A DNA stretch of 64,000 bases. Origin: Planctomycetota bacterium. GTDB taxonomy: Bacteria; Planctomycetota; UBA1135; UBA2386. The stretch lies in the NCBI GenBank assembly GCA_947501605.1, contig CANMWZ010000015.1, positions 1 to 64,000 of the forward strand, given 5' to 3'. Of this stretch, positions 1-64,000 are shown in pieces. Below the pieces are notes generated by a model. That model made no database searches. It was not told where the DNA came from and worked only from the letters and a program-made list of their open reading frames with translations. How positions within the stretch are numbered: the stretch's first letter is position 1; the number at the start of each line of letters is the position of its first letter. A program made the position numbers and the translations under genes.

Positions 1-2
1 GG

Positions 3-626
3 CTGTCGCGTGAACGCACCGACTCGCTCTACGTGCTCGACGAACACGGCGCGCTGGTCGGCTGCATCCAACTGCACGACGTGAAGAACTTCATCAACGA
101 CCCGACGCTGAGTTCGGTCGTGATCGCGGCCGACCTCACGCGCCCGGCCGTGACCGCGTCGCCCGACGACTCGTTGGCAGCCCTGCTGCCGCAGTTCGAT
201 GACCCGAACACCACCGAGATCGCGGTGACGCAGGCGAACCCGCGCAAGCTGCTCGGGTGCGTGCGGCAGCAGGACGTGATTGCTGGCTTCCGCGCGGAAG
301 TTCTGGGGCAGAACCGGCGCGCGCGGTTGCGCTCCGGCGACCGCCGCAAGAGCGACCATGTCGACCTGCCGATCGGCTGGGAGCTGGCCGAACTCAGCGT
401 GCCGGCAGAGTGGCACGGGCTCTCGATCGACAATCTGCCGGAGAACGTGTTGTCGTGGCTTGCACCACTCACCCTCGAACACCGCGGTGAAGACGGGACG
501 ATCGAGCGCCTCGCGGCGACCCAAGACCTCGTCGTGAAGCAGGGCTGGCAAATGGTGGCTTTGTGCCGAAGCCCGGAGCTGCAATCGTGGCGGGCCGCGA
601 CTGCTGCCGCCTTGGCCGACGAGTAG
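3..626 (+). CDS. CBS-domain protein, C-terminal fragment (possibly the tail of a chloride-channel/transporter); 5' end lies outside the window
   Basis: Frame is open from the window edge. CBS-like motifs LYVLDEHGALVGCIQLHDV and LLGCVRQQDVI are followed by a short TrkA-C-like tail. Confidence 0.6.
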   Translation: MSRERTDSLYVLDEHGALVGCIQLHDVKNFINDPTLSSVVIAADLTRPAVTASPDDSLAALLPQFDDPNTTEIAVTQANPRKLLGCVRQQDVIAGFRAEVLGQNRRARLRSGDRRKSDHVDLPIGWELAELSVPAEWHGLSIDNLPENVLSWLAPLTLEHRGEDGTIERLAATQDLVVKQGWQMVALCRSPELQSWRAATAAALADE

Positions 627-857
627 CGACCCTGGCCGCTGCGGGCGCAGCCCCGCGCGACGGCGAGTGGCACTCGGGGCTGAAACCTGGGACTGCCAGC
701 AGTGCGCTCCACAATGGCCGCCGAGCGCCGCCGACTCACCGCGTCCGCGGGCCACTACGAACTCGCAGCGAGAGCCGCGGCGTTCGCGCAGATCTGGCGA
801 CGCCGTCAACAGCTGCCGGGGCCGGTTGCCGCGGCGCTGCACCCTCACTTCCAGACC

Positions 858-1283
858 TCAGGCAATCAGCATCGTGGCAAGACCACCGCGAAGCGACCAG
901 GCCACCGTTCGGACCCAGTTGCTGCGCACCAGCCAGAGCCAAGTGGCGCGATCAAAGCCCAGCTCGAGTCGACGATGGCATGGCACCTGCACGAGGAACG
1001 TCGAGCCCCAGACGACGACGAGCAGGGCGAGGCCGGCAAGTGCGTAGGCTTGCTGCGCCGGGGGCGCACTCCACGCCAGCCAACTGGCCAGCACGGCCTC
1101 GACCAGCATCCAGGGCATGACGAGGAAGCCGATGCGGGCACAGTGGTCGCGTTCGTAGCCAGGAAACTCCAACGTGCCGACGCGCGCATACAGCGGGTAG
1201 TGCACGACCTGCACGATCCAGATCACGCCGCACAGCACCAGTGTCGGGACGGCGTGCCACTTCGCCAGAGTTGCGAACTCCAT
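858..1283 (-). CDS. Small integral membrane protein of unknown function
   Basis: 141 aa with about 4 hydrophobic segments and the motif GVIWIVQVVHYP; 3 bp downstream of the next minus-strand ORF. Confidence 0.75.
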   Translation of the reverse strand: MEFATLAKWHAVPTLVLCGVIWIVQVVHYPLYARVGTLEFPGYERDHCARIGFLVMPWMLVEAVLASWLAWSAPPAQQAYALAGLALLVVVWGSTFLVQVPCHRRLELGFDRATWLWLVRSNWVRTVAWSLRGGLATMLIA

Positions 1284-1286
1284 GTC

Positions 1287-1697
1287 TCAGGCTCCGCGAG
1301 CCAGCCGGTTCGGCGGGGTCAACGCAGCCGCGCGTGCCGCCAACAGGATGGCCGTGAACGGCCACCACCACACGAGGTCGTTGGTGACGATGACGAGGCC
1401 AAAGCTCCACGGCAACTCACCAGAACATGCGGCAAACACGAAACCGATCGGGCCGAACACCTTGCCGAGCAGCCCGACGAGAACGATCGGCCAGTGCACC
1501 TTGGGGGCGCTGGCCGCGATCCAGTAGCCAACACCGTAGACCCCGACAATCATGCCGATGCACTGCCAGAGCGCCGGGTAGTTGGGGACCGGCAGGGCGG
1601 CGACCTCGAACCACCACCTCGGAAACAGCACGGCGCCGAGCCCGAACGCAATGTTGTAGATCGCGGCGAGCCGCAAGATGGTCGAGTGCCGGGCCAC
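1287..1697 (-). CDS. Four-TM membrane protein (resembles the membrane domain often annotated as alkyl hydroperoxide reductase-associated)
   Basis: 136 aa, hydrophobic, motifs AAIYN, WQCIGMIVGVYGVGY, HWPIVLVGLLGKVFGPIGF and NDLVWW. Family recognition is from memory. Confidence 0.7.
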   Translation of the reverse strand: MARHSTILRLAAIYNIAFGLGAVLFPRWWFEVAALPVPNYPALWQCIGMIVGVYGVGYWIAASAPKVHWPIVLVGLLGKVFGPIGFVFAACSGELPWSFGLVIVTNDLVWWWPFTAILLAARAAALTPPNRLARGA

Positions 1698-1811
1698 GGC
1701 TCACCGTTCGCAGCCAGGAACAGCCTGGATGCGTGCCGTTGTGCTGCTGCACACCCCGCGCGCGAGTTCGCGGTGCCATCGGCCCACGGCCTCGCTACGC
1801 TCCCCGCCCCG

Positions 1812-3383
1812 ATGAGCCGCCGCACCGCAGCCGCCCTGCTGATCACACGAGGCCAAGGGCACGACCTCGAGATCCTGCTCTGCGAGCGCAGCCCTGAGTT
1901 GCGCTTCTTCGGCGGCTACTTCGCGTTGCCGGGCGGGACCCTCGCGGACGACGACAAGGCCTACGCCAGCACGGCACCCGACGACGACGACAGCGCTGCG
2001 CTGCAAGCCTGCGCGTTGCGCGAACTGTTCGAAGAGACCGGCCTGCTGCGGCATCGCCTCCGAACCAAGCACAGCTCCCAAGCAGCCCTGCGGGCATCGC
2101 GCACTGCCCTGCTTGCCAGCGAACTGCACGGCGAGGCCAAGAAGGCGGCGGCGCAAGCGCCGACGAAACCTCCGCGGTCGCCGTTCTACAATCTCGTCGA
2201 CGACGCCGAGCGACCCGCGCCAATGCGCATCCTGTGCCGCATCGAGACGCCACCGTTCGCACCAGTTCGTTACGACACCGTGTTCCTGCATGCACCGCTC
2301 GCCGAGTGCACTGCGGGCACCAACGACGGCGCGCCCGCGCCCGACATCTGGCCTGGCGAGTTGGTTGCCGGACGCTTCATGAAGCCGGCAGCGGCGCTAG
2401 CCGCGTGGCGAGGCGGCGAGCTGCTGCTGGTGCCACCGGTGGTGATCCTCTGCGAACACCTCGCCGCCCATACCGATTTCGAGGCGTTTGCACACGCAAT
2501 CAACGCGACCGCGGAGAGCTACTACCAGGGCCGCTTGCACCAAGTGCGCTTCTCGCCCGGCATCGTGCTGGCGCCGCTGAAGACCCCGACGCTGCCGCCC
2601 GCCACCACGACCAACTGCCTGATCGTCGGCACCGACGAACTCTGGGTCATCGATCCGGGCAGCCCCGACGAACACGAGCAACAACGTCTGCTTGCACTGC
2701 TCACCGAGCTCGAACGAGGCGGCGCGCGCACCGTCGGCATCCTGTCGACGCATCACCACAGAGACCACACCGGCGGCATTGCCGCGTTGTGCGAGGCAAA
2801 GCAGCTGCGCGTGCGCGGCCACCCGCTGACGCTCGACCGCCTGCCACAGGGCGCAGTGCTCGGCGAGCCGATCCACGACGGCGAGAGCCTCGCGCTCGGC
2901 AAGGCGCCGGATGGCACGAGTGGCTGGGAACTGCGTGCAGTCCACACGCCAGGCCACGACCGCGGCCACCTCTGCTTCGTCGAGAACCGCTACGGCGCGG
3001 CGATGGTCGGAGACATGTTGTCGACAGTGTCGACAATCATCGTCGATCCACCAGAAGGTCACCTCGCGACCTACCTGCGAAGCCTCGAGCGGCTGCTGCA
3101 AGAACCACTCAACATGCTCTACCCCGCGCACGGCCCGGCGCTGCGCGATGGCGGCAAGCTCGTCAAGCAGTACCTTCGCCACCGCCGTCAGCGCGAGACG
3201 GCACTCCAGAACGCACTCAACGAGAGCCCGGGCACCGTGGAGCAACTGCTGCCCAAGGTCTACTGGGACGCAGACCCGCGGCTCTACCGCTTCGCCGCGC
3301 GCTCGCTGCTTGCGGGCCTGCAAAAGCTCCAGGAAGAAGGGCGCGCGGAGTCCGATGGCGAGGTCTGGCGCGCGCGCGTGTGA
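1812..3383 (+). CDS. NUDIX hydrolase / metallo-beta-lactamase-fold (LACTB2-like) fusion protein
   Basis: Nudix-like FALPGG...ALRELFEETG; MBL motif THHHRDHTGG plus HTPGH, VGD and PAHGP; C-terminal winged-helix-like end. Start set at ATG 1812. Confidence 0.85.
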   Translation: MSRRTAAALLITRGQGHDLEILLCERSPELRFFGGYFALPGGTLADDDKAYASTAPDDDDSAALQACALRELFEETGLLRHRLRTKHSSQAALRASRTALLASELHGEAKKAAAQAPTKPPRSPFYNLVDDAERPAPMRILCRIETPPFAPVRYDTVFLHAPLAECTAGTNDGAPAPDIWPGELVAGRFMKPAAALAAWRGGELLLVPPVVILCEHLAAHTDFEAFAHAINATAESYYQGRLHQVRFSPGIVLAPLKTPTLPPATTTNCLIVGTDELWVIDPGSPDEHEQQRLLALLTELERGGARTVGILSTHHHRDHTGGIAALCEAKQLRVRGHPLTLDRLPQGAVLGEPIHDGESLALGKAPDGTSGWELRAVHTPGHDRGHLCFVENRYGAAMVGDMLSTVSTIIVDPPEGHLATYLRSLERLLQEPLNMLYPAHGPALRDGGKLVKQYLRHRRQRETALQNALNESPGTVEQLLPKVYWDADPRLYRFAARSLLAGLQKLQEEGRAESDGEVWRARV

Positions 3384-3398
3384 TCGCGCTCGTGCGCC

Positions 3399-4898
3399 TC
3401 ACAGCAGTGGCGACAGCAATCGGCAGAAGCCATCGACGAGCCGCCACACCGGGCGAGTCTGAGCCGGTGAGGTCACGAGTCGACTGCCTCCCGCGCGCTC
3501 GTCGAGAGTCGCCAGCACATCGCGCGCAAAATCCGGCGAGTCGGGCAACACGGCCGCGAGCTCAAAGTTGAGGTGCGCGCTCCGCATGTCCATGTTGGCA
3601 CTACCGACCATGACCACGCGCCGATCCACGACCAGCAGCTTGGCGTGGTTGTAGTTCGACTCGGTCTCGAACACCTCGATCCCGGCCTTCAACCACTCGT
3701 CGTAGTAGCTTCGCTGCGCGTGGTAGAGCACGACCGCCTCACTGCGCTGGCCATTGGTGAAGATGCGAACGCGCACGCCGCGCGCAGCAGCGACCTTGAG
3801 CGCCAAGAGCAAGGACGGCGGCGGCAGCAGATACGGCGAACTGAGGTCGATGCGATCCCGGCTGTCGGTGATGGCCTGAAACATCGCCAACCACAACGGC
3901 TGGAAGTCGCGGTCCGGACCGCTGCCGACGATGCCGATGATGTCATGCCCGATCGGTAACGACGGCGGGAACCAGCGCGCATCGGTGAGTTCCTCGTCCG
4001 TTGCATGGAACCAGTCTTCGGCGAACACCTCGTGCAACGCCGAGACCGCAGGCCCTTCGATGGCCACCATGGCGTCGAGCCAGTGCTGCCGATTGCCGAA
4101 GCGATCCTTGGAGTACTCGTCCCCGACGTTGCGGCCACCGGTGAACGCGAGGCGGCCGTCGATGACGAGCAGTTTGCGATGGTTGCGCAGGTTGACCGTG
4201 AACGGCCGCCGCTTCCACAGCATCGGCAGGAAGGCATCCGCCTTGCCACCGGCCGCCCGCAAGGCCTCGAGGTGGTGGCTCTTGAGCCCCCAGCTACCGA
4301 ACGAATCGTAGAGCAATCGTACCTCGACGCCGCGTCGAGCTGCCTCGGTCAGGAGCCGCAGCAGGTGCAGACCGGTATCGTCAGGCCGGAAGATGTAGAC
4401 CTGGAAGTGCACGAACCGCTGGGCACTTTGGATCGCCAGACTGGCGGCGGCGAAGAAGTCGTTGCCCGACGGCAGCCAGCGCGCGCGGTTGCCGGCCGAC
4501 AGCCCTTCACCCGCGACCCCTTGCAGCAACCGGCACATCGAGCGATCGGCCGCTTCCCCCATGGGGCTCGCGCTCGCTGCGAGTGTCGACGGCTCGGCGC
4601 CGCGGATGCGCAGTTCGCCACGCCAGCGCTCTTGACTGGATCGGATTCTGCGCAGACGGCGCAGCTGCAGTTGGCGCGGGAACAGATAGTAGAGCGCGAG
4701 TCCCAATCCTGATGGCAGCAGCAGGATCAGCACGACCCACAACAGCGTGCTCGCCGGGGCACCGCCATTTGCGATGATGCGCCAGACGAACACCACCGCC
4801 AACAGTTCGCCCACCGCCCACATGGCGATTGCGATCCAGTGCCACGGCGAACCCGAAGCCTCTTGTAGCAGCAGCGCGAGCATCAACCGAGACAGCAT
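3399..4898 (-). CDS. cls: Cardiolipin synthase (phospholipase D family)
   Basis: Two HKD motifs (NHRKLLVID, NHAKLLVVD), GGRNVGDEY, GSANMDMRS and N-terminal TM helices. Start is 4898 or 4883. Confidence 0.9.
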   Translation of the reverse strand: MLSRLMLALLLQEASGSPWHWIAIAMWAVGELLAVVFVWRIIANGGAPASTLLWVVLILLLPSGLGLALYYLFPRQLQLRRLRRIRSSQERWRGELRIRGAEPSTLAASASPMGEAADRSMCRLLQGVAGEGLSAGNRARWLPSGNDFFAAASLAIQSAQRFVHFQVYIFRPDDTGLHLLRLLTEAARRGVEVRLLYDSFGSWGLKSHHLEALRAAGGKADAFLPMLWKRRPFTVNLRNHRKLLVIDGRLAFTGGRNVGDEYSKDRFGNRQHWLDAMVAIEGPAVSALHEVFAEDWFHATDEELTDARWFPPSLPIGHDIIGIVGSGPDRDFQPLWLAMFQAITDSRDRIDLSSPYLLPPPSLLLALKVAAARGVRVRIFTNGQRSEAVVLYHAQRSYYDEWLKAGIEVFETESNYNHAKLLVVDRRVVMVGSANMDMRSAHLNFELAAVLPDSPDFARDVLATLDERAGGSRLVTSPAQTRPVWRLVDGFCRLLSPLL

Positions 4899-4990
4899 GC
4901 CAGCAGTGGCCGGGCAGAGGCCAGATGTGGCCGCGCAATGTGATGGCAAGCAGAGTTGTAGCGGAGCGAGACCGGCGGATACTGGCAGCG

Positions 4991-5338
4991 ATGCCGAAGG
5001 GCCAAAATGCCGCGAACCGCGACCGTCGCCAAGCGCCACCGCGAACGGACGAAGACCGCACGTTCGTGGTGCGCTTCGTGCGCAACGGCTTCGGCGTGCT
5101 GATGCTGCTCGCCGGCATCGCCGGTCTCGTGCTGCCGATCCTCCAGGGCTGGCTGATGATCCTGATCGGACTCAGTCTGATCGACTTGCCGATCAAGCAC
5201 CGTGCCCACGTCTACCTGTTGCGCTTGCGGTGGTACCGTTGGATCGCGCGCAAGCACGACGCCGCCTGGGTCCAGTGGCACGACTACCGCAAGAGGCGGC
5301 GGGCTCGCGAACGCGCAGCTACTTCGCGCCAGCGCTGA
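4991..5338 (+). CDS. Small membrane protein (PGPGW-like transmembrane family)
   Basis: Hydrophobic hairpin GVLMLLAGIAGLVLPILQGWLMILIGLSLI followed by a basic tail. Confidence 0.65.
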   Translation: MPKGQNAANRDRRQAPPRTDEDRTFVVRFVRNGFGVLMLLAGIAGLVLPILQGWLMILIGLSLIDLPIKHRAHVYLLRLRWYRWIARKHDAAWVQWHDYRKRRRARERAATSRQR

Positions 5339-6128
5339 CGTGCACGGCACCGTTGTGCGTCAAGACCTGCAGTGCGCCACCCGCTTCGCCAGCAACGAAC
5401 CGCACGCGATCGTCCGAAGACTGCACCACGGTGCCACCGGCGGCTTCGATGCTGCCGTTGTGGGTCGAGGCCTCGACAACCGCAGCGCGCGCGCCGAGGC
5501 GGACATCGACACCACCATTGTGCGTCACCACCGAACCACCGACCGGCCCATCGCCCGTCATCGTGACGTCGATCCCGCCGTTGTGCGTTTCCAGCGTCAA
5601 CTTCGAGGCGGACGTGCGCAGGAGGATGCCGCCGTTGTGCGTGCCGAGTTCGAGATTGCCGGCCACATCGAATGCCTCGATGTCCCCGTTGTGACTCTCG
5701 AGTCGCAGCACCACATCGGGCGGTAGATCGATCGAGTAGGAGAACGAGGACTGGTCGCGCCAGTCGTACGATTCGGGCTCGATGCCGCGAATGACCAATT
5801 CGTTGCCCTCTCGCTGGATCTCGACATCGAGGGCCGCAACGTTGGCTAGCGCTTCCTCCTCGCTGTCGCCGTAGGCCGTCAGGTGCGCCACTACTTCGAC
5901 CATCTGCTGGCCCTGCTTGCCGCGAACCCGGATCGGACCGTTGTGCGTGGCGCACCGGAGCGTGAGCACGCCTTCGGCAGGGTGGCTGCGATGCAAGTCG
6001 CGGGAGGCCTCGAACTGCGTGAAGCTGCACGAGACCAACAGACTCAAGGCAAAGCACGGGAGCACCGCAAACGAACCAAGACGAGGGCGGCGCGCGGCGG
6101 AACGAGGGGCGGAGCAATGCATGTTCAT
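5319..6128 (-). CDS. DUF4097-like beta-strand repeat (adhesin-like) lipoprotein
   Basis: Lipobox-like LLVSC and repeated (T/S)HNG(G/D/S/A/P)(I/V) motifs. Confidence 0.8.
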   Translation of the reverse strand: MNMHCSAPRSAARRPRLGSFAVLPCFALSLLVSCSFTQFEASRDLHRSHPAEGVLTLRCATHNGPIRVRGKQGQQMVEVVAHLTAYGDSEEEALANVAALDVEIQREGNELVIRGIEPESYDWRDQSSFSYSIDLPPDVVLRLESHNGDIEAFDVAGNLELGTHNGGILLRTSASKLTLETHNGGIDVTMTGDGPVGGSVVTHNGGVDVRLGARAAVVEASTHNGSIEAAGGTVVQSSDDRVRFVAGEAGGALQVLTHNGAVHVSAGAK

Positions 6129-6210
6129 GGCAATCCGAGGCTACGGCCCGGGAGCCGGAGATTGCAGGTTTGTGCCGTCGAAGGACTGCGGCAGCTGCAC
6201 GGCGATCGGA

Positions 6211-6765
6211 TCAGGGCTGGGTTCGCAGGGACAAGTACACCGCGGCGAGGGGCAGTAGCCGCCGCTCCATCGGGCCGCCGCGGGGCTCGATCTCGATCAC
6301 CAGTACGGCGTACTCGCCGAGGACCGGCTCCCGGCCAAGCGGACAATCGACGTAGAACACGGCCCGCTGCTGCGCCTCGAGCTCGATCGATTGCGCGGGC
6401 AAGAACGGCTCGTAGCTGGACCTGCCCTCTAGCGCGCTGCCATCGATGCGCTGATGACGGACTTCCCCGAGCGCGGCGGTGCGGTCACCGCCACTCTGGG
6501 GGCTGAGCTTCACCCGGAGGACTGAGCGGCCTGGATTCTCGACGATCAGCAGAACGCGGGCGTCACGCCCACGCAGATCGACCGTCGCAACGGCACCGGC
6601 AAAGGAGGCAACGGCAGTGGCGCCAGAGGCCGTCCAGCCATCCGCATCTTCGAGGCGGTAGCGGAGTCCCGAACTCGCCCGGATCGAGCCGACTTGCGGC
6701 GGCATGCACGCAGCCAACGCGAGGGCCACAACAGAACCGAGGAAGAGCATGGTTCGAAGCGGCAT
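6211..6765 (-). CDS. Hypothetical lipoprotein
   Basis: Signal peptide with LALAAC lipobox. Start is 6765 or 6750. Confidence 0.6.
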   Translation of the reverse strand: MPLRTMLFLGSVVALALAACMPPQVGSIRASSGLRYRLEDADGWTASGATAVASFAGAVATVDLRGRDARVLLIVENPGRSVLRVKLSPQSGGDRTAALGEVRHQRIDGSALEGRSSYEPFLPAQSIELEAQQRAVFYVDCPLGREPVLGEYAVLVIEIEPRGGPMERRLLPLAAVYLSLRTQP

Positions 6766-6930
6766 CGCAGATCTCGGGTAGGCGCCCTCGCGCAGCCCAA
6801 TTCGCCTAGTTCCGCTCAACTGGCTCGCCTCGAGTGGCCAGCTTGCTCGCGACCCGCGATGGCGAGGAGCGCGCTGCTGAGCGGAACAGGCGGTGGCAGG
6901 GCACGCGCCAGGGCTGGATGCGGACCGAGC

Positions 6931-6946
6931 CTCCTGTGCGCAGGAG
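6931..6946 (-). terminator. Hairpin just downstream of the tRNA (possible terminator or processing stem)
   Basis: ctcctg-tgcg-caggag inverted repeat 7 nt after the tRNA CCA end; no clear U-tract follows. Confidence 0.35.
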
Positions 6947-6953
6947 ACCGAAA

Positions 6954-7028
6954 TGGAGCCGGTGGTCGGATTTGAACCGACGACCTACGCTTTACGAAAG
7001 CGTTGCTCTACCACTGAGCTACACCGGC
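6954..7028 (-). tRNA. tRNA-Thr (anticodon CGT)
   Basis: Reverse complement GCCGGTG TA GCTCAGTGGTAGAGC A ACGCT-TTCGTAA-AGCGT AGGTC GTCGG-TTCAAAT-CCGAC CACCGGC T CCA forms a full cloverleaf, 75 nt, with encoded CCA. Confidence 0.97.
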
Positions 7029-7218
7029 AGGTTTGGGCGCGGCACGTTAGCGACCGCGGAGGCCGCGTTCCAGCACGAACATCGAGTCTGGGGCTAGCCC
7101 GCCTGTACGCGACCGCGGGCCGCAAGGGCCCAGCGGTCTGCAGGAAGCGTGGCGTCCGCCCCAGTTTGCAAGCAACTGCCTACAGACCACCGCCTGCAGG
7201 CAATCACTCGAACGACGA

Positions 7219-9342
7219 TCAGTTCGCGGGGCTGCCGATCTTCTTCAGCGCGCTCATGAGCAGAGCGCGGCGCGCGTCATCGACCTTGGCCTTGCCGATC
7301 GCCGCCGCAACCGCGATCCGGATCTGGATTGGAGCATCGCTGCTGAGGACTTCGCCGAGGCCACTGCCGACCTCGTCGCTGCACACCGCGGCGCGGCCGA
7401 GGATCTGGCCGATCGAATCGGCACTGGCGACCTTCAGCTCGACACTGCCACCGCCCTTCAGGGCTTCGAGCAGGGCCGGGAGCTGCGCTTCGGCACCGCT
7501 GATCCCGAGCGACTTGGCTGCCGGGACCGCGACCGCATCGGCGCGATCGAGTTGCTTCTCGAGGCTACCGAGGGCGAGCTGGATCGGGGCCTTGCCTTCG
7601 GCCAGGGACAGCAGCGAGGAGCTGGCTTGTGCGGCGTAGCCCTCGGCACGAGCACTCTGCGGTTCGATGCCGACGCCATCGAGCGCCGTGTTGACCGCGG
7701 CGACCAGCGACTCGCTGGTCAACGGGCCGGCGACTACCGTGACCAGACCGGCGAAGGGTTCGAAGCGCGCCGTAGCGGACTCAACGTCCTTGGCGACGAC
7801 CACGACCTTCGTGTTGGCCATCCGCGGATCCTTCTTGATGTTGTTGATCACGTCCTCGGGCAGACCGTCGGCCAGGATCTCCTGCATCACGACGACATCT
7901 GTACCCGGGTTGATCAACAGGCTCTGCAGACCCTTGATCGCGGTCGCGTCACAGGTCGCGGCGAGGCCGCGCTGGTTCGACGCTTCGCGCGTCGCTTGGG
8001 CGAGCCCTTCGGCGTTGCCAATGACCTGGACCACGCGAACAGCCTCTTCCGTAACGGCCTGAGCCAGCGCATCGACGACCTTGTCGACCGCCGGGACGCC
8101 GACACCGTTGCTGGCCTTGACCAGTGCTGCCGCCGCCGCGAAGCGGACGCGCTTGTCGGTGCTGTCGAGGGCCTTGATCAGCGAGCTCGAGCCGAGTTGA
8201 GCGCGCTCTTCCACATGCGCGAGTGCCTCGATCGCGCCGACCGAGACGTTGGGCTGGCCGCTCTTCAGACCGGCCTCGAGGGCCGACCTCAGGATTTCTG
8301 GACCAGTCGCCAGGGCCGCCATCTTGAACTCGGGGACCAGACCTTCGAGCGACTTGGCGCTCTCATCGCCTTGGGCGACCGACGTCTCGATCAGGTTGGC
8401 TTCGGCCAGATTCGCCTGCGCCAACAAGCTCCGCGCTTCCTTGCTGGCCGGGTCGGCCTTGACGCCGTCCAGAGCCGAGGCCTTGGCGAGTTCGACGGCA
8501 TAGACCAGGGCCGGAACGTCGCGAGCAACGAGCTTGTCGTCAACCAACGTCCAGACCACGTCACTGAAGGCGCCGACGCTGATGCCGGCGGTCAGGTAGC
8601 CCATCGAGGCCTTCGCGTAGAGACTGACGGCGGTGCCGCTGCTCTTGTGCTTTTGCAAGAAGGAGCGCGCGACCGTGCGCACACTCTCCTGGTCGTCGGA
8701 CTGCGCCAGCATCGCCATCGACGCAGCGGCGCGGTCGTCACCGATGTGCAGCAGTGCGGCGGCCGCGTTGAGGCGCGCCGTGCTGTTGCTGCTCTTGCAC
8801 AGTTCGATCAGCGGCAGCACGGCGCTGCGGCCGAGCTGGACCAGTGCGGCGATGCCGTTGACTTGGCCATCGGCGTCATCCGGATTGCCCAGGCGCTCGC
8901 CGATCGCAGGCACCGCGAACTCACCATGGTTGGCCACCAGCTTCATCGTCGCATTGCGGCGATCTTCGTAGCCAGTGTCGGCCGCGCAGGCGATCTGAAC
9001 CTGCTCCGCAATCGCGGCCTCGTCGCGCGAGCGTTGCACGCGCTCGAGTTTGGCGCGTTCCAGGATCGACTGCGCGATCTTCTGGATCTCGTCCTGCTGG
9101 CTCAGCAGCAAGAACCACTCGTCTTGAGTGATCGACTGGTAGTAGCCGAGCGCTTGCTCGTTGGAGGGGTCTTCCTTCAAGACCTCTCGGAATGCCTCGA
9201 GCGCCTTCGCGCGATCCTCGACAGTGCCGAGGCGGAGCAGCTTGACGCCTTCCTGGAACTTTGAGTCCTGGGCGGCAAGGCCACCCGCGACCACGAGTGC
9301 TACAACCGATGCCAGAAGAGAGTTGGACAACGAGCTGGCCAT
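7219..9342 (-). CDS. Exported HEAT-repeat protein with an internal receiver-like domain
   Basis: AAGGAG RBS, signal peptide (…GGLAAQ), multiple HEAT-like repeats (RLNAAAALLHIGD, RVRFAAAAALVK, IRIAVAAAIGK). Confidence 0.75.
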   Translation of the reverse strand: MASSLSNSLLASVVALVVAGGLAAQDSKFQEGVKLLRLGTVEDRAKALEAFREVLKEDPSNEQALGYYQSITQDEWFLLLSQQDEIQKIAQSILERAKLERVQRSRDEAAIAEQVQIACAADTGYEDRRNATMKLVANHGEFAVPAIGERLGNPDDADGQVNGIAALVQLGRSAVLPLIELCKSSNSTARLNAAAALLHIGDDRAAASMAMLAQSDDQESVRTVARSFLQKHKSSGTAVSLYAKASMGYLTAGISVGAFSDVVWTLVDDKLVARDVPALVYAVELAKASALDGVKADPASKEARSLLAQANLAEANLIETSVAQGDESAKSLEGLVPEFKMAALATGPEILRSALEAGLKSGQPNVSVGAIEALAHVEERAQLGSSSLIKALDSTDKRVRFAAAAALVKASNGVGVPAVDKVVDALAQAVTEEAVRVVQVIGNAEGLAQATREASNQRGLAATCDATAIKGLQSLLINPGTDVVVMQEILADGLPEDVINNIKKDPRMANTKVVVVAKDVESATARFEPFAGLVTVVAGPLTSESLVAAVNTALDGVGIEPQSARAEGYAAQASSSLLSLAEGKAPIQLALGSLEKQLDRADAVAVPAAKSLGISGAEAQLPALLEALKGGGSVELKVASADSIGQILGRAAVCSDEVGSGLGEVLSSDAPIQIRIAVAAAIGKAKVDDARRALLMSALKKIGSPAN

Positions 9343-9725
9343 GAACTGTGGCTCCTTGCGATGCACGAAGGCTTGAGGGGTCTCGGACTGGGAGGAGTAA
9401 GGCTAAGTAGTCACGCGCGGCCTGGAGGGCATACCAGGACGAGCCCGCGTCGGAACTGCTTGCCGCCCCTTGGGCTTCAGAGGGGTGAGGGCATGCTAAG
9501 TTCGGCTCCGCAGCCGTCAAGGGCACGCCGCCCCAGCATTGGGCGACTTAGGAGCATACACCGCGGCAGAAGTGCTGTCGGATTCGGCCGTCGGCCGACG
9601 CCCCGACGGTGTGGCCTGCCGATGGCACCGTTCCCTTGCGCGCCGGATTCTGCCGACCGCTTCGAAGTCATCGCCCGGGAGCCGCTTGCTGGGATCGCTG
9701 GGCCGCGGCCCATAGATTTCTCGCC

Positions 9726-11085
<1,360 letters not shown>

Positions 11086-11093
<8 letters not shown>

Positions 11094-12390
11094 CGGCCGG
11101 GCCGCGGCGCCACGCGGCGAGCAACGTGACGGAATCGGCGACGACTGCGATCCCGAGCGCGACGAAGGACACCGCCACCAACGGTGCCGACCCCGTCGCG
11201 AGCGCGACCAACAGCAGCGCCGTGCCACAGCACCACCCGATCGCCGTGATCCACGGCAACACCAGGACTGCTGTGGTGTGCCGGGGCTGCCCTGGTGCGC
11301 CTTCGTTCGGCGCCATGCCGTCACCGGCAGAAGGTGTCTGTGAGCCCAGTTCGCTCCCCCCGTCCGTCCACGGCGCGCGCGGCGGCAGACGCACACCGAA
11401 GCCGAACACCATCGAGCCAAAGTAGCCCAGCATCGCCAGCACGCCGTAGCTGAGTTGGAGTGCGGGCGCGTCGCTCTTGCCCTGCGACAGCAGCAGGCCG
11501 ATCGCCAGAGTCCCGCCGAGGCTCAGCATGGCTACGAGGTGCAGCAGACGCGCCGGCTTGTCGCCAGGAAGGGCGTGCTGGACCAACCGGTCCAAGGTTG
11601 GAGAGACCGGCACCAGCCAACGCAGTACGAGCGAAAGCAGTCGGCCGAACAAGAACAACAACACGCCGAATCCGAGGCAGAAACCAGCGAAGGACCCTGG
11701 CTCGGGCCCGAAGGTCCTCGTCGCCGCGAGCCCGAAAGCCCCGAGCGCGACGGCGCAGACAACCCCTGCATCGAGCACCGCCGGCGAGGACCGCAGCATC
11801 GGCAGCAACCATCGATCGAGCGAGACCGCCAGACACAAGGCGAAGCCACCGAGGCCAAGATGCAGGTGCCCGAAGAGCGCCTGTTGGTGACCGAGAGGCA
11901 GGAACGGCGCGCCGCGGTCGATCGCGAGTGCCATGCCGAGGCCAATGGTGGACAACAGCGCCAGCCACGACAGGCCAATGCCGACCCGCATCGGCAGCGG
12001 CGCCCGCAACCCTTTGAGTTCGAGCCACCAGGACGGCACGCGCAACAGCAGCGCTGCCAGCAAGAGTGCACCAGACCACGCGACCCCCGAGTAGGTGCCG
12101 AGCGCCATGTGCGAGGCCACGCCGCTCGCCACAACCAGCGCGCTGACGAGAATCGTCACATCGCGCCAATCGGCCCGCAAAGGCATGGCCAGGGCGCTCC
12201 GCGCAACCACGTGGTAGGCGCCAAGCATCGACGGCACCAAGAACCCGAGCACGAACAGATGCGCACACGCGAGCGTGACCGGGTGGAACGGCGAGCCCGC
12301 CAGACCCGAAGGCTCCGTCAGCGCTAGCCCGCACGCGAATAGCAGCGCGAGTCGGGCGCCGAGCCAGTGCCACAGGACGAGCCGCGGCAA
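11086..12390 (-). CDS. Multi-pass membrane protein with conserved intramembrane histidines
   Basis: About 12 hydrophobic segments with HLFVLGF, ASHM and HLHLGLGG. TTG start is uncertain. The 3' end overlaps the convergent regulator by 8 bp. Confidence 0.6.
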
Positions 12391-12448
12391 CAGGCCACCG
12401 ACGCTGGCCGAAGACGGACGCGAGCCAGAGTCGAATGCGAGCGTTGGC

Positions 12449-13354
12449 TCAGCCCTTCGTCGGAATCGAGATGACTTGGCCTTCGCGGAGGCGGTCGACG
12501 TCGAGGCCAGGATTCAGCGTGCGGACCTTGTCGAGGAACGCCGGCGCCTGCTTCTTGCCGACTTCGCGCTCGGCGATCTTCCACAGCGACTCACCGGCCT
12601 GGATCGTGTGCTTGCGCATCGCCCCCTGGATCGCAGTCGTGTCGGCAGCGGACTTGGTGGCATCGGTCTTGGTGGCATCGGTCACCGGAACACCCTCGAG
12701 CGCCGAGGCGCCAGCGGTCACCGGGCTCTTGGTCCCAGGAGTGCTCGAAGCGTCCACCGCCGACGGTGCGGGAGCAAATACCGGCGCCGGCAGGGACGCG
12801 CCCGTGCGCTTCTCCCAGGCGGCGAGGATCAGATCGTCCTCCACCCAGGGCAGCACGACGGTCTGGCCGACCTGAAGCGTCTCCAGTGTTTCATTGAGGC
12901 CGCGGGCCTCTTCGAGACGGTCGAGCCCGCCACACCACTTCTGCACCAGCAACCCGAGCGTGTCGCCACGCGTCGCGCGCACGATGCGATAGCCATGCTC
13001 CTCGCGGCTGAGGCCGAGCTTCTCGGTCACCACCGCGGCCGGCGCGGGCGGCGCAAGTTGCACGTTTGCCGCCAACGGTTGGTCCGCCGCACCCGGCACG
13101 ACCGGAGGGGCGCCGGCGGCAGCATCAGTCGGCTTCGATGCGTCCGTCGCGGCACCAGCACCCATCAGGGCACCACTACCGGGTTCGGTGGCGCGGCGAT
13201 TCATCAGGTCCTCCAGGCTTGGGCCTTGGAGCGAATCGCCTTGCACGTCCGGCAACCGGCGCGCTGTGTCCTTGTCGAAAAGGATGGCGACCCCGAGGAT
13301 CACCGCCAGGAAACCGGTCACTGCGTAGACCAGGATCTTCTCGTTCTGCTTCAT
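12449..13354 (-). CDS. Membrane-anchored LysM peptidoglycan-binding protein (two LysM-like domains)
   Basis: N-terminal TM; RGDTLGLLVQKW…LQVGQTVVLP and HTIQAGESLWKIA…LREGQVISIP; GGGAGGG RBS. Confidence 0.85.
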   Translation of the reverse strand: MKQNEKILVYAVTGFLAVILGVAILFDKDTARRLPDVQGDSLQGPSLEDLMNRRATEPGSGALMGAGAATDASKPTDAAAGAPPVVPGAADQPLAANVQLAPPAPAAVVTEKLGLSREEHGYRIVRATRGDTLGLLVQKWCGGLDRLEEARGLNETLETLQVGQTVVLPWVEDDLILAAWEKRTGASLPAPVFAPAPSAVDASSTPGTKSPVTAGASALEGVPVTDATKTDATKSAADTTAIQGAMRKHTIQAGESLWKIAEREVGKKQAPAFLDKVRTLNPGLDVDRLREGQVISIPTKG

Positions 13355-13576
13355 CGGTCCCTCCCTGCGCCGCGCGATCCTGACCGACCGCCGAACGCAG
13401 CAGCAAACTCGAAACTCAAACGCCTCGGTCCTTCGCGCGATCGTCGTTTGAACGCGCGCCGAGGCCCGACATGCAGCCGCCAGCCGCACATCGAAGGGGC
13501 AGACCTTAGGCACCGCCGCACGGGCTTTCCAGTCCCTTGTAGATCCTGGCGCGCTGGCTACGCTCGCTCCACGTCG

Positions 13577-14139
13577 ATGGGTCCTCGCACGCGCCTCGCA
13601 CCGACGTTCTTCATGCTGCTGCTGGCAGGCTGCGCGAATTCGTCGCCGGACCTCCCTCGCGTCCTCGAAATCGAAGCCGGCCGCCGGACCCGGATCGTGA
13701 TCCTCGACCAAGCCGGCCGGTCCTTCGCGCTGCAAAACCTGTCGAGCGGTTCGCGACCCGAAGTGTATGGCGACACGAGCGGCACAACGCTGGCGAAGGT
13801 CGTCACCGACGCGGATCTCCAGCAACTCCTCGACGTGCTTGCGAGCAAGGGCCTGTTCGAACGAGCAACCAGTGCGGCGGCGCCCGGTGCCAAGAGCGTG
13901 CTCGTCGTGGAGCAGCCCGGGCGTTCGTTCTACTGGTCGCGCCCGGCCGTCGATCCAACGCGGGGTCCGGACGAACAGCCGGGGGTCAAGGCCTTCGACG
14001 AAGGCCGTGCTTACGTGCTCTCGATTTACAACTCCGAGGTCGCCTACCACGCCGGTTCGCTGGAATCGTTCTCGCCCGAGAACCGGAAGAAGATCGAGGC
14101 TGAGCGCCGCCGCAGCGGCACCGTCGAGAGGACGGACAA

Positions 14140-14143
<4 letters not shown>
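13577..14143 (+). CDS. Hypothetical lipoprotein, first gene of the kdsB-pyrG operon
   Basis: LLLAGC lipobox; stop overlaps the kdsB start (GTGA). Confidence 0.7.
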
Positions 14144-16514
<2,371 letters not shown>

Positions 16515-16523
16515 CCACGACGC

Positions 16524-16542
16524 GCAGCCGCACGGCGGCTGC
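16524..16542 (+). terminator. GC-rich hairpin after pyrG
   Basis: gcagccgc-acg-gcggctgc 8-bp stem; no U-tract. Confidence 0.3.
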
Positions 16543-16576
16543 ATGCGGGCGCTTTCCAGTGGCCGGCCGCCGGGGT

Positions 16577-17782
16577 ATGGATGCGCTCATGACGCTCCTC
16601 ACCCGGCGCGACCCGATGGGCATCTATCAGGTGCTCTTCGCCTTTGCCCAGCAAACGGGTTCCTACATCGGCGATCCGGGCACCCATCCGTTGAGCCAAG
16701 GCTTCCCGCTGGTGACCAGAGTCCCCGGAGGCCCAGATCTCCCGTCGACCCTGCCGGTCACGGCCACGGATCGCATGTACCCGAAGGCCGACGGCACGCC
16801 TTTGCTGCGACAGGCGATCGCGAGTTACTACAACCGGCACTACGGGTGCTCGCTCACGGACGCCAACGTGATGCTGTTCGCCGGCGGTCGCCCGGGCCTT
16901 GTCGCGCTCCTGTGGATGCTCGAGAAGGACCTGCGCGTCACGATCGAAGAAACCGAGTACACGCCCTACTGGGACATGCTCCGGCACTGCGCGCGCGACT
17001 ACACGATCGTCGCCAGCAACGAGCAGAACCGCTTCCGACCGACGCTCGACGACCATCGCAAGGCGCACCAACAGTCGGACGGGAGCTCGCGCCAACTGCT
17101 GCTGCGCAGCAACCCCGGCAACCCGACCGGCGTGACGCTGCAGCGCGACGACCTCGGCAAACTCGCGACCTGGAGCAAGGAAAAGGGCTTTGCGGCCCTG
17201 ATCGACGAGGCCTACGAGTTCTTCGTCGATCCGCCCGAGAGCGTCCTCGCCCACGTGAAGGACCTCGATGCGCACAACCTGTTCGTCGTCGGCGCCGCGA
17301 CCAAGGGCCTCCAGGCCCCCGGAGCTCGCACCGGTTGGGTTTTGGGTCCAGCGCGCGAAATCGAGGTGCTGCGCAACTTCTCGTCGTACGGAATGGGCGG
17401 CGTCAGCCAGCTGAGCCAGAACTACGTGCTGCAGCTGTTCGCCAAGCCACACATCGACGCGGCCCGCATTGCCATCGCCAAGTTCTACGGCGGCCAGCGC
17501 ACGCGCTATGTCGAGGCCTTGAAGGCCCTGGGCTTTGTCGACTTCACCGGCAACGGCGGCTTCTACGCCTGGATGAAACTGCCGGGAGGTCTCAACGCCG
17601 CCGAGTTCAATCGCCGGTTGTTCAGGCACAAGGCCGCGATCCTGCCAGGAGAACTCTGCGACATGCACCGCCGCGGGGCGAACTCGCCTCTGGCGCACTT
17701 CATCCGCGTGTCGTTCGGGCCGCGTCAACCGGACGACTTCGCCGGCGACATCGCCGCCCTCCGCGCCGCGTTGAAGGGATGA
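16577..17782 (+). CDS. PLP-dependent aminotransferase, class I/II
   Basis: SNPGNPTG, IDEAYE, ATKGLQAPGARTGW (PLP lysine), GGFYAW, IRVSFG. Confidence 0.88.
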   Translation: MDALMTLLTRRDPMGIYQVLFAFAQQTGSYIGDPGTHPLSQGFPLVTRVPGGPDLPSTLPVTATDRMYPKADGTPLLRQAIASYYNRHYGCSLTDANVMLFAGGRPGLVALLWMLEKDLRVTIEETEYTPYWDMLRHCARDYTIVASNEQNRFRPTLDDHRKAHQQSDGSSRQLLLRSNPGNPTGVTLQRDDLGKLATWSKEKGFAALIDEAYEFFVDPPESVLAHVKDLDAHNLFVVGAATKGLQAPGARTGWVLGPAREIEVLRNFSSYGMGGVSQLSQNYVLQLFAKPHIDAARIAIAKFYGGQRTRYVEALKALGFVDFTGNGGFYAWMKLPGGLNAAEFNRRLFRHKAAILPGELCDMHRRGANSPLAHFIRVSFGPRQPDDFAGDIAALRAALKG

Positions 17783-18054
17783 GCCCGCATTGGACAGAAA
17801 GTGCGCGGAGCCCCGCGAACCGCACCTGAAGGCCGCACCAAAATCGGTGGCCGCGGTCGCCACCATAGGGCACTGGGCCGCTGTCGCTGGGACCCCGATG
17901 CGGCCAGCAGCCGCGCCCGCAGCGACTCGGTGCGCATGCTGCCTCTGCTTGCCAACGACGACGCAGAACCCCAGGCGCCAGCGCCGACCGGATGCGGCCC
18001 TGCCCCGCCGTCGCTAGACTGTTCGCTCCTGCACCCGACCCCGCACCCGTGCTC

Positions 18055-20325
18055 ATGACCCATCGTCCGTTTGTCTCCAGCCTCGTTGCGTTCACCCTCG
18101 TCGCCAGCGCTGCCGCACAAGCCAACGAGGAAGCCGACTTCAACCAGCGTCAGGCCAAGTCGCTGAACGCGTTCGCCAAGAAGTCCTTCGACAAGGGTTT
18201 CCCGCGCATCGCCAAAGTCGTCTGGCTGCAGGTCCACAAGCTCTACGACCCGGACAACGTCGAAGCATGGACCGGACTCGGCTACGTGAAGGTCGGCAAC
18301 AGCTGGAACCCCGACACAAACAAGCCATACCCCAAGACCGACACAGGAAACGGCGCCGAAGGCCAGCCACTGCAGCGCGCCTACGAACAGCTGAAGAAGG
18401 ACCTCGCCGGTATGCACCGCTTGCAGGCCGACAAGTGGGGCAAGGCCGGGCGCACCGACCGAGCGAACCACCATTGGCGCATGGTGCTGCGCTGGGTCGA
18501 CGACGATGAACAGGCCAAGAAGGCGCTCGATTACGTCGAGGTCGGCGCGCTGTCCGGGACCGGCCTAGAGAAGAGCCTCTATGATCGCAGCAAGGCGATC
18601 GAGAAGGCAGTCGAGGAACAGTCGAAGACCGACTACGAGGTCAAGCAGGTCACCGACGTCCAGTGCGAGCCGCTGGACCGCGCTCAGGTGAAGTACATCA
18701 CAGTGAGGTCCGAGCACTTCACGCTGCACGGCGACGAAGACCAACTCGACAGCCTCTGCAACGGGCTGCGTTGGGCCGAGCGCACACTGCGCGTGTGCAA
18801 GGTCGCGTTCCCGTGGCCGGTAAAGGACGGAGCCTGGCCGCAGGACTGGGCGTGCTTCGACGCCAAGGAGACCTTTCAGCAGATCCTCAAGGCAAACCAG
18901 GTCCCCGACCTCGAATGGCGACTCGAGAACACCGCAAGCTGCGGCATCGGGCGCACCAACGTTGCCGCTACCACGGGCGTTCAGGTACTGCTCGACTCGT
19001 GCGTGCGCAACGTCGCGCGTGGCTGCGCCGGCTTCGCTTCCGACGCGTATGTGGAAGGCATCGGCCACACGCTGGTCGGCATGATCTTCAACAACAACCG
19101 ACTGTTCTCGGTCGACCTGAAGAAGCAGCAGGGCACGACTGCGAGCGAAGAGGACCGCGAGTTCCAGTCCCCGGACTTCGACGTCTGGAAGAATCTGAGC
19201 CTCGAACTCGCCTGGCGCAGCACCGGCGGCATCCCGGCCAACAGGCTGCCGTTCTGCGAGGCGTCGAACTTCAGCAACGAAGAGCGCATCAAGGCTTGGT
19301 CGTTCTGCGACTACATGATGCGTCGCGACCCCGAGATGCTGCGCACCATGGACGCCATCGCCGTGGACATGCAGCAGAAGCGCCAGAAGCAGCCCGCTGA
19401 CTTCGACAAGCAGTTCGAAGAGCAGCACAAGCTGCCTGTCGCGCAGCTCGACAAGGAGTGGGAAGACTTCTGGACCGGCGCGTCACCCGTGCTGAAGGCC
19501 ATCCAGAACAACACGCCGCCGCTCGCCGCGATCAGCAAGGGCGTGGACAAGTGGCTCGAGGCTTACAACGCCGCACGCAAGACGTTTGGCAAGACGCCCG
19601 TCACTTGGTCGGCCAACTTCTCCTCGCGCTGCAAGGAGCACGCGGAGTACCTCAAGAAGAACAAGGACCTGCGCGACCCAGCGTCGATGCACACGCAGTC
19701 CGTCGATCTCGGCGGCAGCTACGTCGGCAGTCTGTTTGCCCAAATGGCGCTGGTGATCCCGGACGCCAGCATCGGCAACGCCAAGAAGACCTTTGAAAAA
19801 TGGGTCTACCTGCCCGGCTATCGCGACGCGCTGGTCAACAACACGATCCTCTCGGTCGGCATGTATCTCGAAGGCGACGTGCTGGTGATCAATGCCACGA
19901 GCGGCATCGGCCAGCCAAAGGCCGCGAGTGCCGGTGCCGATTGCTATCCGCCGCGCACCGACGGCGGGCTCACCTTCGAACGCGAAGTCGCGGTGGCGGA
20001 CCTCGGATCCGAGGTCGAGGCATTGCTCAAGAAGCACGGGCGCGAGGGCCAGAAGACCATCGGCTTCCCACTCACGATCCACTTCGGCAGCACCGGCGGC
20101 CTCGGTGTTCGCGGCTCCCTCAACTGTTCGATGCGTGGCCCGAAGGGCGACGCGATCGAGGGCGTGCTGGTGTTCGACGATGGCACCGTGCGGACCACGT
20201 CCGCCCCCGGCATGGCAACGTTCTGGCCGCTCGATCCGCTGCCAAAGGGCAAGGTCCAGTTCGCCTGGAGTTGGATGGGCGGCGACGCGCAACAGGTACT
20301 GAAGGGCGGGTTCTCCGCGAAGTGA
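18055..20325 (+). CDS. Exported multidomain protein with a CAP (SCP)-like domain
   Basis: Signal peptide (…ASAAAQ); DPDNVEAWTGLGY motif; CAP-like NAARK…CKEHAEYL…WVYLPGYRDALVN. Confidence 0.65.
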   Translation: MTHRPFVSSLVAFTLVASAAAQANEEADFNQRQAKSLNAFAKKSFDKGFPRIAKVVWLQVHKLYDPDNVEAWTGLGYVKVGNSWNPDTNKPYPKTDTGNGAEGQPLQRAYEQLKKDLAGMHRLQADKWGKAGRTDRANHHWRMVLRWVDDDEQAKKALDYVEVGALSGTGLEKSLYDRSKAIEKAVEEQSKTDYEVKQVTDVQCEPLDRAQVKYITVRSEHFTLHGDEDQLDSLCNGLRWAERTLRVCKVAFPWPVKDGAWPQDWACFDAKETFQQILKANQVPDLEWRLENTASCGIGRTNVAATTGVQVLLDSCVRNVARGCAGFASDAYVEGIGHTLVGMIFNNNRLFSVDLKKQQGTTASEEDREFQSPDFDVWKNLSLELAWRSTGGIPANRLPFCEASNFSNEERIKAWSFCDYMMRRDPEMLRTMDAIAVDMQQKRQKQPADFDKQFEEQHKLPVAQLDKEWEDFWTGASPVLKAIQNNTPPLAAISKGVDKWLEAYNAARKTFGKTPVTWSANFSSRCKEHAEYLKKNKDLRDPASMHTQSVDLGGSYVGSLFAQMALVIPDASIGNAKKTFEKWVYLPGYRDALVNNTILSVGMYLEGDVLVINATSGIGQPKAASAGADCYPPRTDGGLTFEREVAVADLGSEVEALLKKHGREGQKTIGFPLTIHFGSTGGLGVRGSLNCSMRGPKGDAIEGVLVFDDGTVRTTSAPGMATFWPLDPLPKGKVQFAWSWMGGDAQQVLKGGFSAK

Positions 20326-20395
20326 GACCTCGCAGCCGCTGCGTTCGGCGCCGACGCCTCACCTCGGCAGCCGAGCGGCCTGCGACTCCGCCCCG

Positions 20396-20432
20396 GCGTG
20401 CCTGACCAGACTGCGTGCCTGACCAGACTGCG
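20396..20432. repeat. 17-bp tandem duplication in a convergent intergenic region
   Basis: gcgtgcctgaccagact x2 followed by gcg. Confidence 0.9.
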
Positions 20433-20586
20433 CGCCGAGCGAGAACGCAGCGCGTAGCACGCGGCACGGGAACCCCGTGGCCGCGGTCCTCGGCTTCGAC
20501 TGGTGCGGCCGGTGCCTGCAAGGGCATGGCCGGCCAGCGTGTCGGCCAGATCTACGCCGCAACCACGCGCCATCCGGCTCTGCCGC

Positions 20587-23511
20587 TCACCAGAACAGGC
20601 GCTTGCCAGTCCACTTGACCGCCAGCACCTCGGAGCCGCGGGCGATCCAAACGCGCCACTCTGCCCCGTCATAGCTGCCGAGTTGGCGATCGTTCCAGAG
20701 GTCGCGGAGGGACGCGACGCTGTCGATGCGCTTCAGCACCGGATCGCCGCTCTCGCTGCGCAGTTCGATCGCCAGCACAAGGTCGCCGTCCTTCACGTCG
20801 ACACCCTCTCTCTGCTCGCCCGGAAAGTACTTCTCCACCACGACCGCGGACTCAGGGATCTGCTGGGGCTCGCCCGTGGCGTCGCCAGTGAACTGACGAT
20901 GCAGCGAGATCGCCGCCGCCCGCATCCGCGTTTCGTCTTCAGCAAACGGGAAGTCGCGGACCTGCAATCCCGACTGGCGGAGTACGGCGAAGACCTCGGC
21001 AGCAAGGGGGGCGATCCGAAGCGTGTTGCTCTGGCCGTTTTGCAGGAGCTTCAACTCGATCTCGACCAAAGGCCTCGCATTCTGCAACTGGAGTGCAAAC
21101 GCCGGGCTCCACGAGATCTGCGTCCCGTCGAGAGCGACGATGCAATCGCCAGCCCTGACGCCGGCACGCGCGGCCGGGCCACGCGGGTCGCAATCGAGCA
21201 CTAGCACTTTGCCGTTGTCGTCGAGCACGCGCATGCCGAGATCCGCACTTCGCAACTTGTAGGCTTGCAGCAGCAGCGAGAGAACCTGCTGGCGCACGTG
21301 GTCGACCTCGATCGCGTAGCCCTTGTTGTTGAACGTGCCACCGCCAGCGCTGTTGATCCCGACAAGGCGGCCGCGCATGTCCAGCAAGGCACCGCCGCTA
21401 TTGCCGCCGTTGATCGCCGCATCCGTCTCGACCAACGGACCGAGCTTCTCGAAGCGCCCCTTCACCCGGATCGATTGGTCCTTGGCCGAGACGATACCGA
21501 ACGTCACCGTGTTGGCACGTCCGTGCGGATTGCCGATCGCCGCGACCCATTCGCCGACGGCGAGAGCCTCGCTACTGCCGAGCTCGATGGCGTGCACTGT
21601 TTCGCCAGCTTCGAGTTCGAGCTGCAGCAAGGACAGGTCGTCCTCGCGCGAGATGCTGAGCACCTTGACGCGATACTCCTTGCCGCCGAACACCCGCGCC
21701 GTGACCTGATGGTCTTGCACCATCGAACCATCCGGTTTGGTCGCGTCGTCGACCACGTGCCAGTTGGACAGCGCCAAGCCCGACGCATCGATGATCACGC
21801 CCGAACCCAGGCTCATCGGCACGAACTTCTGCTCCTTCATCGAGGCGAACGGGTCGTCCTCATCGACGGCGGTCACATTCCTCGAAACGTAGATGTTGAG
21901 CATGGCCCCAGCCTGCTGCTCGACCATGCGTGAAAGCGCGGTCCGCCGCGCTTCCCGGCGTTCCGGATCCCGCCCCGCGGCGCGGATCGACTCGGTCGCA
22001 GTCGCGTGCTCTTCGATCTGCTCCTGGAAGGCGCGGCGGACGCGCGCGATGCCGACAAACGTCGACAGGTTGGTCTCGGTCGACACGCGATCGCCACGCT
22101 GCGCGAACTGCATCTCGATCGGATCGATGGCGCCGGCGTCGCCGATTCCGAGCAGGTGTCCGTGGACATCGATGACGGCCCCGCCGCCATTTTGATTGCC
22201 GAGGTTGGCGTCGGCCTGGATGCGACCACCCTCGCGATCCCGCTTGGCCGAGACGACGCCCGCCGTGACGACCGCAGCTCCATAGGGCCTGCCGACCGCG
22301 AGCATCACCTCGCCGACCTCGATGTCGTCGTCTTGGTTGCACACGGCTGCCGACAAGGTCGCACCGACCGGCAGCTTCACTCGGAGCAGCGCCAGATTGA
22401 TGCTCGAGCTCGTGTGCAGCAGCTCTGCCTCGTAGACCGAGCCATCCGCAACGCGAAGGCGCGGCGTGCCCTTCTTGGCGACGTGCGCATTGCACACGAC
22501 CAAACCCGTAGCCGAGAGGACCACGCCGGAGCCGAGTCCTGGCACGCGCACCACGCCACCAGGATCGAGCGGACCGGCCTTCGGAAACTCGCCCTCGCCA
22601 GCCCACACGGTGACGACCGACGGCAGCATGGCCTGCACGGCCGCGGCTTGCGGGTGCACGGGGCCGGCCTTCGGGGCCCCACCGCCGAGCGCCGAGGCGA
22701 ACACCGTTTGGATGCACGAAGCCGTGACCAGCGCACCAAAGCTCGGCTTCAGCAGGTCCTCGAGCTTCGGGTCGGAAACGTCGCGTTGCACGTGTTCGCT
22801 GGCGTAGATCCCGAGCACCCGTCCCTGCGCGTCAAACGCCGGCGCGCCGTCGCAGCGTTCGTCGTTGCGCGAATCGCACAAGAACACCTGTTCGGCGGCC
22901 AACTGGGCCCCGCCGATCTCGATGCCCGACGAGGCGTTGCTGGCGACCCCGAGGAAGGCGAGCATGTCCTTGCCGTCTGGTCGCGAGAGAACGACGACCG
23001 GCTCACCGATCGCGGGGCGCGGCGCGCCAAAGGTCGCGGCGACGAGGCCACCCTCCGGCGGCGTGACCTTGAGCAGCACCAGCCCCGTAGCGTCATCGAT
23101 CGCCTCGATCGCAGCGGGCAGCTGCGTGTTAGCCGCGTCGTCGAGCTGCACCAACAGGCGCTTGTCCGTCGCACCCTGCACTTCGCGCACGAGGTGGCGA
23201 AAGGTCAGCACCAGGCCCTTCTGGTCGACAACCACGCCGCTCGCCATGCGCACGATCGGGAACTTGCCGCGCGGCCCGTCGACTTCGACGACGACGTGCA
23301 CCACGCTGCGGCGGACCTTGGCGACGAGGGCTGCGGATCCGCTCGGATCTACTGCGGCGGCGGCAACAGTCGGCGCTCGAAGCAGCGTCGGGTTGCCAAC
23401 AGCTGGACCGCCTGGGCTCTGGGCCGCGAGCGGCAGCATCAGCGACAACAGAGCCCACGACGGGGGGCCGAACGCGGGAAGATCCGAGGACGCAGAACGC
23501 GGACGCAGCAT
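20587..23511 (-). CDS. HtrA/DegP-like serine protease with three tandem trypsin-like domains and PDZ domain(s)
   Basis: Three (G/A)SGVV/I segments. The third domain has NWHVV, DDLSLL and AINGGNSGG. PDZ-like GPAARAGVRAGDCIVALDG. Signal peptide present. Confidence 0.88.
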   Translation of the reverse strand: MLRPRSASSDLPAFGPPSWALLSLMLPLAAQSPGGPAVGNPTLLRAPTVAAAAVDPSGSAALVAKVRRSVVHVVVEVDGPRGKFPIVRMASGVVVDQKGLVLTFRHLVREVQGATDKRLLVQLDDAANTQLPAAIEAIDDATGLVLLKVTPPEGGLVAATFGAPRPAIGEPVVVLSRPDGKDMLAFLGVASNASSGIEIGGAQLAAEQVFLCDSRNDERCDGAPAFDAQGRVLGIYASEHVQRDVSDPKLEDLLKPSFGALVTASCIQTVFASALGGGAPKAGPVHPQAAAVQAMLPSVVTVWAGEGEFPKAGPLDPGGVVRVPGLGSGVVLSATGLVVCNAHVAKKGTPRLRVADGSVYEAELLHTSSSINLALLRVKLPVGATLSAAVCNQDDDIEVGEVMLAVGRPYGAAVVTAGVVSAKRDREGGRIQADANLGNQNGGGAVIDVHGHLLGIGDAGAIDPIEMQFAQRGDRVSTETNLSTFVGIARVRRAFQEQIEEHATATESIRAAGRDPERREARRTALSRMVEQQAGAMLNIYVSRNVTAVDEDDPFASMKEQKFVPMSLGSGVIIDASGLALSNWHVVDDATKPDGSMVQDHQVTARVFGGKEYRVKVLSISREDDLSLLQLELEAGETVHAIELGSSEALAVGEWVAAIGNPHGRANTVTFGIVSAKDQSIRVKGRFEKLGPLVETDAAINGGNSGGALLDMRGRLVGINSAGGGTFNNKGYAIEVDHVRQQVLSLLLQAYKLRSADLGMRVLDDNGKVLVLDCDPRGPAARAGVRAGDCIVALDGTQISWSPAFALQLQNARPLVEIELKLLQNGQSNTLRIAPLAAEVFAVLRQSGLQVRDFPFAEDETRMRAAAISLHRQFTGDATGEPQQIPESAVVVEKYFPGEQREGVDVKDGDLVLAIELRSESGDPVLKRIDSVASLRDLWNDRQLGSYDGAEWRVWIARGSEVLAVKWTGKRLFW

Positions 23512-23550
23512 CCGCCGGAGACTACCGGCTCGGCGTCGCGCGGGGCAGCG

Positions 23551-24456
23551 TCACTTGCCCTTGCTGTCCTTACCCGACTTCTCGTCTTTGCCCGCTCCGT
23601 CCACTTTCGCATTCGCCTCGGCGCGCTTGTGGACCAGCTCGAGCATTCGCTTCTGGTGCTTCAGGTAGTGGGCCGTGTGCGCAGCCACCATCTTCATCGT
23701 GTTCGCTTCGTTCTCCTCGTGGCCTTGGAACTGCGAACCACCGTAGACCTTGTTCATCACGTCATCAGTCGACTTGATGGTCCGCTTCAGCGCCGGAAAG
23801 GTCGCCTGCACGCTCTCCATCATCTTGGTCAGCGCCTTGACCTCCTTGCGGGCTTTGGGTCCACCGACCGGGGCGAAGTCCTCGAGCTGCTTCAGCAGAG
23901 CGTCGGTCTGCGTCAGAGCCTTCTGCAGGTCCTTGTCTTTCGCGTCTGCGAACGAGGGTTTGAAGGCCGCCATCTCGACGAAGCGCTTGCCGTCGCAGGT
24001 GGCGCACTTCCAGCCGCCGTCGCCCGAGCAGCCAGGACACTTGGTCGGCTTGGGCGCCCCGGCGACGCCGATCTCACCGCGACCGGCGCACAGCACGCAG
24101 ATCAGGAACGAAGCCGCGCCACAGGCAGGACACGGCGCTGTGTGCAGTGGGTCTTTCAGCTTGCCCTCGCCGGCGCACATGCGGCAAGGGGCCTCGCGCT
24201 CGGGTTTGCGCTCGCAGTCGAGGCAGAACTTCGCGTCTTCGGGATAGCGCTCGCACGTCGTGCACTTCACCTTGCCCTTGCCGACGCAGTTGGGGCACTC
24301 GTCGCCCTTGTACTCGGCCCACTGGGCAACGCCGTTCTCGTCCACCACGGTGGCGCGTTCGAGCTTCTCTGGGATCAGAACCTTCTGTTGCGCCGAACCG
24401 ACGGCGGCGAAGACGAACAGCGCGACCAGGGACAACAGGGGGGACATCGCGAACAT
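23551..24456 (-). CDS. Exported protein with DnaJ-type CxxCxGxG zinc-finger repeats
   Basis: Signal peptide; eight CxxC pairs, several of them CxxCxGxG; GAGGAG RBS. Confidence 0.75.
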   Translation of the reverse strand: MFAMSPLLSLVALFVFAAVGSAQQKVLIPEKLERATVVDENGVAQWAEYKGDECPNCVGKGKVKCTTCERYPEDAKFCLDCERKPEREAPCRMCAGEGKLKDPLHTAPCPACGAASFLICVLCAGRGEIGVAGAPKPTKCPGCSGDGGWKCATCDGKRFVEMAAFKPSFADAKDKDLQKALTQTDALLKQLEDFAPVGGPKARKEVKALTKMMESVQATFPALKRTIKSTDDVMNKVYGGSQFQGHEENEANTMKMVAAHTAHYLKHQKRMLELVHKRAEANAKVDGAGKDEKSGKDSKGK

Positions 24457-24746
24457 CGTGGACTCCTCGAACTCTCGCGCAACGGGCGGATGCGGGCGGC
24501 AGCCACCGACGCGCGGGGTGCAGAAAGGCTGCAGGGTTTCAGAATAGCCGGCGCGCGGCGCCGAGCCACAGCGACCAAGGCAGGTCGCGGACTCGAAGCG
24601 GGATCCACGGACTCCGCAGGGAGTAGGCCACCTCGCCAGCGATCGTCGGGGTCACAGCCAGCTGCCAGTGCCTGTGGCCCTCCCTTGTAGCAGCCGAGTC
24701 CCTGCCTCGGCATATCGCCCGACCGCCGGCGACGGCAGCCAGGCGG

Positions 24747-26081
24747 TCACTCGATGATGATCGACCCAGGCTGCGAGCCCGCGACACCGAGGGCATTGGC
24801 AAACGGATCGAGGGCTGCCAGCTGCACATCGAACGCGGCTCCCGCGAGGGCTGCGGTGGCCGGGACCGGCAGGGACAAGAAGCCTGCACCATCGGCTCCA
24901 ACCAGGACGATCAGACTCGCGTAGGGCTGTAAGCCGAGTTCGCAGCCAGGCGCGCCGAACGGGCCCAGATCGAGGGCTTGACCCGCGCCAATGTGGCCGC
25001 CGAGGAACAACACATGCAAGGCCGCCGGAATCGGCGTGCGCACGTCGATGCCGAACTGGGCGTTGCCGCGGCTCGGTTGGGTGCGGCCGTTGATGTGCAG
25101 TTCCCCCGCGCTCGTAGGACACACCGTGCCGAAGTGATGCAGCGGCGGCGATTGCGCGATGGCGAGCGCGGGCAGGGCGTTTGGCAGTGAGCCGAACGGG
25201 GCACTGGTAATCACCCCGTCGTGCACGACCGCAATCCCGGACACTGCCCCACTGATGCCACCGGCGATCAGGATGTCGTGCGTGCGGCAATCGAAGCCGA
25301 TCGACCGCGGGCCCACGAACGGGAGCTGCAGGTAGCTCACCAGCGCACCATCGTCGATGTTCACGGTGCGCAACGACGTCACCGGCAAACCGAAGGGGTT
25401 GTCGACGACGCCGAGGAGCAAGTGGCCGCTGTCGTCGATCGCGATCGCGTTGATCAGATCGACGACGCCGACTTGGGCCCGATGCAGCAAGAACGGCGGC
25501 TGCGTGCCCATCAAGTCCACACGGTGGACGTTGTGCACGTTGGCCACGATGTAGGCATGGCGACCATCGCAGGCCATAGCCGTTGGCACGAGTGCGGCGC
25601 CAATCGTGGCCAGCTCCGTACGAACACCACTGCTCTTGCTGATGCGACTCAGCGATTGCCGACCGAGGTAGATGAGATCTTCCCCGACGACCGCCACAGC
25701 GACGACGTAGTCCTCGAACAACGGCTGGGCATTGACGACTCGCCAACTCGTGACGATCCCAGCGCTCGCCTGGAACTCGATGATCTCGCAGATACTGCCG
25801 CTCGTCCCGGTGACGTTGTAGGTACCTGCGTAGTAGCGACCACGCACATACGGATCCGCACAGAGCGACGAGGTCATGGTCAACGGCGCCGGCACGTTCA
25901 CTAGGGGCGTGATCGAGGCCTGCGCAACATCCACGAGCCAGAGCCCGCCAGGGACGCTCGGCACTTGCGTCGTCGTGAGCCCGCCGACGAGGACTTGGCC
26001 GGGCTGCTCTTGGGCATCGAGGGACCCGATGCACGCAATCGCAGCGAGCAAGGTCGAGCCCATCACAATAGAGAGGTTCAT
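24747..26081 (-). CDS. Exported beta-propeller-like protein with a conserved C-terminal domain
   Basis: Signal peptide (…SLDAQ), beta-strand-rich repeats, C-terminal GAPGC…VPATAALAGAAFDVQ domain. Confidence 0.7.
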   Translation of the reverse strand: MNLSIVMGSTLLAAIACIGSLDAQEQPGQVLVGGLTTTQVPSVPGGLWLVDVAQASITPLVNVPAPLTMTSSLCADPYVRGRYYAGTYNVTGTSGSICEIIEFQASAGIVTSWRVVNAQPLFEDYVVAVAVVGEDLIYLGRQSLSRISKSSGVRTELATIGAALVPTAMACDGRHAYIVANVHNVHRVDLMGTQPPFLLHRAQVGVVDLINAIAIDDSGHLLLGVVDNPFGLPVTSLRTVNIDDGALVSYLQLPFVGPRSIGFDCRTHDILIAGGISGAVSGIAVVHDGVITSAPFGSLPNALPALAIAQSPPLHHFGTVCPTSAGELHINGRTQPSRGNAQFGIDVRTPIPAALHVLFLGGHIGAGQALDLGPFGAPGCELGLQPYASLIVLVGADGAGFLSLPVPATAALAGAAFDVQLAALDPFANALGVAGSQPGSIIIE

Positions 26082-26321
26082 AGTGCAGATCTCGGAGCGC
26101 ACGCGATGATAGCGCGCCGTCCATCGGCGGGGTCCGGCTGAAAGGCGTAGCGAGCCGAGCCAACGCTCTGCACCGCATTGGAAACCCACGCTCGGCAGGG
26201 CGATGCCGGCATTCCCCCGCATTGCGCGCGGTCGGACGCAATGTGGTGCGACGAAGATGGGGCCAGCAAAGAGGCGATCGCTGCCGCCGAATAGGCCCCG
26301 CGATGGCTGCCCGACGGACCT

Positions 26322-26378
26322 AGAAGTGGTTTCCCAACACCAGAGCTGCTGCGGCCGGCTCGTTGGGAAACCACTTCT
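26322..26378. repeat. Perfect 17-bp inverted repeat (long hairpin) in a divergent intergenic region
   Basis: agaagtggtttcccaac (26322-26338) and gttgggaaaccacttct (26362-26378); the 23-nt spacer can itself pair (gagctg/cggctc). Confidence 0.9.
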
Positions 26379-26717
26379 TGGAACCGCAACGGACTTCACC
26401 CATGGCATGGGCGTGACGCCGCGCGAACGCTGCTGACACCGGCGGCGTCGAGGAGGCTCTAGGTATCACAGAGAGTCCGCGCCGCTGCGGTTTCACATCC
26501 AGCAAGGTCGCGACTCCTGCTGCTCTGAGACGCCAATTCGAGTGGCCCGACTCTCGGGTTCGTACTCCATGTCGCGAGCGCTTCACGCTGCGTGCAGCGT
26601 TGCCGCTCGTCAACGTCGTCACCGACCAGCAGAGTCGTCACGGTGCCTTGCGCACGCCGAGCATGACTCGCCGACATGGAGTTCGAACTTGGAAGTCAGC
26701 CCACTAGAGTCCACTGC

Positions 26718-27728
26718 ATGGAACTGCTGCTGGTCGACCAAGACGCACCTGACCCCGACGCGATCGCACGCGCGGCAGCACAGTTGCGCAACGGGCGACT
26801 CGTCGCGTTCCCCACCGAGACGGTGTATGGCCTCGGCGCCAACGCCCTCGACCCAAGCGCAGTCGCACGCATCTACCGAGCGAAGGGCAGACCATCGAAC
26901 AACCCCTTGATCGTCCATGTCGCGGACGTCGCGGGCGCGCGCAGAATCGTCGCCGAGTGGCCGCGAATCGCCGAGCAACTCGCCGCGCGATGGTGGCCCG
27001 GCCCGTTGACGATCGTGCTCGAGAAGAACGCGTCGATCCCCAACTCGGTGACCGCCGGGCTCACGAAGGTCGGCGTTCGCGTGCCAGCACATCCGGTAGC
27101 CCTCGCGTTGTTGCGTGCGGCCGGCGTACCGATCGCAGCGCCGAGCGCGAATCGCGCCAACGCGGTCTCGCCGACCACCGCGCAGCACGTGCAGAACTCG
27201 CTGCCCGATGCCGACGTGCTGGTCCTCGACGGCGGCCGTTGCGAAGTCGGCATCGAGAGCACGGTGCTCGACCTCAGTGGTCCGGTGCCGACGATGCTGC
27301 GGCCAGGGGGCGTATCGCAAGCTGAGATCGAACACGAACTCGGCATGCCGATCCGGCGGGTAGAGGCGAGCGACGATGGCGACGCCGGGCGCCCAGCGCC
27401 TGGCATGTCGAAGAAGCACTACGCGCCGCGGGCGAAACTGGTGCGCATCCCCCATGGCGACGTCGGCGCGATGGCGCGAGCAATCGATGACGCCCGCAGA
27501 GCTGGCGAACTGGTCGCGGCCCTCGCGATCGGCGAAAGCGTATGCGCGGCAGCCGCCCCAGCCGCGTGCGTCGCGATGCCCGACGACCCGCACGGCTATG
27601 CCCGCTGGCTCTACGCCGAGCTGCACGCCATGGACGACCGCGGCATGACGCGCATCGTCGTCGAAGATGTGCCACCCGGAACCGCGTGGGACGGCGTTCG
27701 CGATCGACTTGCGCGCGCGAGCGCCTGA
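26718..27728 (+). CDS. tsaC: L-threonylcarbamoyladenylate synthase (Sua5 type)
   Basis: VAFPTETVYGLGA, AKGRPSNNPLIVH, WPGPLT, AAPSAN, GIESTVLD and the Sua5 C-terminal APGM…HYAP. Confidence 0.95.
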   Translation: MELLLVDQDAPDPDAIARAAAQLRNGRLVAFPTETVYGLGANALDPSAVARIYRAKGRPSNNPLIVHVADVAGARRIVAEWPRIAEQLAARWWPGPLTIVLEKNASIPNSVTAGLTKVGVRVPAHPVALALLRAAGVPIAAPSANRANAVSPTTAQHVQNSLPDADVLVLDGGRCEVGIESTVLDLSGPVPTMLRPGGVSQAEIEHELGMPIRRVEASDDGDAGRPAPGMSKKHYAPRAKLVRIPHGDVGAMARAIDDARRAGELVAALAIGESVCAAAAPAACVAMPDDPHGYARWLYAELHAMDDRGMTRIVVEDVPPGTAWDGVRDRLARASA

Positions 27729-27860
27729 CCCGAGAACCGCCGCGCCAGTGGCATCGTGCACCGCCGGCGCCCCGCCGCCGGACTACCGTCATCACGGCAA
27801 GATCGGGCGAACGCACTCGGGGCCTTGTCAGTTGCCCCCCGTGCCCCGATCGTACGGCGC

Positions 27861-30170
27861 ATGAACCAACAGAGTTCCCTTGGTCGTCGCGCCGATGCGA
27901 CGGTCTCGCGCCTCGCCTGGGTTGCCGCCTCACTGGTTCCACTCGCTGGAGCAATGGCCCAAGTGCAATGGCGGGAACCGACCGGTGTGGTCCGACTGAC
28001 TGGGCGAACGGGTGTCGCGCTGGCCTACGACCTCACGCGCCAACGCACAGTCGCATTCGGCGGCCTGAACGGCGAGGGCTCCAGCGACGAGACCTGGGAA
28101 TGGAACGGCTCGCTGTGGAGCCAGCTTCTCCCCGCCGTGCGCCCGCCCGCGCGATCGCATCACGCGATGGCATTCGACGTGAACCGCAATCGCATCGTGC
28201 TGTTCGGTGGCGTGCCGACGGGTCCCGCGGCGACGACGCCACTCGGGGACTTCTGGGAATGGGACGGCACGACGTGGACGCAGATCCCTTTCGCCATCGG
28301 CCCGTCGGCGCGCACCGGTGCCTCGATGACGACCGACCTCGTGCGCGGGCGCGTCGTGATGTTCGGCGGCGGCAGCCCCAATCTCTACGACGCGCCCGCG
28401 GCCGACGCCCACTGGGAATGGGACGGCACCAACTGGACGCAGGTGACGGGGACGCCGCCGCCGCGATCGTCCGCGAGCCTTTGCTATGACTCGACGCGCG
28501 GGCGCACGGTGCTGTTCGGCGGCATCGCGCAGTGCTTCGGCTTCTCCTGCCCGACCTTCGCCGACACGTGGGAGTTCGACGGCGTCGCGTGGACGCAGCG
28601 CCTCGTGGCGACGCCGCCGGCGCGTCACTCGGCGATGATGGCATTCGATTGGCAACGCAATCGCGTCGTGTTGACCGGTGGCCAGGGTGGTTGCCAACCC
28701 GCTTGCGGCATCAACTACGACGACACCTACGAATGGGACGGCACGCAGTGGACGCGCAACTTCGCGGCCACACCGCGCCTCACTGCGGCGGGAATGGTCT
28801 ACGACCCCGTCAACTCGAGTTGTGTCGTCTTCGGCGGGACGGCGATCATCCCGCAGCACTCGGGCTGGAACAGCGCCGAGACCTACGGCTTCGACGGCAC
28901 GTCGTGGACCACACTCGCGGCCTCGGCGATGCCGCCGGCGCGCAACGCCGACGCGTTGTGCTACGACGAAGCGCGCGCCGAGACTGTCTGGTTCGGAACG
29001 ACGGAGTCCACCAACCCAGGCGTCGCCGGCACGTTCACGTTCGACGGCACCACCTGGCAGCGGCGCACCCCGCTGGTCACGCCGCCGGCTCGCACCTACC
29101 ACGCAATGGCCTACGACAGCTTGCGTCAGCGCGTGATCTTGTTCGGCGGCCAGGCCAGCAACGGCGCGCTCCTCCGCGACACCTGGGAGTGGGACGGCGC
29201 GAACTGGGCCCTGGTGGCAACGCCGTCGTCGCCGCCGGGCCAGTATCAGCACCAACTGGCGTTCGACAGCGTGCGCAACGTCACCGTGCTCTACCCCGGC
29301 TCGCTCGGCCAGAACCTCGTGCACGAGTACGACGGCCTCACGTGGACGCCGCGCCCGTCGCCGACCACGCCGCCGAACCGCTTCGACGTCGCTCTCGCCT
29401 TCGACAGCCGCCGCGGGCGGACCGTGATGTTTGGCGGCGTGACCCAGTTCGCGCTCCAGGACTGCTGGGAATGGGACGGCGCGAACTGGACCCAGGATCT
29501 CTCGCCCGTTCGTCCGCCTGCTCGAAAAGGTGCGCGCATGGTGTTCGACGACCTTCGCGGTCGCTGCGTGCTGTTCGGCGGCTCCACTTCCAGCAACACC
29601 GTCCTGCAAGACACCTGGGAGTACGACGGCAGCGCCTGGACCCTGCGTCCGAGCACCGAGCTGCCGCCGCGGCGCTCGACCCAAGGAATGGCCTTCGACC
29701 GCGCTCGTTCGCGCACGGTGATGTTCGGCGGGTTCCCGGGCTCCGGTTCGTACGGCCATCTGCAGGACACCTGGGAACTGGTCACCGAGTGCGATCGCGC
29801 CGGCCCCGGCGAAGTCTCGGGCGGTGGCCTGCCGCTCGCGTGCGCCACGCCGCCGCGGATCGGCACGACCTTCTGTCTCAGCTATACCAACCCGTCGCCG
29901 AACGCCGCGGGCCTCAGCTTCCTGCTGCTGACGCCGGGGGCTTGCAGCGGCGCACCGGGGGTCGTGCCGCCGCCGACCGGCTGCGTCGCGAGCTTCCTCT
30001 ACGGTCTGCCGACGGAGGTGTTCGTGCAGATCGGCGGGCCTGCGACGTTCTGCTTCGCCGTGCCGAACAACCCGGTCTTCGTCGGCGCCGCGTTGTGCTT
30101 CCAGGGCTCGTCGCTGGAGACCACCGGGTGCTTCCGCGCCACCGACGGCGTGCAGGTCGTCGTGCAGTGA
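27861..30170 (+). CDS. Exported Kelch-repeat beta-propeller protein (about 12 blades) with a C-terminal domain
   Basis: About 12 repeats of …R.VLFGG…DTWEWDG..W; signal peptide ending AMAQ. Confidence 0.85.
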   Translation: MNQQSSLGRRADATVSRLAWVAASLVPLAGAMAQVQWREPTGVVRLTGRTGVALAYDLTRQRTVAFGGLNGEGSSDETWEWNGSLWSQLLPAVRPPARSHHAMAFDVNRNRIVLFGGVPTGPAATTPLGDFWEWDGTTWTQIPFAIGPSARTGASMTTDLVRGRVVMFGGGSPNLYDAPAADAHWEWDGTNWTQVTGTPPPRSSASLCYDSTRGRTVLFGGIAQCFGFSCPTFADTWEFDGVAWTQRLVATPPARHSAMMAFDWQRNRVVLTGGQGGCQPACGINYDDTYEWDGTQWTRNFAATPRLTAAGMVYDPVNSSCVVFGGTAIIPQHSGWNSAETYGFDGTSWTTLAASAMPPARNADALCYDEARAETVWFGTTESTNPGVAGTFTFDGTTWQRRTPLVTPPARTYHAMAYDSLRQRVILFGGQASNGALLRDTWEWDGANWALVATPSSPPGQYQHQLAFDSVRNVTVLYPGSLGQNLVHEYDGLTWTPRPSPTTPPNRFDVALAFDSRRGRTVMFGGVTQFALQDCWEWDGANWTQDLSPVRPPARKGARMVFDDLRGRCVLFGGSTSSNTVLQDTWEYDGSAWTLRPSTELPPRRSTQGMAFDRARSRTVMFGGFPGSGSYGHLQDTWELVTECDRAGPGEVSGGGLPLACATPPRIGTTFCLSYTNPSPNAAGLSFLLLTPGACSGAPGVVPPPTGCVASFLYGLPTEVFVQIGGPATFCFAVPNNPVFVGAALCFQGSSLETTGCFRATDGVQVVVQ

Positions 30171-30257
30171 GACGCTGACGGACAGCCGGATCGGGCGCCG
30201 CGTTCTGGACTCGCCGCGCGCGCGGATCGCACGGCCGTGCCAGAATGCGCCCCCCTC

Positions 30258-30485
30258 GTGCACGACCAACCGAACAACCCACTTCACGGCGTCACCCTCA
30301 AGGCGATCCTCGAGTTCCTCGTCGAGCACCTCGGCTGGGAGCAGATGGCCCGCGAAATCGACGTCCGCTGCTTCACGTACGAGCCGAGCGTCACCTCGTC
30401 GCTGAAGTTCTTGCGCCGCGTGCCGTGGGCCCGCACCAAGGTCGAGGAGCTCTACGTGCGGGTGAAGCACCCCCACACTTGGTGA
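30258..30485 (+). CDS. VF530-family (DUF2132) small DNA-binding protein
   Basis: NNPLHGVTL…GWE…CF…PSVTSSLKFLRRVPWARTKVEELY signature. Confidence 0.88.
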   Translation: MHDQPNNPLHGVTLKAILEFLVEHLGWEQMAREIDVRCFTYEPSVTSSLKFLRRVPWARTKVEELYVRVKHPHTW

Positions 30486-30529
30486 GCGGCGGGCAGAGTG
30501 TCCATTCCGTTGCTATCCTCCTCGCCCCT

Positions 30530-32134
30530 GTGACCGAGCCCGCCGACAGCCAGCCCGAGACCCTGGACCCCAAGACCCTGGCCGAGCGCGCGCGCACAAC
30601 GATCGCCTTCTTGCAGGAAGTGCTGTCGGATCGCGCGGTCCTCGCCCACCTCGACGACGAGCTGCGCAAGGACCTGCTGCAAGCCGCTGGACGCGTCGCT
30701 CGACCAGACCCATGGCAGAAGCGCGAGCTGTGGCGCGAGATGCGGCGCCAGCGCAAGGCGCAGAAGCGCGCCGAAGACGAAGAGAAACTCTCGTGCACCG
30801 GCATCCGCAAGCTGCGCAAGGAAGCTGTGTTCGTGACACCGCCGCCGCCGCTGCCGGCACCGGTCGCGGCCGGCACCGACCTCGACGAAGCGTTCGCCTC
30901 GGCGGCGACGGCAGCGCCGGCCGCAGACGCAGTCGACGCCCGCCCAGTCGTCCGCGAAGAACGCTACTGCTACGTCTGCAAGGCATCGTTCACCCGGCTG
31001 CACCACTTCTACGACTCGATGTGCCAGCGCTGCGGCGACTTCAACTTCGCGAAGCGTCAGCAGACCGCGGACCTTCGCGGGCGCACCGCCATCGTCACCG
31101 GTGCGCGCGTGAAGATCGGTTACCAAGCGAGCATCCTGTTGCTGCGCGCCGGCTGCTCGGTGATCGCGACGACGCGCTTTCCACACGACGCCGCACTGCG
31201 CTATGCGCGCGAGGTGGACTTCGAGGACTGGCGCGATCGCCTGCAGGTGCACGGTCTCGATCTGCGGCACACACCAAGCGTCGAGGCCTTCGCGCGCCAC
31301 TGCAACGCGACCCTCGACCGACTCGACTTCATCATCAACAACGCCTGCCAGACCGTGCGCCGCCCGACAGGGTTCTATCGCCACTTGATGGACCAAGAGC
31401 GCGAGCCGCTGTCGCTCCTACCCGATGGCGCCCGGCACGTGCTGCGTTCGCATGAGCAACTGCGCTGCCGCACGCTCGAACACGCCGCCGGAACCAGATC
31501 GCTGCCGACTGTGCCACAGCCGCTGCGCGACCACGATGCGCCCGAGTTGTCGCAGCGAGCCTTGCTGGCCGAAGACCTCGTGCACCACGACGGCATCTTC
31601 CCCGACGGCACGCTCGATCAAGACCTGCAACAAGTCGACTTGCGTGGGCACAACAGCTGGCGCATGCCGCTGCACGAGGTCACGACCGTCGAGTTGCTCG
31701 AAGTGCAGTTGGTCAACTCGGTGGCGCCATTCGTGCTCAACGCGCGCCTGAAGCCGCTGATGCAGAAGGTAAAGACGCGCGACAAGCACATCGTCAACGT
31801 GTCGGCGATGGAGGGGCAGTTCTACCGCGCCTTCAAGACCGACAAGCATCCGCACACCAACATGGCGAAGGCCGCCCTCAACATGATGACGCGCACGTCG
31901 GCGCGCGATTACGTGCAGGACGGCATCCACATGAACAGCGTCGACACCGGCTGGGTGACCGACGAAGACCCGGCCGAGATCGCGGCGCGCAAAGTCGAGG
32001 AGCACGGCTTCTCGCCGCCGCTCGACATCGTCGACGGCGCGGCGCGCATCGTCGATCCGATCTTTGCCGGCATCCGCACCGGCACGCACGTGTGGGGTCA
32101 GTTCTTGAAGGACTACGCCCCGACGCACTGGTGA
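30530..32134 (+). CDS. SDR-family oxidoreductase with N-terminal extension and Cys-rich motif
   Basis: IVTGARVKIG, INNA, VNVSAMEG, HPHTNMAKAALNM, NSVDTGW; CYVC…CQRC upstream. GTG start is uncertain. Confidence 0.85.
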   Translation: MTEPADSQPETLDPKTLAERARTTIAFLQEVLSDRAVLAHLDDELRKDLLQAAGRVARPDPWQKRELWREMRRQRKAQKRAEDEEKLSCTGIRKLRKEAVFVTPPPPLPAPVAAGTDLDEAFASAATAAPAADAVDARPVVREERYCYVCKASFTRLHHFYDSMCQRCGDFNFAKRQQTADLRGRTAIVTGARVKIGYQASILLLRAGCSVIATTRFPHDAALRYAREVDFEDWRDRLQVHGLDLRHTPSVEAFARHCNATLDRLDFIINNACQTVRRPTGFYRHLMDQEREPLSLLPDGARHVLRSHEQLRCRTLEHAAGTRSLPTVPQPLRDHDAPELSQRALLAEDLVHHDGIFPDGTLDQDLQQVDLRGHNSWRMPLHEVTTVELLEVQLVNSVAPFVLNARLKPLMQKVKTRDKHIVNVSAMEGQFYRAFKTDKHPHTNMAKAALNMMTRTSARDYVQDGIHMNSVDTGWVTDEDPAEIAARKVEEHGFSPPLDIVDGAARIVDPIFAGIRTGTHVWGQFLKDYAPTHW

Positions 32135-32165
32135 GTGCGCCGATGGCGGTCGCGGTCCGCGCGAG

Positions 32166-33140
32166 TCACTCGACCTTGGTCTGCAGCGCTAGCAGCAGCG
32201 CGCGCGCGCGATCGAGCACCTTGGAGCTGCCTTCGTTCTTGAGCAGCGCGGCCAGCGCCTTCGGCGCGCCATCGCCCTTCTTGCCCCGGAGTTGGTCCTG
32301 GATCTTGTCGAGCTTCTTGTCCAGCGCGACTTCGGCCTTCAGGGCTTCGCCGTCGAACTCGGCGACCATCGGCTGCACCTCGGTGACCCAAGGGGCACGC
32401 TGACCGACGCTGCGAGCAAGCTCCTTGCTCTGCTCCTCGGCCTTCAAGAAGTAACCCTGCGACTTCAGGTTCTCGATCGACTTCTTCGCCGATGCGAAGC
32501 GAGCATCGACCTCTTTCTGCAACTGCGTGCGCTCGTCGCCTTCTGGCAACTCCTCGACTGCGGCCAAGGCGGCGGCGAGGTCGCGCTTGCCGTAGAGCGA
32601 CGCGCGGACCTTGCGTGCACCAGCGCTGGCACCCCAGCCCTTCTTGACCTTGACCAGCTCGGCAGCGATGAGCTCGTCGATCTTCTTGGTGTCCGAAAGC
32701 GGATTGCCCGACCACAGCAGCGTCCCATCAACCCCGATCACACAGGCGTTGGGGATGCCGGGGGCTTCGGGATTCGGCACAAAGGTGCTCGTGCAGGCAA
32801 AGCAGTCATTGCCCGGAAACGTCTTCCACAGGAAGGCTGCGAGCTCGTTCTCATTCGCGCCCTGGACCTCGACCAGGATGCTGACGAGACCGCTCTTGCT
32901 GAGTTCGTGATCGTGTTTGATGGCGCTCGGCACGGAGCCCCCGATGCACGGGCCTCAATGTGTGCCCCAGCGGTCGATGACGACCGGCTGGCCATAGAAC
33001 TCGGACAGGCTTTGACGCCCGTCGCCATTCAAGAACTGCGAGAACGAGAAGTCCGGCATCTTGTCGCCGACCTTGGCGCGCTCTTGCGCGGCCAGCGGCA
33101 GGACGAGGAATGCCAGAGCGATCAGAGTGCGACGATTCAT
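32166..33140 (-). CDS. Probable selenoprotein: exported TlpA/redoxin (thioredoxin-fold) protein with a UxxC motif (in-frame TGA at 32955-32957)
   Basis: ORFs 32955-33140 and 32166-32933 share a frame. Read-through gives …KVGDKMPDF…GQPVVIDRWGTH-U-GPC…GIPNACVIGVDG, 324 aa with a signal peptide. Confidence 0.8.
32922..32954 (-). promoter_or_regulatory. Candidate bacterial SECIS element
   Basis: After UGA: GGCCCGUGCAUCGGGGGCUC-CGUGCC-GAGCGCC. The GCUC/GAGC stem has a loop starting 21 nt after UGA with G at loop position 2. Confidence 0.5.
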
Positions 33141-33258
33141 GGGTGACGATCCAGTCGGAGCAGGCGCGAGAGTCTAGCGATCGAACCCGTGCGACGCAGG
33201 CACCGAGGCCAAATGCCCTGGGGCCGGCGCGAGGTCACCGCTGGCCACCGGGCCAAAG

Positions 33259-34203
33259 TCACTTGGCGTAGCGCCAAGCACCCTTCTGCAAGAACGCGAG
33301 CCACACCTCAGCGGACCAACTCGGCAGCGGGCCCTTGACGATCGGTTCCGGCCTGCCGGCCAGCGCCACCAGCGCCGCCTCCGCACTGGCCCGCTGCACT
33401 TCGTCGTCGGTCTGCAGCAGGTGCCACAACACCAGCGTGTCGCGTGGCATGCGGCAGGTGGCGACCAGGTCCACTGCAAGCTTGGTATCGAGATCCACGC
33501 CTTTGGCGGCGTAGGCGGCAGCTCGATTCACCATCTTGCGCAGCTCGTCGGTGGCGTCGCCAAACAGCGGCAGCGAAGGCCCGGCCAGCGAGAGTCGCAC
33601 CGCGGCGCCCGCCGGTACGACAACGGTACGAGCCTCAGACCCAACGCGGCCAAGACCGTCGTGCACGCGCAGCTCCCCGGTGTGCGTCCCGGGATCCATC
33701 GACAGTTCGCCAAAGCACCGCCGCGCCTGCTCCTCGACCGCAACTTCGCCAAGCTCGGTCTCCACGACTACGAAGGCTGCGCCTTGTCGCGCCGTCTCGT
33801 CAATCTCGACCACGCACGTGCCGCGACGAAGGCGCACGCGCAACTCATCGTCGCGCCAATGGACGAACTCGAGCTCGGCGCCGCCTTGCAACACGACTTG
33901 CCCGAACGGCTCGAGCGGCAGCGTCAGCGATTCCTGCTGCGCCACGAACGTGCGCGAGGAGGAGCCGCGCTGCAGCTTGGTCGCGCGCGACAGCGCCAGC
34001 GCCATCGCGAGCGAGACGAGCATGGCCGCAGCGAGCCACAGCCATGGGCGCAGAGTCGCACGGTGCGACGCGTCCGGCCCGAGCCGTTCGAGCGGCAGCT
34101 CGCAGCCGTCGTGGGCGAGCGGTGACAGCAGATGCTCGAGCGCCACGATCTCGGGATCGGGCGTGCCGGCTCCAAGGAAGAGGTAGTCTTCGTGCTCGTT
34201 CAC
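33259..34203 (-). CDS. FecR-like anti-sigma factor
   Basis: Start overlaps the ECF stop (GTGA); single TM (WLWLAAAMLVSLAMALAL); FecR-like VRLRRG…FVVVETELGEV…LRVHDG. Confidence 0.7.
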   Translation of the reverse strand: MNEHEDYLFLGAGTPDPEIVALEHLLSPLAHDGCELPLERLGPDASHRATLRPWLWLAAAMLVSLAMALALSRATKLQRGSSSRTFVAQQESLTLPLEPFGQVVLQGGAELEFVHWRDDELRVRLRRGTCVVEIDETARQGAAFVVVETELGEVAVEEQARRCFGELSMDPGTHTGELRVHDGLGRVGSEARTVVVPAGAAVRLSLAGPSLPLFGDATDELRKMVNRAAAYAAKGVDLDTKLAVDLVATCRMPRDTLVLWHLLQTDDEVQRASAEAALVALAGRPEPIVKGPLPSWSAEVWLAFLQKGAWRYAK

Positions 34204-34766
34204 GGTAGACCTGCCTCTGCCAGCAAGGGCCGCAACTGCGCCATGCCGCGCACCAAGTTGACGCGCACGGACCCATGCGTGAGACCGGTGCGGGCAGCGA
34301 TCTCGGGACCTGAGAGGCCCTCGACGAGGCGCAGGGTCAGAGTCTCGCGATAGGCCTCGGGGAGCCTTCGGATGCAGGCCAGTGCGCGGGCGGCGGCGGC
34401 GCGCACGGCAAACGCGTCACCCGGTGCATGCTCACGGCCGACCGGTTCGTCGAGCGGCATCGGCTGCGGCCGTTGCTGTCGCGCTCTTAGGCGATCGATG
34501 GCCGCACGTCGCGCCGTGGTGCAGAGCCAGCCAGCGAAGGCACGAGGATCGCGCACTTCGGTCAATCGTTGGAATGCTTGCACGAACACGTCCTGCACAA
34601 GGTCGTCGGCGTCGTCCTCGCCGCACGTCGCGAGCGCGATGCCGTGCACCGTCCGGGCGAACTCGCGGTACAGCACCGCGAACGCCGCGCGGTCGCCCGC
34701 TTGTGCGCGCTGCACGAGTTCTGCGGTGCCAGGGCTTCCCGGCGAGTGCGCGGCGACGTTGGGCAC
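34200..34766 (-). CDS. ECF RNA polymerase sigma factor
   Basis: LVQRAQAGDRAAFAVLY, DDLVQDVF, FAGWL, LPEAYRETLTLR.VEGLSGPEIA. Confidence 0.92.
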   Translation of the reverse strand: MPNVAAHSPGSPGTAELVQRAQAGDRAAFAVLYREFARTVHGIALATCGEDDADDLVQDVFVQAFQRLTEVRDPRAFAGWLCTTARRAAIDRLRARQQRPQPMPLDEPVGREHAPGDAFAVRAAAARALACIRRLPEAYRETLTLRLVEGLSGPEIAARTGLTHGSVRVNLVRGMAQLRPLLAEAGLP

Positions 34767-35146
34767 GTGAGTGCGAAGATACTCGTCACAGCGGAGGCAA
34801 GGCGAGCAGCAGCTCGGCTGCTCGACGCAGCTTGCAGCGTGAGGGGGATCGAGTCGGAATCGGGCTCATGCCGAACCAGACGGCGGCGATCCCGCCAGTG
34901 TTAGCACCGAGTAGACACCGAGTGCCTGACGAAGCGGTGCCGGCAGCGAGCCCGACCTCGGCGGCCTCGGCGGCCGTGCGGTCAACCTCTGCTGCAGGAG
35001 CCCAAGCGCGCGGTGCTTGGCCGCCCTGGTGACGAGGACCCCGCGGCGGCGGCGCCGGAGAGCCAGCACCCGAGTCAAATCGACTCGAGCACTTCAGCCG
35101 CTGGGATTCTTGCGTACTCTCGGCGGGCTCCCGGAGATTCCCCCAC

Positions 35147-35680
35147 GTGTCACGCATCGATGAGACCGCGAGCCCCCAGGCTCGAGCCGACACCACCGGC
35201 GACGCGGCCTTTGCCTTCGTACATCGGCACCAACGCGGCCTTTGGCGCTTCCTGCGCGCTTGCGGCTGCCCCGCACATGCCGCCGACGAAGTGGCGCAAG
35301 ATGCCCTGCTGCTCGCACTCGAGCGGAACGTCGACGATGACGCCGCGCCAGGCTACTTGCGGCAGGCCGCGAAGTTCTTGTGGCTACGCCGAGTGCGGGA
35401 CGAGGGTCGCTCGCACGCGCGCTGGCTCGACGCGGCCGAACAGCTGTGGCAGCAAGACTGCGCCACGGACGCCGGCGACGGGCTCATCGCGGCGCTGCGG
35501 ACCTGCCTCGACGTGCTACCGCCGCGCTCGCGCCTCGCGCTCCAGCGCGTCTACGCCGAAGGCACGAGTCGTGAGACCCTCGCCGCGGAACTTGGCATTG
35601 GCGAGCACGGCGCCAGAACTCTGCTGCAGCGCATCCGCGCCGCGCTCCGTGATTGCATCGAACGACGGCTCGCACCATGA
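35147..35680 (+). CDS. ECF RNA polymerase sigma factor
   Basis: LWRFLRACG…ADEVAQD, LRTCLDVLPPRSR.AL…Y…LAAELG…LQRIRAALRDCIE. Confidence 0.85.
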   Translation: MSRIDETASPQARADTTGDAAFAFVHRHQRGLWRFLRACGCPAHAADEVAQDALLLALERNVDDDAAPGYLRQAAKFLWLRRVRDEGRSHARWLDAAEQLWQQDCATDAGDGLIAALRTCLDVLPPRSRLALQRVYAEGTSRETLAAELGIGEHGARTLLQRIRAALRDCIERRLAP

Positions 35681-37194
35681 CCGACGACGCAAGGGACACG
35701 CGATTGGACTGGGCACTGCGCGAGGCGCTCGGTGCCGAAGCACCGCCGGATCTCGCCCGCGTGACGGTCGCCAGATTTCGCGCAGGCGATGCCGCTCGCG
35801 TGCCGTCGGCAGCAGTGCCACGCCACACGCACTGGCAAGCGGTTGCGGCGCTGCTGCTCGCTTGCTTGGTGGTCGCGACCTTCGCGCTGTGGCCACGCCC
35901 AGCAGAGCCGGCAACGCCGGCGCAAGAACCCGAACCGGTCCAGGTCTACTCACGCGCCGACATCGACGCCTTGCCAGCAACCACGCTCGCTGTCAGTGCG
36001 GTTGGCCTCGACGACTCTGCCTTGTCGGCGCTGCTGCGACTGCGCGAACTACGGTTCCTCGAGATCCGGTACCCCGAAGCGATGGTGCTCGGCCTCGGCC
36101 TGAAGACCATGCCGCCGAAGCAACCACCGTGCATCACGGCCACGTGCTTCGACACGCTGGCGAAGTTGAGCAAGTTGCGCACGCTCCGGATTCGCGGCGC
36201 CCATGCGATCACCGAGGCGTTTCCGTTCGGCGGCAGCGGCGGCGGTCCCGAAGCCATCGCCAACGCCACGATCGGGCACCTCGAACGATTGCCGCTGCTC
36301 GAAGAACTGTGCCTCACTCACTTCGACGTGCCGGCCTACGCGCTCGCCGCGCTGTCTCGGCTCGCAGCACTTCGGCGCCTGGACCTGTCGGCCAACTACG
36401 GTGTCGATGCCGAGGTCGTGGTCGCGCTGTTGCGCTGTACGCGACTCCAGTCGCTCACCCTCGACGCCTGCATGGCGCTTCCCGGCACCGCGATCGCACG
36501 CCTCGCCGAACTACCGCACCTCGAACACCTCGCCGTCGCCAACATCGATGGCATGTCGTGGCGAAGCGGCGGTGGCGACTTCTTGGGGCCGACGACCAAG
36601 GACTACGAAGCACAAGCGCACAGAGCCTATGACCTCGGCGGTTGCGGCGTCACCGATGCAGCGCTGACCGGCCTGTCGCGCGCGAAGTCCTTGCGCACCT
36701 TGTTGATGGCCGAGCCGAGTTGCTCGCTGCTTGGCGTGCGAGCACTGCGCGACTTCCAATCGCTCGAACGACTCGATCTCTTCGGCTTCGGCTCGAGCAC
36801 GACGGAAACCGACGTGCTGGCAGACTCCTTGCCGCCGCTGCTCATGCTCTCCGCATGCGGCGAATTCGACGACTCCTTCTGCAACAAGCTGCGCCGGCGC
36901 CAACCGCGCCTCGAACACTTGGAGCTGCCTGCCTGCTACGCGATCACCGACCAAGGTCTCGCCCAGTTGCTGCGCATCGGCACCCTGCGGCATCTCGACA
37001 TTCGTCAATCGCGCGGTTTGTCTGCGGCAGCGATGCCACTACTCCTCGCCGCGACGCAACTCGAGTACCTCGACCTTCGCCACATCGACTGGGTCACCAA
37101 AGCGCACGTGCTCGAACTGCAACGCGCTCTGCCACGGCTGCGGACGTTGTTGGCCAACGTCGAGGGCCACGAAACCGAACCCAGCGGCCGCTGA
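35677..37194 (+). CDS. Membrane-anchored leucine-rich-repeat protein, putative anti-sigma factor
   Basis: ATGA overlap with the ECF; LDWALRE…APPDL N-terminus; one TM; repeated LxxLxL motifs such as LRRLDLSANYGV and LEHLELPACYAITDQGL. Confidence 0.8.
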   Translation: MTDDARDTRLDWALREALGAEAPPDLARVTVARFRAGDAARVPSAAVPRHTHWQAVAALLLACLVVATFALWPRPAEPATPAQEPEPVQVYSRADIDALPATTLAVSAVGLDDSALSALLRLRELRFLEIRYPEAMVLGLGLKTMPPKQPPCITATCFDTLAKLSKLRTLRIRGAHAITEAFPFGGSGGGPEAIANATIGHLERLPLLEELCLTHFDVPAYALAALSRLAALRRLDLSANYGVDAEVVVALLRCTRLQSLTLDACMALPGTAIARLAELPHLEHLAVANIDGMSWRSGGGDFLGPTTKDYEAQAHRAYDLGGCGVTDAALTGLSRAKSLRTLLMAEPSCSLLGVRALRDFQSLERLDLFGFGSSTTETDVLADSLPPLLMLSACGEFDDSFCNKLRRRQPRLEHLELPACYAITDQGLAQLLRIGTLRHLDIRQSRGLSAAAMPLLLAATQLEYLDLRHIDWVTKAHVLELQRALPRLRTLLANVEGHETEPSGR

Positions 37195-37230
37195 GGCGGT
37201 CGCCTGACGATGGCCGTGAGTGGGGACGAC

Positions 37231-37262
37231 GCCGACACGCCGACACGCCGACACGCCGACAC
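37231..37262. repeat. 8-bp tandem repeat x4
   Basis: gccgacac x4 between convergent genes. Confidence 0.9.
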
Positions 37263-37342
37263 GGAACCGACAAGAGCCGGACCCTGTAGCACCATGGTCG
37301 GCTGCTGCCGCGCGTCGACGAGCGCGAGCAAGGCGCGCACGA

Positions 37343-40012
37343 TCATTTCCAGCGATCGTCGGCGAAGTACCCCAACAAACTCTGCAAGCGCGCTTCGTCG
37401 AGGTTGGGGCCGGCCCGGCGAAGTCGATCGCGAGCTTCGCTGGCAAGCCGCCGTGCCTCCACGGCATCGCCAGACTGCAAGGCACTCTCCGCCAATCTCA
37501 TGCGCGCGCTCAGAGCACCGAACAGCGCTTCGGCATCGGCAGGACGCTGATCGAGCAGTGGATCACAGAACTCCAAGACCGCCCGCAGACACCGCAGCTG
37601 CAGCGCTGGATCCCCACGCCGTTCGGCCAGGAACGCCCGCATCAGCCAGAGCGAGCGCCCATTGATCATCGTGGCAGGTCGCTCGGGCGCGTCCCGCAGC
37701 AGTTGGTCCAGCAACTGCTGTTGGCGCGCCAGAAGCTGCTCTGCCGCGGCAAACTCGCGGTCTTCGATCGCGAAGTGGGCCATCCGATTGCAACCGTGCG
37801 CAAGGTCGTCGAGAGACCTGGGGTCGCAATGGCCGTCGTCGACGAGCCTCTCGAACAACGCCTGAGCCTTTCGGTAGCTGGCACGAGGCCGCTCTGGATC
37901 TCCTTCGTCCTTCTCCAGGTCGCCAAGTCGCACGAGGTCGGTCGCCAAGTCTCTGACTACCAGAGGATCCTCCGGGCGAGCCTGGGCCAGCCTCTGCCGG
38001 AGCAGCAGCGCCTGCTCGCGAAACGGCCGTGCGGCAGAACGCCGATCGGCCTGCACTTCAAGATTGCCGAGGGCGACCGCGAGATCCGCGCGCAGCGCCA
38101 AGTGGTCGGGATCATCCGGCGCGCGCTCGGCAAGGGACGCGAGTTCGGTGCCGATGCCGAGCAGAAGTTCGCGCCGCAGCGCGAAGGTTCCGATCGACTG
38201 CTCCAGCAGAAACACGCGCCGTGTCACCATCGTCAGCACGTCGCGCACCCGTTGCCGAGAGGCTCGCACCTCGGCATAGGACTGTACCATCACCGCGAGC
38301 GACGCGGCGGCGAGGAGTGCGATCAGCACCAGGGTTGCCATCCACGCCCGTCGTCGCCGAGCGAACAACCGTACGCGGTGCCACACCGTCGCGCTGTGCG
38401 CCTCCACGGTTTCGTGCGCCAGCACGCGACGCAGATCCTCGGCGAAGGCACTTGCCGAGCCGTAACGCTCCTCAGGATCCGTCGCCAACGCCTTGCTGAC
38501 GACGGCCTCGAGGTCGCCGCGAAAGCGCCCATCGACGTCGCCGAGCGGAACGGCGATCGCCTCCCGCCGCTGGGCAATCCGTTGCTGGAGTTCGCCATCG
38601 AAAGGCGGCATCGGCGGTTGGCCCGTGAGCAACTCGTAGCAGATCGCGCCAGTCGACCAGACATCGGAGCGAGTGTCGACGCACGCGCTGCCAACCGCCT
38701 GCTCCGGACTCATGTAGGCGAGTGTGCCCACGACCGCGCCCTGCAGAGTGCGCTCCGTATCGACTTCGGACCGCTGCAGCCGCGCCACGCCAAAGTCGAG
38801 GATGCAGACGCGCAGTGCGTCGTCGCCTTCGCGGATGACGACGTTTTGCGGCTTGAGGTCGCGATGGATCACGCCTTGTCGGTGCACGTACTCCACGGCG
38901 TCGAGGATCTGCAGCACCACCGCCAAGCACTGTCGCCAATCGGGCTTCGCCGCCGCGCGCCACTCATGCAACAGCAGACCGCGAACAAGCTCCGTGGCCA
39001 AGAACGGCACAGCGGTGCCCCCGACATCGGCGACGCCAGCCTCGAAGATCTGCAGTACGCCGGGATGCTGCAACCGCGCGAGTGCCTCGGCCTCGATCAC
39101 GAACCGGCGCATGCTGGCGGTCGAGACACTGCCGGTCTGCAGAAGTTTGAGCGCTACTTCGCGCCGGGGCTGCTCTTGCTCGGCGCGCAGCACCGTGCCG
39201 CTCGAGCCCTCGCCGATCTTGCCGAGCACGCGGTAGGAGCCAATGCGTTCGGGCAAGATGCAGGCAACGCGTGCTGCCGGTGCGGGGTGCTTTCGGGTCG
39301 CCTCAGCAGCCAGGAGCACGGCATCCTGCGCAAGCATCCGCTCGACCTCCGCCCGCACTGCCGGCCGCGAGCCGCACAGCGCTTCGAGCAGCGCCCCCCG
39401 CTGCTCGACCGGCAGCGCGATCGCCTGCTCGAAGATCGTCATCGCGCCGGGTGCCATGATCAGGTCCTCTCGGGATCTCCCAGCGAACTCCATCGCGCCA
39501 TCACCCACGCGCGCGCGCGCGCTGCGGAACTCGTCCTGCACCGTGCGTCGCGAAACGCCGAGCACCGCAGCGACTTCGTCCTCGGTCAGACCGCCGAAGA
39601 ACCGGAGGTTGAGCACCTCGGCGCGACGCGGACTCAGTTGTTCGAGCTCGACGAGCAGCGCGTCCACGTCGAGCAGCATCTCAGGCGGCAGCCCGCGAGC
39701 AGAGTCCAGCGTGTCGTCGTGGAGCGGGTCGAACTTGGCGCTGCGCTTTTGGCGCCCGCGAAATCGCGCGCGGTCGATCAGGATCCGCCGCATCGCGAAC
39801 GCGACGCCGCGCACGAACTCACGCGAGTCGCCGGCGAGCTTGCGTTCGCGCTGCAGCCGAAGGAACGCTTCATGCACGAGCACGGTGGCGTGAACGGAAC
39901 CGTTGCGCGGTTCGCGGGCGAGGATGTCGGCGGCGACGGTGCGAAGGTCGTCGTAAAGCAGGGACCAGAAGTGTTCCGAGTTTCGCGGCTCCGTCGTCAC
40001 GGCGAGGAGCAT
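37343..40012 (-). CDS. ECF sigma factor (TIGR02999-like) fused in frame to a Ser/Thr protein kinase with TM and TPR-like tail; the kinase has its own likely start at 39457
   Basis: LYDDLR…ATVLVHEAFLRL…LRFFGGLT.DEVA.VLGVS (ECF); VALK, HRDLKPQN, DFG and GTLAYMSPEQ (kinase). Confidence 0.85.
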   Translation of the reverse strand: MLLAVTTEPRNSEHFWSLLYDDLRTVAADILAREPRNGSVHATVLVHEAFLRLQRERKLAGDSREFVRGVAFAMRRILIDRARFRGRQKRSAKFDPLHDDTLDSARGLPPEMLLDVDALLVELEQLSPRRAEVLNLRFFGGLTEDEVAAVLGVSRRTVQDEFRSARARVGDGAMEFAGRSREDLIMAPGAMTIFEQAIALPVEQRGALLEALCGSRPAVRAEVERMLAQDAVLLAAEATRKHPAPAARVACILPERIGSYRVLGKIGEGSSGTVLRAEQEQPRREVALKLLQTGSVSTASMRRFVIEAEALARLQHPGVLQIFEAGVADVGGTAVPFLATELVRGLLLHEWRAAAKPDWRQCLAVVLQILDAVEYVHRQGVIHRDLKPQNVVIREGDDALRVCILDFGVARLQRSEVDTERTLQGAVVGTLAYMSPEQAVGSACVDTRSDVWSTGAICYELLTGQPPMPPFDGELQQRIAQRREAIAVPLGDVDGRFRGDLEAVVSKALATDPEERYGSASAFAEDLRRVLAHETVEAHSATVWHRVRLFARRRRAWMATLVLIALLAAASLAVMVQSYAEVRASRQRVRDVLTMVTRRVFLLEQSIGTFALRRELLLGIGTELASLAERAPDDPDHLALRADLAVALGNLEVQADRRSAARPFREQALLLRQRLAQARPEDPLVVRDLATDLVRLGDLEKDEGDPERPRASYRKAQALFERLVDDGHCDPRSLDDLAHGCNRMAHFAIEDREFAAAEQLLARQQQLLDQLLRDAPERPATMINGRSLWLMRAFLAERRGDPALQLRCLRAVLEFCDPLLDQRPADAEALFGALSARMRLAESALQSGDAVEARRLASEARDRLRRAGPNLDEARLQSLLGYFADDRWK
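39508..39522. repeat. (CG)7C dinucleotide tract at the ECF-kinase junction
   Basis: cgcgcgcgcgcgcgc (15 nt) within the last ECF helix. Confidence 0.9.
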
Positions 40013-40127
40013 AGCGAAGGCGGAGCAGAAGGGCGGCGGATGGTGGCCTCAAGGCGGCGCCGCGTCCTGATGCAAAGTCGTGTCCCTGGCCAGTTGGGAC
40101 CGGATCGCCCCCGCGTCGTAGATCCCC

Positions 40128-40802
40128 CTACTTGGTCTTCTGGACTACCTCGACCGCGTTGGCATCCCACTCTTCTTTCGCGTTCTCAGCGGTCAATCCG
40201 AAAGGCACGCGACTGACCAAGCCCCTGCGGGCTCCAAGAGGAAGCGTCGCCAGAATTGGGAAGTCCGACTTCTTGAACTCCAAGACGACCAGCTGCTCGA
40301 TCGAACCCAGCGCCTTCGACTTGGCAACGCCCTCCTTCAGCCTCGTGATGTTCGGTGAGTTGAGCAACAGAACTTCACCGTCCTTGGTCGCATCGTCCAC
40401 GAGCAGAAATTCCGCTCGAAGGCCGGACGTCGGTTCCACGAAAGTGTGATCAGCGCGAGCCTTGTCGTGCTGCACCGTAACAACGATCTCCACGATGGGA
40501 TCGCCATCGTGGATTCGGATCCGCTTTGGCTTGGGTCCCGGAATCCTGCTCGTCTGGGCCGGATCCTGCGCGGCAGTTGTGAGATGCGCATCCGTGAGAT
40601 GCACGGTGAGACACGAGGGCAAGGTAACGGCCACGAGACCGAGCAGGGCCAGCGCGCATACACGTGCCTGCCTGTGACGTGAGAGCTCTCGAAGTGCGTT
40701 CCCAATTGGCCTGCGAGCGCGGCCGAGCCACGCAGGTCGAGGGCAAGGAGCGAGTTCGCAGCGAGTTCCATAGCTTCCGCGGGGACCGCGCGATGACGCC
40801 AT
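40128..40802 (-). CDS. Hypothetical lipoprotein (paralog of 40859-41395); start uncertain
   Basis: Hydrophobic ALALLGLVAVTLPSC lipobox and sequence similarity to the upstream ORF. The nearest in-frame ATG is 40802, far from the signal peptide. Confidence 0.55.
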   Translation of the reverse strand: MASSRGPRGSYGTRCELAPCPRPAWLGRARRPIGNALRELSRHRQARVCALALLGLVAVTLPSCLTVHLTDAHLTTAAQDPAQTSRIPGPKPKRIRIHDGDPIVEIVVTVQHDKARADHTFVEPTSGLRAEFLLVDDATKDGEVLLLNSPNITRLKEGVAKSKALGSIEQLVVLEFKKSDFPILATLPLGARRGLVSRVPFGLTAENAKEEWDANAVEVVQKTK

Positions 40803-40858
40803 CGGTCGCTGGGGCCGGCCGCCGCCACCAGCGCTCGCGCCAACCAAGTCTTCGAAGC

Positions 40859-41395
40859 TCACAGGCAGTCTCCTGGCTTGAAGGCTGCCGGCTTGCGGCC
40901 GTTCGCCGCCCACTCCAGCGACCATGAGGCCTCGTCCGATCCGAACGCAGTACGGATCACCAGGATGTGGGGCATAGCCGGGTCGAAGGTGAAGTCGACA
41001 AAATCGGCCTTGGTGAAGCACAGCGTCGCGGTCGCGGGCTTCACTGCGGTGGCCTCGGCTAGCGTCGCGTTGAGGATCTCGCAGTGGGCCTCGGTCAGCA
41101 GGGCGAACCCGCACTTCTTTGTCTGCTCGTTCATGAGCACGCACTGCGACACCCACGGGCTCTTGGAGGTGACGAATTTGTGCCCTTCGCGGAGGGGGTC
41201 TTGCAGCAGTCGAACCTCGACCACGACCCGATCGTCCGCTGAGGTGAACCGCACCCCAATAGGCTCCGGACCAGGCGGGATACCCAGAGCATCAAAGCCC
41301 GGCGAGGAGGCCCGCTGGACGTACACGCTCGTGCACGAGGCCAGCAGAAGCAGAAATGCCGCCATGCAGAAACGCACGAGATGGATCCGAAGCAT
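40859..41395 (-). CDS. Hypothetical lipoprotein
   Basis: FLLLLASC lipobox; 178 aa. Confidence 0.65.
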   Translation of the reverse strand: MLRIHLVRFCMAAFLLLLASCTSVYVQRASSPGFDALGIPPGPEPIGVRFTSADDRVVVEVRLLQDPLREGHKFVTSKSPWVSQCVLMNEQTKKCGFALLTEAHCEILNATLAEATAVKPATATLCFTKADFVDFTFDPAMPHILVIRTAFGSDEASWSLEWAANGRKPAAFKPGDCL

Positions 41396-41736
41396 GAGAA
41401 TCCTGGACGGGTGGTGTTTGGCTAGCGAAGGCGCAGCCGCACATGCGCAGCGTGGAGTCCGCGCGCATGGGCTCGCGAGAGGATGACGATACCACGACGC
41501 GCGCCGCGCCGTCGAAACGCCACGCCGGCGTTCGGTCGATGTAGGTGCGGACGAACAGGATCGGGAGATGTGCGCGTCCGCCGGTGCGACCTAGACACTC
41601 GGGTTGGCAGAGTTACTACGGGCGGAAGTTCCGTGACGCACTCGCCGACAGCGATAGCAGAAGACGATGGGCAAACTGTCAGGCCGGATTTTGTGGCAGG
41701 CTGCGACGCGCGCGGTTCCCGACGTGCAGACGCGCA

Positions 41737-41764
41737 CCGAGTGCCGAGTGCCGAGTGCCAAGTG
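41737..41764. repeat. 7-bp tandem repeat
   Basis: ccgagtg x3 plus ccaagtg, just downstream of the kinase stop. Confidence 0.85.
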
Positions 41765-41776
41765 GAAGCCTCGCAT

Positions 41777-44503
41777 CTACTTCGTCTCTTTGAGGAAGCC
41801 ATCGCAGATCTCCCGCAGGTATCCAGCGGCGACACTCGGACCGAGGTTGTCGCGGTAGACCTGCCACCGCGCGCAGCCCTCGCGCAACGCCGCCGCGGCA
41901 GTCGGGTCCCCGGGCTTCAGTTCGCGCCTCGCCCACAGCAAGGCAACCTCTGCCTCGATGCACGTCGGGGGCGTCATTCTCTTCGAGAACTCTGCGAACT
42001 GTTCGCAGTACGCGAGCTTCTCCTCGACCGTCCACGACTGCACCTGCGCAGCGAGCTTGGTCGCGGAGAACCAAAACACGCGGCTCGCCGACTCCTCGTC
42101 TTCGCCATCGGCTGCGAGCGGACGCTGGCACTGCGACGCTGCGAGCGCGAGGTGCGCATACGGGTCCATCGATCCGCGCGCATCCCACTCGAAGCCGGCA
42201 AACTGGGTCAGAAAGAGGATTGGCGCCGTGTAGACCTTGGGATCCGCCTTGACCCGCATCAGCTCGTCGAGGAACTCGGCACAGACAACGTCGAAGCGGC
42301 CCCGCAGTGGCCCGTCTAGTTCCGAATCGCCGCGCCCGATCTCTTGCGTGAACCGCTTCGCCAGCTGCGGCTCGAACTCGGCAGCCTCGCGGAAGCGCAC
42401 AACCACGCGGTGCATCGCCTCGGAGTCGGTGTCCGCCTGCCGAACCTGAACGCGGAAGCCAGCTGCCGCCTCGATCAACACCATCGCGGGCCGCTCCGCG
42501 GCTTCTGGCGCGAGCCCAGACTCGGCCAGCCGATCCTCGATCACCCCGAGTGCCTTTGCGGGGTCCCCAGTCTGCAGGCGGACCAGCGCGAGCAACGTCG
42601 CGACCATGTTGGCAGCGAAGCGATCCGTGGCGGTCTCGCGCAGCGTCTTTGCCAGTGCCATATCGAGGCGCACGAGCGCCTCTCGCATCTCCTCTTGACG
42701 AGCGAGCGCAATCGCCATCGTTGCCGGTCGCCTGACGCCGCTGAACATCGGCGTTGCCGACTGGCCAAACTCCTCGTCCTGAAAGGTCTCGCCGACGCGA
42801 TCGCAGGACGAGGCTTCGAGGAGGAGCATCGCGCGGCAACACAAGGTGTCGACCTTCAGGTTGGCAAAGTCGCGCGATGCATCTACAGCCAGCGTGCGCG
42901 AAGCCGTCGCATCACCCGCCTTGGTCTGCTTGCACTCGACGAGCGTCATCAATGCGTCAAGGTGTCGCACACGCTCATCGTTGCGCGATGCCTCCGGCAA
43001 GCTACGAAGGACCCGCAACGCGTCGCCTTCGGAGCCGGACCGCAGGTGGTAGAAGGCGTTCTGCACCACGAGCTCGATGCGCGTCTCCGGACTCATCGCG
43101 ACCCCGGAAGCGAGATGCATGCCCGCCATCGCGCCAACACGACCCGTCACGGTTGCAGCCACCATGTTGGTCGGCACCAACGCCGCGCGCTGGAACACGG
43201 CCCTGGTCAAACCTGGCGAAACCGCGGTCAGCGTGCCCAGATAGAGGTCTTCGTACTCTTGGTCGCCGTGAAACTCTGACTGCATGCGCAGGGCCAGGGC
43301 CAATGCCGCTGTTGCATCCCCTGCATCGCCCGCAATCCCTGCCTCGCACTGCGCCCGAAACGCCGCCAACGCGGCGCGCCTTTCCCACCAACCCTGGCCA
43401 ACAACGAGCAGCGCCGCCATCACCACACCAGCGCCGGCGATCGCCGGCCACCGACGCATCACGGCCACCGCCAGCTTCTCGCGGGCAAACACTGGTCCCT
43501 TTCCTGCCAGCAACCGCGAGAGGTCCGTCGCCAAGTCCTTGGCACTCGCATGGCGCTTGGCCGGGTCCTTCTGGAGCGCCTTCGCGAACACGCAGTCAAA
43601 GCCCTTGGGCAGCGAACGCGCCACCGCTGAGAGCGGCTTGACGATGCCGAAGGCAATCTCGCGAAACACCCCCACGCCCCGTTCGTCGGCGAGCACCAGC
43701 TTGCGACCGCTCAACAACTCGTAGAAGCACGCGGCGAGGCTGTAGATGTCCGAGCGCCCGTCGAGCTGGGTCATCGCCAGAACCTGCTCCGGGCTCATGT
43801 ACGGAACGGTGCCCGCCAACGCATCGACGATCGGGTCCGTCGACACATCGAGCGACAGCCCAAAGTCGATCACGTAGGGAAACCCATCCTCGGCGATCAT
43901 CACGTTCGACGGCTTCACGTCGCGGTGGACGATGCCGTGTTCGTGCATTGCGTGCAGCGCCAGCGCGAGGTCGCGCATCCACGCCAGGTAGCGCAGTCCG
44001 TCCTTCGGCGAGAGCGGCGTGGTGGCATCGTCCCACCGCTGCTCGAAGACCTCGCGCAGCGTCTGGCCGCGGACGAGTTGCATCGCCATCCACGCGAGAC
44101 CGTGGTCGACACCGTGATCGTAGACCTGCACCACTCCGCGGTGGTCGATGCTGCCGAGCGCCGAAGCTTCTTCGCGCAGCACGTGGGCGAGATCCGATCC
44201 GGCCGGCGCCGTCTTGATCGCGACGGCCTTGCCGGTCGTGGCATGAACGCCGCGATAGACCGTGCCCATACCACCGCGGCCGATCGGCGCTTCGACGCGG
44301 TAGGGGCCGAGCTGCGTCGGGGGCTCCGTTGCCACGAACCGCTGCGCCTCGTTCGCCAACCGTGCCGACAGGCTCGTCAGGACCTTGCTCGCGGTGCGCT
44401 GGAACTCGTCGTCCAACCCGTCGCCGAGAAAGTGATGCAACAGCTCCGGCGGAACAGACGCGCCCACAATCGGGCCCACGGACGGTTCATGGTGGCGTGA
44501 CAC
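41777..44503 (-). CDS. Membrane-anchored Ser/Thr protein kinase with a long helical extracytoplasmic region
   Basis: GRGGMGTVY, VAIK, HRDVKPSN, DFG, GTVPYMSPEQ, SDIYSL; TM WPAIAGAGVVMAALLVV. Confidence 0.92.
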   Translation of the reverse strand: MSRHHEPSVGPIVGASVPPELLHHFLGDGLDDEFQRTASKVLTSLSARLANEAQRFVATEPPTQLGPYRVEAPIGRGGMGTVYRGVHATTGKAVAIKTAPAGSDLAHVLREEASALGSIDHRGVVQVYDHGVDHGLAWMAMQLVRGQTLREVFEQRWDDATTPLSPKDGLRYLAWMRDLALALHAMHEHGIVHRDVKPSNVMIAEDGFPYVIDFGLSLDVSTDPIVDALAGTVPYMSPEQVLAMTQLDGRSDIYSLAACFYELLSGRKLVLADERGVGVFREIAFGIVKPLSAVARSLPKGFDCVFAKALQKDPAKRHASAKDLATDLSRLLAGKGPVFAREKLAVAVMRRWPAIAGAGVVMAALLVVGQGWWERRAALAAFRAQCEAGIAGDAGDATAALALALRMQSEFHGDQEYEDLYLGTLTAVSPGLTRAVFQRAALVPTNMVAATVTGRVGAMAGMHLASGVAMSPETRIELVVQNAFYHLRSGSEGDALRVLRSLPEASRNDERVRHLDALMTLVECKQTKAGDATASRTLAVDASRDFANLKVDTLCCRAMLLLEASSCDRVGETFQDEEFGQSATPMFSGVRRPATMAIALARQEEMREALVRLDMALAKTLRETATDRFAANMVATLLALVRLQTGDPAKALGVIEDRLAESGLAPEAAERPAMVLIEAAAGFRVQVRQADTDSEAMHRVVVRFREAAEFEPQLAKRFTQEIGRGDSELDGPLRGRFDVVCAEFLDELMRVKADPKVYTAPILFLTQFAGFEWDARGSMDPYAHLALAASQCQRPLAADGEDEESASRVFWFSATKLAAQVQSWTVEEKLAYCEQFAEFSKRMTPPTCIEAEVALLWARRELKPGDPTAAAALREGCARWQVYRDNLGPSVAAGYLREICDGFLKETK

Positions 44504-44608
44504 GAGTTCCCGATCGAGGCGATCCCTCGTCAGGAGAGGGCGAGATGGATCGCGCCGAGACTGTAGTCCCTGCCGCGAGCACCGGTCAACCGCTGGGCTC
44601 CTGCCGAC

Positions 44609-45310
44609 TCACCCGCCGGCGCCCATCCCCTCCAGCACTTTGTCCACCGCCGCGACCAGCAACTGATAGCTCGCGAGCTGCCCTTCCCTGAACACGGTCG
44701 CGCTGCGCAGCAGGTTGCGAAACTCGTTCTGCGGCGCCAGCGCGCGGAACGCCTCGTGGTAGCCGCTCGCTGAGGCGCCGCTCATCTCGACTTGGAAGCT
44801 CGGCCCGTGCGCATCCAGGTACGGGAACAGGCGCTCCAGGACGAAGCTGCGGTTGACTGCGTCCCATTCGGTCGCAATCGGATAGATGCGGTCGTAGAGG
44901 GCAATGATCTGGTGCAGCAGGAGCTTGTCGCGCAGGAGTCGCGAGCCCCCGAGTTGTTGCAGCTCGAGATAGGTCGAACGCGACGGGGCAAACGACACAT
45001 AGCCAAGCGCTACGTCCATCGCGGCGTCGAGTTCGCGTTCGCTCAGGGCTGCCGTGTCGGGCTGGAGCAGACGGCGAACACTGGCGATGTCCTGCTCGAT
45101 TCGCGTTCGGCGCTTCAGCAACTCGGCACGGTCGACGCGCAGCTCAGCAACGAGTCCTCGCAGCAGCCGCGTCTCTTGCTTGCGGTCCTCCCGCTGGTCG
45201 CGCCATTCTTGCAACCAGAACGAGATCGTGATGCCGAGCACGACGACCAGGAGTTCGAGGACGAGTTTGCCGCGCAGGCCGCGGGAAGGCGCCGGAGTCG
45301 CGTGGGACAT
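44609..45310 (-). CDS. DUF6090-like membrane-anchored protein
   Basis: ELLVVVLGITISFWLQEW…E..LL..L..EL..D and TYLELQQLG patterns. Confidence 0.7.
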   Translation of the reverse strand: MSHATPAPSRGLRGKLVLELLVVVLGITISFWLQEWRDQREDRKQETRLLRGLVAELRVDRAELLKRRTRIEQDIASVRRLLQPDTAALSERELDAAMDVALGYVSFAPSRSTYLELQQLGGSRLLRDKLLLHQIIALYDRIYPIATEWDAVNRSFVLERLFPYLDAHGPSFQVEMSGASASGYHEAFRALAPQNEFRNLLRSATVFREGQLASYQLLVAAVDKVLEGMGAGG

Positions 45311-45464
45311 CGCGACAAGACTAGTGCAAGGAGCCACTGCCACGAAACCAACCTAGCACGCCGGGATTCCGTGATGGGTAAGGGGCGGCGCTCGCGGACT
45401 CCCTTGCGACCGGCAGGCCCGACCACGGGCGGTGCCGCCTTCCCCCCCGCAGGAGATCCCGATC

Positions 45465-46274
45465 ATGGCCACCGCGACCATCCATCACCCGGAAAGCCCC
45501 GCGCTCCGCGAGCGCCTGCTGCAGCTGTCGAAGCGCACTCATCACGAAGGCCTCTGCCGTATCGCCGAGCGCACCTCGCCGCTCGATGGCAGCCCACTGC
45601 AAACCGATCTCGATTGCAGTGATTGGCTCAGCACGAGCCTGATGAACGTGTTCAAGACAACCGGCGATGCCGAAGCATTCGCCCTGTTGTTCGAACTCAA
45701 CTCGGCTGATTTCCTGCGCACGATTCGAGCGCGGCTGCGCAACTGCAGTGGTGTCGATGCCAACGACGTGCTGCAGGACGCCTTCGTCAACATGTTTCGC
45801 TACCCGAGCCGCTTCGACCCCTCGCGTCCCGATGCGTTCCGCAACTGGGGCCATCGCATCGTGCGCAACACGACGTTCGCGAGTATCCGTGGCCTGCAGC
45901 GGCAACCCCAGGCACTGATCGCCGACGACGAATTCTTGCCACAGGTCGACACCAACACAGTGGCGCCCGAGCTCGCGGCCGCCAACCACGAGATCGCTGC
46001 GACCGTCGATCAGGCGTGGCTGCTGTTCTTGTCGCTCTATCTCGTGGAGTTTGGCCGCCTCAGCCAGAAGGAACAGCGCGCGTTGACCCTCGTCGAGGTC
46101 GAGAGGAACAGCTATCGCGAGACCGCGGCTCAGCTCGGCGTCTGCATCGCCAACCTGAAGATGGTGATCTTCCGGGCCAGAAAGCGTGTGGCCCGCGGCC
46201 TCGCCGAAGCACTGGCGGCACTTGACCGCCAGGAGTGCATCGTCGCTTCACCGAAGCTCGCCATTGCCGGCTGA
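45465..46274 (+). CDS. ECF RNA polymerase sigma factor with N-terminal extension
   Basis: AGGAG RBS; GDAEAFALLF, DVLQDAF, FRNW, LSQKEQRAL.L…SYRETA.QLG…KMVIFRARK. Confidence 0.85.
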   Translation: MATATIHHPESPALRERLLQLSKRTHHEGLCRIAERTSPLDGSPLQTDLDCSDWLSTSLMNVFKTTGDAEAFALLFELNSADFLRTIRARLRNCSGVDANDVLQDAFVNMFRYPSRFDPSRPDAFRNWGHRIVRNTTFASIRGLQRQPQALIADDEFLPQVDTNTVAPELAAANHEIAATVDQAWLLFLSLYLVEFGRLSQKEQRALTLVEVERNSYRETAAQLGVCIANLKMVIFRARKRVARGLAEALAALDRQECIVASPKLAIAG

Positions 46275-46389
46275 GTGCCAAGAAGTGGCTTCGTCAGCAG
46301 ACCTGCGCACGAAGCAGTGCGCCGGCGGCAAAGGGCAAGGAGTGGACTCGCAGCGGCAGCCACGGGGGTTACTTGGCACCCACCTCGAC

Positions 46390-48504
46390 TCAGCGCGGCA
46401 TGACCGCCCACCATTCGGCGCTGCCCCAGGTAGTGGGCGCCCCGAGACCGGTGACGATTTGGTCGCAACGCCCGACCAGGGCGGGATCCAGTCCGCGATG
46501 CAGTTCGCGGCAGATCAGCACCGACGGAAAGATCCACTCCCAGAAGCTGATGCCGACCTGCACGTCCGGGCTGCCTTCGTAGTAGCTGCTCGCCGGCAGA
46601 GCCTGACCTTCTTGCGCACCTTGCAGATAGCGCACATTGGTGCACGCGACCCAGGTCCCGTTCCGGTTGTAGATGCAGTGGTTCACGATCATCTTCGAGA
46701 CCTCCATCGCCATCTGCCGGTAGCGCGGGTCGCCGGTGACACGGTAGGCTGCGTAGTAGCCCATCGTGGCGATGCTGTGCTCCCAGACCACGATCGCTGG
46801 CACGGCACTGCCATCTTGTTCGCGGAAGGTCGGCGAGCTGCCGAGCGCCATCGCCCGGATCGGCCTCGTCGGGTCATTGACGAAGTTGCGGCCCGGCCAG
46901 ATCGCGCGCAGATTGTCGATGCGCCTGCCCATGTGGATCAACAACGCCTGCCGCTCGGACTCCTCGTCGAGCAGCAACACCATGTTGCTCCAGGCCAGTT
47001 CCAGTCGGCCTTCGGCACGAGGCGAGTCGACGAAACCGGGCTGCTGCGTCAGATCGATTTGGAGCAGATCCTTCTGCGCTTGGCGCAAGGCGTAGCTCCC
47101 GGTCAACGCGAGCTGCGCGTTGAGGTTGTTCTGCGAACGATGTTGATCGTCGATCCCGGACCAACCGTTGGATGGCCAGCTGTACGGGAATGGGCACGGC
47201 AAGCCCAGCGTGTCGCCGGTCGTGCGGCAGTTGATGATCTGACTCCACGTGCGCAGATTCGGATGATTCACGGCCTGCAGTGGCGAGCCGTCGGCTTCGC
47301 GATAGTGGAAGGGCCGCCCGAACATCTCGTACATCGAGTAGCCCGCTTCCCACAGGTAGCGCGGGTCACCGACAGTCACGGCAAGCGAGCCCTTGCAGGC
47401 GCCAAAGTCCTCTTGCCCACCGGTCGATCCCGCCTGCGGCGCCAGCCCTCTTGGTCGCGCTGCGTAGTAATCCCGCGTCGTGCTCAGGAGATTGCGAAAG
47501 GACGCGGCGCTCGCGTTGGCCGCATTCCAGCCGCCGTTCTGCTGGCCGGCCGGAACTTCGGGGACCCACCCGCAGGCGAGCCACTTGCCATTCCAGTTGT
47601 CGGCCACCGCAACCACGGGGCCGCGCGTCTCGGCGACAAAGTTGGTAGCGCGCTCCTCCGGGGTCAGCAACAGGGGCCGCGAGCCGTAGGGGAACGACAA
47701 CGTGTCGACCGGCCGCCCCGGACTCGGCACGGCGAGGACCGTGCCACTGAAGAACATCTGCTCGCCGCGACCCATGGTTCGGCGCGGTGACAGGACCTGG
47801 ATCCAGTTGCCAAAGCTGCTGTGCCACGGCCAGAAGTCCTGCCGCCCGGGGGGCTGCATGCCCTCGATGCGGCGATAGTCGAACGACATGAACTCCCCGG
47901 CCTCGACCCACATGGCCTCGAACTCGTAGCTGAGATCCGCGACACGAGGATCGCTGAAGGTCACCGTCATCTCGAACTTCATCACGTCCGACGTCGAGTA
48001 GAGGTAGATCCACTCATCGAAGATCAGCGGCGTCGTGCCGATGCGGGCACGCAGGTGAAACACGCGGCGCGCGCGGTTGTCCTCGACTTGCAAGAAGTGG
48101 ATCACCGAGAGTCGATGCTCGATCCCATCCTTCATCACCCGCAGCCGCGGAATGGTGGCGAACGAATCGTCGTCGACCCAAGGCGACGTGGCGAACGGCG
48201 GCATCTGCGCCGGGTCCGAGGTGATCGGCAGGAGCGGCGCGACGAACGACTGGTTCGGTTGCAGCTCGACGTAGGCGTGGAACATCTGCGAGTGCAGACC
48301 GACGCGAGCGCCCTTCAGGGCAACGAAGCCGCCGAGGTCACACTGCTCAGGCAGGTTGGCGCCATCGCTCAGCGGTACGGCGAAGTCGACCCACTGCTTG
48401 CGCGGCAGATCAGCGAGGTTGGTGACGCGCACATTTTGCGCCAGAAGTGGAACAGACAGAACGGCGCCGACGAGCGCCATGAACCAGGTGGTGCGTTGGA
48501 TCAT
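46390..48504 (-). CDS. Exported hypothetical protein (704 aa)
   Basis: Signal peptide (…VPLLAQ); Trp-rich; helical C-terminal region (YRVTGDPRY). Confidence 0.75.
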   Translation of the reverse strand: MIQRTTWFMALVGAVLSVPLLAQNVRVTNLADLPRKQWVDFAVPLSDGANLPEQCDLGGFVALKGARVGLHSQMFHAYVELQPNQSFVAPLLPITSDPAQMPPFATSPWVDDDSFATIPRLRVMKDGIEHRLSVIHFLQVEDNRARRVFHLRARIGTTPLIFDEWIYLYSTSDVMKFEMTVTFSDPRVADLSYEFEAMWVEAGEFMSFDYRRIEGMQPPGRQDFWPWHSSFGNWIQVLSPRRTMGRGEQMFFSGTVLAVPSPGRPVDTLSFPYGSRPLLLTPEERATNFVAETRGPVVAVADNWNGKWLACGWVPEVPAGQQNGGWNAANASAASFRNLLSTTRDYYAARPRGLAPQAGSTGGQEDFGACKGSLAVTVGDPRYLWEAGYSMYEMFGRPFHYREADGSPLQAVNHPNLRTWSQIINCRTTGDTLGLPCPFPYSWPSNGWSGIDDQHRSQNNLNAQLALTGSYALRQAQKDLLQIDLTQQPGFVDSPRAEGRLELAWSNMVLLLDEESERQALLIHMGRRIDNLRAIWPGRNFVNDPTRPIRAMALGSSPTFREQDGSAVPAIVVWEHSIATMGYYAAYRVTGDPRYRQMAMEVSKMIVNHCIYNRNGTWVACTNVRYLQGAQEGQALPASSYYEGSPDVQVGISFWEWIFPSVLICRELHRGLDPALVGRCDQIVTGLGAPTTWGSAEWWAVMPR

Positions 48505-48942
48505 GCGGAACGGACGGAGGGAGAGGACCTGGGGGCTCCCGGCTGCTGCCGCCGTGCCGATCGCGGTGCGAACCGTCGTCCGTCCGTAGCAATCCGCATG
48601 GCACGCAAGCCGCCAGAGTCTGCCCGCAACTACGCACAAGGGGAGGTCCTCTGGTCCGACGGAATCGAAGTGCTGAGAACCGCATCCGAATGCCAGTGCG
48701 GGGCGGCACTTCGGCTGCTGCGGCGAGACTGCGTCAGACCAATCGAGCCACAATTCTGAGCTCTCTGGCATCCGCGTTCTCGCCGTCCGACCCATAGGAA
48801 CTGCGGCGCCGCTCCTTCCGGCAGGGCCGTCGACCGCTAGCGGCAAACCTGCAGCGCCGCCGATGCGAAGAACCGACGTGCTTTGCGTGAAGCCAGCATC
48901 GCCGAGCCGCGCCGCCACAGTCTCACGATCACTCGGCGCCGC

Positions 48943-49971
48943 TCAGCGGGGCGACTTCTTTGGCTCCAGCAACCACGTGTGCATCGTCGTCTCGATCTCC
49001 GTCCAGTGGACCTTGTAGTCCATCTTTGGCCCCATGTCGTAGCGTGCGATGCCCTCTTCGCACAGCCAGCGCAGTTGTTCCCATTGCAGCAGATTGCCGA
49101 TCGACGACGAGTGCCACGCGTCGGCGTAGCTGAACTGCTGGCCGCGATAGACCTGACCCGCGATCCCGCCAAACACGTAGCCGATGTCGAGGCCGTCGTG
49201 ACGGGCGAACATCACCCGCGCCGACGCCGACCGCGAAAGGCGCAGCAGCATCGAGCGGTAGAACTCGCGCGAACCAGCCACCGCCATGCCACACTCGCCG
49301 ATGCCTTTCCAACTGACCAACTCGGCCGCGATCATGCGCTCGTACAGCGCCAGAGCCATGACTTCGGTGTTCGGCACCTGACGTTCGAAGGTGATGGCCT
49401 GGTCGCGGGCCCGCCGCACCGTCTGCCGCAGTCGTCGCCGAAAGTGCGCCGACCGCCGCGACAGCCAGCCGTCGAGGCCGCCAGCGAGCTTCGCGCTGCT
49501 CTGAACCGCAACATCGACCCGGTACAGCTCAAAGCGACGCTGGAAGCGCCGCCACAACGACTCGGCGAGTTCGCCGTCGGGCAAGACCCCACTGATGAGG
49601 ACGGCATTCGGGCTCTGCGTCCCTGGCAGCGTGGCGAGGAGTGCATCGAGCAGATCGACGGCGCGCGCCCCGAGCAGCGGACAGCCAAAGCGCCAGCTCG
49701 CCTCAACGGGCTCCAGCACGCGACCGAGGTCCTGGTAGGTCCGCTCACAGAGCGCCACGACGCTGCCGCAACTCTCGACCACATGAACCGGCCGCTGCGG
49801 CAAGAAGACTTCGTGGAACGACAGCGCCCACTCGGTGCGGCAGCAGAACGGATCGCCGTGGACGGTCGCTGCCGCGGCGCGATTCCACGCCGAGTCGGCG
49901 TGGTCCTCTTCGGCGAACGTGCCGTTGCGCATCCCGGCCCGCACGGCTGCAGCTTGCTCGTTCTTGCTCAT
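48943..49971 (-). CDS. GNAT-family N-acetyltransferase (CelD/BcsL-like)
   Basis: WLSRRSAHFRRRLRQ, SWK, YADAWHSSSIGNLL, YDMGPKMDYK.HW. Confidence 0.75.
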   Translation of the reverse strand: MSKNEQAAAVRAGMRNGTFAEEDHADSAWNRAAAATVHGDPFCCRTEWALSFHEVFLPQRPVHVVESCGSVVALCERTYQDLGRVLEPVEASWRFGCPLLGARAVDLLDALLATLPGTQSPNAVLISGVLPDGELAESLWRRFQRRFELYRVDVAVQSSAKLAGGLDGWLSRRSAHFRRRLRQTVRRARDQAITFERQVPNTEVMALALYERMIAAELVSWKGIGECGMAVAGSREFYRSMLLRLSRSASARVMFARHDGLDIGYVFGGIAGQVYRGQQFSYADAWHSSSIGNLLQWEQLRWLCEEGIARYDMGPKMDYKVHWTEIETTMHTWLLEPKKSPR

Positions 49972-50038
49972 GCGAGTTTGCCGTGCCCACGCTACGCCCG
50001 CAGTGCGGGGTCGGCAACGCGCCCGAGTGCGCCAGCCG

Positions 50039-51328
50039 CTACTTGTTCGTCTTCTCGGCGGCGTCCATCGCCTCGAGCTCGCGCTGCAGCCACTCACGCA
50101 TCGTCACTGCCGTGCCGTCAGCGCCGAGCACCGTGTGCGGCTCGCCGGTCCGACGCGACGTGCTGGCGACGTCGTCAACGAACGTCGCGACCGTGAGCTT
50201 GCGCCCGCTCGGCCCGCTCGCGGCCAGCGACAACGACCGCGCCGCCAAGAGGCCATCGAACTTGACTCCGTCTCGCAGGAAGGTGTCCCCGCTCGCGGCC
50301 ACTCGACGGACCAATATCGCGATGCGATCTGGCATGTAGCCCGCGGCCGGTCGCACGAACAGTTCGGCATGGTCGTCGCCAATCAGGCGGTTCTGCAAGC
50401 GCTCGACGACCAGCACATAGCGCTCGTCCGCGACCGCGAACTCGACGGCCTCGCGTTCGAAGACCAAGCGATGCGCGAGGACCTCACGACCGTTCGCGTC
50501 GCGGATCTCGAGCTCGGTGCCCCCCATCGTGATGTCGCCGATCCTGACCACGAGCCAACCCCGACTGCCGGGCATGTAGGAGGCCTCGCGTTGGATCACC
50601 GAGAACTCGGCCGTGCCGTCGAGCGCGAGCCTTCGGGGCGCGAACTCGAACACGAAGCTCGCGGGCACCCCGTCGAGCTCGGCCTCGACGCAGAGCTGCT
50701 CTGACTTCGCCACGAGCTCGCGCAACTGGTCGTCGAAGCGCAACTCCATGACCTCGCTCTCCGCGACTCGGAGGAACGGCAGACGGTGCTCGGCCGAAGA
50801 CGCCGTCGCCTTGTCAATTCGACCGCGCGGTGCACGGAGCTCGATCGCCGTGATGCCTTCGCCGTCGAACCACGTCGAGGACAGCACGCTGCCGTCGTGA
50901 ACAGTTCCCGAGTCGGTGCGCAGGCGACAGCCCAGCGAGGTCTCGCGCACGCCCTTCGCGACCCAGAGAATGGGCGCGCTCGAGACGGCGCCGATGCCCG
51001 AAGAATCCCCGTTCGCACCGGAAGCATGCACGAACAGCCGGCCGTGAGTGGCGCCTCGAGGCAGCATTGCTGCGACTTCGGGCGTGGCCAGGTTGAGTTG
51101 CCAACTCGTGGCCCCACTTCGGCGCATCGGGACCGTCGGGCCGCCGAGCAATGCGCCGAGCGCGACAGCACGTGGGAAGCCCTGGACCTCGACCTCGAGC
51201 ATCAGGTTGGAGCCGGGGTCCGCGGGCAGCACGACCTTCTGCGGCACCTGCACGAGCCGGATCGCCAACTGCGCCGAGGCGGGCGAAAGGAGCAAGGACA
51301 TGAGCCCGATGGCGCGGAACGCGATCAT
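50039..51328 (-). CDS. Exported protein with a C-terminal DUF5329-like domain
   Basis: Signal peptide (…PASAQ); C-terminal TFLRDG…FVDDVASTS..TGEPHTV…DG…EWL. Confidence 0.65.
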   Translation of the reverse strand: MIAFRAIGLMSLLLSPASAQLAIRLVQVPQKVVLPADPGSNLMLEVEVQGFPRAVALGALLGGPTVPMRRSGATSWQLNLATPEVAAMLPRGATHGRLFVHASGANGDSSGIGAVSSAPILWVAKGVRETSLGCRLRTDSGTVHDGSVLSSTWFDGEGITAIELRAPRGRIDKATASSAEHRLPFLRVAESEVMELRFDDQLRELVAKSEQLCVEAELDGVPASFVFEFAPRRLALDGTAEFSVIQREASYMPGSRGWLVVRIGDITMGGTELEIRDANGREVLAHRLVFEREAVEFAVADERYVLVVERLQNRLIGDDHAELFVRPAAGYMPDRIAILVRRVAASGDTFLRDGVKFDGLLAARSLSLAASGPSGRKLTVATFVDDVASTSRRTGEPHTVLGADGTAVTMREWLQRELEAMDAAEKTNK

Positions 51329-51367
51329 CGCAACAGCATACGGCCACCGCGCGCGGGCCCCTGCAGT

Positions 51368-53176
51368 TCAGCCGATCGGCGCGCTGGCCACGTTGGGCAC
51401 TTGGTGCAACAGCGTGATCAGGTCGCCGCCGGTCTTGCCGTCGAGCCAGTGCGCCTTCGCCAGTTCGAGGTCGAAGATCTCGGTCCAGAACCCGCCCTGC
51501 GCGAACGCCTCTTCGACCAGCGGGTAGGCCATCGTGCGCCAGTACGAGCGATAGCCAAACTTGTGCCTTCTGCGCTGCTGACGCCACTCCGGCAGGTTCT
51601 CGTCGCCGGGCTTCGACTCGGGTGCGGCGATCGCCGGCACGCGTCCCGAGCGCAGGTCCTCTTCGGTCACCTGGTCCTCGAACGGGAAGGCCGCCCACTC
51701 GGGCGCATTCTTCTTCGTGATGTAGCGATGCATCGGCTTGGTCACGAGTTCGTCCTCCGGCAGCGCGTAGCACGCGCGGATCATGTCCGGGCTCAGGAAC
51801 GGTGCTACCACGAGGCCCGTCTGCGAGTTGACGGTCGCCGAACCCCAGCGCCGGGTGTACTCGTTCAAGAACAGGTAATGCAACGGACCACGGCCGGTGA
51901 GCCCGTGCTCATGCGCCGCGCGATAGGCCTGCCGCAGGATCTCGCGCACCGAGTGGAACTGATCCTTCCGCAGATACACCGGCGCTTCGCGCAGCAGCAC
52001 GTCGAGCAGCAGCTCTTCGTAGCGCTCAGGCGGATGCTGGCCGGCGTCGATCTTGCGCGCGAAGTCGGCTTTGCCGATGCCGCCGTGTTGCCCCATCACG
52101 TTGACGACGCCGCCGTCGAGCTTGTCCTTGCCCTCGCGCGCCAGGAAGTTCTTGTGCTTCAGGGTCGCGAAGTTGCCACTCTGCCAGAGCAACGACTTCT
52201 GCAGGCTCGCGCGGCAGCCATCGACGGTGTCCGACGGCAAGCCGCCGCCTTCTTTGATCCGGATCTTGAGACCAGCGATGCGCGCCAGTTCGGCCGCGAT
52301 CATCACGTCGACATTGGTCGTGCTGCCGCGCACGCGCAGGTCGTAGTCGAAGCCGAGCACACGCAGACAGGAAACCACCGTTCGACTGTCCCAGCCACCC
52401 GAGAGGCCGACGCTGGGCTTGGTCCAGATCTCATTGGCATCGGTCAACAGGTTCATCATCGCGTTGCGGCCGAGCTCGAACGCGTCCTGCCGAGCCATCG
52501 GCAGCGGCTTGACCCAGCCGCGCACGACATCGATGACGTCGCGAGCTACTCGGTGTTCACGCAGCTCGATGCGACTGCCCCCCTTGACGTAGCGAACGCC
52601 GTGAAAACCGCTGCGCGCCTGTGGGAACCAGCCGGCAACCATGCGCACGGCCCAGTCCTCGGTCGACGGCCGCAGCACGACGCCGAGCGCGCGCATCGCC
52701 ATGACGCGGTTCGTCAAGACGTAGATCTCGTCGTCCTCGTACTCGAACAGCTGCGACTGCCCGAGGCCGTCGTTGTGGATCACGATGCCGCGTGGACCGC
52801 CGCATACGAGGGCTCCTGGCGGGATCATCGCCGCGAGCGTCGAGGCACGCTTTTGCTCGAGCAGTCGCGACAGGGCCAGGAGGATCTTGCCGTCCGCAGG
52901 CAGACCACCGCCGTCGCGAACGAGGCGCCGCGCGTTGAGCGGGTACTCGACCGCGAGGGCAAACTGATCGCCTTGCTCTTCCCAGAGCGGCACCCTCAGG
53001 CCCGCTACCGGCAACTCGAGCCAGGTGACGCACGCCGAACCGAAGGTCCGGTGGTGCACCGCTGGCAGCGGGTCAAACAGATGGCCGAACTGTTGAAGCA
53101 GCCGCGCGCCGATGCGATCGGCCGACAGCTCAGTGCGACGGGGATCCTTATGCTGCCAGATGAGTACGATGCGCAT
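51368..53176 (-). CDS. Asparagine-synthetase-like ATP-dependent amide ligase lacking the glutaminase Cys
   Basis: PP-loop VGLSGGWDSR, GQHGG and APFL; degenerate Ntn domain (NDGLG); N-terminus MRIV with no Cys2. Confidence 0.75.
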   Translation of the reverse strand: MRIVLIWQHKDPRRTELSADRIGARLLQQFGHLFDPLPAVHHRTFGSACVTWLELPVAGLRVPLWEEQGDQFALAVEYPLNARRLVRDGGGLPADGKILLALSRLLEQKRASTLAAMIPPGALVCGGPRGIVIHNDGLGQSQLFEYEDDEIYVLTNRVMAMRALGVVLRPSTEDWAVRMVAGWFPQARSGFHGVRYVKGGSRIELREHRVARDVIDVVRGWVKPLPMARQDAFELGRNAMMNLLTDANEIWTKPSVGLSGGWDSRTVVSCLRVLGFDYDLRVRGSTTNVDVMIAAELARIAGLKIRIKEGGGLPSDTVDGCRASLQKSLLWQSGNFATLKHKNFLAREGKDKLDGGVVNVMGQHGGIGKADFARKIDAGQHPPERYEELLLDVLLREAPVYLRKDQFHSVREILRQAYRAAHEHGLTGRGPLHYLFLNEYTRRWGSATVNSQTGLVVAPFLSPDMIRACYALPEDELVTKPMHRYITKKNAPEWAAFPFEDQVTEEDLRSGRVPAIAAPESKPGDENLPEWRQQRRRHKFGYRSYWRTMAYPLVEEAFAQGGFWTEIFDLELAKAHWLDGKTGGDLITLLHQVPNVASAPIG

Positions 53177-53262
53177 GAGTCAGAGAGAGTGCCCGCAACC
53201 TCCAGACCGTTCACCACAGTTTTTATCGTGTCCGGTTTGCGCGCGGATCGAAGAATACGCCG

Positions 53263-54408
53263 ATGCCCGATCTGTCCGCCGACAAGGTACTCGCCGCCCT
53301 CCGCACCGCAGGCTTCGACTTCGTCACTGGGGTGCCATGCTCGTACCTGACGCCGCTGATCGACGCGGTCATCGGCAGTCGCGACATGCGCTATGTGCCC
53401 GCTGCCAACGAAGGCGACGCCATCGCCATCGCGGCTGGGGCGGAGATCGCCGGGCGACCGTCGATCGTGATGTTCCAGAACTCGGGCCTCGGCAACGCAG
53501 TCAACCCGCTGACTTCGCTGACCTACACCTTTCGCCTACCCGTTCTGGTGCTCACCACGTGGCGCGGCGAGCCGGGCGGCGCCCACGATGAGCCACAGCA
53601 CGATCTCATGGGCGCGATCACGCCGACGATGCTCGAGTCGATGCAGGTGCCGTGGGAGCTGTTTCCCACCGATCCGAACGCGCTCGCTGCGGCGCTGCAG
53701 CGGGCGAGGGCCCACATGCAGAAGGAAGGGCGGCCGTACGCGCTGATCCTGCAGAAGGGCACGATCCAGGCGATCGGCGGGGACCTGCCGCGCACGCCGG
53801 AGCGCGTCGTGCACGCCCGCGTCGACGGCGCCTTTACCGCGGACCAGCGACTCGACCCCGACGCGGCGCTGCAGGTGCTGGTCGACGCCAGCGGCGGCCA
53901 GGACGTGATCGTCACGACCACCGGCTACTGCGGCCGCGCACTGTATGCACTCGGCGACCGCGAGAACCACTTCTACATGGTCGGCTCGATGGGCTGCGCC
54001 AGCAGCTTTGCGCTCGGCATCGCCATCGCACGACCGGACCGACGGGTGATCGTTGCCGACGGCGACGGGGCGTTGCTCATGCGCCTCTCGGCGCTGGCGA
54101 CGATCGGCGTCGAGTGCCCCAACAACCTCGTCCACGTGCTGCTCGACAACGGCGTGCACGACTCGACCGGCGCGCAGGCGACGGTGTCACCGGCTGTGGA
54201 TCTGGCCATGGTTGCCGCCGCGTGCGGCTATCCGTGCGCCATCCGCGCCACCGACGCCACCGCACTGCGAACGGCGATCGACGGCGCCCGCGGCCAGCTC
54301 GCCTTCGTGCACGTGCGCACCAATCCACGGCGCCAGGGCGCGTTGCCACGTCCCAAGGAGACGCCACCGGAGATCGCCGCCCGCCTACGCAAACTGCTGC
54401 GGCGCTAA
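53263..54408 (+). CDS. aepY: Phosphonopyruvate decarboxylase
   Basis: GVPCSYL, AANEG.A, QNSGLGNAVNPLTSL, WRGEPG..DEPQH, TTGY..R.L, FYMVGSMGCA, DGDGALLM, NGVHDSTGAQ. Confidence 0.92.
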   Translation: MPDLSADKVLAALRTAGFDFVTGVPCSYLTPLIDAVIGSRDMRYVPAANEGDAIAIAAGAEIAGRPSIVMFQNSGLGNAVNPLTSLTYTFRLPVLVLTTWRGEPGGAHDEPQHDLMGAITPTMLESMQVPWELFPTDPNALAAALQRARAHMQKEGRPYALILQKGTIQAIGGDLPRTPERVVHARVDGAFTADQRLDPDAALQVLVDASGGQDVIVTTTGYCGRALYALGDRENHFYMVGSMGCASSFALGIAIARPDRRVIVADGDGALLMRLSALATIGVECPNNLVHVLLDNGVHDSTGAQATVSPAVDLAMVAAACGYPCAIRATDATALRTAIDGARGQLAFVHVRTNPRRQGALPRPKETPPEIAARLRKLLRR

Positions 54409-54460
54409 ACCCAGTGGAGTTACTGAACCCAGTGAGTGACTGAACCCAGTGGAGTTACTG
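54408..54460. repeat. Three tandem 17-18 bp palindromic units filling the aepY/phnW gap
   Basis: aacccagtggagttactg, aacccagtgagtgactg, aacccagtggagttactg. Confidence 0.9.
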
Positions 54461-54463
54461 GCG

Positions 54464-55594
54464 CTACGAAGCGCGCGCCGACGGATCGAAACCCATCGCC
54501 CGCGCCGTGGCCGCGATCGCGGCGAGCAGCGCACTCACGTCCATCGCGCCGATTCGACCGATGTTGCCGACGCGAAAGCATGGCTCCGCCGTCAGCTTGC
54601 CCGGATAGATCACGAAGCCGAGGTCCGATAGGCGCCGGTAGAAATCTTCGAACACAAAGCGCGCGTCGCGAGGGTAGCGGAAGGTCGCGATGATCGGTCC
54701 TTGCACAGCCGCCGGCAGGTAGCTCTCGAAGCCCAGCGCCGTCATGCCCGCGAGCAGTACCTGTTGGTTCTCGCGATACCGCAGGCCGCGGCCGGCGACT
54801 CCGCCCTCGGCATCGAGTTCGTCGAGGGCCCGCGAGAACGCCAGCAACGCATGCACTGGCGGCGTGAAGCGAAACTGGCCGTCCTGTTCGAGCCCGCGCC
54901 ACTGCGCGAACAGATCCAACGCGACGGTGCGGGACTTGCCTTCGCATGCCAGCAGCGCCGCTCGGTTGCACAGCACAAACACGAACCCTGGCACACCCTC
55001 GATGCACTTGTTCGAGGAGGACACCAGGAAATCGGCGCCGAGCGTGCGTAGATCGACCGGAACGGCGCCGAACGCGCTCATCGAGTCGACCAACAGGCGG
55101 CGGCCATGCGCGGTCACCGCTCGGGCGATGGCCTCGATCGGGTTCATCAGTCCCGCGGTGGTCTCGCAATGCACGACCGACACATGCGTGATCGCCGGGT
55201 CCACAGCGAGCAGGGCCGCCACGTCCGCGTCCGAAAACGCGGTGTCCTCGCGCCGCCGTTCCTCGTGCACTGCGATCCCATGCACTCGCGCGATGTGCGC
55301 AATGCGGGCACCGTAGGCGCCATTGACCAGAGCCAGTAGCTTGCCGTCAGGCGGGATCGCGCACGAGATCATGGCCTCGATGCCGTAGGTGCCGCTGCCC
55401 TGCAGGATGACGGTCTCGAAGCCAAGGTCTTGGCGGACGTTGGCCAGCGCCAACAGCCGCCGACGAACGGAACGGACAACCTCGACGAACTCGCGATCGC
55501 GCGAGCCGAGGTCGCGCAGCATGGCCTGCTTGACCGTGGCGCTGGTCGTCAATGGCCCAGGCGTGAACAGGAGCTTGTCGGCAGGCGTGGTCAC
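54464..55594 (-). CDS. phnW: 2-aminoethylphosphonate--pyruvate transaminase (PhnW/AepZ)
   Basis: KLLFTPGPLTTS.TVKQAML.DLGSRD, QGSGT, NGAYG.R, VHCETT.G..NP, DSMSAFG, SSNKCIEGVPG, QFRFTPP, IYPGK. Confidence 0.93.
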   Translation of the reverse strand: MTTPADKLLFTPGPLTTSATVKQAMLRDLGSRDREFVEVVRSVRRRLLALANVRQDLGFETVILQGSGTYGIEAMISCAIPPDGKLLALVNGAYGARIAHIARVHGIAVHEERRREDTAFSDADVAALLAVDPAITHVSVVHCETTAGLMNPIEAIARAVTAHGRRLLVDSMSAFGAVPVDLRTLGADFLVSSSNKCIEGVPGFVFVLCNRAALLACEGKSRTVALDLFAQWRGLEQDGQFRFTPPVHALLAFSRALDELDAEGGVAGRGLRYRENQQVLLAGMTALGFESYLPAAVQGPIIATFRYPRDARFVFEDFYRRLSDLGFVIYPGKLTAEPCFRVGNIGRIGAMDVSALLAAIAATARAMGFDPSARAS

Positions 55595-55712
55595 GTAGAC
55601 AGAGAACCTCACGATCACCAGAAGTGCCAGCACCGAGCCAGAAGGACCACAGGCAGGCCTCTGGGATCATGGCGGCCAAGACGTTTCGCCGGCACGATGC
55701 GAACTACCGCCA

Positions 55713-55735
55713 GTCCGCATGTCCGCATGTCCGCA
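55713..55735. repeat. 8-bp tandem repeat in the phnW/pstS divergent promoter region
   Basis: gtccgcat x2 plus gtccgca. Confidence 0.85.
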
Positions 55736-55753
55736 ATCCAGGCAGTGCCGCCG

Positions 55754-55768
55754 TGGCACATGGGTTGC
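55754..55768 (+). promoter_or_regulatory. Candidate sigma-54 (-24/-12) promoter upstream of the pstS-like gene
   Basis: TGGCAC-atggg-TTGC matches TGGCAC-N5-TTGC, 14 nt before the ATG. Confidence 0.55.
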
Positions 55769-55782
55769 CTCTGCTTCGCACC

Positions 55783-56607
55783 ATGCCCCCATCCAAGTGG
55801 TTCTTCTGCGCTAGTTCCGCCGCCCTCCTGCTGATGTTCGGCTGCAACAAGAACCAAGCGGTCCGTTTCGTGATTACGGGCAGCAGCACGTGCCAGCCGG
55901 TGCTGCAAGAGGTCACCGCAAGGCTCGAGCAGCGCGACCCGAGTGTGCGGTTTCAGGTCGAAGCCGGCGGCAGCGGTCGCGGCATCACGGACGCCAAAAC
56001 CAGGAAGGCGCAAGCTGGCATGGCCTCGCGCGACCTGTTGCCCGCCGAACTGGAAGGACTGACGGTGGTGCCGTTCGCCCGCGACGGCGTGACCATCGTC
56101 GCCCACGCCAGTCGCAACCTCGCGGCCGTGACCAGCGAGCAGGTGAAGGCGATCTACACCGGCAAGTTGACCAACTGGAAGGAACTCGGCGGGCCCGATG
56201 CAAAGATCACCGTAGTGAACAAGGCCGAAGGCCGCGCGACGCTCGAGGTCTTCCTGCAGAAGTTCAAGCTCAAGAACAGCGAGATCAAGGCCGACGTTGT
56301 GGTCGGCGACAACGCGCAATGCGTGCGCCTCGTCACCGGCGACGAGCATGCGATCGGCTACCTGTCGATCGGCGAAGCGCTGCGCGCAGTCGAACGCAAG
56401 GAGCCCCTGCGACTCCTTGACCTCGATGGCGTCGCGGCGACGCTAGAGAACGTCCGCGACGGCTCCTTCCCGCTCGGTCGCTCGCTCTACCTGCTGTTCC
56501 CCGGCCAAGCGGACGCAGAAGGCCAACGCATCGTCGATTTCCTGGCCTCGCCCGAAGGCTCCGAACTCCTCTACGCCCAGGGCTTCGTGCCGCTGTCCGG
56601 CACCTGA
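55783..56607 (+). CDS. pstS: Phosphate ABC transporter substrate-binding lipoprotein (PstS-like)
   Basis: LMFGC lipobox; ITGSST, GGSGRG, GMASR, ARDGV, IYTGKLTNWKELGG, AIGYLS. Confidence 0.88.
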   Translation: MPPSKWFFCASSAALLLMFGCNKNQAVRFVITGSSTCQPVLQEVTARLEQRDPSVRFQVEAGGSGRGITDAKTRKAQAGMASRDLLPAELEGLTVVPFARDGVTIVAHASRNLAAVTSEQVKAIYTGKLTNWKELGGPDAKITVVNKAEGRATLEVFLQKFKLKNSEIKADVVVGDNAQCVRLVTGDEHAIGYLSIGEALRAVERKEPLRLLDLDGVAATLENVRDGSFPLGRSLYLLFPGQADAEGQRIVDFLASPEGSELLYAQGFVPLSGT

Positions 56608-56751
56608 TCGGCGTCGTCGAGCATCCAAGATCGCATCGTGGGCCGGTCGTGACTGTCCGCGGATCTGCCCCATGACCCATTGCTGCGAACTCCGGTGCCC
56701 ACGCCGCTCTGCTTACGGATGCGACCAAGAGCGCCAAGCAAGCCCAGCCCC

Positions 56752-57585
56752 ATGCCACGCCTAGCCAGTCTTCTGCTTGCAGGACTTGGGCTGCTCGCCG
56801 CGCTGGCAGCGCCGGCAGTGGCGATGTTCTTGCTGTGGCGGGCCTTCCCTCTGATCGGCGACGGTCACCTGCTCCGACTCGTCGACGACGAGTGGTTCCC
56901 GGGCGAGGGCAAGTTCGGCCTGCTGCCGCTCGTGGTCGGGACCGCGTCGACCGCCGGACTGGCGCTGCTGCTCGCCGTGCCGATCGGTCTCCTGTCAGCA
57001 GTCTGGGTGCGCTTTTATGCCGGGCCGCGCCGCGCGCGCCTTGCGGAGATGAGCCTCGGCGTGATCGCCGGTATGCCTTCGGTCGTGTTCGGACTCTTCG
57101 GCACGTTCTGGATCGTCCCGGCACTCGGCGCCTCGCTGGCCTCCGCGGCACTGGTTCTGGCGATGATGGTCGTTCCGTCCTTTGCGCTGTTCGCACTTGC
57201 CGCGCTGCGACAAGTGCCCGAGGGGCTGCTGCGCGATGGCCAAGCACTCGGCTTGCACAAGAGCCGCGTGATCCGCCACCTCGCGCTGCGAACGGCGCAG
57301 CCGGGCCTCATCGGTGCGGCCACCTTGGCCCTGGCAAGGGCGCTGGGCGAAGCGCTCGCCGTCGAGATGGTCGCCGGCAACGTGCCGAACTTCCCGGACT
57401 CCTTGCTCGCGCCGGTTCGCACGCTCACGACAACCTTGGTCCAAGAGTTCGAGTACGCACACGGGGCCCACGCTGGCGCCCTCCACCTCGTCGCCTTGGC
57501 GGTCGTCGCGCTGGCGAGCATGCTCGTCACCCTCGCCTTCAAGCTCGGCCACGGCCAGATTCACGCGGCTCCGGAGGCCGCATGA
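56752..57585 (+). CDS. pstC: Phosphate ABC transporter permease (PstC-like)
   Basis: W.P..GKFGLLPLVVGT, AGMPSVVFGLFG, LARALGEALAV.MVAGN. Start is 56752 or 56719. Confidence 0.88.
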   Translation: MPRLASLLLAGLGLLAALAAPAVAMFLLWRAFPLIGDGHLLRLVDDEWFPGEGKFGLLPLVVGTASTAGLALLLAVPIGLLSAVWVRFYAGPRRARLAEMSLGVIAGMPSVVFGLFGTFWIVPALGASLASAALVLAMMVVPSFALFALAALRQVPEGLLRDGQALGLHKSRVIRHLALRTAQPGLIGAATLALARALGEALAVEMVAGNVPNFPDSLLAPVRTLTTTLVQEFEYAHGAHAGALHLVALAVVALASMLVTLAFKLGHGQIHAAPEAA

Positions 57586-58397
57586 GCGCGCCACCGCTGA
57601 AGCTGCTCGCAACCGGCGCTGCGATCGCCGTTGCGGCGCTGTTCTCGCTGCTGATGCTCGACATCGCGGTCGAAGGTCTTCACGGCCTGCTGGCAACGGC
57701 GCTGCCGAAGACGACGACGACGACGGCCGACGAGGGCGGCGTCTTCGCGGCTCTGCTCTCGACCGTCTCGATCAGCGTGCTGGCTCTGCTGACCTCGCTG
57801 CCCGTGGCCCTTGGCTGTGCGTGGCTCGGGGTCGAGACCTTGGCGCGGCGGCCCCGCGTCGGCACCGCCCTCCGGCGTTCCCTGGACGTAGCCAGTGCAA
57901 CGCCATCGATCGCCATCGGCCTGGTCGGGTGGACGTTGTTCAGCAACAGCTTCGGACTCGGCTTTTCGCTGCTCGCCGGTGCCTTGACGCTGTCATTGAT
58001 GATTGCGCCGTTGATGGCCTCGGCGTTCTTGGCCGGCATCGACGCGCTGCCCGCGGCGTTGCGCGCGCAGTCCCTCGGACTGGGCGTGAGTCGCTGGAAC
58101 ACGTTCTGGCGGTTGCTGCTGCCGAGTTGCCGCCCGGCCATCGCCGCAGGCATCGTCTTGGCGCTCGGCCGCGCCACGGCGGAAACCGCGTGCCTGATCC
58201 TCACGTCCGGCATCTCGACGCGCTGGCCAGAGAGCATGGGCGATCCGGGGGCGACGCTCGCGGTCCACGTCTACCACCTCGCTCGCAACGTGCCCGACGG
58301 CGAGCCGCGGGCCTATTCTGCGGCCTTGCTGCTCGTCGTCGTCAACGCCTTGGTCCAGGTCGTGCTCGCGCGCTTGCGTCTCGGAGGCCCGCGATGA
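57582..58397 (+). CDS. pstA: Phosphate ABC transporter permease (PstA-like)
   Basis: ATGA overlap; GGVFAAL, TPSIAIGL, SLLAGALTL, LALGRATAETA, TLAVHVY. Confidence 0.88.
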   Translation: MSAPPLKLLATGAAIAVAALFSLLMLDIAVEGLHGLLATALPKTTTTTADEGGVFAALLSTVSISVLALLTSLPVALGCAWLGVETLARRPRVGTALRRSLDVASATPSIAIGLVGWTLFSNSFGLGFSLLAGALTLSLMIAPLMASAFLAGIDALPAALRAQSLGLGVSRWNTFWRLLLPSCRPAIAAGIVLALGRATAETACLILTSGISTRWPESMGDPGATLAVHVYHLARNVPDGEPRAYSAALLLVVVNALVQVVLARLRLGGPR

Positions 58398-59260
58398 TCC
58401 AGGTCCGCAAGCTCGGCGTCCGCTGCTGCGGGGCCCCGATCCTCGACGCTATCGACCTCGATCTGCCCGACCGCGGCATCGTCGTGCTGCTGGGCCCGTC
58501 TGGCTGCGGCAAGACCACGCTGCTCCGGTGCCTCATCCGCGAGGACGAAGAGGACCGAACACTGCTGGTGTCGGGTCGAGTCATGCTCGGCGGCGACGAC
58601 CTGCGCGACCCAAAGGTGCCGGTGGTCCGCGTGCGCCAGCAACTCGGGCTGGTGCCACAGCGGCCGTATCCATTTCCGGGCACGGCGTTCGAGAACGTCA
58701 CCTTCGCGCTGCGTCACACCACGAGACTGTCCACCGCCGAGATCGACGCACGGGCCCTGTCGGCACTGCAGGAGGCCGGGCTCGAACTCGCCCACCATCG
58801 CACCCAGGCCGACAAACTGAGCGGCGGCCAACTCAAGCGTCTCGCGGTCGCGCGCACGATTGCGCTCGATCCGGCCGTCCTGCTGATGGACGAGCCCACC
58901 AACGGACTCGACCCGCTCGCCGTCGTGCGCATCGAGATGCTGATGACTTCGTTGGCCGAGAACCGCCTCGTCGTCGTCGTCACCCACGATCTCCACCTGG
59001 CGCGGCGCATCGCCGACCAGGTGCACTTCCTGTGGCCGTTCCCTACCGGTGCGCGCCTGGTCGAGTCGGGCCCGCCGGATCGCGTGCTCGAATCGCCGGC
59101 ACATGCCGAAACCCAGCTCTTCGTCGCCGCCGCCTGGAATGGCGCAGCCGCTCTGTACGATGAGGACGACGAGATTGGTCCGCTACAACAGCGCTCGCAT
59201 CTGCGACCGCGACCGCTGCCACAGTCTGACTCCGACCACGACCGCATCGCCAAGCCATGA
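58394..59260 (+). CDS. pstB: Phosphate ABC transporter ATP-binding protein (PstB-like)
   Basis: GPSGCGKTT, QRPYPFP, LSGGQ, LLMDEP..LDP, VTH. Confidence 0.88.
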   Translation: MIQVRKLGVRCCGAPILDAIDLDLPDRGIVVLLGPSGCGKTTLLRCLIREDEEDRTLLVSGRVMLGGDDLRDPKVPVVRVRQQLGLVPQRPYPFPGTAFENVTFALRHTTRLSTAEIDARALSALQEAGLELAHHRTQADKLSGGQLKRLAVARTIALDPAVLLMDEPTNGLDPLAVVRIEMLMTSLAENRLVVVVTHDLHLARRIADQVHFLWPFPTGARLVESGPPDRVLESPAHAETQLFVAAAWNGAAALYDEDDEIGPLQQRSHLRPRPLPQSDSDHDRIAKP

Positions 59261-60570
59261 CCGCATCGCCACCCCGCCCCATCCCAGTGCTCACCGGCCG
59301 CAACCTCGCTCCGTTCGAAGCCAGGATCCCCGGCTCCAAGTCCTACACCAACCGCGCGCTGTTGCTCGCGGCGATGCGTATGGGGACGACCGAAGTGATC
59401 GGCGGCCTCGACTGCGACGACACACAGCGCCTGATGCAGGCGCTCGACGCGTTCGGCGGACTCTCGGTCACGCAGGTGAAGGGCGGCTTCCGAACGGTGC
59501 GCACGCAGCCGCGGCTCACAGCACCAAAGCAAGAGGTGCACATGGGCGCGGCCGGCACGCCAGCGCGCTTCATGCTCGCGTTTGCGGCCGCGGCCGATGG
59601 TGAGACCGTGGTCACCGGCACGCCACGGCTGTGCGACCGTCCGATGGGCGACTTGTTGGCGGCGCTGCGCGCGATCGGCATCCGCTGCGACTGCCTCGCC
59701 AAGCCCGACTGCTTGCCCGTGCGCGTCTACGGTTCGGCGCCGAAGAACCGCAAGTGGCGCATCCACGCCGGCGTCTCGTCGCAGTTCACCAGTTCGCTGA
59801 TCCTGTTCGCGAGCCAGCAGCCCGGCGAACCGATCGAGATCACACTCGAAGGCAACCAGGTGTCGCGACCGTACGTCGAGATGACGCGCTCGATGATGAC
59901 GCAGTGCGGCATCCGCACCGAACGCAAGGGCGAGGACACGATCCTCGTGCACCCAGGGACGCCAAAGCTGGAACGCATCCAGGTCGAAGCCGACGCCAGC
60001 GGCATGAGCTACTTCTTGGCGCTCGCTGCGGTCACCGGCACCACGGTGGTGATCCCCGGCATCGACGACACCTCGGCACAAGGCGACGTCGGACTCGCCA
60101 GAGCGTTGGCGCAGATGGGCTGCAAGGTCGGATTCGAGCCGGGCAGGATCCGCATCCAAGGCGGCCAACTGCGCGGCATCGACATCGACATGGAGACAAT
60201 GCCCGACGTGGTGTTGACGCTGGCGATCGTCGCGGCACGGAGCAAGGGCAGCACGCGTGTCACCAACATCGCCAACCTCCGCGTCAAGGAGTGCGATCGC
60301 ATCCATGCAGCCGCCACCGAACTAACGCGCCTCGGCCAGAAGGCTGAAGAAGGTCCCGACTGGCTTGCGATCCACCCAACCGGCTCGCTGAAGTCTGCCC
60401 TCGTTCACACCTACGACGACCACCGCGTCGCGATGGCATTCTCGATCCTCGGGCTGTTGCACCCAGGCATCGAGATCGAGGACCCAAAGTGCGTCACCAA
60501 GTCGTTCCCTGACTTTTGGACTGAGTTCGACCGCTTCTGCGCGCACCACGACGGAGCCAAGCCAGCATGA
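59257..60570 (+). CDS. aroA: 3-phosphoshikimate 1-carboxyvinyltransferase (EPSP synthase)
   Basis: PGSKSYTNRALL, AGT..RF, RPM, SSQF, SRPYVEMT, LRVKECDR, DDHRVAMAF, CVTKSFP. Confidence 0.93.
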   Translation: MTASPPRPIPVLTGRNLAPFEARIPGSKSYTNRALLLAAMRMGTTEVIGGLDCDDTQRLMQALDAFGGLSVTQVKGGFRTVRTQPRLTAPKQEVHMGAAGTPARFMLAFAAAADGETVVTGTPRLCDRPMGDLLAALRAIGIRCDCLAKPDCLPVRVYGSAPKNRKWRIHAGVSSQFTSSLILFASQQPGEPIEITLEGNQVSRPYVEMTRSMMTQCGIRTERKGEDTILVHPGTPKLERIQVEADASGMSYFLALAAVTGTTVVIPGIDDTSAQGDVGLARALAQMGCKVGFEPGRIRIQGGQLRGIDIDMETMPDVVLTLAIVAARSKGSTRVTNIANLRVKECDRIHAAATELTRLGQKAEEGPDWLAIHPTGSLKSALVHTYDDHRVAMAFSILGLLHPGIEIEDPKCVTKSFPDFWTEFDRFCAHHDGAKPA

Positions 60571-62045
60571 GCGAGCGGCGCGCATTGCTGCTGGTGCTCG
60601 ATGGCGCCGGGTTTCGCACCGACACGCGCGGCAACGCCGTGACCGAGCGGACTCTGCCGAGCCTGTTCGCAACGATGCGCGATCAGGGCTTCGCCGTGCT
60701 GCAGGCCGCGGGGACCGAGGTCGGCCTCGAACCAGGGCAGGTCGGCAACAGCGAGGCCGGGCACATGACGATCGGCGCCGGCGAGGTCGTGCCGGCCACG
60801 GTGCGGCGCCTTCTACTGGCCTACGACGACGGCTCCTGGCAGCGCGATGCCGCGTGGCAGCGCATTGCTGCGGCCGGGCCTCTGCACGTGGTGGGACTGC
60901 TGTCGGACGCAGGCGTCCACGCGCTCGTGCGCACGATCGTCCACGCCGCGACGTTGGCGCAACGGAACGGCTGCAAAGAGATCGTGGTGCACCCAGTGCT
61001 CGACGGGGTGGACTCGCTGGCCGGCACAGCCCTGCAACTGCTTGCCGAGCTGCGGCAGGAGCTCTCGACCTTGCCCGATGTCGCCATCGGCGTGATCCAA
61101 GGACGCAAGACGTTCTGTGATCGCAGCGGCGATCTCGCCGTGTCGCAGCGTTGCGTCGATGCGTGGCTCGGCCGCCTGCCGATGCCGCCCTTTGCCGACG
61201 CAACCCTGGCGCATCATCTCGGCACCGGCCAGAGCGAAGCCTCGTTCGCGCCGCATCTCGACCGCGGCGGCCGCACGATGAGGCCTGGGGAGTCGGTGCT
61301 GCTGACCAGCCATCGAGCCGATCGCGCCCGGCAGATCGCGACCGTGTTGCAGCAGACGCAACCGCTCTGGGCGCTCGTCGATCTTGGAGGTGGCATCACC
61401 GCGCAGCATGTGTTCTTCACGACCGTGCGACGCACGCGCGGGCTCGCCCAAGAACTGCTGCGCCATCGCGTGCCGTCGCTTCGCGTCGCCGAGAAGTGCA
61501 AGTTCCCGCACGTGACGCACTTCTTCAACGGCCTCGACGCGGGTTGCGAAGGCGAAGGCTGCTGCCTGCCAACGATCGCCGATGATCGCATTCCACACGA
61601 GCCGCAGATGTCGACCGAGGCAATCACCGACAGCCTGATCGCGGCCCTCGCTGATCCCGCGCGACGCGCGATCGTCGCCAACTTTGCGAACCTCGACCAG
61701 GTCGGTCACCTCGGCCAACTCGGGCTCGCGGAGCGTGCCGCCGCGAGCGTTGACCGCTGCTACCAGCGCTTGCTCGCTGCGGCCCGGCAGCACAGCGTGT
61801 CGCTGCTGGTGACCGCCGACCACGGCAACGCCGAGGTCATGGAAGACGCCGACGGCAAGCCGTTCGGCTCGCACACCGAGGCGCCGGTGCCGTTCTTCAT
61901 CGCGCCGGCGAACGGCCTCACCGTCAACTGGCGGGCGCGGGAGGGCTCGCTCGCCAACGTCGCGGCGACCTTCCTCGATGCGATCGGACTGCCGGCGCCG
62001 GACTGGATGCAGCCTGGCTGCGCCACCCTGCGTGGGCGCTCGTGA
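60567..62045 (+). CDS. gpmI: 2,3-bisphosphoglycerate-independent phosphoglycerate mutase-like protein (divergent)
   Basis: LVLDG.G, GQVGNSEAGH, GLLSD.GVH, RADRARQ, HVT.FFNG, NFAN.D.VGH, TADHGNAE, HT. Confidence 0.8.
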   Translation: MSERRALLLVLDGAGFRTDTRGNAVTERTLPSLFATMRDQGFAVLQAAGTEVGLEPGQVGNSEAGHMTIGAGEVVPATVRRLLLAYDDGSWQRDAAWQRIAAAGPLHVVGLLSDAGVHALVRTIVHAATLAQRNGCKEIVVHPVLDGVDSLAGTALQLLAELRQELSTLPDVAIGVIQGRKTFCDRSGDLAVSQRCVDAWLGRLPMPPFADATLAHHLGTGQSEASFAPHLDRGGRTMRPGESVLLTSHRADRARQIATVLQQTQPLWALVDLGGGITAQHVFFTTVRRTRGLAQELLRHRVPSLRVAEKCKFPHVTHFFNGLDAGCEGEGCCLPTIADDRIPHEPQMSTEAITDSLIAALADPARRAIVANFANLDQVGHLGQLGLAERAAASVDRCYQRLLAAARQHSVSLLVTADHGNAEVMEDADGKPFGSHTEAPVPFFIAPANGLTVNWRAREGSLANVAATFLDAIGLPAPDWMQPGCATLRGRS

Positions 62046-62076
62046 GCGGTTGTATCCCTTTGGCCCACGGTCGCTG

Positions 62077-62919
62077 TCACTTGCGCCGACGGTCGCTCTT
62101 GTCGTCGCTATCGGACTTGCTACCGCCGGCCTTCTTGTTGTTGCCCGCCTGCGGCAGCGGATTGCGATCGAGCCACGCCTTGGCCTCCGGCAGCGTGCTG
62201 AAGCGCTGCCCGGTGATCGCAAACACCGCCTCCTTCACCTTGCTCCGCCACACCGACCACGACTTCCATCGTGCTTCCCAATACTCCTTTGGCGGATTCT
62301 CAGCATGGTCGACGTTGGACGGCACCGGCTCGTCCAAGTGACGCAGCAACAGCGGCAGCGCTGCCGCTTCGGCCTTGGCCATCGCGAGGTCGAGTACCGC
62401 CTCCTGAAGCGGCACGCGCTCGACGGTGAAGTCGCGCTCGAACAGCGGCTCCAGGCTTTTCCACTGGCGGCTGTCGTAGTCGCAACGCGACAGGCCGCGA
62501 ACCAACTCGGCCGCTACGGCCGACTGCTCGGTCACCTTCGGCTTCGCCAGCAACTTCTCGATCGCCGCACTCGCTGCCGCAGCCGGCTGATTGGCGATCA
62601 GTTCTGCTGCACGTTTGCGCAACACTATCGACTTCTCCGTCTCGACCAGCTTCGCCAACGGTGCGACCAGGGACGCGTGGGTGCCCTCCGCCAGCGCCTC
62701 GAGCGCGCGCGACTTGGTCGCCATCGACGTCGCACCCTTCAGCGTCTTGGCAAACGCATCGAGCGCGGCCTTGGCCTGCTCGTCGTCCCACGCGACAGCC
62801 GGTCGCGCGGTTGTGCCTTCGGCTGCCACAGCAGGTGCGGCGTTGCCAGGGTCCTGGCCCGTGGCGGGCGGAGCCGGATCCTGGGCCGCGAACAGGCTGG
62901 TCAGCAACCAAGCGAGCAT
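62077..62919 (-). CDS. Exported HEAT-repeat-like protein
   Basis: Signal peptide (…FAAQ); helical repeats; EAVFAITGQRF…KAWL end motif. Confidence 0.65.
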   Translation of the reverse strand: MLAWLLTSLFAAQDPAPPATGQDPGNAAPAVAAEGTTARPAVAWDDEQAKAALDAFAKTLKGATSMATKSRALEALAEGTHASLVAPLAKLVETEKSIVLRKRAAELIANQPAAAASAAIEKLLAKPKVTEQSAVAAELVRGLSRCDYDSRQWKSLEPLFERDFTVERVPLQEAVLDLAMAKAEAAALPLLLRHLDEPVPSNVDHAENPPKEYWEARWKSWSVWRSKVKEAVFAITGQRFSTLPEAKAWLDRNPLPQAGNNKKAGGSKSDSDDKSDRRRK

Positions 62920-62950
62920 TGGTAGAGTCTATGCCGACGCCGTTGCGCCG

Positions 62951-64000
62951 TCACTCCACGTGGATGTGGCGACCACCATTCTCGTTTGCCAGCGCCTTCA
63001 AGAACTCGGTGTCGTTCTGCGCGCCGAAGGTGATGCAGTGGATCGCGATGCGGCGCAGGTTGTTGGTCTCACGCACTCGGCGGCGGATCTCGTCCTTGTC
63101 GACCACCGCCCCGGCAGTCGGCGCCCCATCGCTGATGACGTAGAGGGTGTCGAACCCGGCGGCGTAGTACTTGTCGTGCAAGCCGCGGCCACCGAAGTCG
63201 AGCGCCTTGTCGAGGGCACCGTAGAGATTGGTCGCTCCGCTCGGCCGCAGTGAGTCGAGAAAGCTGCCGAGCAAGTCATCGCGCGTCTCGTCATCGAGCT
63301 TGACCAAGGCCGGTCGATTGCCTTCTTGCCGCCAGACGCGCACGTCATCGCCGAACACCACGACGTTGACCAAGGCGCCGTCGGGCAGCGACACGATGAG
63401 CTTCTTCAGCTCGCTCACGACCACCGCGACCTTGGTTGTGGCGACGCCTTTGCCAGCCGCGGTCGTGTGCGTCTGCAGGGTGATGGGCTCGGCCATCGAG
63501 CCGCTGAAGTCGAGCACGAACAACACGCGATCGGACTCGACCTCGAGGTCGAAGAACTTCTCGTACGGATCGGCCACGGCCCGTTCCCCACCGGGAGCGA
63601 CTTTCGGGCGCACCGCGAAGGTCGGCCCTTCCTTCAGCCAGAACTCCCGCCACGGCGCGATGCCGCCGCGCACCACCTGCTGGCCCGTGAGGCCTTCGAG
63701 CAGCTTGTGCAGTCGCACGTCCATTGCCCACGGGTCCTTCTTCCGCGTGAGCTCGGCGTCGAGGCCGTTGATCAACGCCGGAACCACGGGCTTGCACTTC
63801 ATGTTGGCCAAAGCAAAGGCCGCGGCGTTGCGAACCTGCCACACAGGATCGCGGACCAGCAGTTCTTCGAGCTTCTGGATCGAGCCATCGCGCAGCTGCA
63901 GCGTGTCTGTCGACGGTTGTTGGCCCAGGGTCTCGTCGACATGCGGCTGCAAGGCGGCGCCCAGTGCGTTGCATACAGCAATGCGCACGTTGGGCTCGGC
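62951..64000 (-). CDS. HEAT-repeat plus von Willebrand A domain protein, C-terminal fragment; 5' end lies outside the window
   Basis: HEAT (WQVRNAAAFALAN); MIDAS motif VLDFSGSM, GATN and ISDGAPT; LANENGG. Confidence 0.85.
   Translation of the reverse strand, partial: AEPNVRIAVCNALGAALQPHVDETLGQQPSTDTLQLRDGSIQKLEELLVRDPVWQVRNAAAFALANMKCKPVVPALINGLDAELTRKKDPWAMDVRLHKLLEGLTGQQVVRGGIAPWREFWLKEGPTFAVRPKVAPGGERAVADPYEKFFDLEVESDRVLFVLDFSGSMAEPITLQTHTTAAGKGVATTKVAVVVSELKKLIVSLPDGALVNVVVFGDDVRVWRQEGNRPALVKLDDETRDDLLGSFLDSLRPSGATNLYGALDKALDFGGRGLHDKYYAAGFDTLYVISDGAPTAGAVVDKDEIRRRVRETNNLRRIAIHCITFGAQNDTEFLKALANENGGRHIHVE

Follow-up and report, generated by a model that had tools for sequence, protein, structure and literature searches.

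An in-frame TGA as a predicted selenocysteine codon in a TlpA/ResA-like gene of a Planctomycetota bacterium

The window analyzed here, a 64,000-nucleotide stretch of Planctomycetota DNA, contains two open reading frames of 61 aa (33140..32955) and 255 aa (32933..32166) that lie in the same minus-strand frame. Only one stop separates them, a TGA at codon 62. Does this codon end a short peptide, or is it read as selenocysteine (Sec) within a single longer gene? A first-pass annotation had argued for the latter, pointing out that the two pieces are in frame and that the one TGA between them falls at the first position of a redox motif; re-reading of the frame confirms both observations. There are 324 codons in one minus-strand frame at 33140..32166, and the TGA at 32957..32955, in the context WGTH-U-GPC, is the sole interruption (Table 1). 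We conclude that this is very probably an intact gene whose internal TGA, as a predicted Sec codon, yields a 324-residue and likely exported TlpA/ResA-like oxidoreductase with a U-G-P-C site and a helical domain.

Table 1. Features of the predicted selenoprotein gene and its upstream neighbors, in window coordinates.
Feature	Position	Strand	Details and evidence
Whole predicted selenoprotein gene	32166..33140	-	324 codons plus terminal TGA 32166..32168; Sec codon 62; orthologue alignments cover residues 1-324 and span the TGA
In-frame TGA (predicted Sec62) that opens the U-G-P-C redox motif	32955..32957 (motif 32946..32957)	-	Frame and orthologue column
GTG, the Val70 codon in the SECIS loop and false start of the 255-aa ORF	32931..32933	-	ORF call starts with the GTG at 32933
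Predicted Sec-type signal peptide, residues 1-19, MNRRTLIALAFLVLPLAAQ	33084..33140	-	Read by eye from the sequence
Thioredoxin-fold redoxin domain, TlpA/ResA/DsbE-like, residues ~23-150	32691..33074	-	Pfam, AF2, Foldseek, PDB profiles
Pro130, cis-proline position of the thioredoxin fold (GIP-NACVIGVDG)	32751..32753	-	Invariant in both alignments; precedes strand 131-135 in the model
All-helical C-terminal domain, TPR-like helical repeat, residues 151-324 (~175 residues)	32169..32690	-	AF2 model
SECIS-like hairpin GGGGCUC-CGUGCC-GAGCGCC	32922..32941	-	5' arm 32941..32935 (GGGGCUC), loop 32934..32929 (CGUGCC), 3' arm 32928..32922 (GAGCGCC)
Upstream neighbor, possible anti-sigma factor by position alone	33259..34203	-	4-nt overlap with the sigma gene
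ECF-type sigma-70 factor gene	34200..34766	-	Pfam Sigma70_r2 1e-14, Sigma70_r4_2 6.7e-13, Sigma70_ECF 9.1e-5

The protein encoded across the TGA

Read through the TGA, the gene specifies 324 residues that include KVGDKMPDF, PVVIDRWGTH-U-GPC, GIPNACVIGVDG, and a helical tail. Inspected by eye, the N-terminus shows a basic n-region and a hydrophobic core followed by A-Q, and all three of these features recur in homologues; the AF2 model has a pLDDT of ~50 over residues 1-20. These N-terminal features suggest that the protein is likely exported and extracytoplasmic.

The signal peptide is followed by a thioredoxin-fold domain. With C written in place of U, residues 23-93 match Pfam Redoxin (PF08534) at 30.5 bits (cut-off 26.6), and profile searches match redoxin, DsbE, ResA, and TlpA chains in the PDB with E values from 1e-10 to 1e-3. 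The AF2 model of the redoxin domain (pLDDT 92.9) has a strand at residues 53-58, a helix at 63-83, and strands at 131-135 and 140-145, placing the redox motif at the start of helix 1. In Foldseek searches, the model matches DsbE (3gl3), ResA, and CcmG with target-normalized TM-scores of 0.67-0.80 over ~145 residues.

The fold is common to ResA of B. subtilis (1su9/2h1b), CcmG/DsbE (2b1k, 3gl3), and TlpA (1jfu), and as in these proteins helix 1 begins at the active site and the cis-Pro position is retained. In contrast to them, the window protein has Sec in place of the first Cys and carries an extra C-terminal helical domain; identity is only 14-24%, and there are no cytochrome c maturation genes beside the window gene. 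The NCBIfam models for ResA (NF002854; 27.3 vs 170 bits) and TlpA (NF047696; 20.2 vs 230 bits) both score far under their cut-offs. NCBIfam has no selenoprotein-specific model for this protein and returns weak ResA, TlpA, and TrxC matches alone. From the fold and the motif, we infer a redox role in which the protein would act like ResA or TlpA while being an orthologue of neither.

A selenoprotein of this fold could also be a peroxidase, resembling the peroxiredoxins, rather than a disulfide reductase. There is a weak Pfam match to AhpC/TSA (E 3.6e-4), and Sec-containing peroxiredoxins appear in the table of PMC13188914. We nevertheless regard a peroxidase as unlikely. The AhpC/TSA match (PF00578) reaches 20.9 bits, under the cut-off of 26, and in place of PxxxTxxU the protein has a UxxC motif together with a cis-Pro loop. 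No conserved Thr is found two or three residues before the Sec; the position two before it is V, I, or K in the orthologues. The closest structures, moreover, are DsbE, ResA, and CcmG.

The C-terminal domain consists of nine helices modeled with high confidence (AF2 pLDDT 96.2). Pfam assigns no family to the window's copy, and at most one of 44 members of the domain matches any one family, TPR_14 being matched by one of the 44. When the domain was compared with the PDB using Foldseek, the best hits were IpgC and P58IPK with an E value of only 0.28; VIA-align against 48,161 chains gave a best Z of 5.7 over ~50 residues. These weak structural matches are to TPR proteins. In the ESM Atlas, nothing but the domain's own family is found at >= 0.9, and mixed TPR/Thioredoxin_2 clusters are among the neighbors under 0.9. 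We describe the domain as a predicted TPR-like repeat without a clear known relative.

The "chaperedoxin" CnoX/YbbN likewise has a thioredoxin-fold domain with a helical, TPR-like domain behind it; CnoX is cytoplasmic. The likeness is one of layout only, with no significant match in sequence or structure (the Foldseek E value of 0.28 and the Z of 5.7). The helical domain is carried by 550 cluster representatives, and 43 of 60 full-length representatives with this same domain are without the redox motif; the scaffold may therefore serve a non-redox role.

The TGA codon and its RNA context

If the TGA encodes Sec, relatives of the gene should carry TGA or Cys at this column and be conserved on both sides of it, and this is the pattern that we observe. 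TGA occupies the same column (WG..U..C) in 44-46 distinct orthologous sequences, down to ~28% identity. Other orthologous DNA loci have Cys (5 loci) or Ser (1 locus) at this position, and the full-length homologues in databases have Cys (17/18) or Ser (1/18). Among the best 20 matches outside the gene's own genome, drawn from 41 related genomes at E <= 1e-24, 18 have the in-frame TGA and two have none. A broader survey of 301 genomes of the phylum gave a match at E <= 1e-15 in 28 of them, with TGA in 19 of the 32 matches recorded and none in the other 13. Residues N38-Q43, W58, and G59 upstream of the TGA and residues 64, 65, 70, and 71 downstream are invariant in the full-length homologues; indeed, the 61 residues upstream are among the best-conserved parts of the protein. 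Judged from these alignments, the TGA column and the flanking protein are conserved across many Planctomycetota, and the occurrence of Cys at the UGA column has the look of classic Sec/Cys pairing.

The RNA just 3' of the UGA can form a hairpin with a core of four base pairs (GCUC/GAGC) and 6/7 pairs overall, with one G.G mismatch in the window's own stem; the same stretch encodes G-S-V-P-S-A. Its loop of 6 nt starts 20 nt after the A of the UGA, G and U occupy loop positions 2 and 3, and the minimum free energy (MFE) of the 20-mer is -9.1 kcal/mol. The bSECIS model, as given in section 5 of PMC13188914, has a loop of 3-9 nt, an upper stem of 4-16 bp, a G in the first two loop positions, a spacing of 16-37 nt from UGA to loop, and an MFE <= -7.5 kcal/mol; the hairpin falls within all of these limits. 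It resembles the bacterial SECIS consensus in the G-U at positions 2-3 of a small apical loop, its 20-nt spacing, its stem of 4-7 bp, its MFE, and its location inside the coding sequence, whereas the CGUGCC loop and the stem are specific to this family. The E. coli fdhF element served as a further point of comparison.

Further evidence for the hairpin comes from co-variation. In 19 orthologues, 80.5% of pairing cells are paired vs 59.7 +/- 2.3 in shuffles, with 0/500 shuffles as high, and both sides have changed in six of the seven stem pairs. The covariation score is 0.454, compared to 0.093 in shuffled alignments (again 0/500 as high) and 0.023-0.137 in slid registers; these shuffle tests overstate significance because the orthologues are kin. 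RNAalifold independently recovered the same helix. When the register is kept fixed, 5.3 of the seven positions are paired in Sec forms and 1.8 of seven in Cys forms, and the loop Val codon is GTG in 45/46 Sec forms vs 2/5 Cys forms, the latter sample comprising five loci only. The stem and the residues that it encodes vary together, with S..S, A..Q, A..R, S..M, A..H, and A..L found around V-P in the orthologues. The hairpin proposed at first pass, just 3' of the UGA with G at loop position 2, both fits the bSECIS model and co-varies.

We rejected the stability of the hairpin as evidence. When the region was shuffled 500 times, 28% of the shuffles folded as stably as the window's hairpin region, and the DNAs of the five Cys forms are equally stable (mean -11.3 vs -10.7 kcal/mol), but in other registers.

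Could the TGA simply be a genuine stop, with the locus giving rise to an exported peptide of 61 residues and, from the GTG at 32933, a separate protein of 255 residues? ORF callers yield exactly these 61-aa and 255-aa pieces, databases contain ~95 clusters of ~255-aa proteins, and some termination at UGA is expected under selenium shortage. Still, the 255-aa piece begins inside helix 1, without strand 1, the active site, or the signal peptide, and the 61 residues upstream are strongly conserved. Cys-bearing homologues run unbroken over the TGA site, and the GTG, which belongs to the hairpin loop, is fixed. Given these observations, we consider termination at this codon to be very unlikely.

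The genome has the means to insert Sec. A search for selA, selB, selC, and selD found all four above their curated cut-offs: selA at 470.7 bits, selB at 335.2 bits, selD at 348 bits, and a tRNA-Sec (selC) with anticodon tca at 79 bits. The Sec machinery is complete, and selD itself holds one TGA, at GSG-U-AAK. These data also bear on the idea that a near-cognate tRNA (Trp or Cys) or a general reassignment of TGA, rather than Sec insertion, accounts for read-through of the UGA. The identity of residue 62 is a prediction from sequence here, which leaves some room for such a reading; we judge it highly improbable, however, given the Cys in the homologue column, the machinery, and the co-varying hairpin at SECIS distance. 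In addition, TGA otherwise acts as a stop; of the window's 76 long open frames, 57 end with it, the present gene's among them.

An assembly slip does not explain the TGA. Nine DNA runs contain all sampled words of the stretch, and contigs from four RNA-library runs (3 studies) span the site with no differing letter listed; one of these contigs has a single differing letter, its position not listed. RNA-library contigs cover the gene, while being silent on strand, transcript ends, and translation; one of them connects it with the upstream gene across the gap, and another ends at 33133. Although Cys forms occur in the family, there is next to no chance that the gene is a pseudogene of a Cys-type redoxin, broken by a nonsense mutation or an assembly error, with the TGA present in these independent runs and contigs and in 44 distinct orthologous sequences to ~28% identity and the remaining frame intact. 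The reading with which we began, a 324-aa TlpA/thioredoxin-fold selenoprotein with Sec62 in U-G-P-C, is supported by the machinery, the homologues, the hairpin, and independent contigs.

In the mechanism that we propose for the Sec-containing protein, SelB with Sec-tRNA(Sec) would bind the hairpin through the G-U in its loop while the UGA occupies the ribosomal A site, and Sec would be inserted. The precursor would then exit the cytoplasm via the Sec translocon. With Sec62 as the attacking nucleophile and Cys65 as the resolving residue, a selenenylsulfide would form. A full DsbD is encoded in the genome and, we infer, might re-reduce this bond; the helical domain may bind a substrate or partner.

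Neighboring genes

On the same strand, a gap of 118 bp separates the selenoprotein gene from the upstream ORF (33259..34203), as first reported, and an ECF-type sigma factor gene lies beyond it. The same report had called the upstream ORF FecR-like and suggested that the pair may control the selenoprotein gene. Neither proposal is borne out. Pfam searches with the upstream ORF gave no family at E <= 0.01; relaxing the limit to E 10 brought up no FecR model, and SteA-like_C (E 0.011) was the only match. Using tblastn, we found no copy of the window's sigma factor, putative anti-sigma factor, or downstream SDR beside any of 47 orthologous loci (flanks of 1.5 kb for 19 of them and of at most 2.5 kb for the other 28; some genomes are represented twice). 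The comparative data therefore give control by the ECF pair no support, and we dropped this idea.

Clustering of the ORFs flanking 28 loci revealed a ROK-family neighbor in 9/28, together with scattered kinase and FG-GAP genes; no conserved operon partner emerged. A scan of 31900-35200 for promoters and terminators gave 0 promoter-like sites and 3 terminator-like sites, against 2.0 +/- 1.4 expected.

Database records and the wider family

It had been anticipated that standard annotation would miss this selenoprotein, and the NCBI records of its relatives show that it does. All three Sec-form entries that we examined are labeled "hypothetical protein", two of 255 aa and one a partial record of 199 aa. 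The truncated entries start with MPSAIKHD or VP.AI. Such records begin at the false GTG, the Val codon of the SECIS loop, and lack the active site, the first beta strand, and the export signal. Among the best 150 cluster representatives with the C-terminal domain, 74 are headless fragments of this kind.

Redoxin-family UxxC selenoproteins have been cataloged and predicted with high confidence, according to the table of PMC13188914. The window gene shares with the entries described there the Pfam Redoxin domain, a UxxC motif with Sec first, Sec/Cys pairing, and a SECIS directly 3' of the UGA. In contrast to them, it has a helical C-terminal domain of 175 residues, an export signal, and a distribution centered on Planctomycetota; this subfamily may already be counted in that catalog. 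The main texts of three selenoproteome papers (PMC5029168, PMC2398784, and PMC12013277) contain neither "redoxin" nor "Planctomycet", and their supplements may list the family; "Planctomycet" is likewise absent from the main text of a fourth such paper. UxxC redoxin selenoproteins are a known class, and the placement of the window gene within it is well supported.

More tentatively, with slightly less than even confidence, we propose that the window gene represents the Sec core of a large unnamed Planctomycetota family that joins a redoxin domain to a private helical domain, the one carried by the 550 cluster representatives. In this family, Sec would be widespread and probably older, having been lost or having given way to Cys or Ser on at least 7-10 occasions, and the SECIS hairpin would dictate the residues around Val-Pro.

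The public records of this selenoprotein family are systematically wrong, and corrected gene models would add an exported, probably periplasmic, predicted selenoenzyme to the Planctomycetota. The family also offers a natural data set, both on how an RNA signal within a coding region constrains protein sequence and on the repeated exchange of Sec and Cys.

Reading frame and active-site TGA

The gene reads as one open frame whose only break is a TGA in the context PVVIDRWGTH-U-GPC (see table). The read-through protein opens with a basic, hydrophobic N-terminal stretch (MNRRTLIALAFLVLPLAAQ), followed by KVGDKMPDF and, beyond the TGA, by GIPNACVIGVDG and a long helical tail. The first-pass annotation had proposed a hidden exported selenoprotein; its coordinates, motif, hairpin and 118-bp gap to an upstream gene pair all match the sequence as re-read. 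Annotation does miss the gene: the ORF list cuts it in two, and NCBI names the three Sec-form entries that we examined 'hypothetical protein' (two are 255 aa long, and the third is a partial record with 199 aa).

Features of the selenoprotein gene, in window coordinates
Feature	Position	Strand	Remark
Read-through gene	33140..32166	minus	324 codons
In-frame TGA	32957..32955	minus	codon 62
First listed ORF	33140..32955	minus	61 aa
GTG start of second listed ORF	32933..32931	minus	255 aa; Val70 codon, within the SECIS loop
SECIS-like stem, 5' arm	32941..32935	minus	7 positions; one G.G mismatch in own genome
SECIS-like stem, 3' arm	32928..32922	minus	
SECIS-like loop CGUGCC	32934..32929	minus	G-U at loop positions 2-3
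Second CxxC, C-F-A-C	32797-32808		residues 112-115, redoxin domain

Error does not account for the TGA. Nine DNA runs contain every sampled word of the stretch, and contigs from four RNA-library runs in three studies cover the site with no differing letter listed; one RNA-library contig has a single differing letter, its place not listed, and such contigs are evidence of presence only, not of strand, transcript boundaries or translation.

When 41 related genomes were searched in six frames, 34 gave matches. Leaving the own genome aside, 18 of the best 20 matches (E <= 1e-24) contain an in-frame TGA, one of these 18 with a TAA too, and 2 contain none. When 301 genomes sampled from the phylum were searched, 28 had a match at E <= 1e-15, and the TGA is present in 19 of the 32 match rows and absent from 13. 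In the translated loci the TGA constantly occupies one column, WG..-U-..C, and the protein is conserved on either side of it, down to about 28% identity. Pooling loci from related genomes with 29 from a species-representative collection and 20 fetched stretches, we count 44 distinct sequences with TGA, 5 with Cys and 1 with Ser, the TGA-or-Cys pattern with conserved flanks that the first-pass annotation had expected. Among database proteins, some 18 full-length homologues of about 325 aa carry Cys at this column (Ser in one), and clusters of roughly 255 aa that start MPSAIKHD number about 95.

We built a maximum-likelihood tree from 76 distinct rows (45 Sec, 28 Cys, 2 Ser, 1 Gly), omitting duplicates, matches that span under 230 residues, and proteins P0007 and P0020, whose sequences repeat rows taken from loci. 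On this tree, Sec and non-Sec states must interchange at least 10 times, 7 of them forced by well-supported branches, compared to a shuffled mean of 24.3. Cys groups are nested within Sec groups at several places; the tree, being unrooted, does not show which way these changes went. Adjacent Sec and Cys forms occur at two loci in relatives, L071 (two matches) and L051 (G306:C342:5961-7705). Within the own genome, a further, distant redoxin-like match (G000:C18:32258-32701) contains a single in-frame TGA, and more distant paralogues in relatives (L042, L043, L045, L047) carry W-U-GPC with their own hairpin nearer the UGA.

A conserved hairpin downstream of the UGA

The stem starts 13 nt and the loop 20 nt after the UGA. 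Across 19 orthologues, 80.5% of pair cells are standard, compared to 59.7 +/- 2.3 after shuffling, and both sides change at 6 of the 7 stem pairs. The covariation score is 0.454, against 0.093 when shuffled and 0.023-0.137 in registers slid by 1-3; none of 500 shuffles reaches either native value, counts that overstate significance because the orthologues are kin. RNAalifold predicts the same helix unguided. Clades differ wholly in their stems around an unchanged loop (GCUC/GAGC, UUGC/GCAA, UACGC/GCGUG, and likewise UCAUC/GAUGG, GCAUGC/GCAUGC, UCAGC/GCUGG), and the residues flanking the invariant Val-Pro therefore co-vary: S..S, A..Q, A..R, S..M, A..H, A..L. Of 46 Sec forms, 45 use GTG as the loop Val codon, vs 2 of 5 Cys forms; since this GTG is nearly invariant in Sec forms, the family is cut at the same point across databases.

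In DNA as G+C-rich as this, stability is no evidence for the hairpin: the 20-mer folds at -9.1 kcal/mol, and 28% of shuffles are as stable. The five Cys-form DNAs are equally stable (-11.3 vs -10.7 kcal/mol for Sec forms) but in other registers; in the fixed register, Sec forms pair at 5.3 of 7 positions and Cys forms at 1.8. Cys forms L080, L093 and L071 have stable hairpins 14-39 nt after the Cys codon, near the old SECIS position, and L080 retains a loop on the same GUG; these may be relics or merely G+C-rich sequence. The SECIS-like hairpin of the first-pass annotation is borne out by covariation and by agreement with all four criteria of the bacterial SECIS model in section 5 of PMC13188914. 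These results show that the recoding signals are present and conserved.

Selenocysteine machinery and genomic neighbourhood

The own-genome assembly (4.65 Mb, 89 contigs, 91% complete) encodes the full set of Sec genes that the first-pass annotation had named for a search: selA (470.7 bits), directly upstream of and adjoining selD (348 bits), selB (335.2 bits) and a tRNA-Sec with anticodon tca (79 bits). This selD (L001:1531, contig C4) encodes a selenoprotein too, its single in-frame TGA lying in GSG-U-AAK. TGA is otherwise an ordinary stop, terminating 57 of the 76 window open frames of at least 300 codons, and also the selenoprotein gene. We conclude with high confidence that this is a real selenoprotein gene.

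An ECF/FecR-like pair had been proposed to control it. Of the two upstream ORFs, the one of 188 aa encodes an ECF-type sigma factor. The other, of 314 aa, lies between that gene and the selenoprotein gene and gives no Pfam match, to FecR or any other family. At 47 orthologous loci neither ORF turned up as a neighbour, which leaves the proposed control without comparative support. Among other neighbours at 28 loci, none is conserved beyond a ROK-family gene (9 of 28), and from this gene order the selenoprotein gene looks like a stand-alone unit. The window also holds, at 35147-37194 (+) and 27756-30170 (+), a second sigma-70/ECF-like gene region and a downstream 804-aa Kelch-repeat protein; after this second sigma-like gene comes a 513-aa leucine-rich-repeat protein whose N-terminal part includes an anti-sigma-like segment.

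Elsewhere in the genome, the stretches G000:C9:77707-80889 (L100) and C9:80251-82673 hold a gene for a complete DsbD of 785 aa, with DsbD_N, DsbD_TM and thioredoxin-like domains, then an AhpC/Redoxin gene, as well as further weak redoxin matches. The region looks like an envelope thiol-reduction cluster, and its DsbD is a plausible electron donor for the selenoprotein.

Fold, predicted activity and family

Pfam assigns residues 23-93 to Redoxin (30.5 bits; cut-off 26.6); AhpC/TSA scores under its cut-off. The AlphaFold2 model, built from 32 homologues (pLDDT 92.9, pTM 0.88), shows a thioredoxin fold: the N-terminal domain matches, at target-normalised TM-scores of 0.67-0.80, DsbE (3gl3), ResA (1su9/2h1b), a Bacillus thiol-disulfide oxidoreductase (4nmu) and CcmG (2b1k), and a profile search of PDB sequences finds the same families and TlpA. 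NCBIfam models of ResA and TlpA proper score far from their cut-offs, so the selenoprotein, predicted to work like ResA/TlpA, is an orthologue of neither. In its second CxxC, at least 90% of close homologues retain the second Cys, and the first position is C or A; distant orthologues have neither Cys.

Residues 151-324 form nine helices (pLDDT 96.2). This domain belongs to no Pfam family, has no significant Foldseek match (best E 0.28, to TPR-like proteins) and no VIA-align match above Z 5.7. Searched against 1.84 billion cluster representatives, its profile picks out 550, of which 280 reach E <= 1e-10. The best 150 comprise 74 of 235-294 aa, 16 shorter fragments and 60 of full length. We read the 74 as probable headless Sec forms because examined examples begin at or near the loop Val-Pro. 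The 60 have CxxC (15), SxxC (2) or, at the site, no redox motif with Cys or Sec (43; drawn from proteins P0130-P0262, with L041 in genome G006 as a locus example); given these 43, redox-dead forms of the scaffold occur as well.

In the mechanism we propose, the hairpin would be bound by SelB carrying Sec-tRNA(Sec), which would place Sec at codon 62, and the precursor would leave the cytoplasm. Acting as nucleophile on a substrate disulfide or an oxidised thiol, Sec62 would form an adduct; Cys65 would resolve it to leave a selenenylsulfide, and DsbD would re-reduce that bond. The helical domain would hold the substrate or a partner.

Selenoproteins have been reported in two marine planctomycetes (PMC4807772); 'Planctomycet' is absent from the main text of PMC13188914, PMC5029168, PMC2398784 and PMC12013277. 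The 2026 prokaryotic selenoproteome review PMC13188914 lists a predicted 'Redoxin family protein' (PF08534, UxxC) and a predicted 'UGC-containing TlpA family protein', so this kind of selenoprotein is already known. Our protein shares PF08534 and UxxC with the former as the catalogue describes it. With a C-terminal domain that is private to its family and unexplained, it adds a new and mis-annotated member to a selenoprotein class already known.
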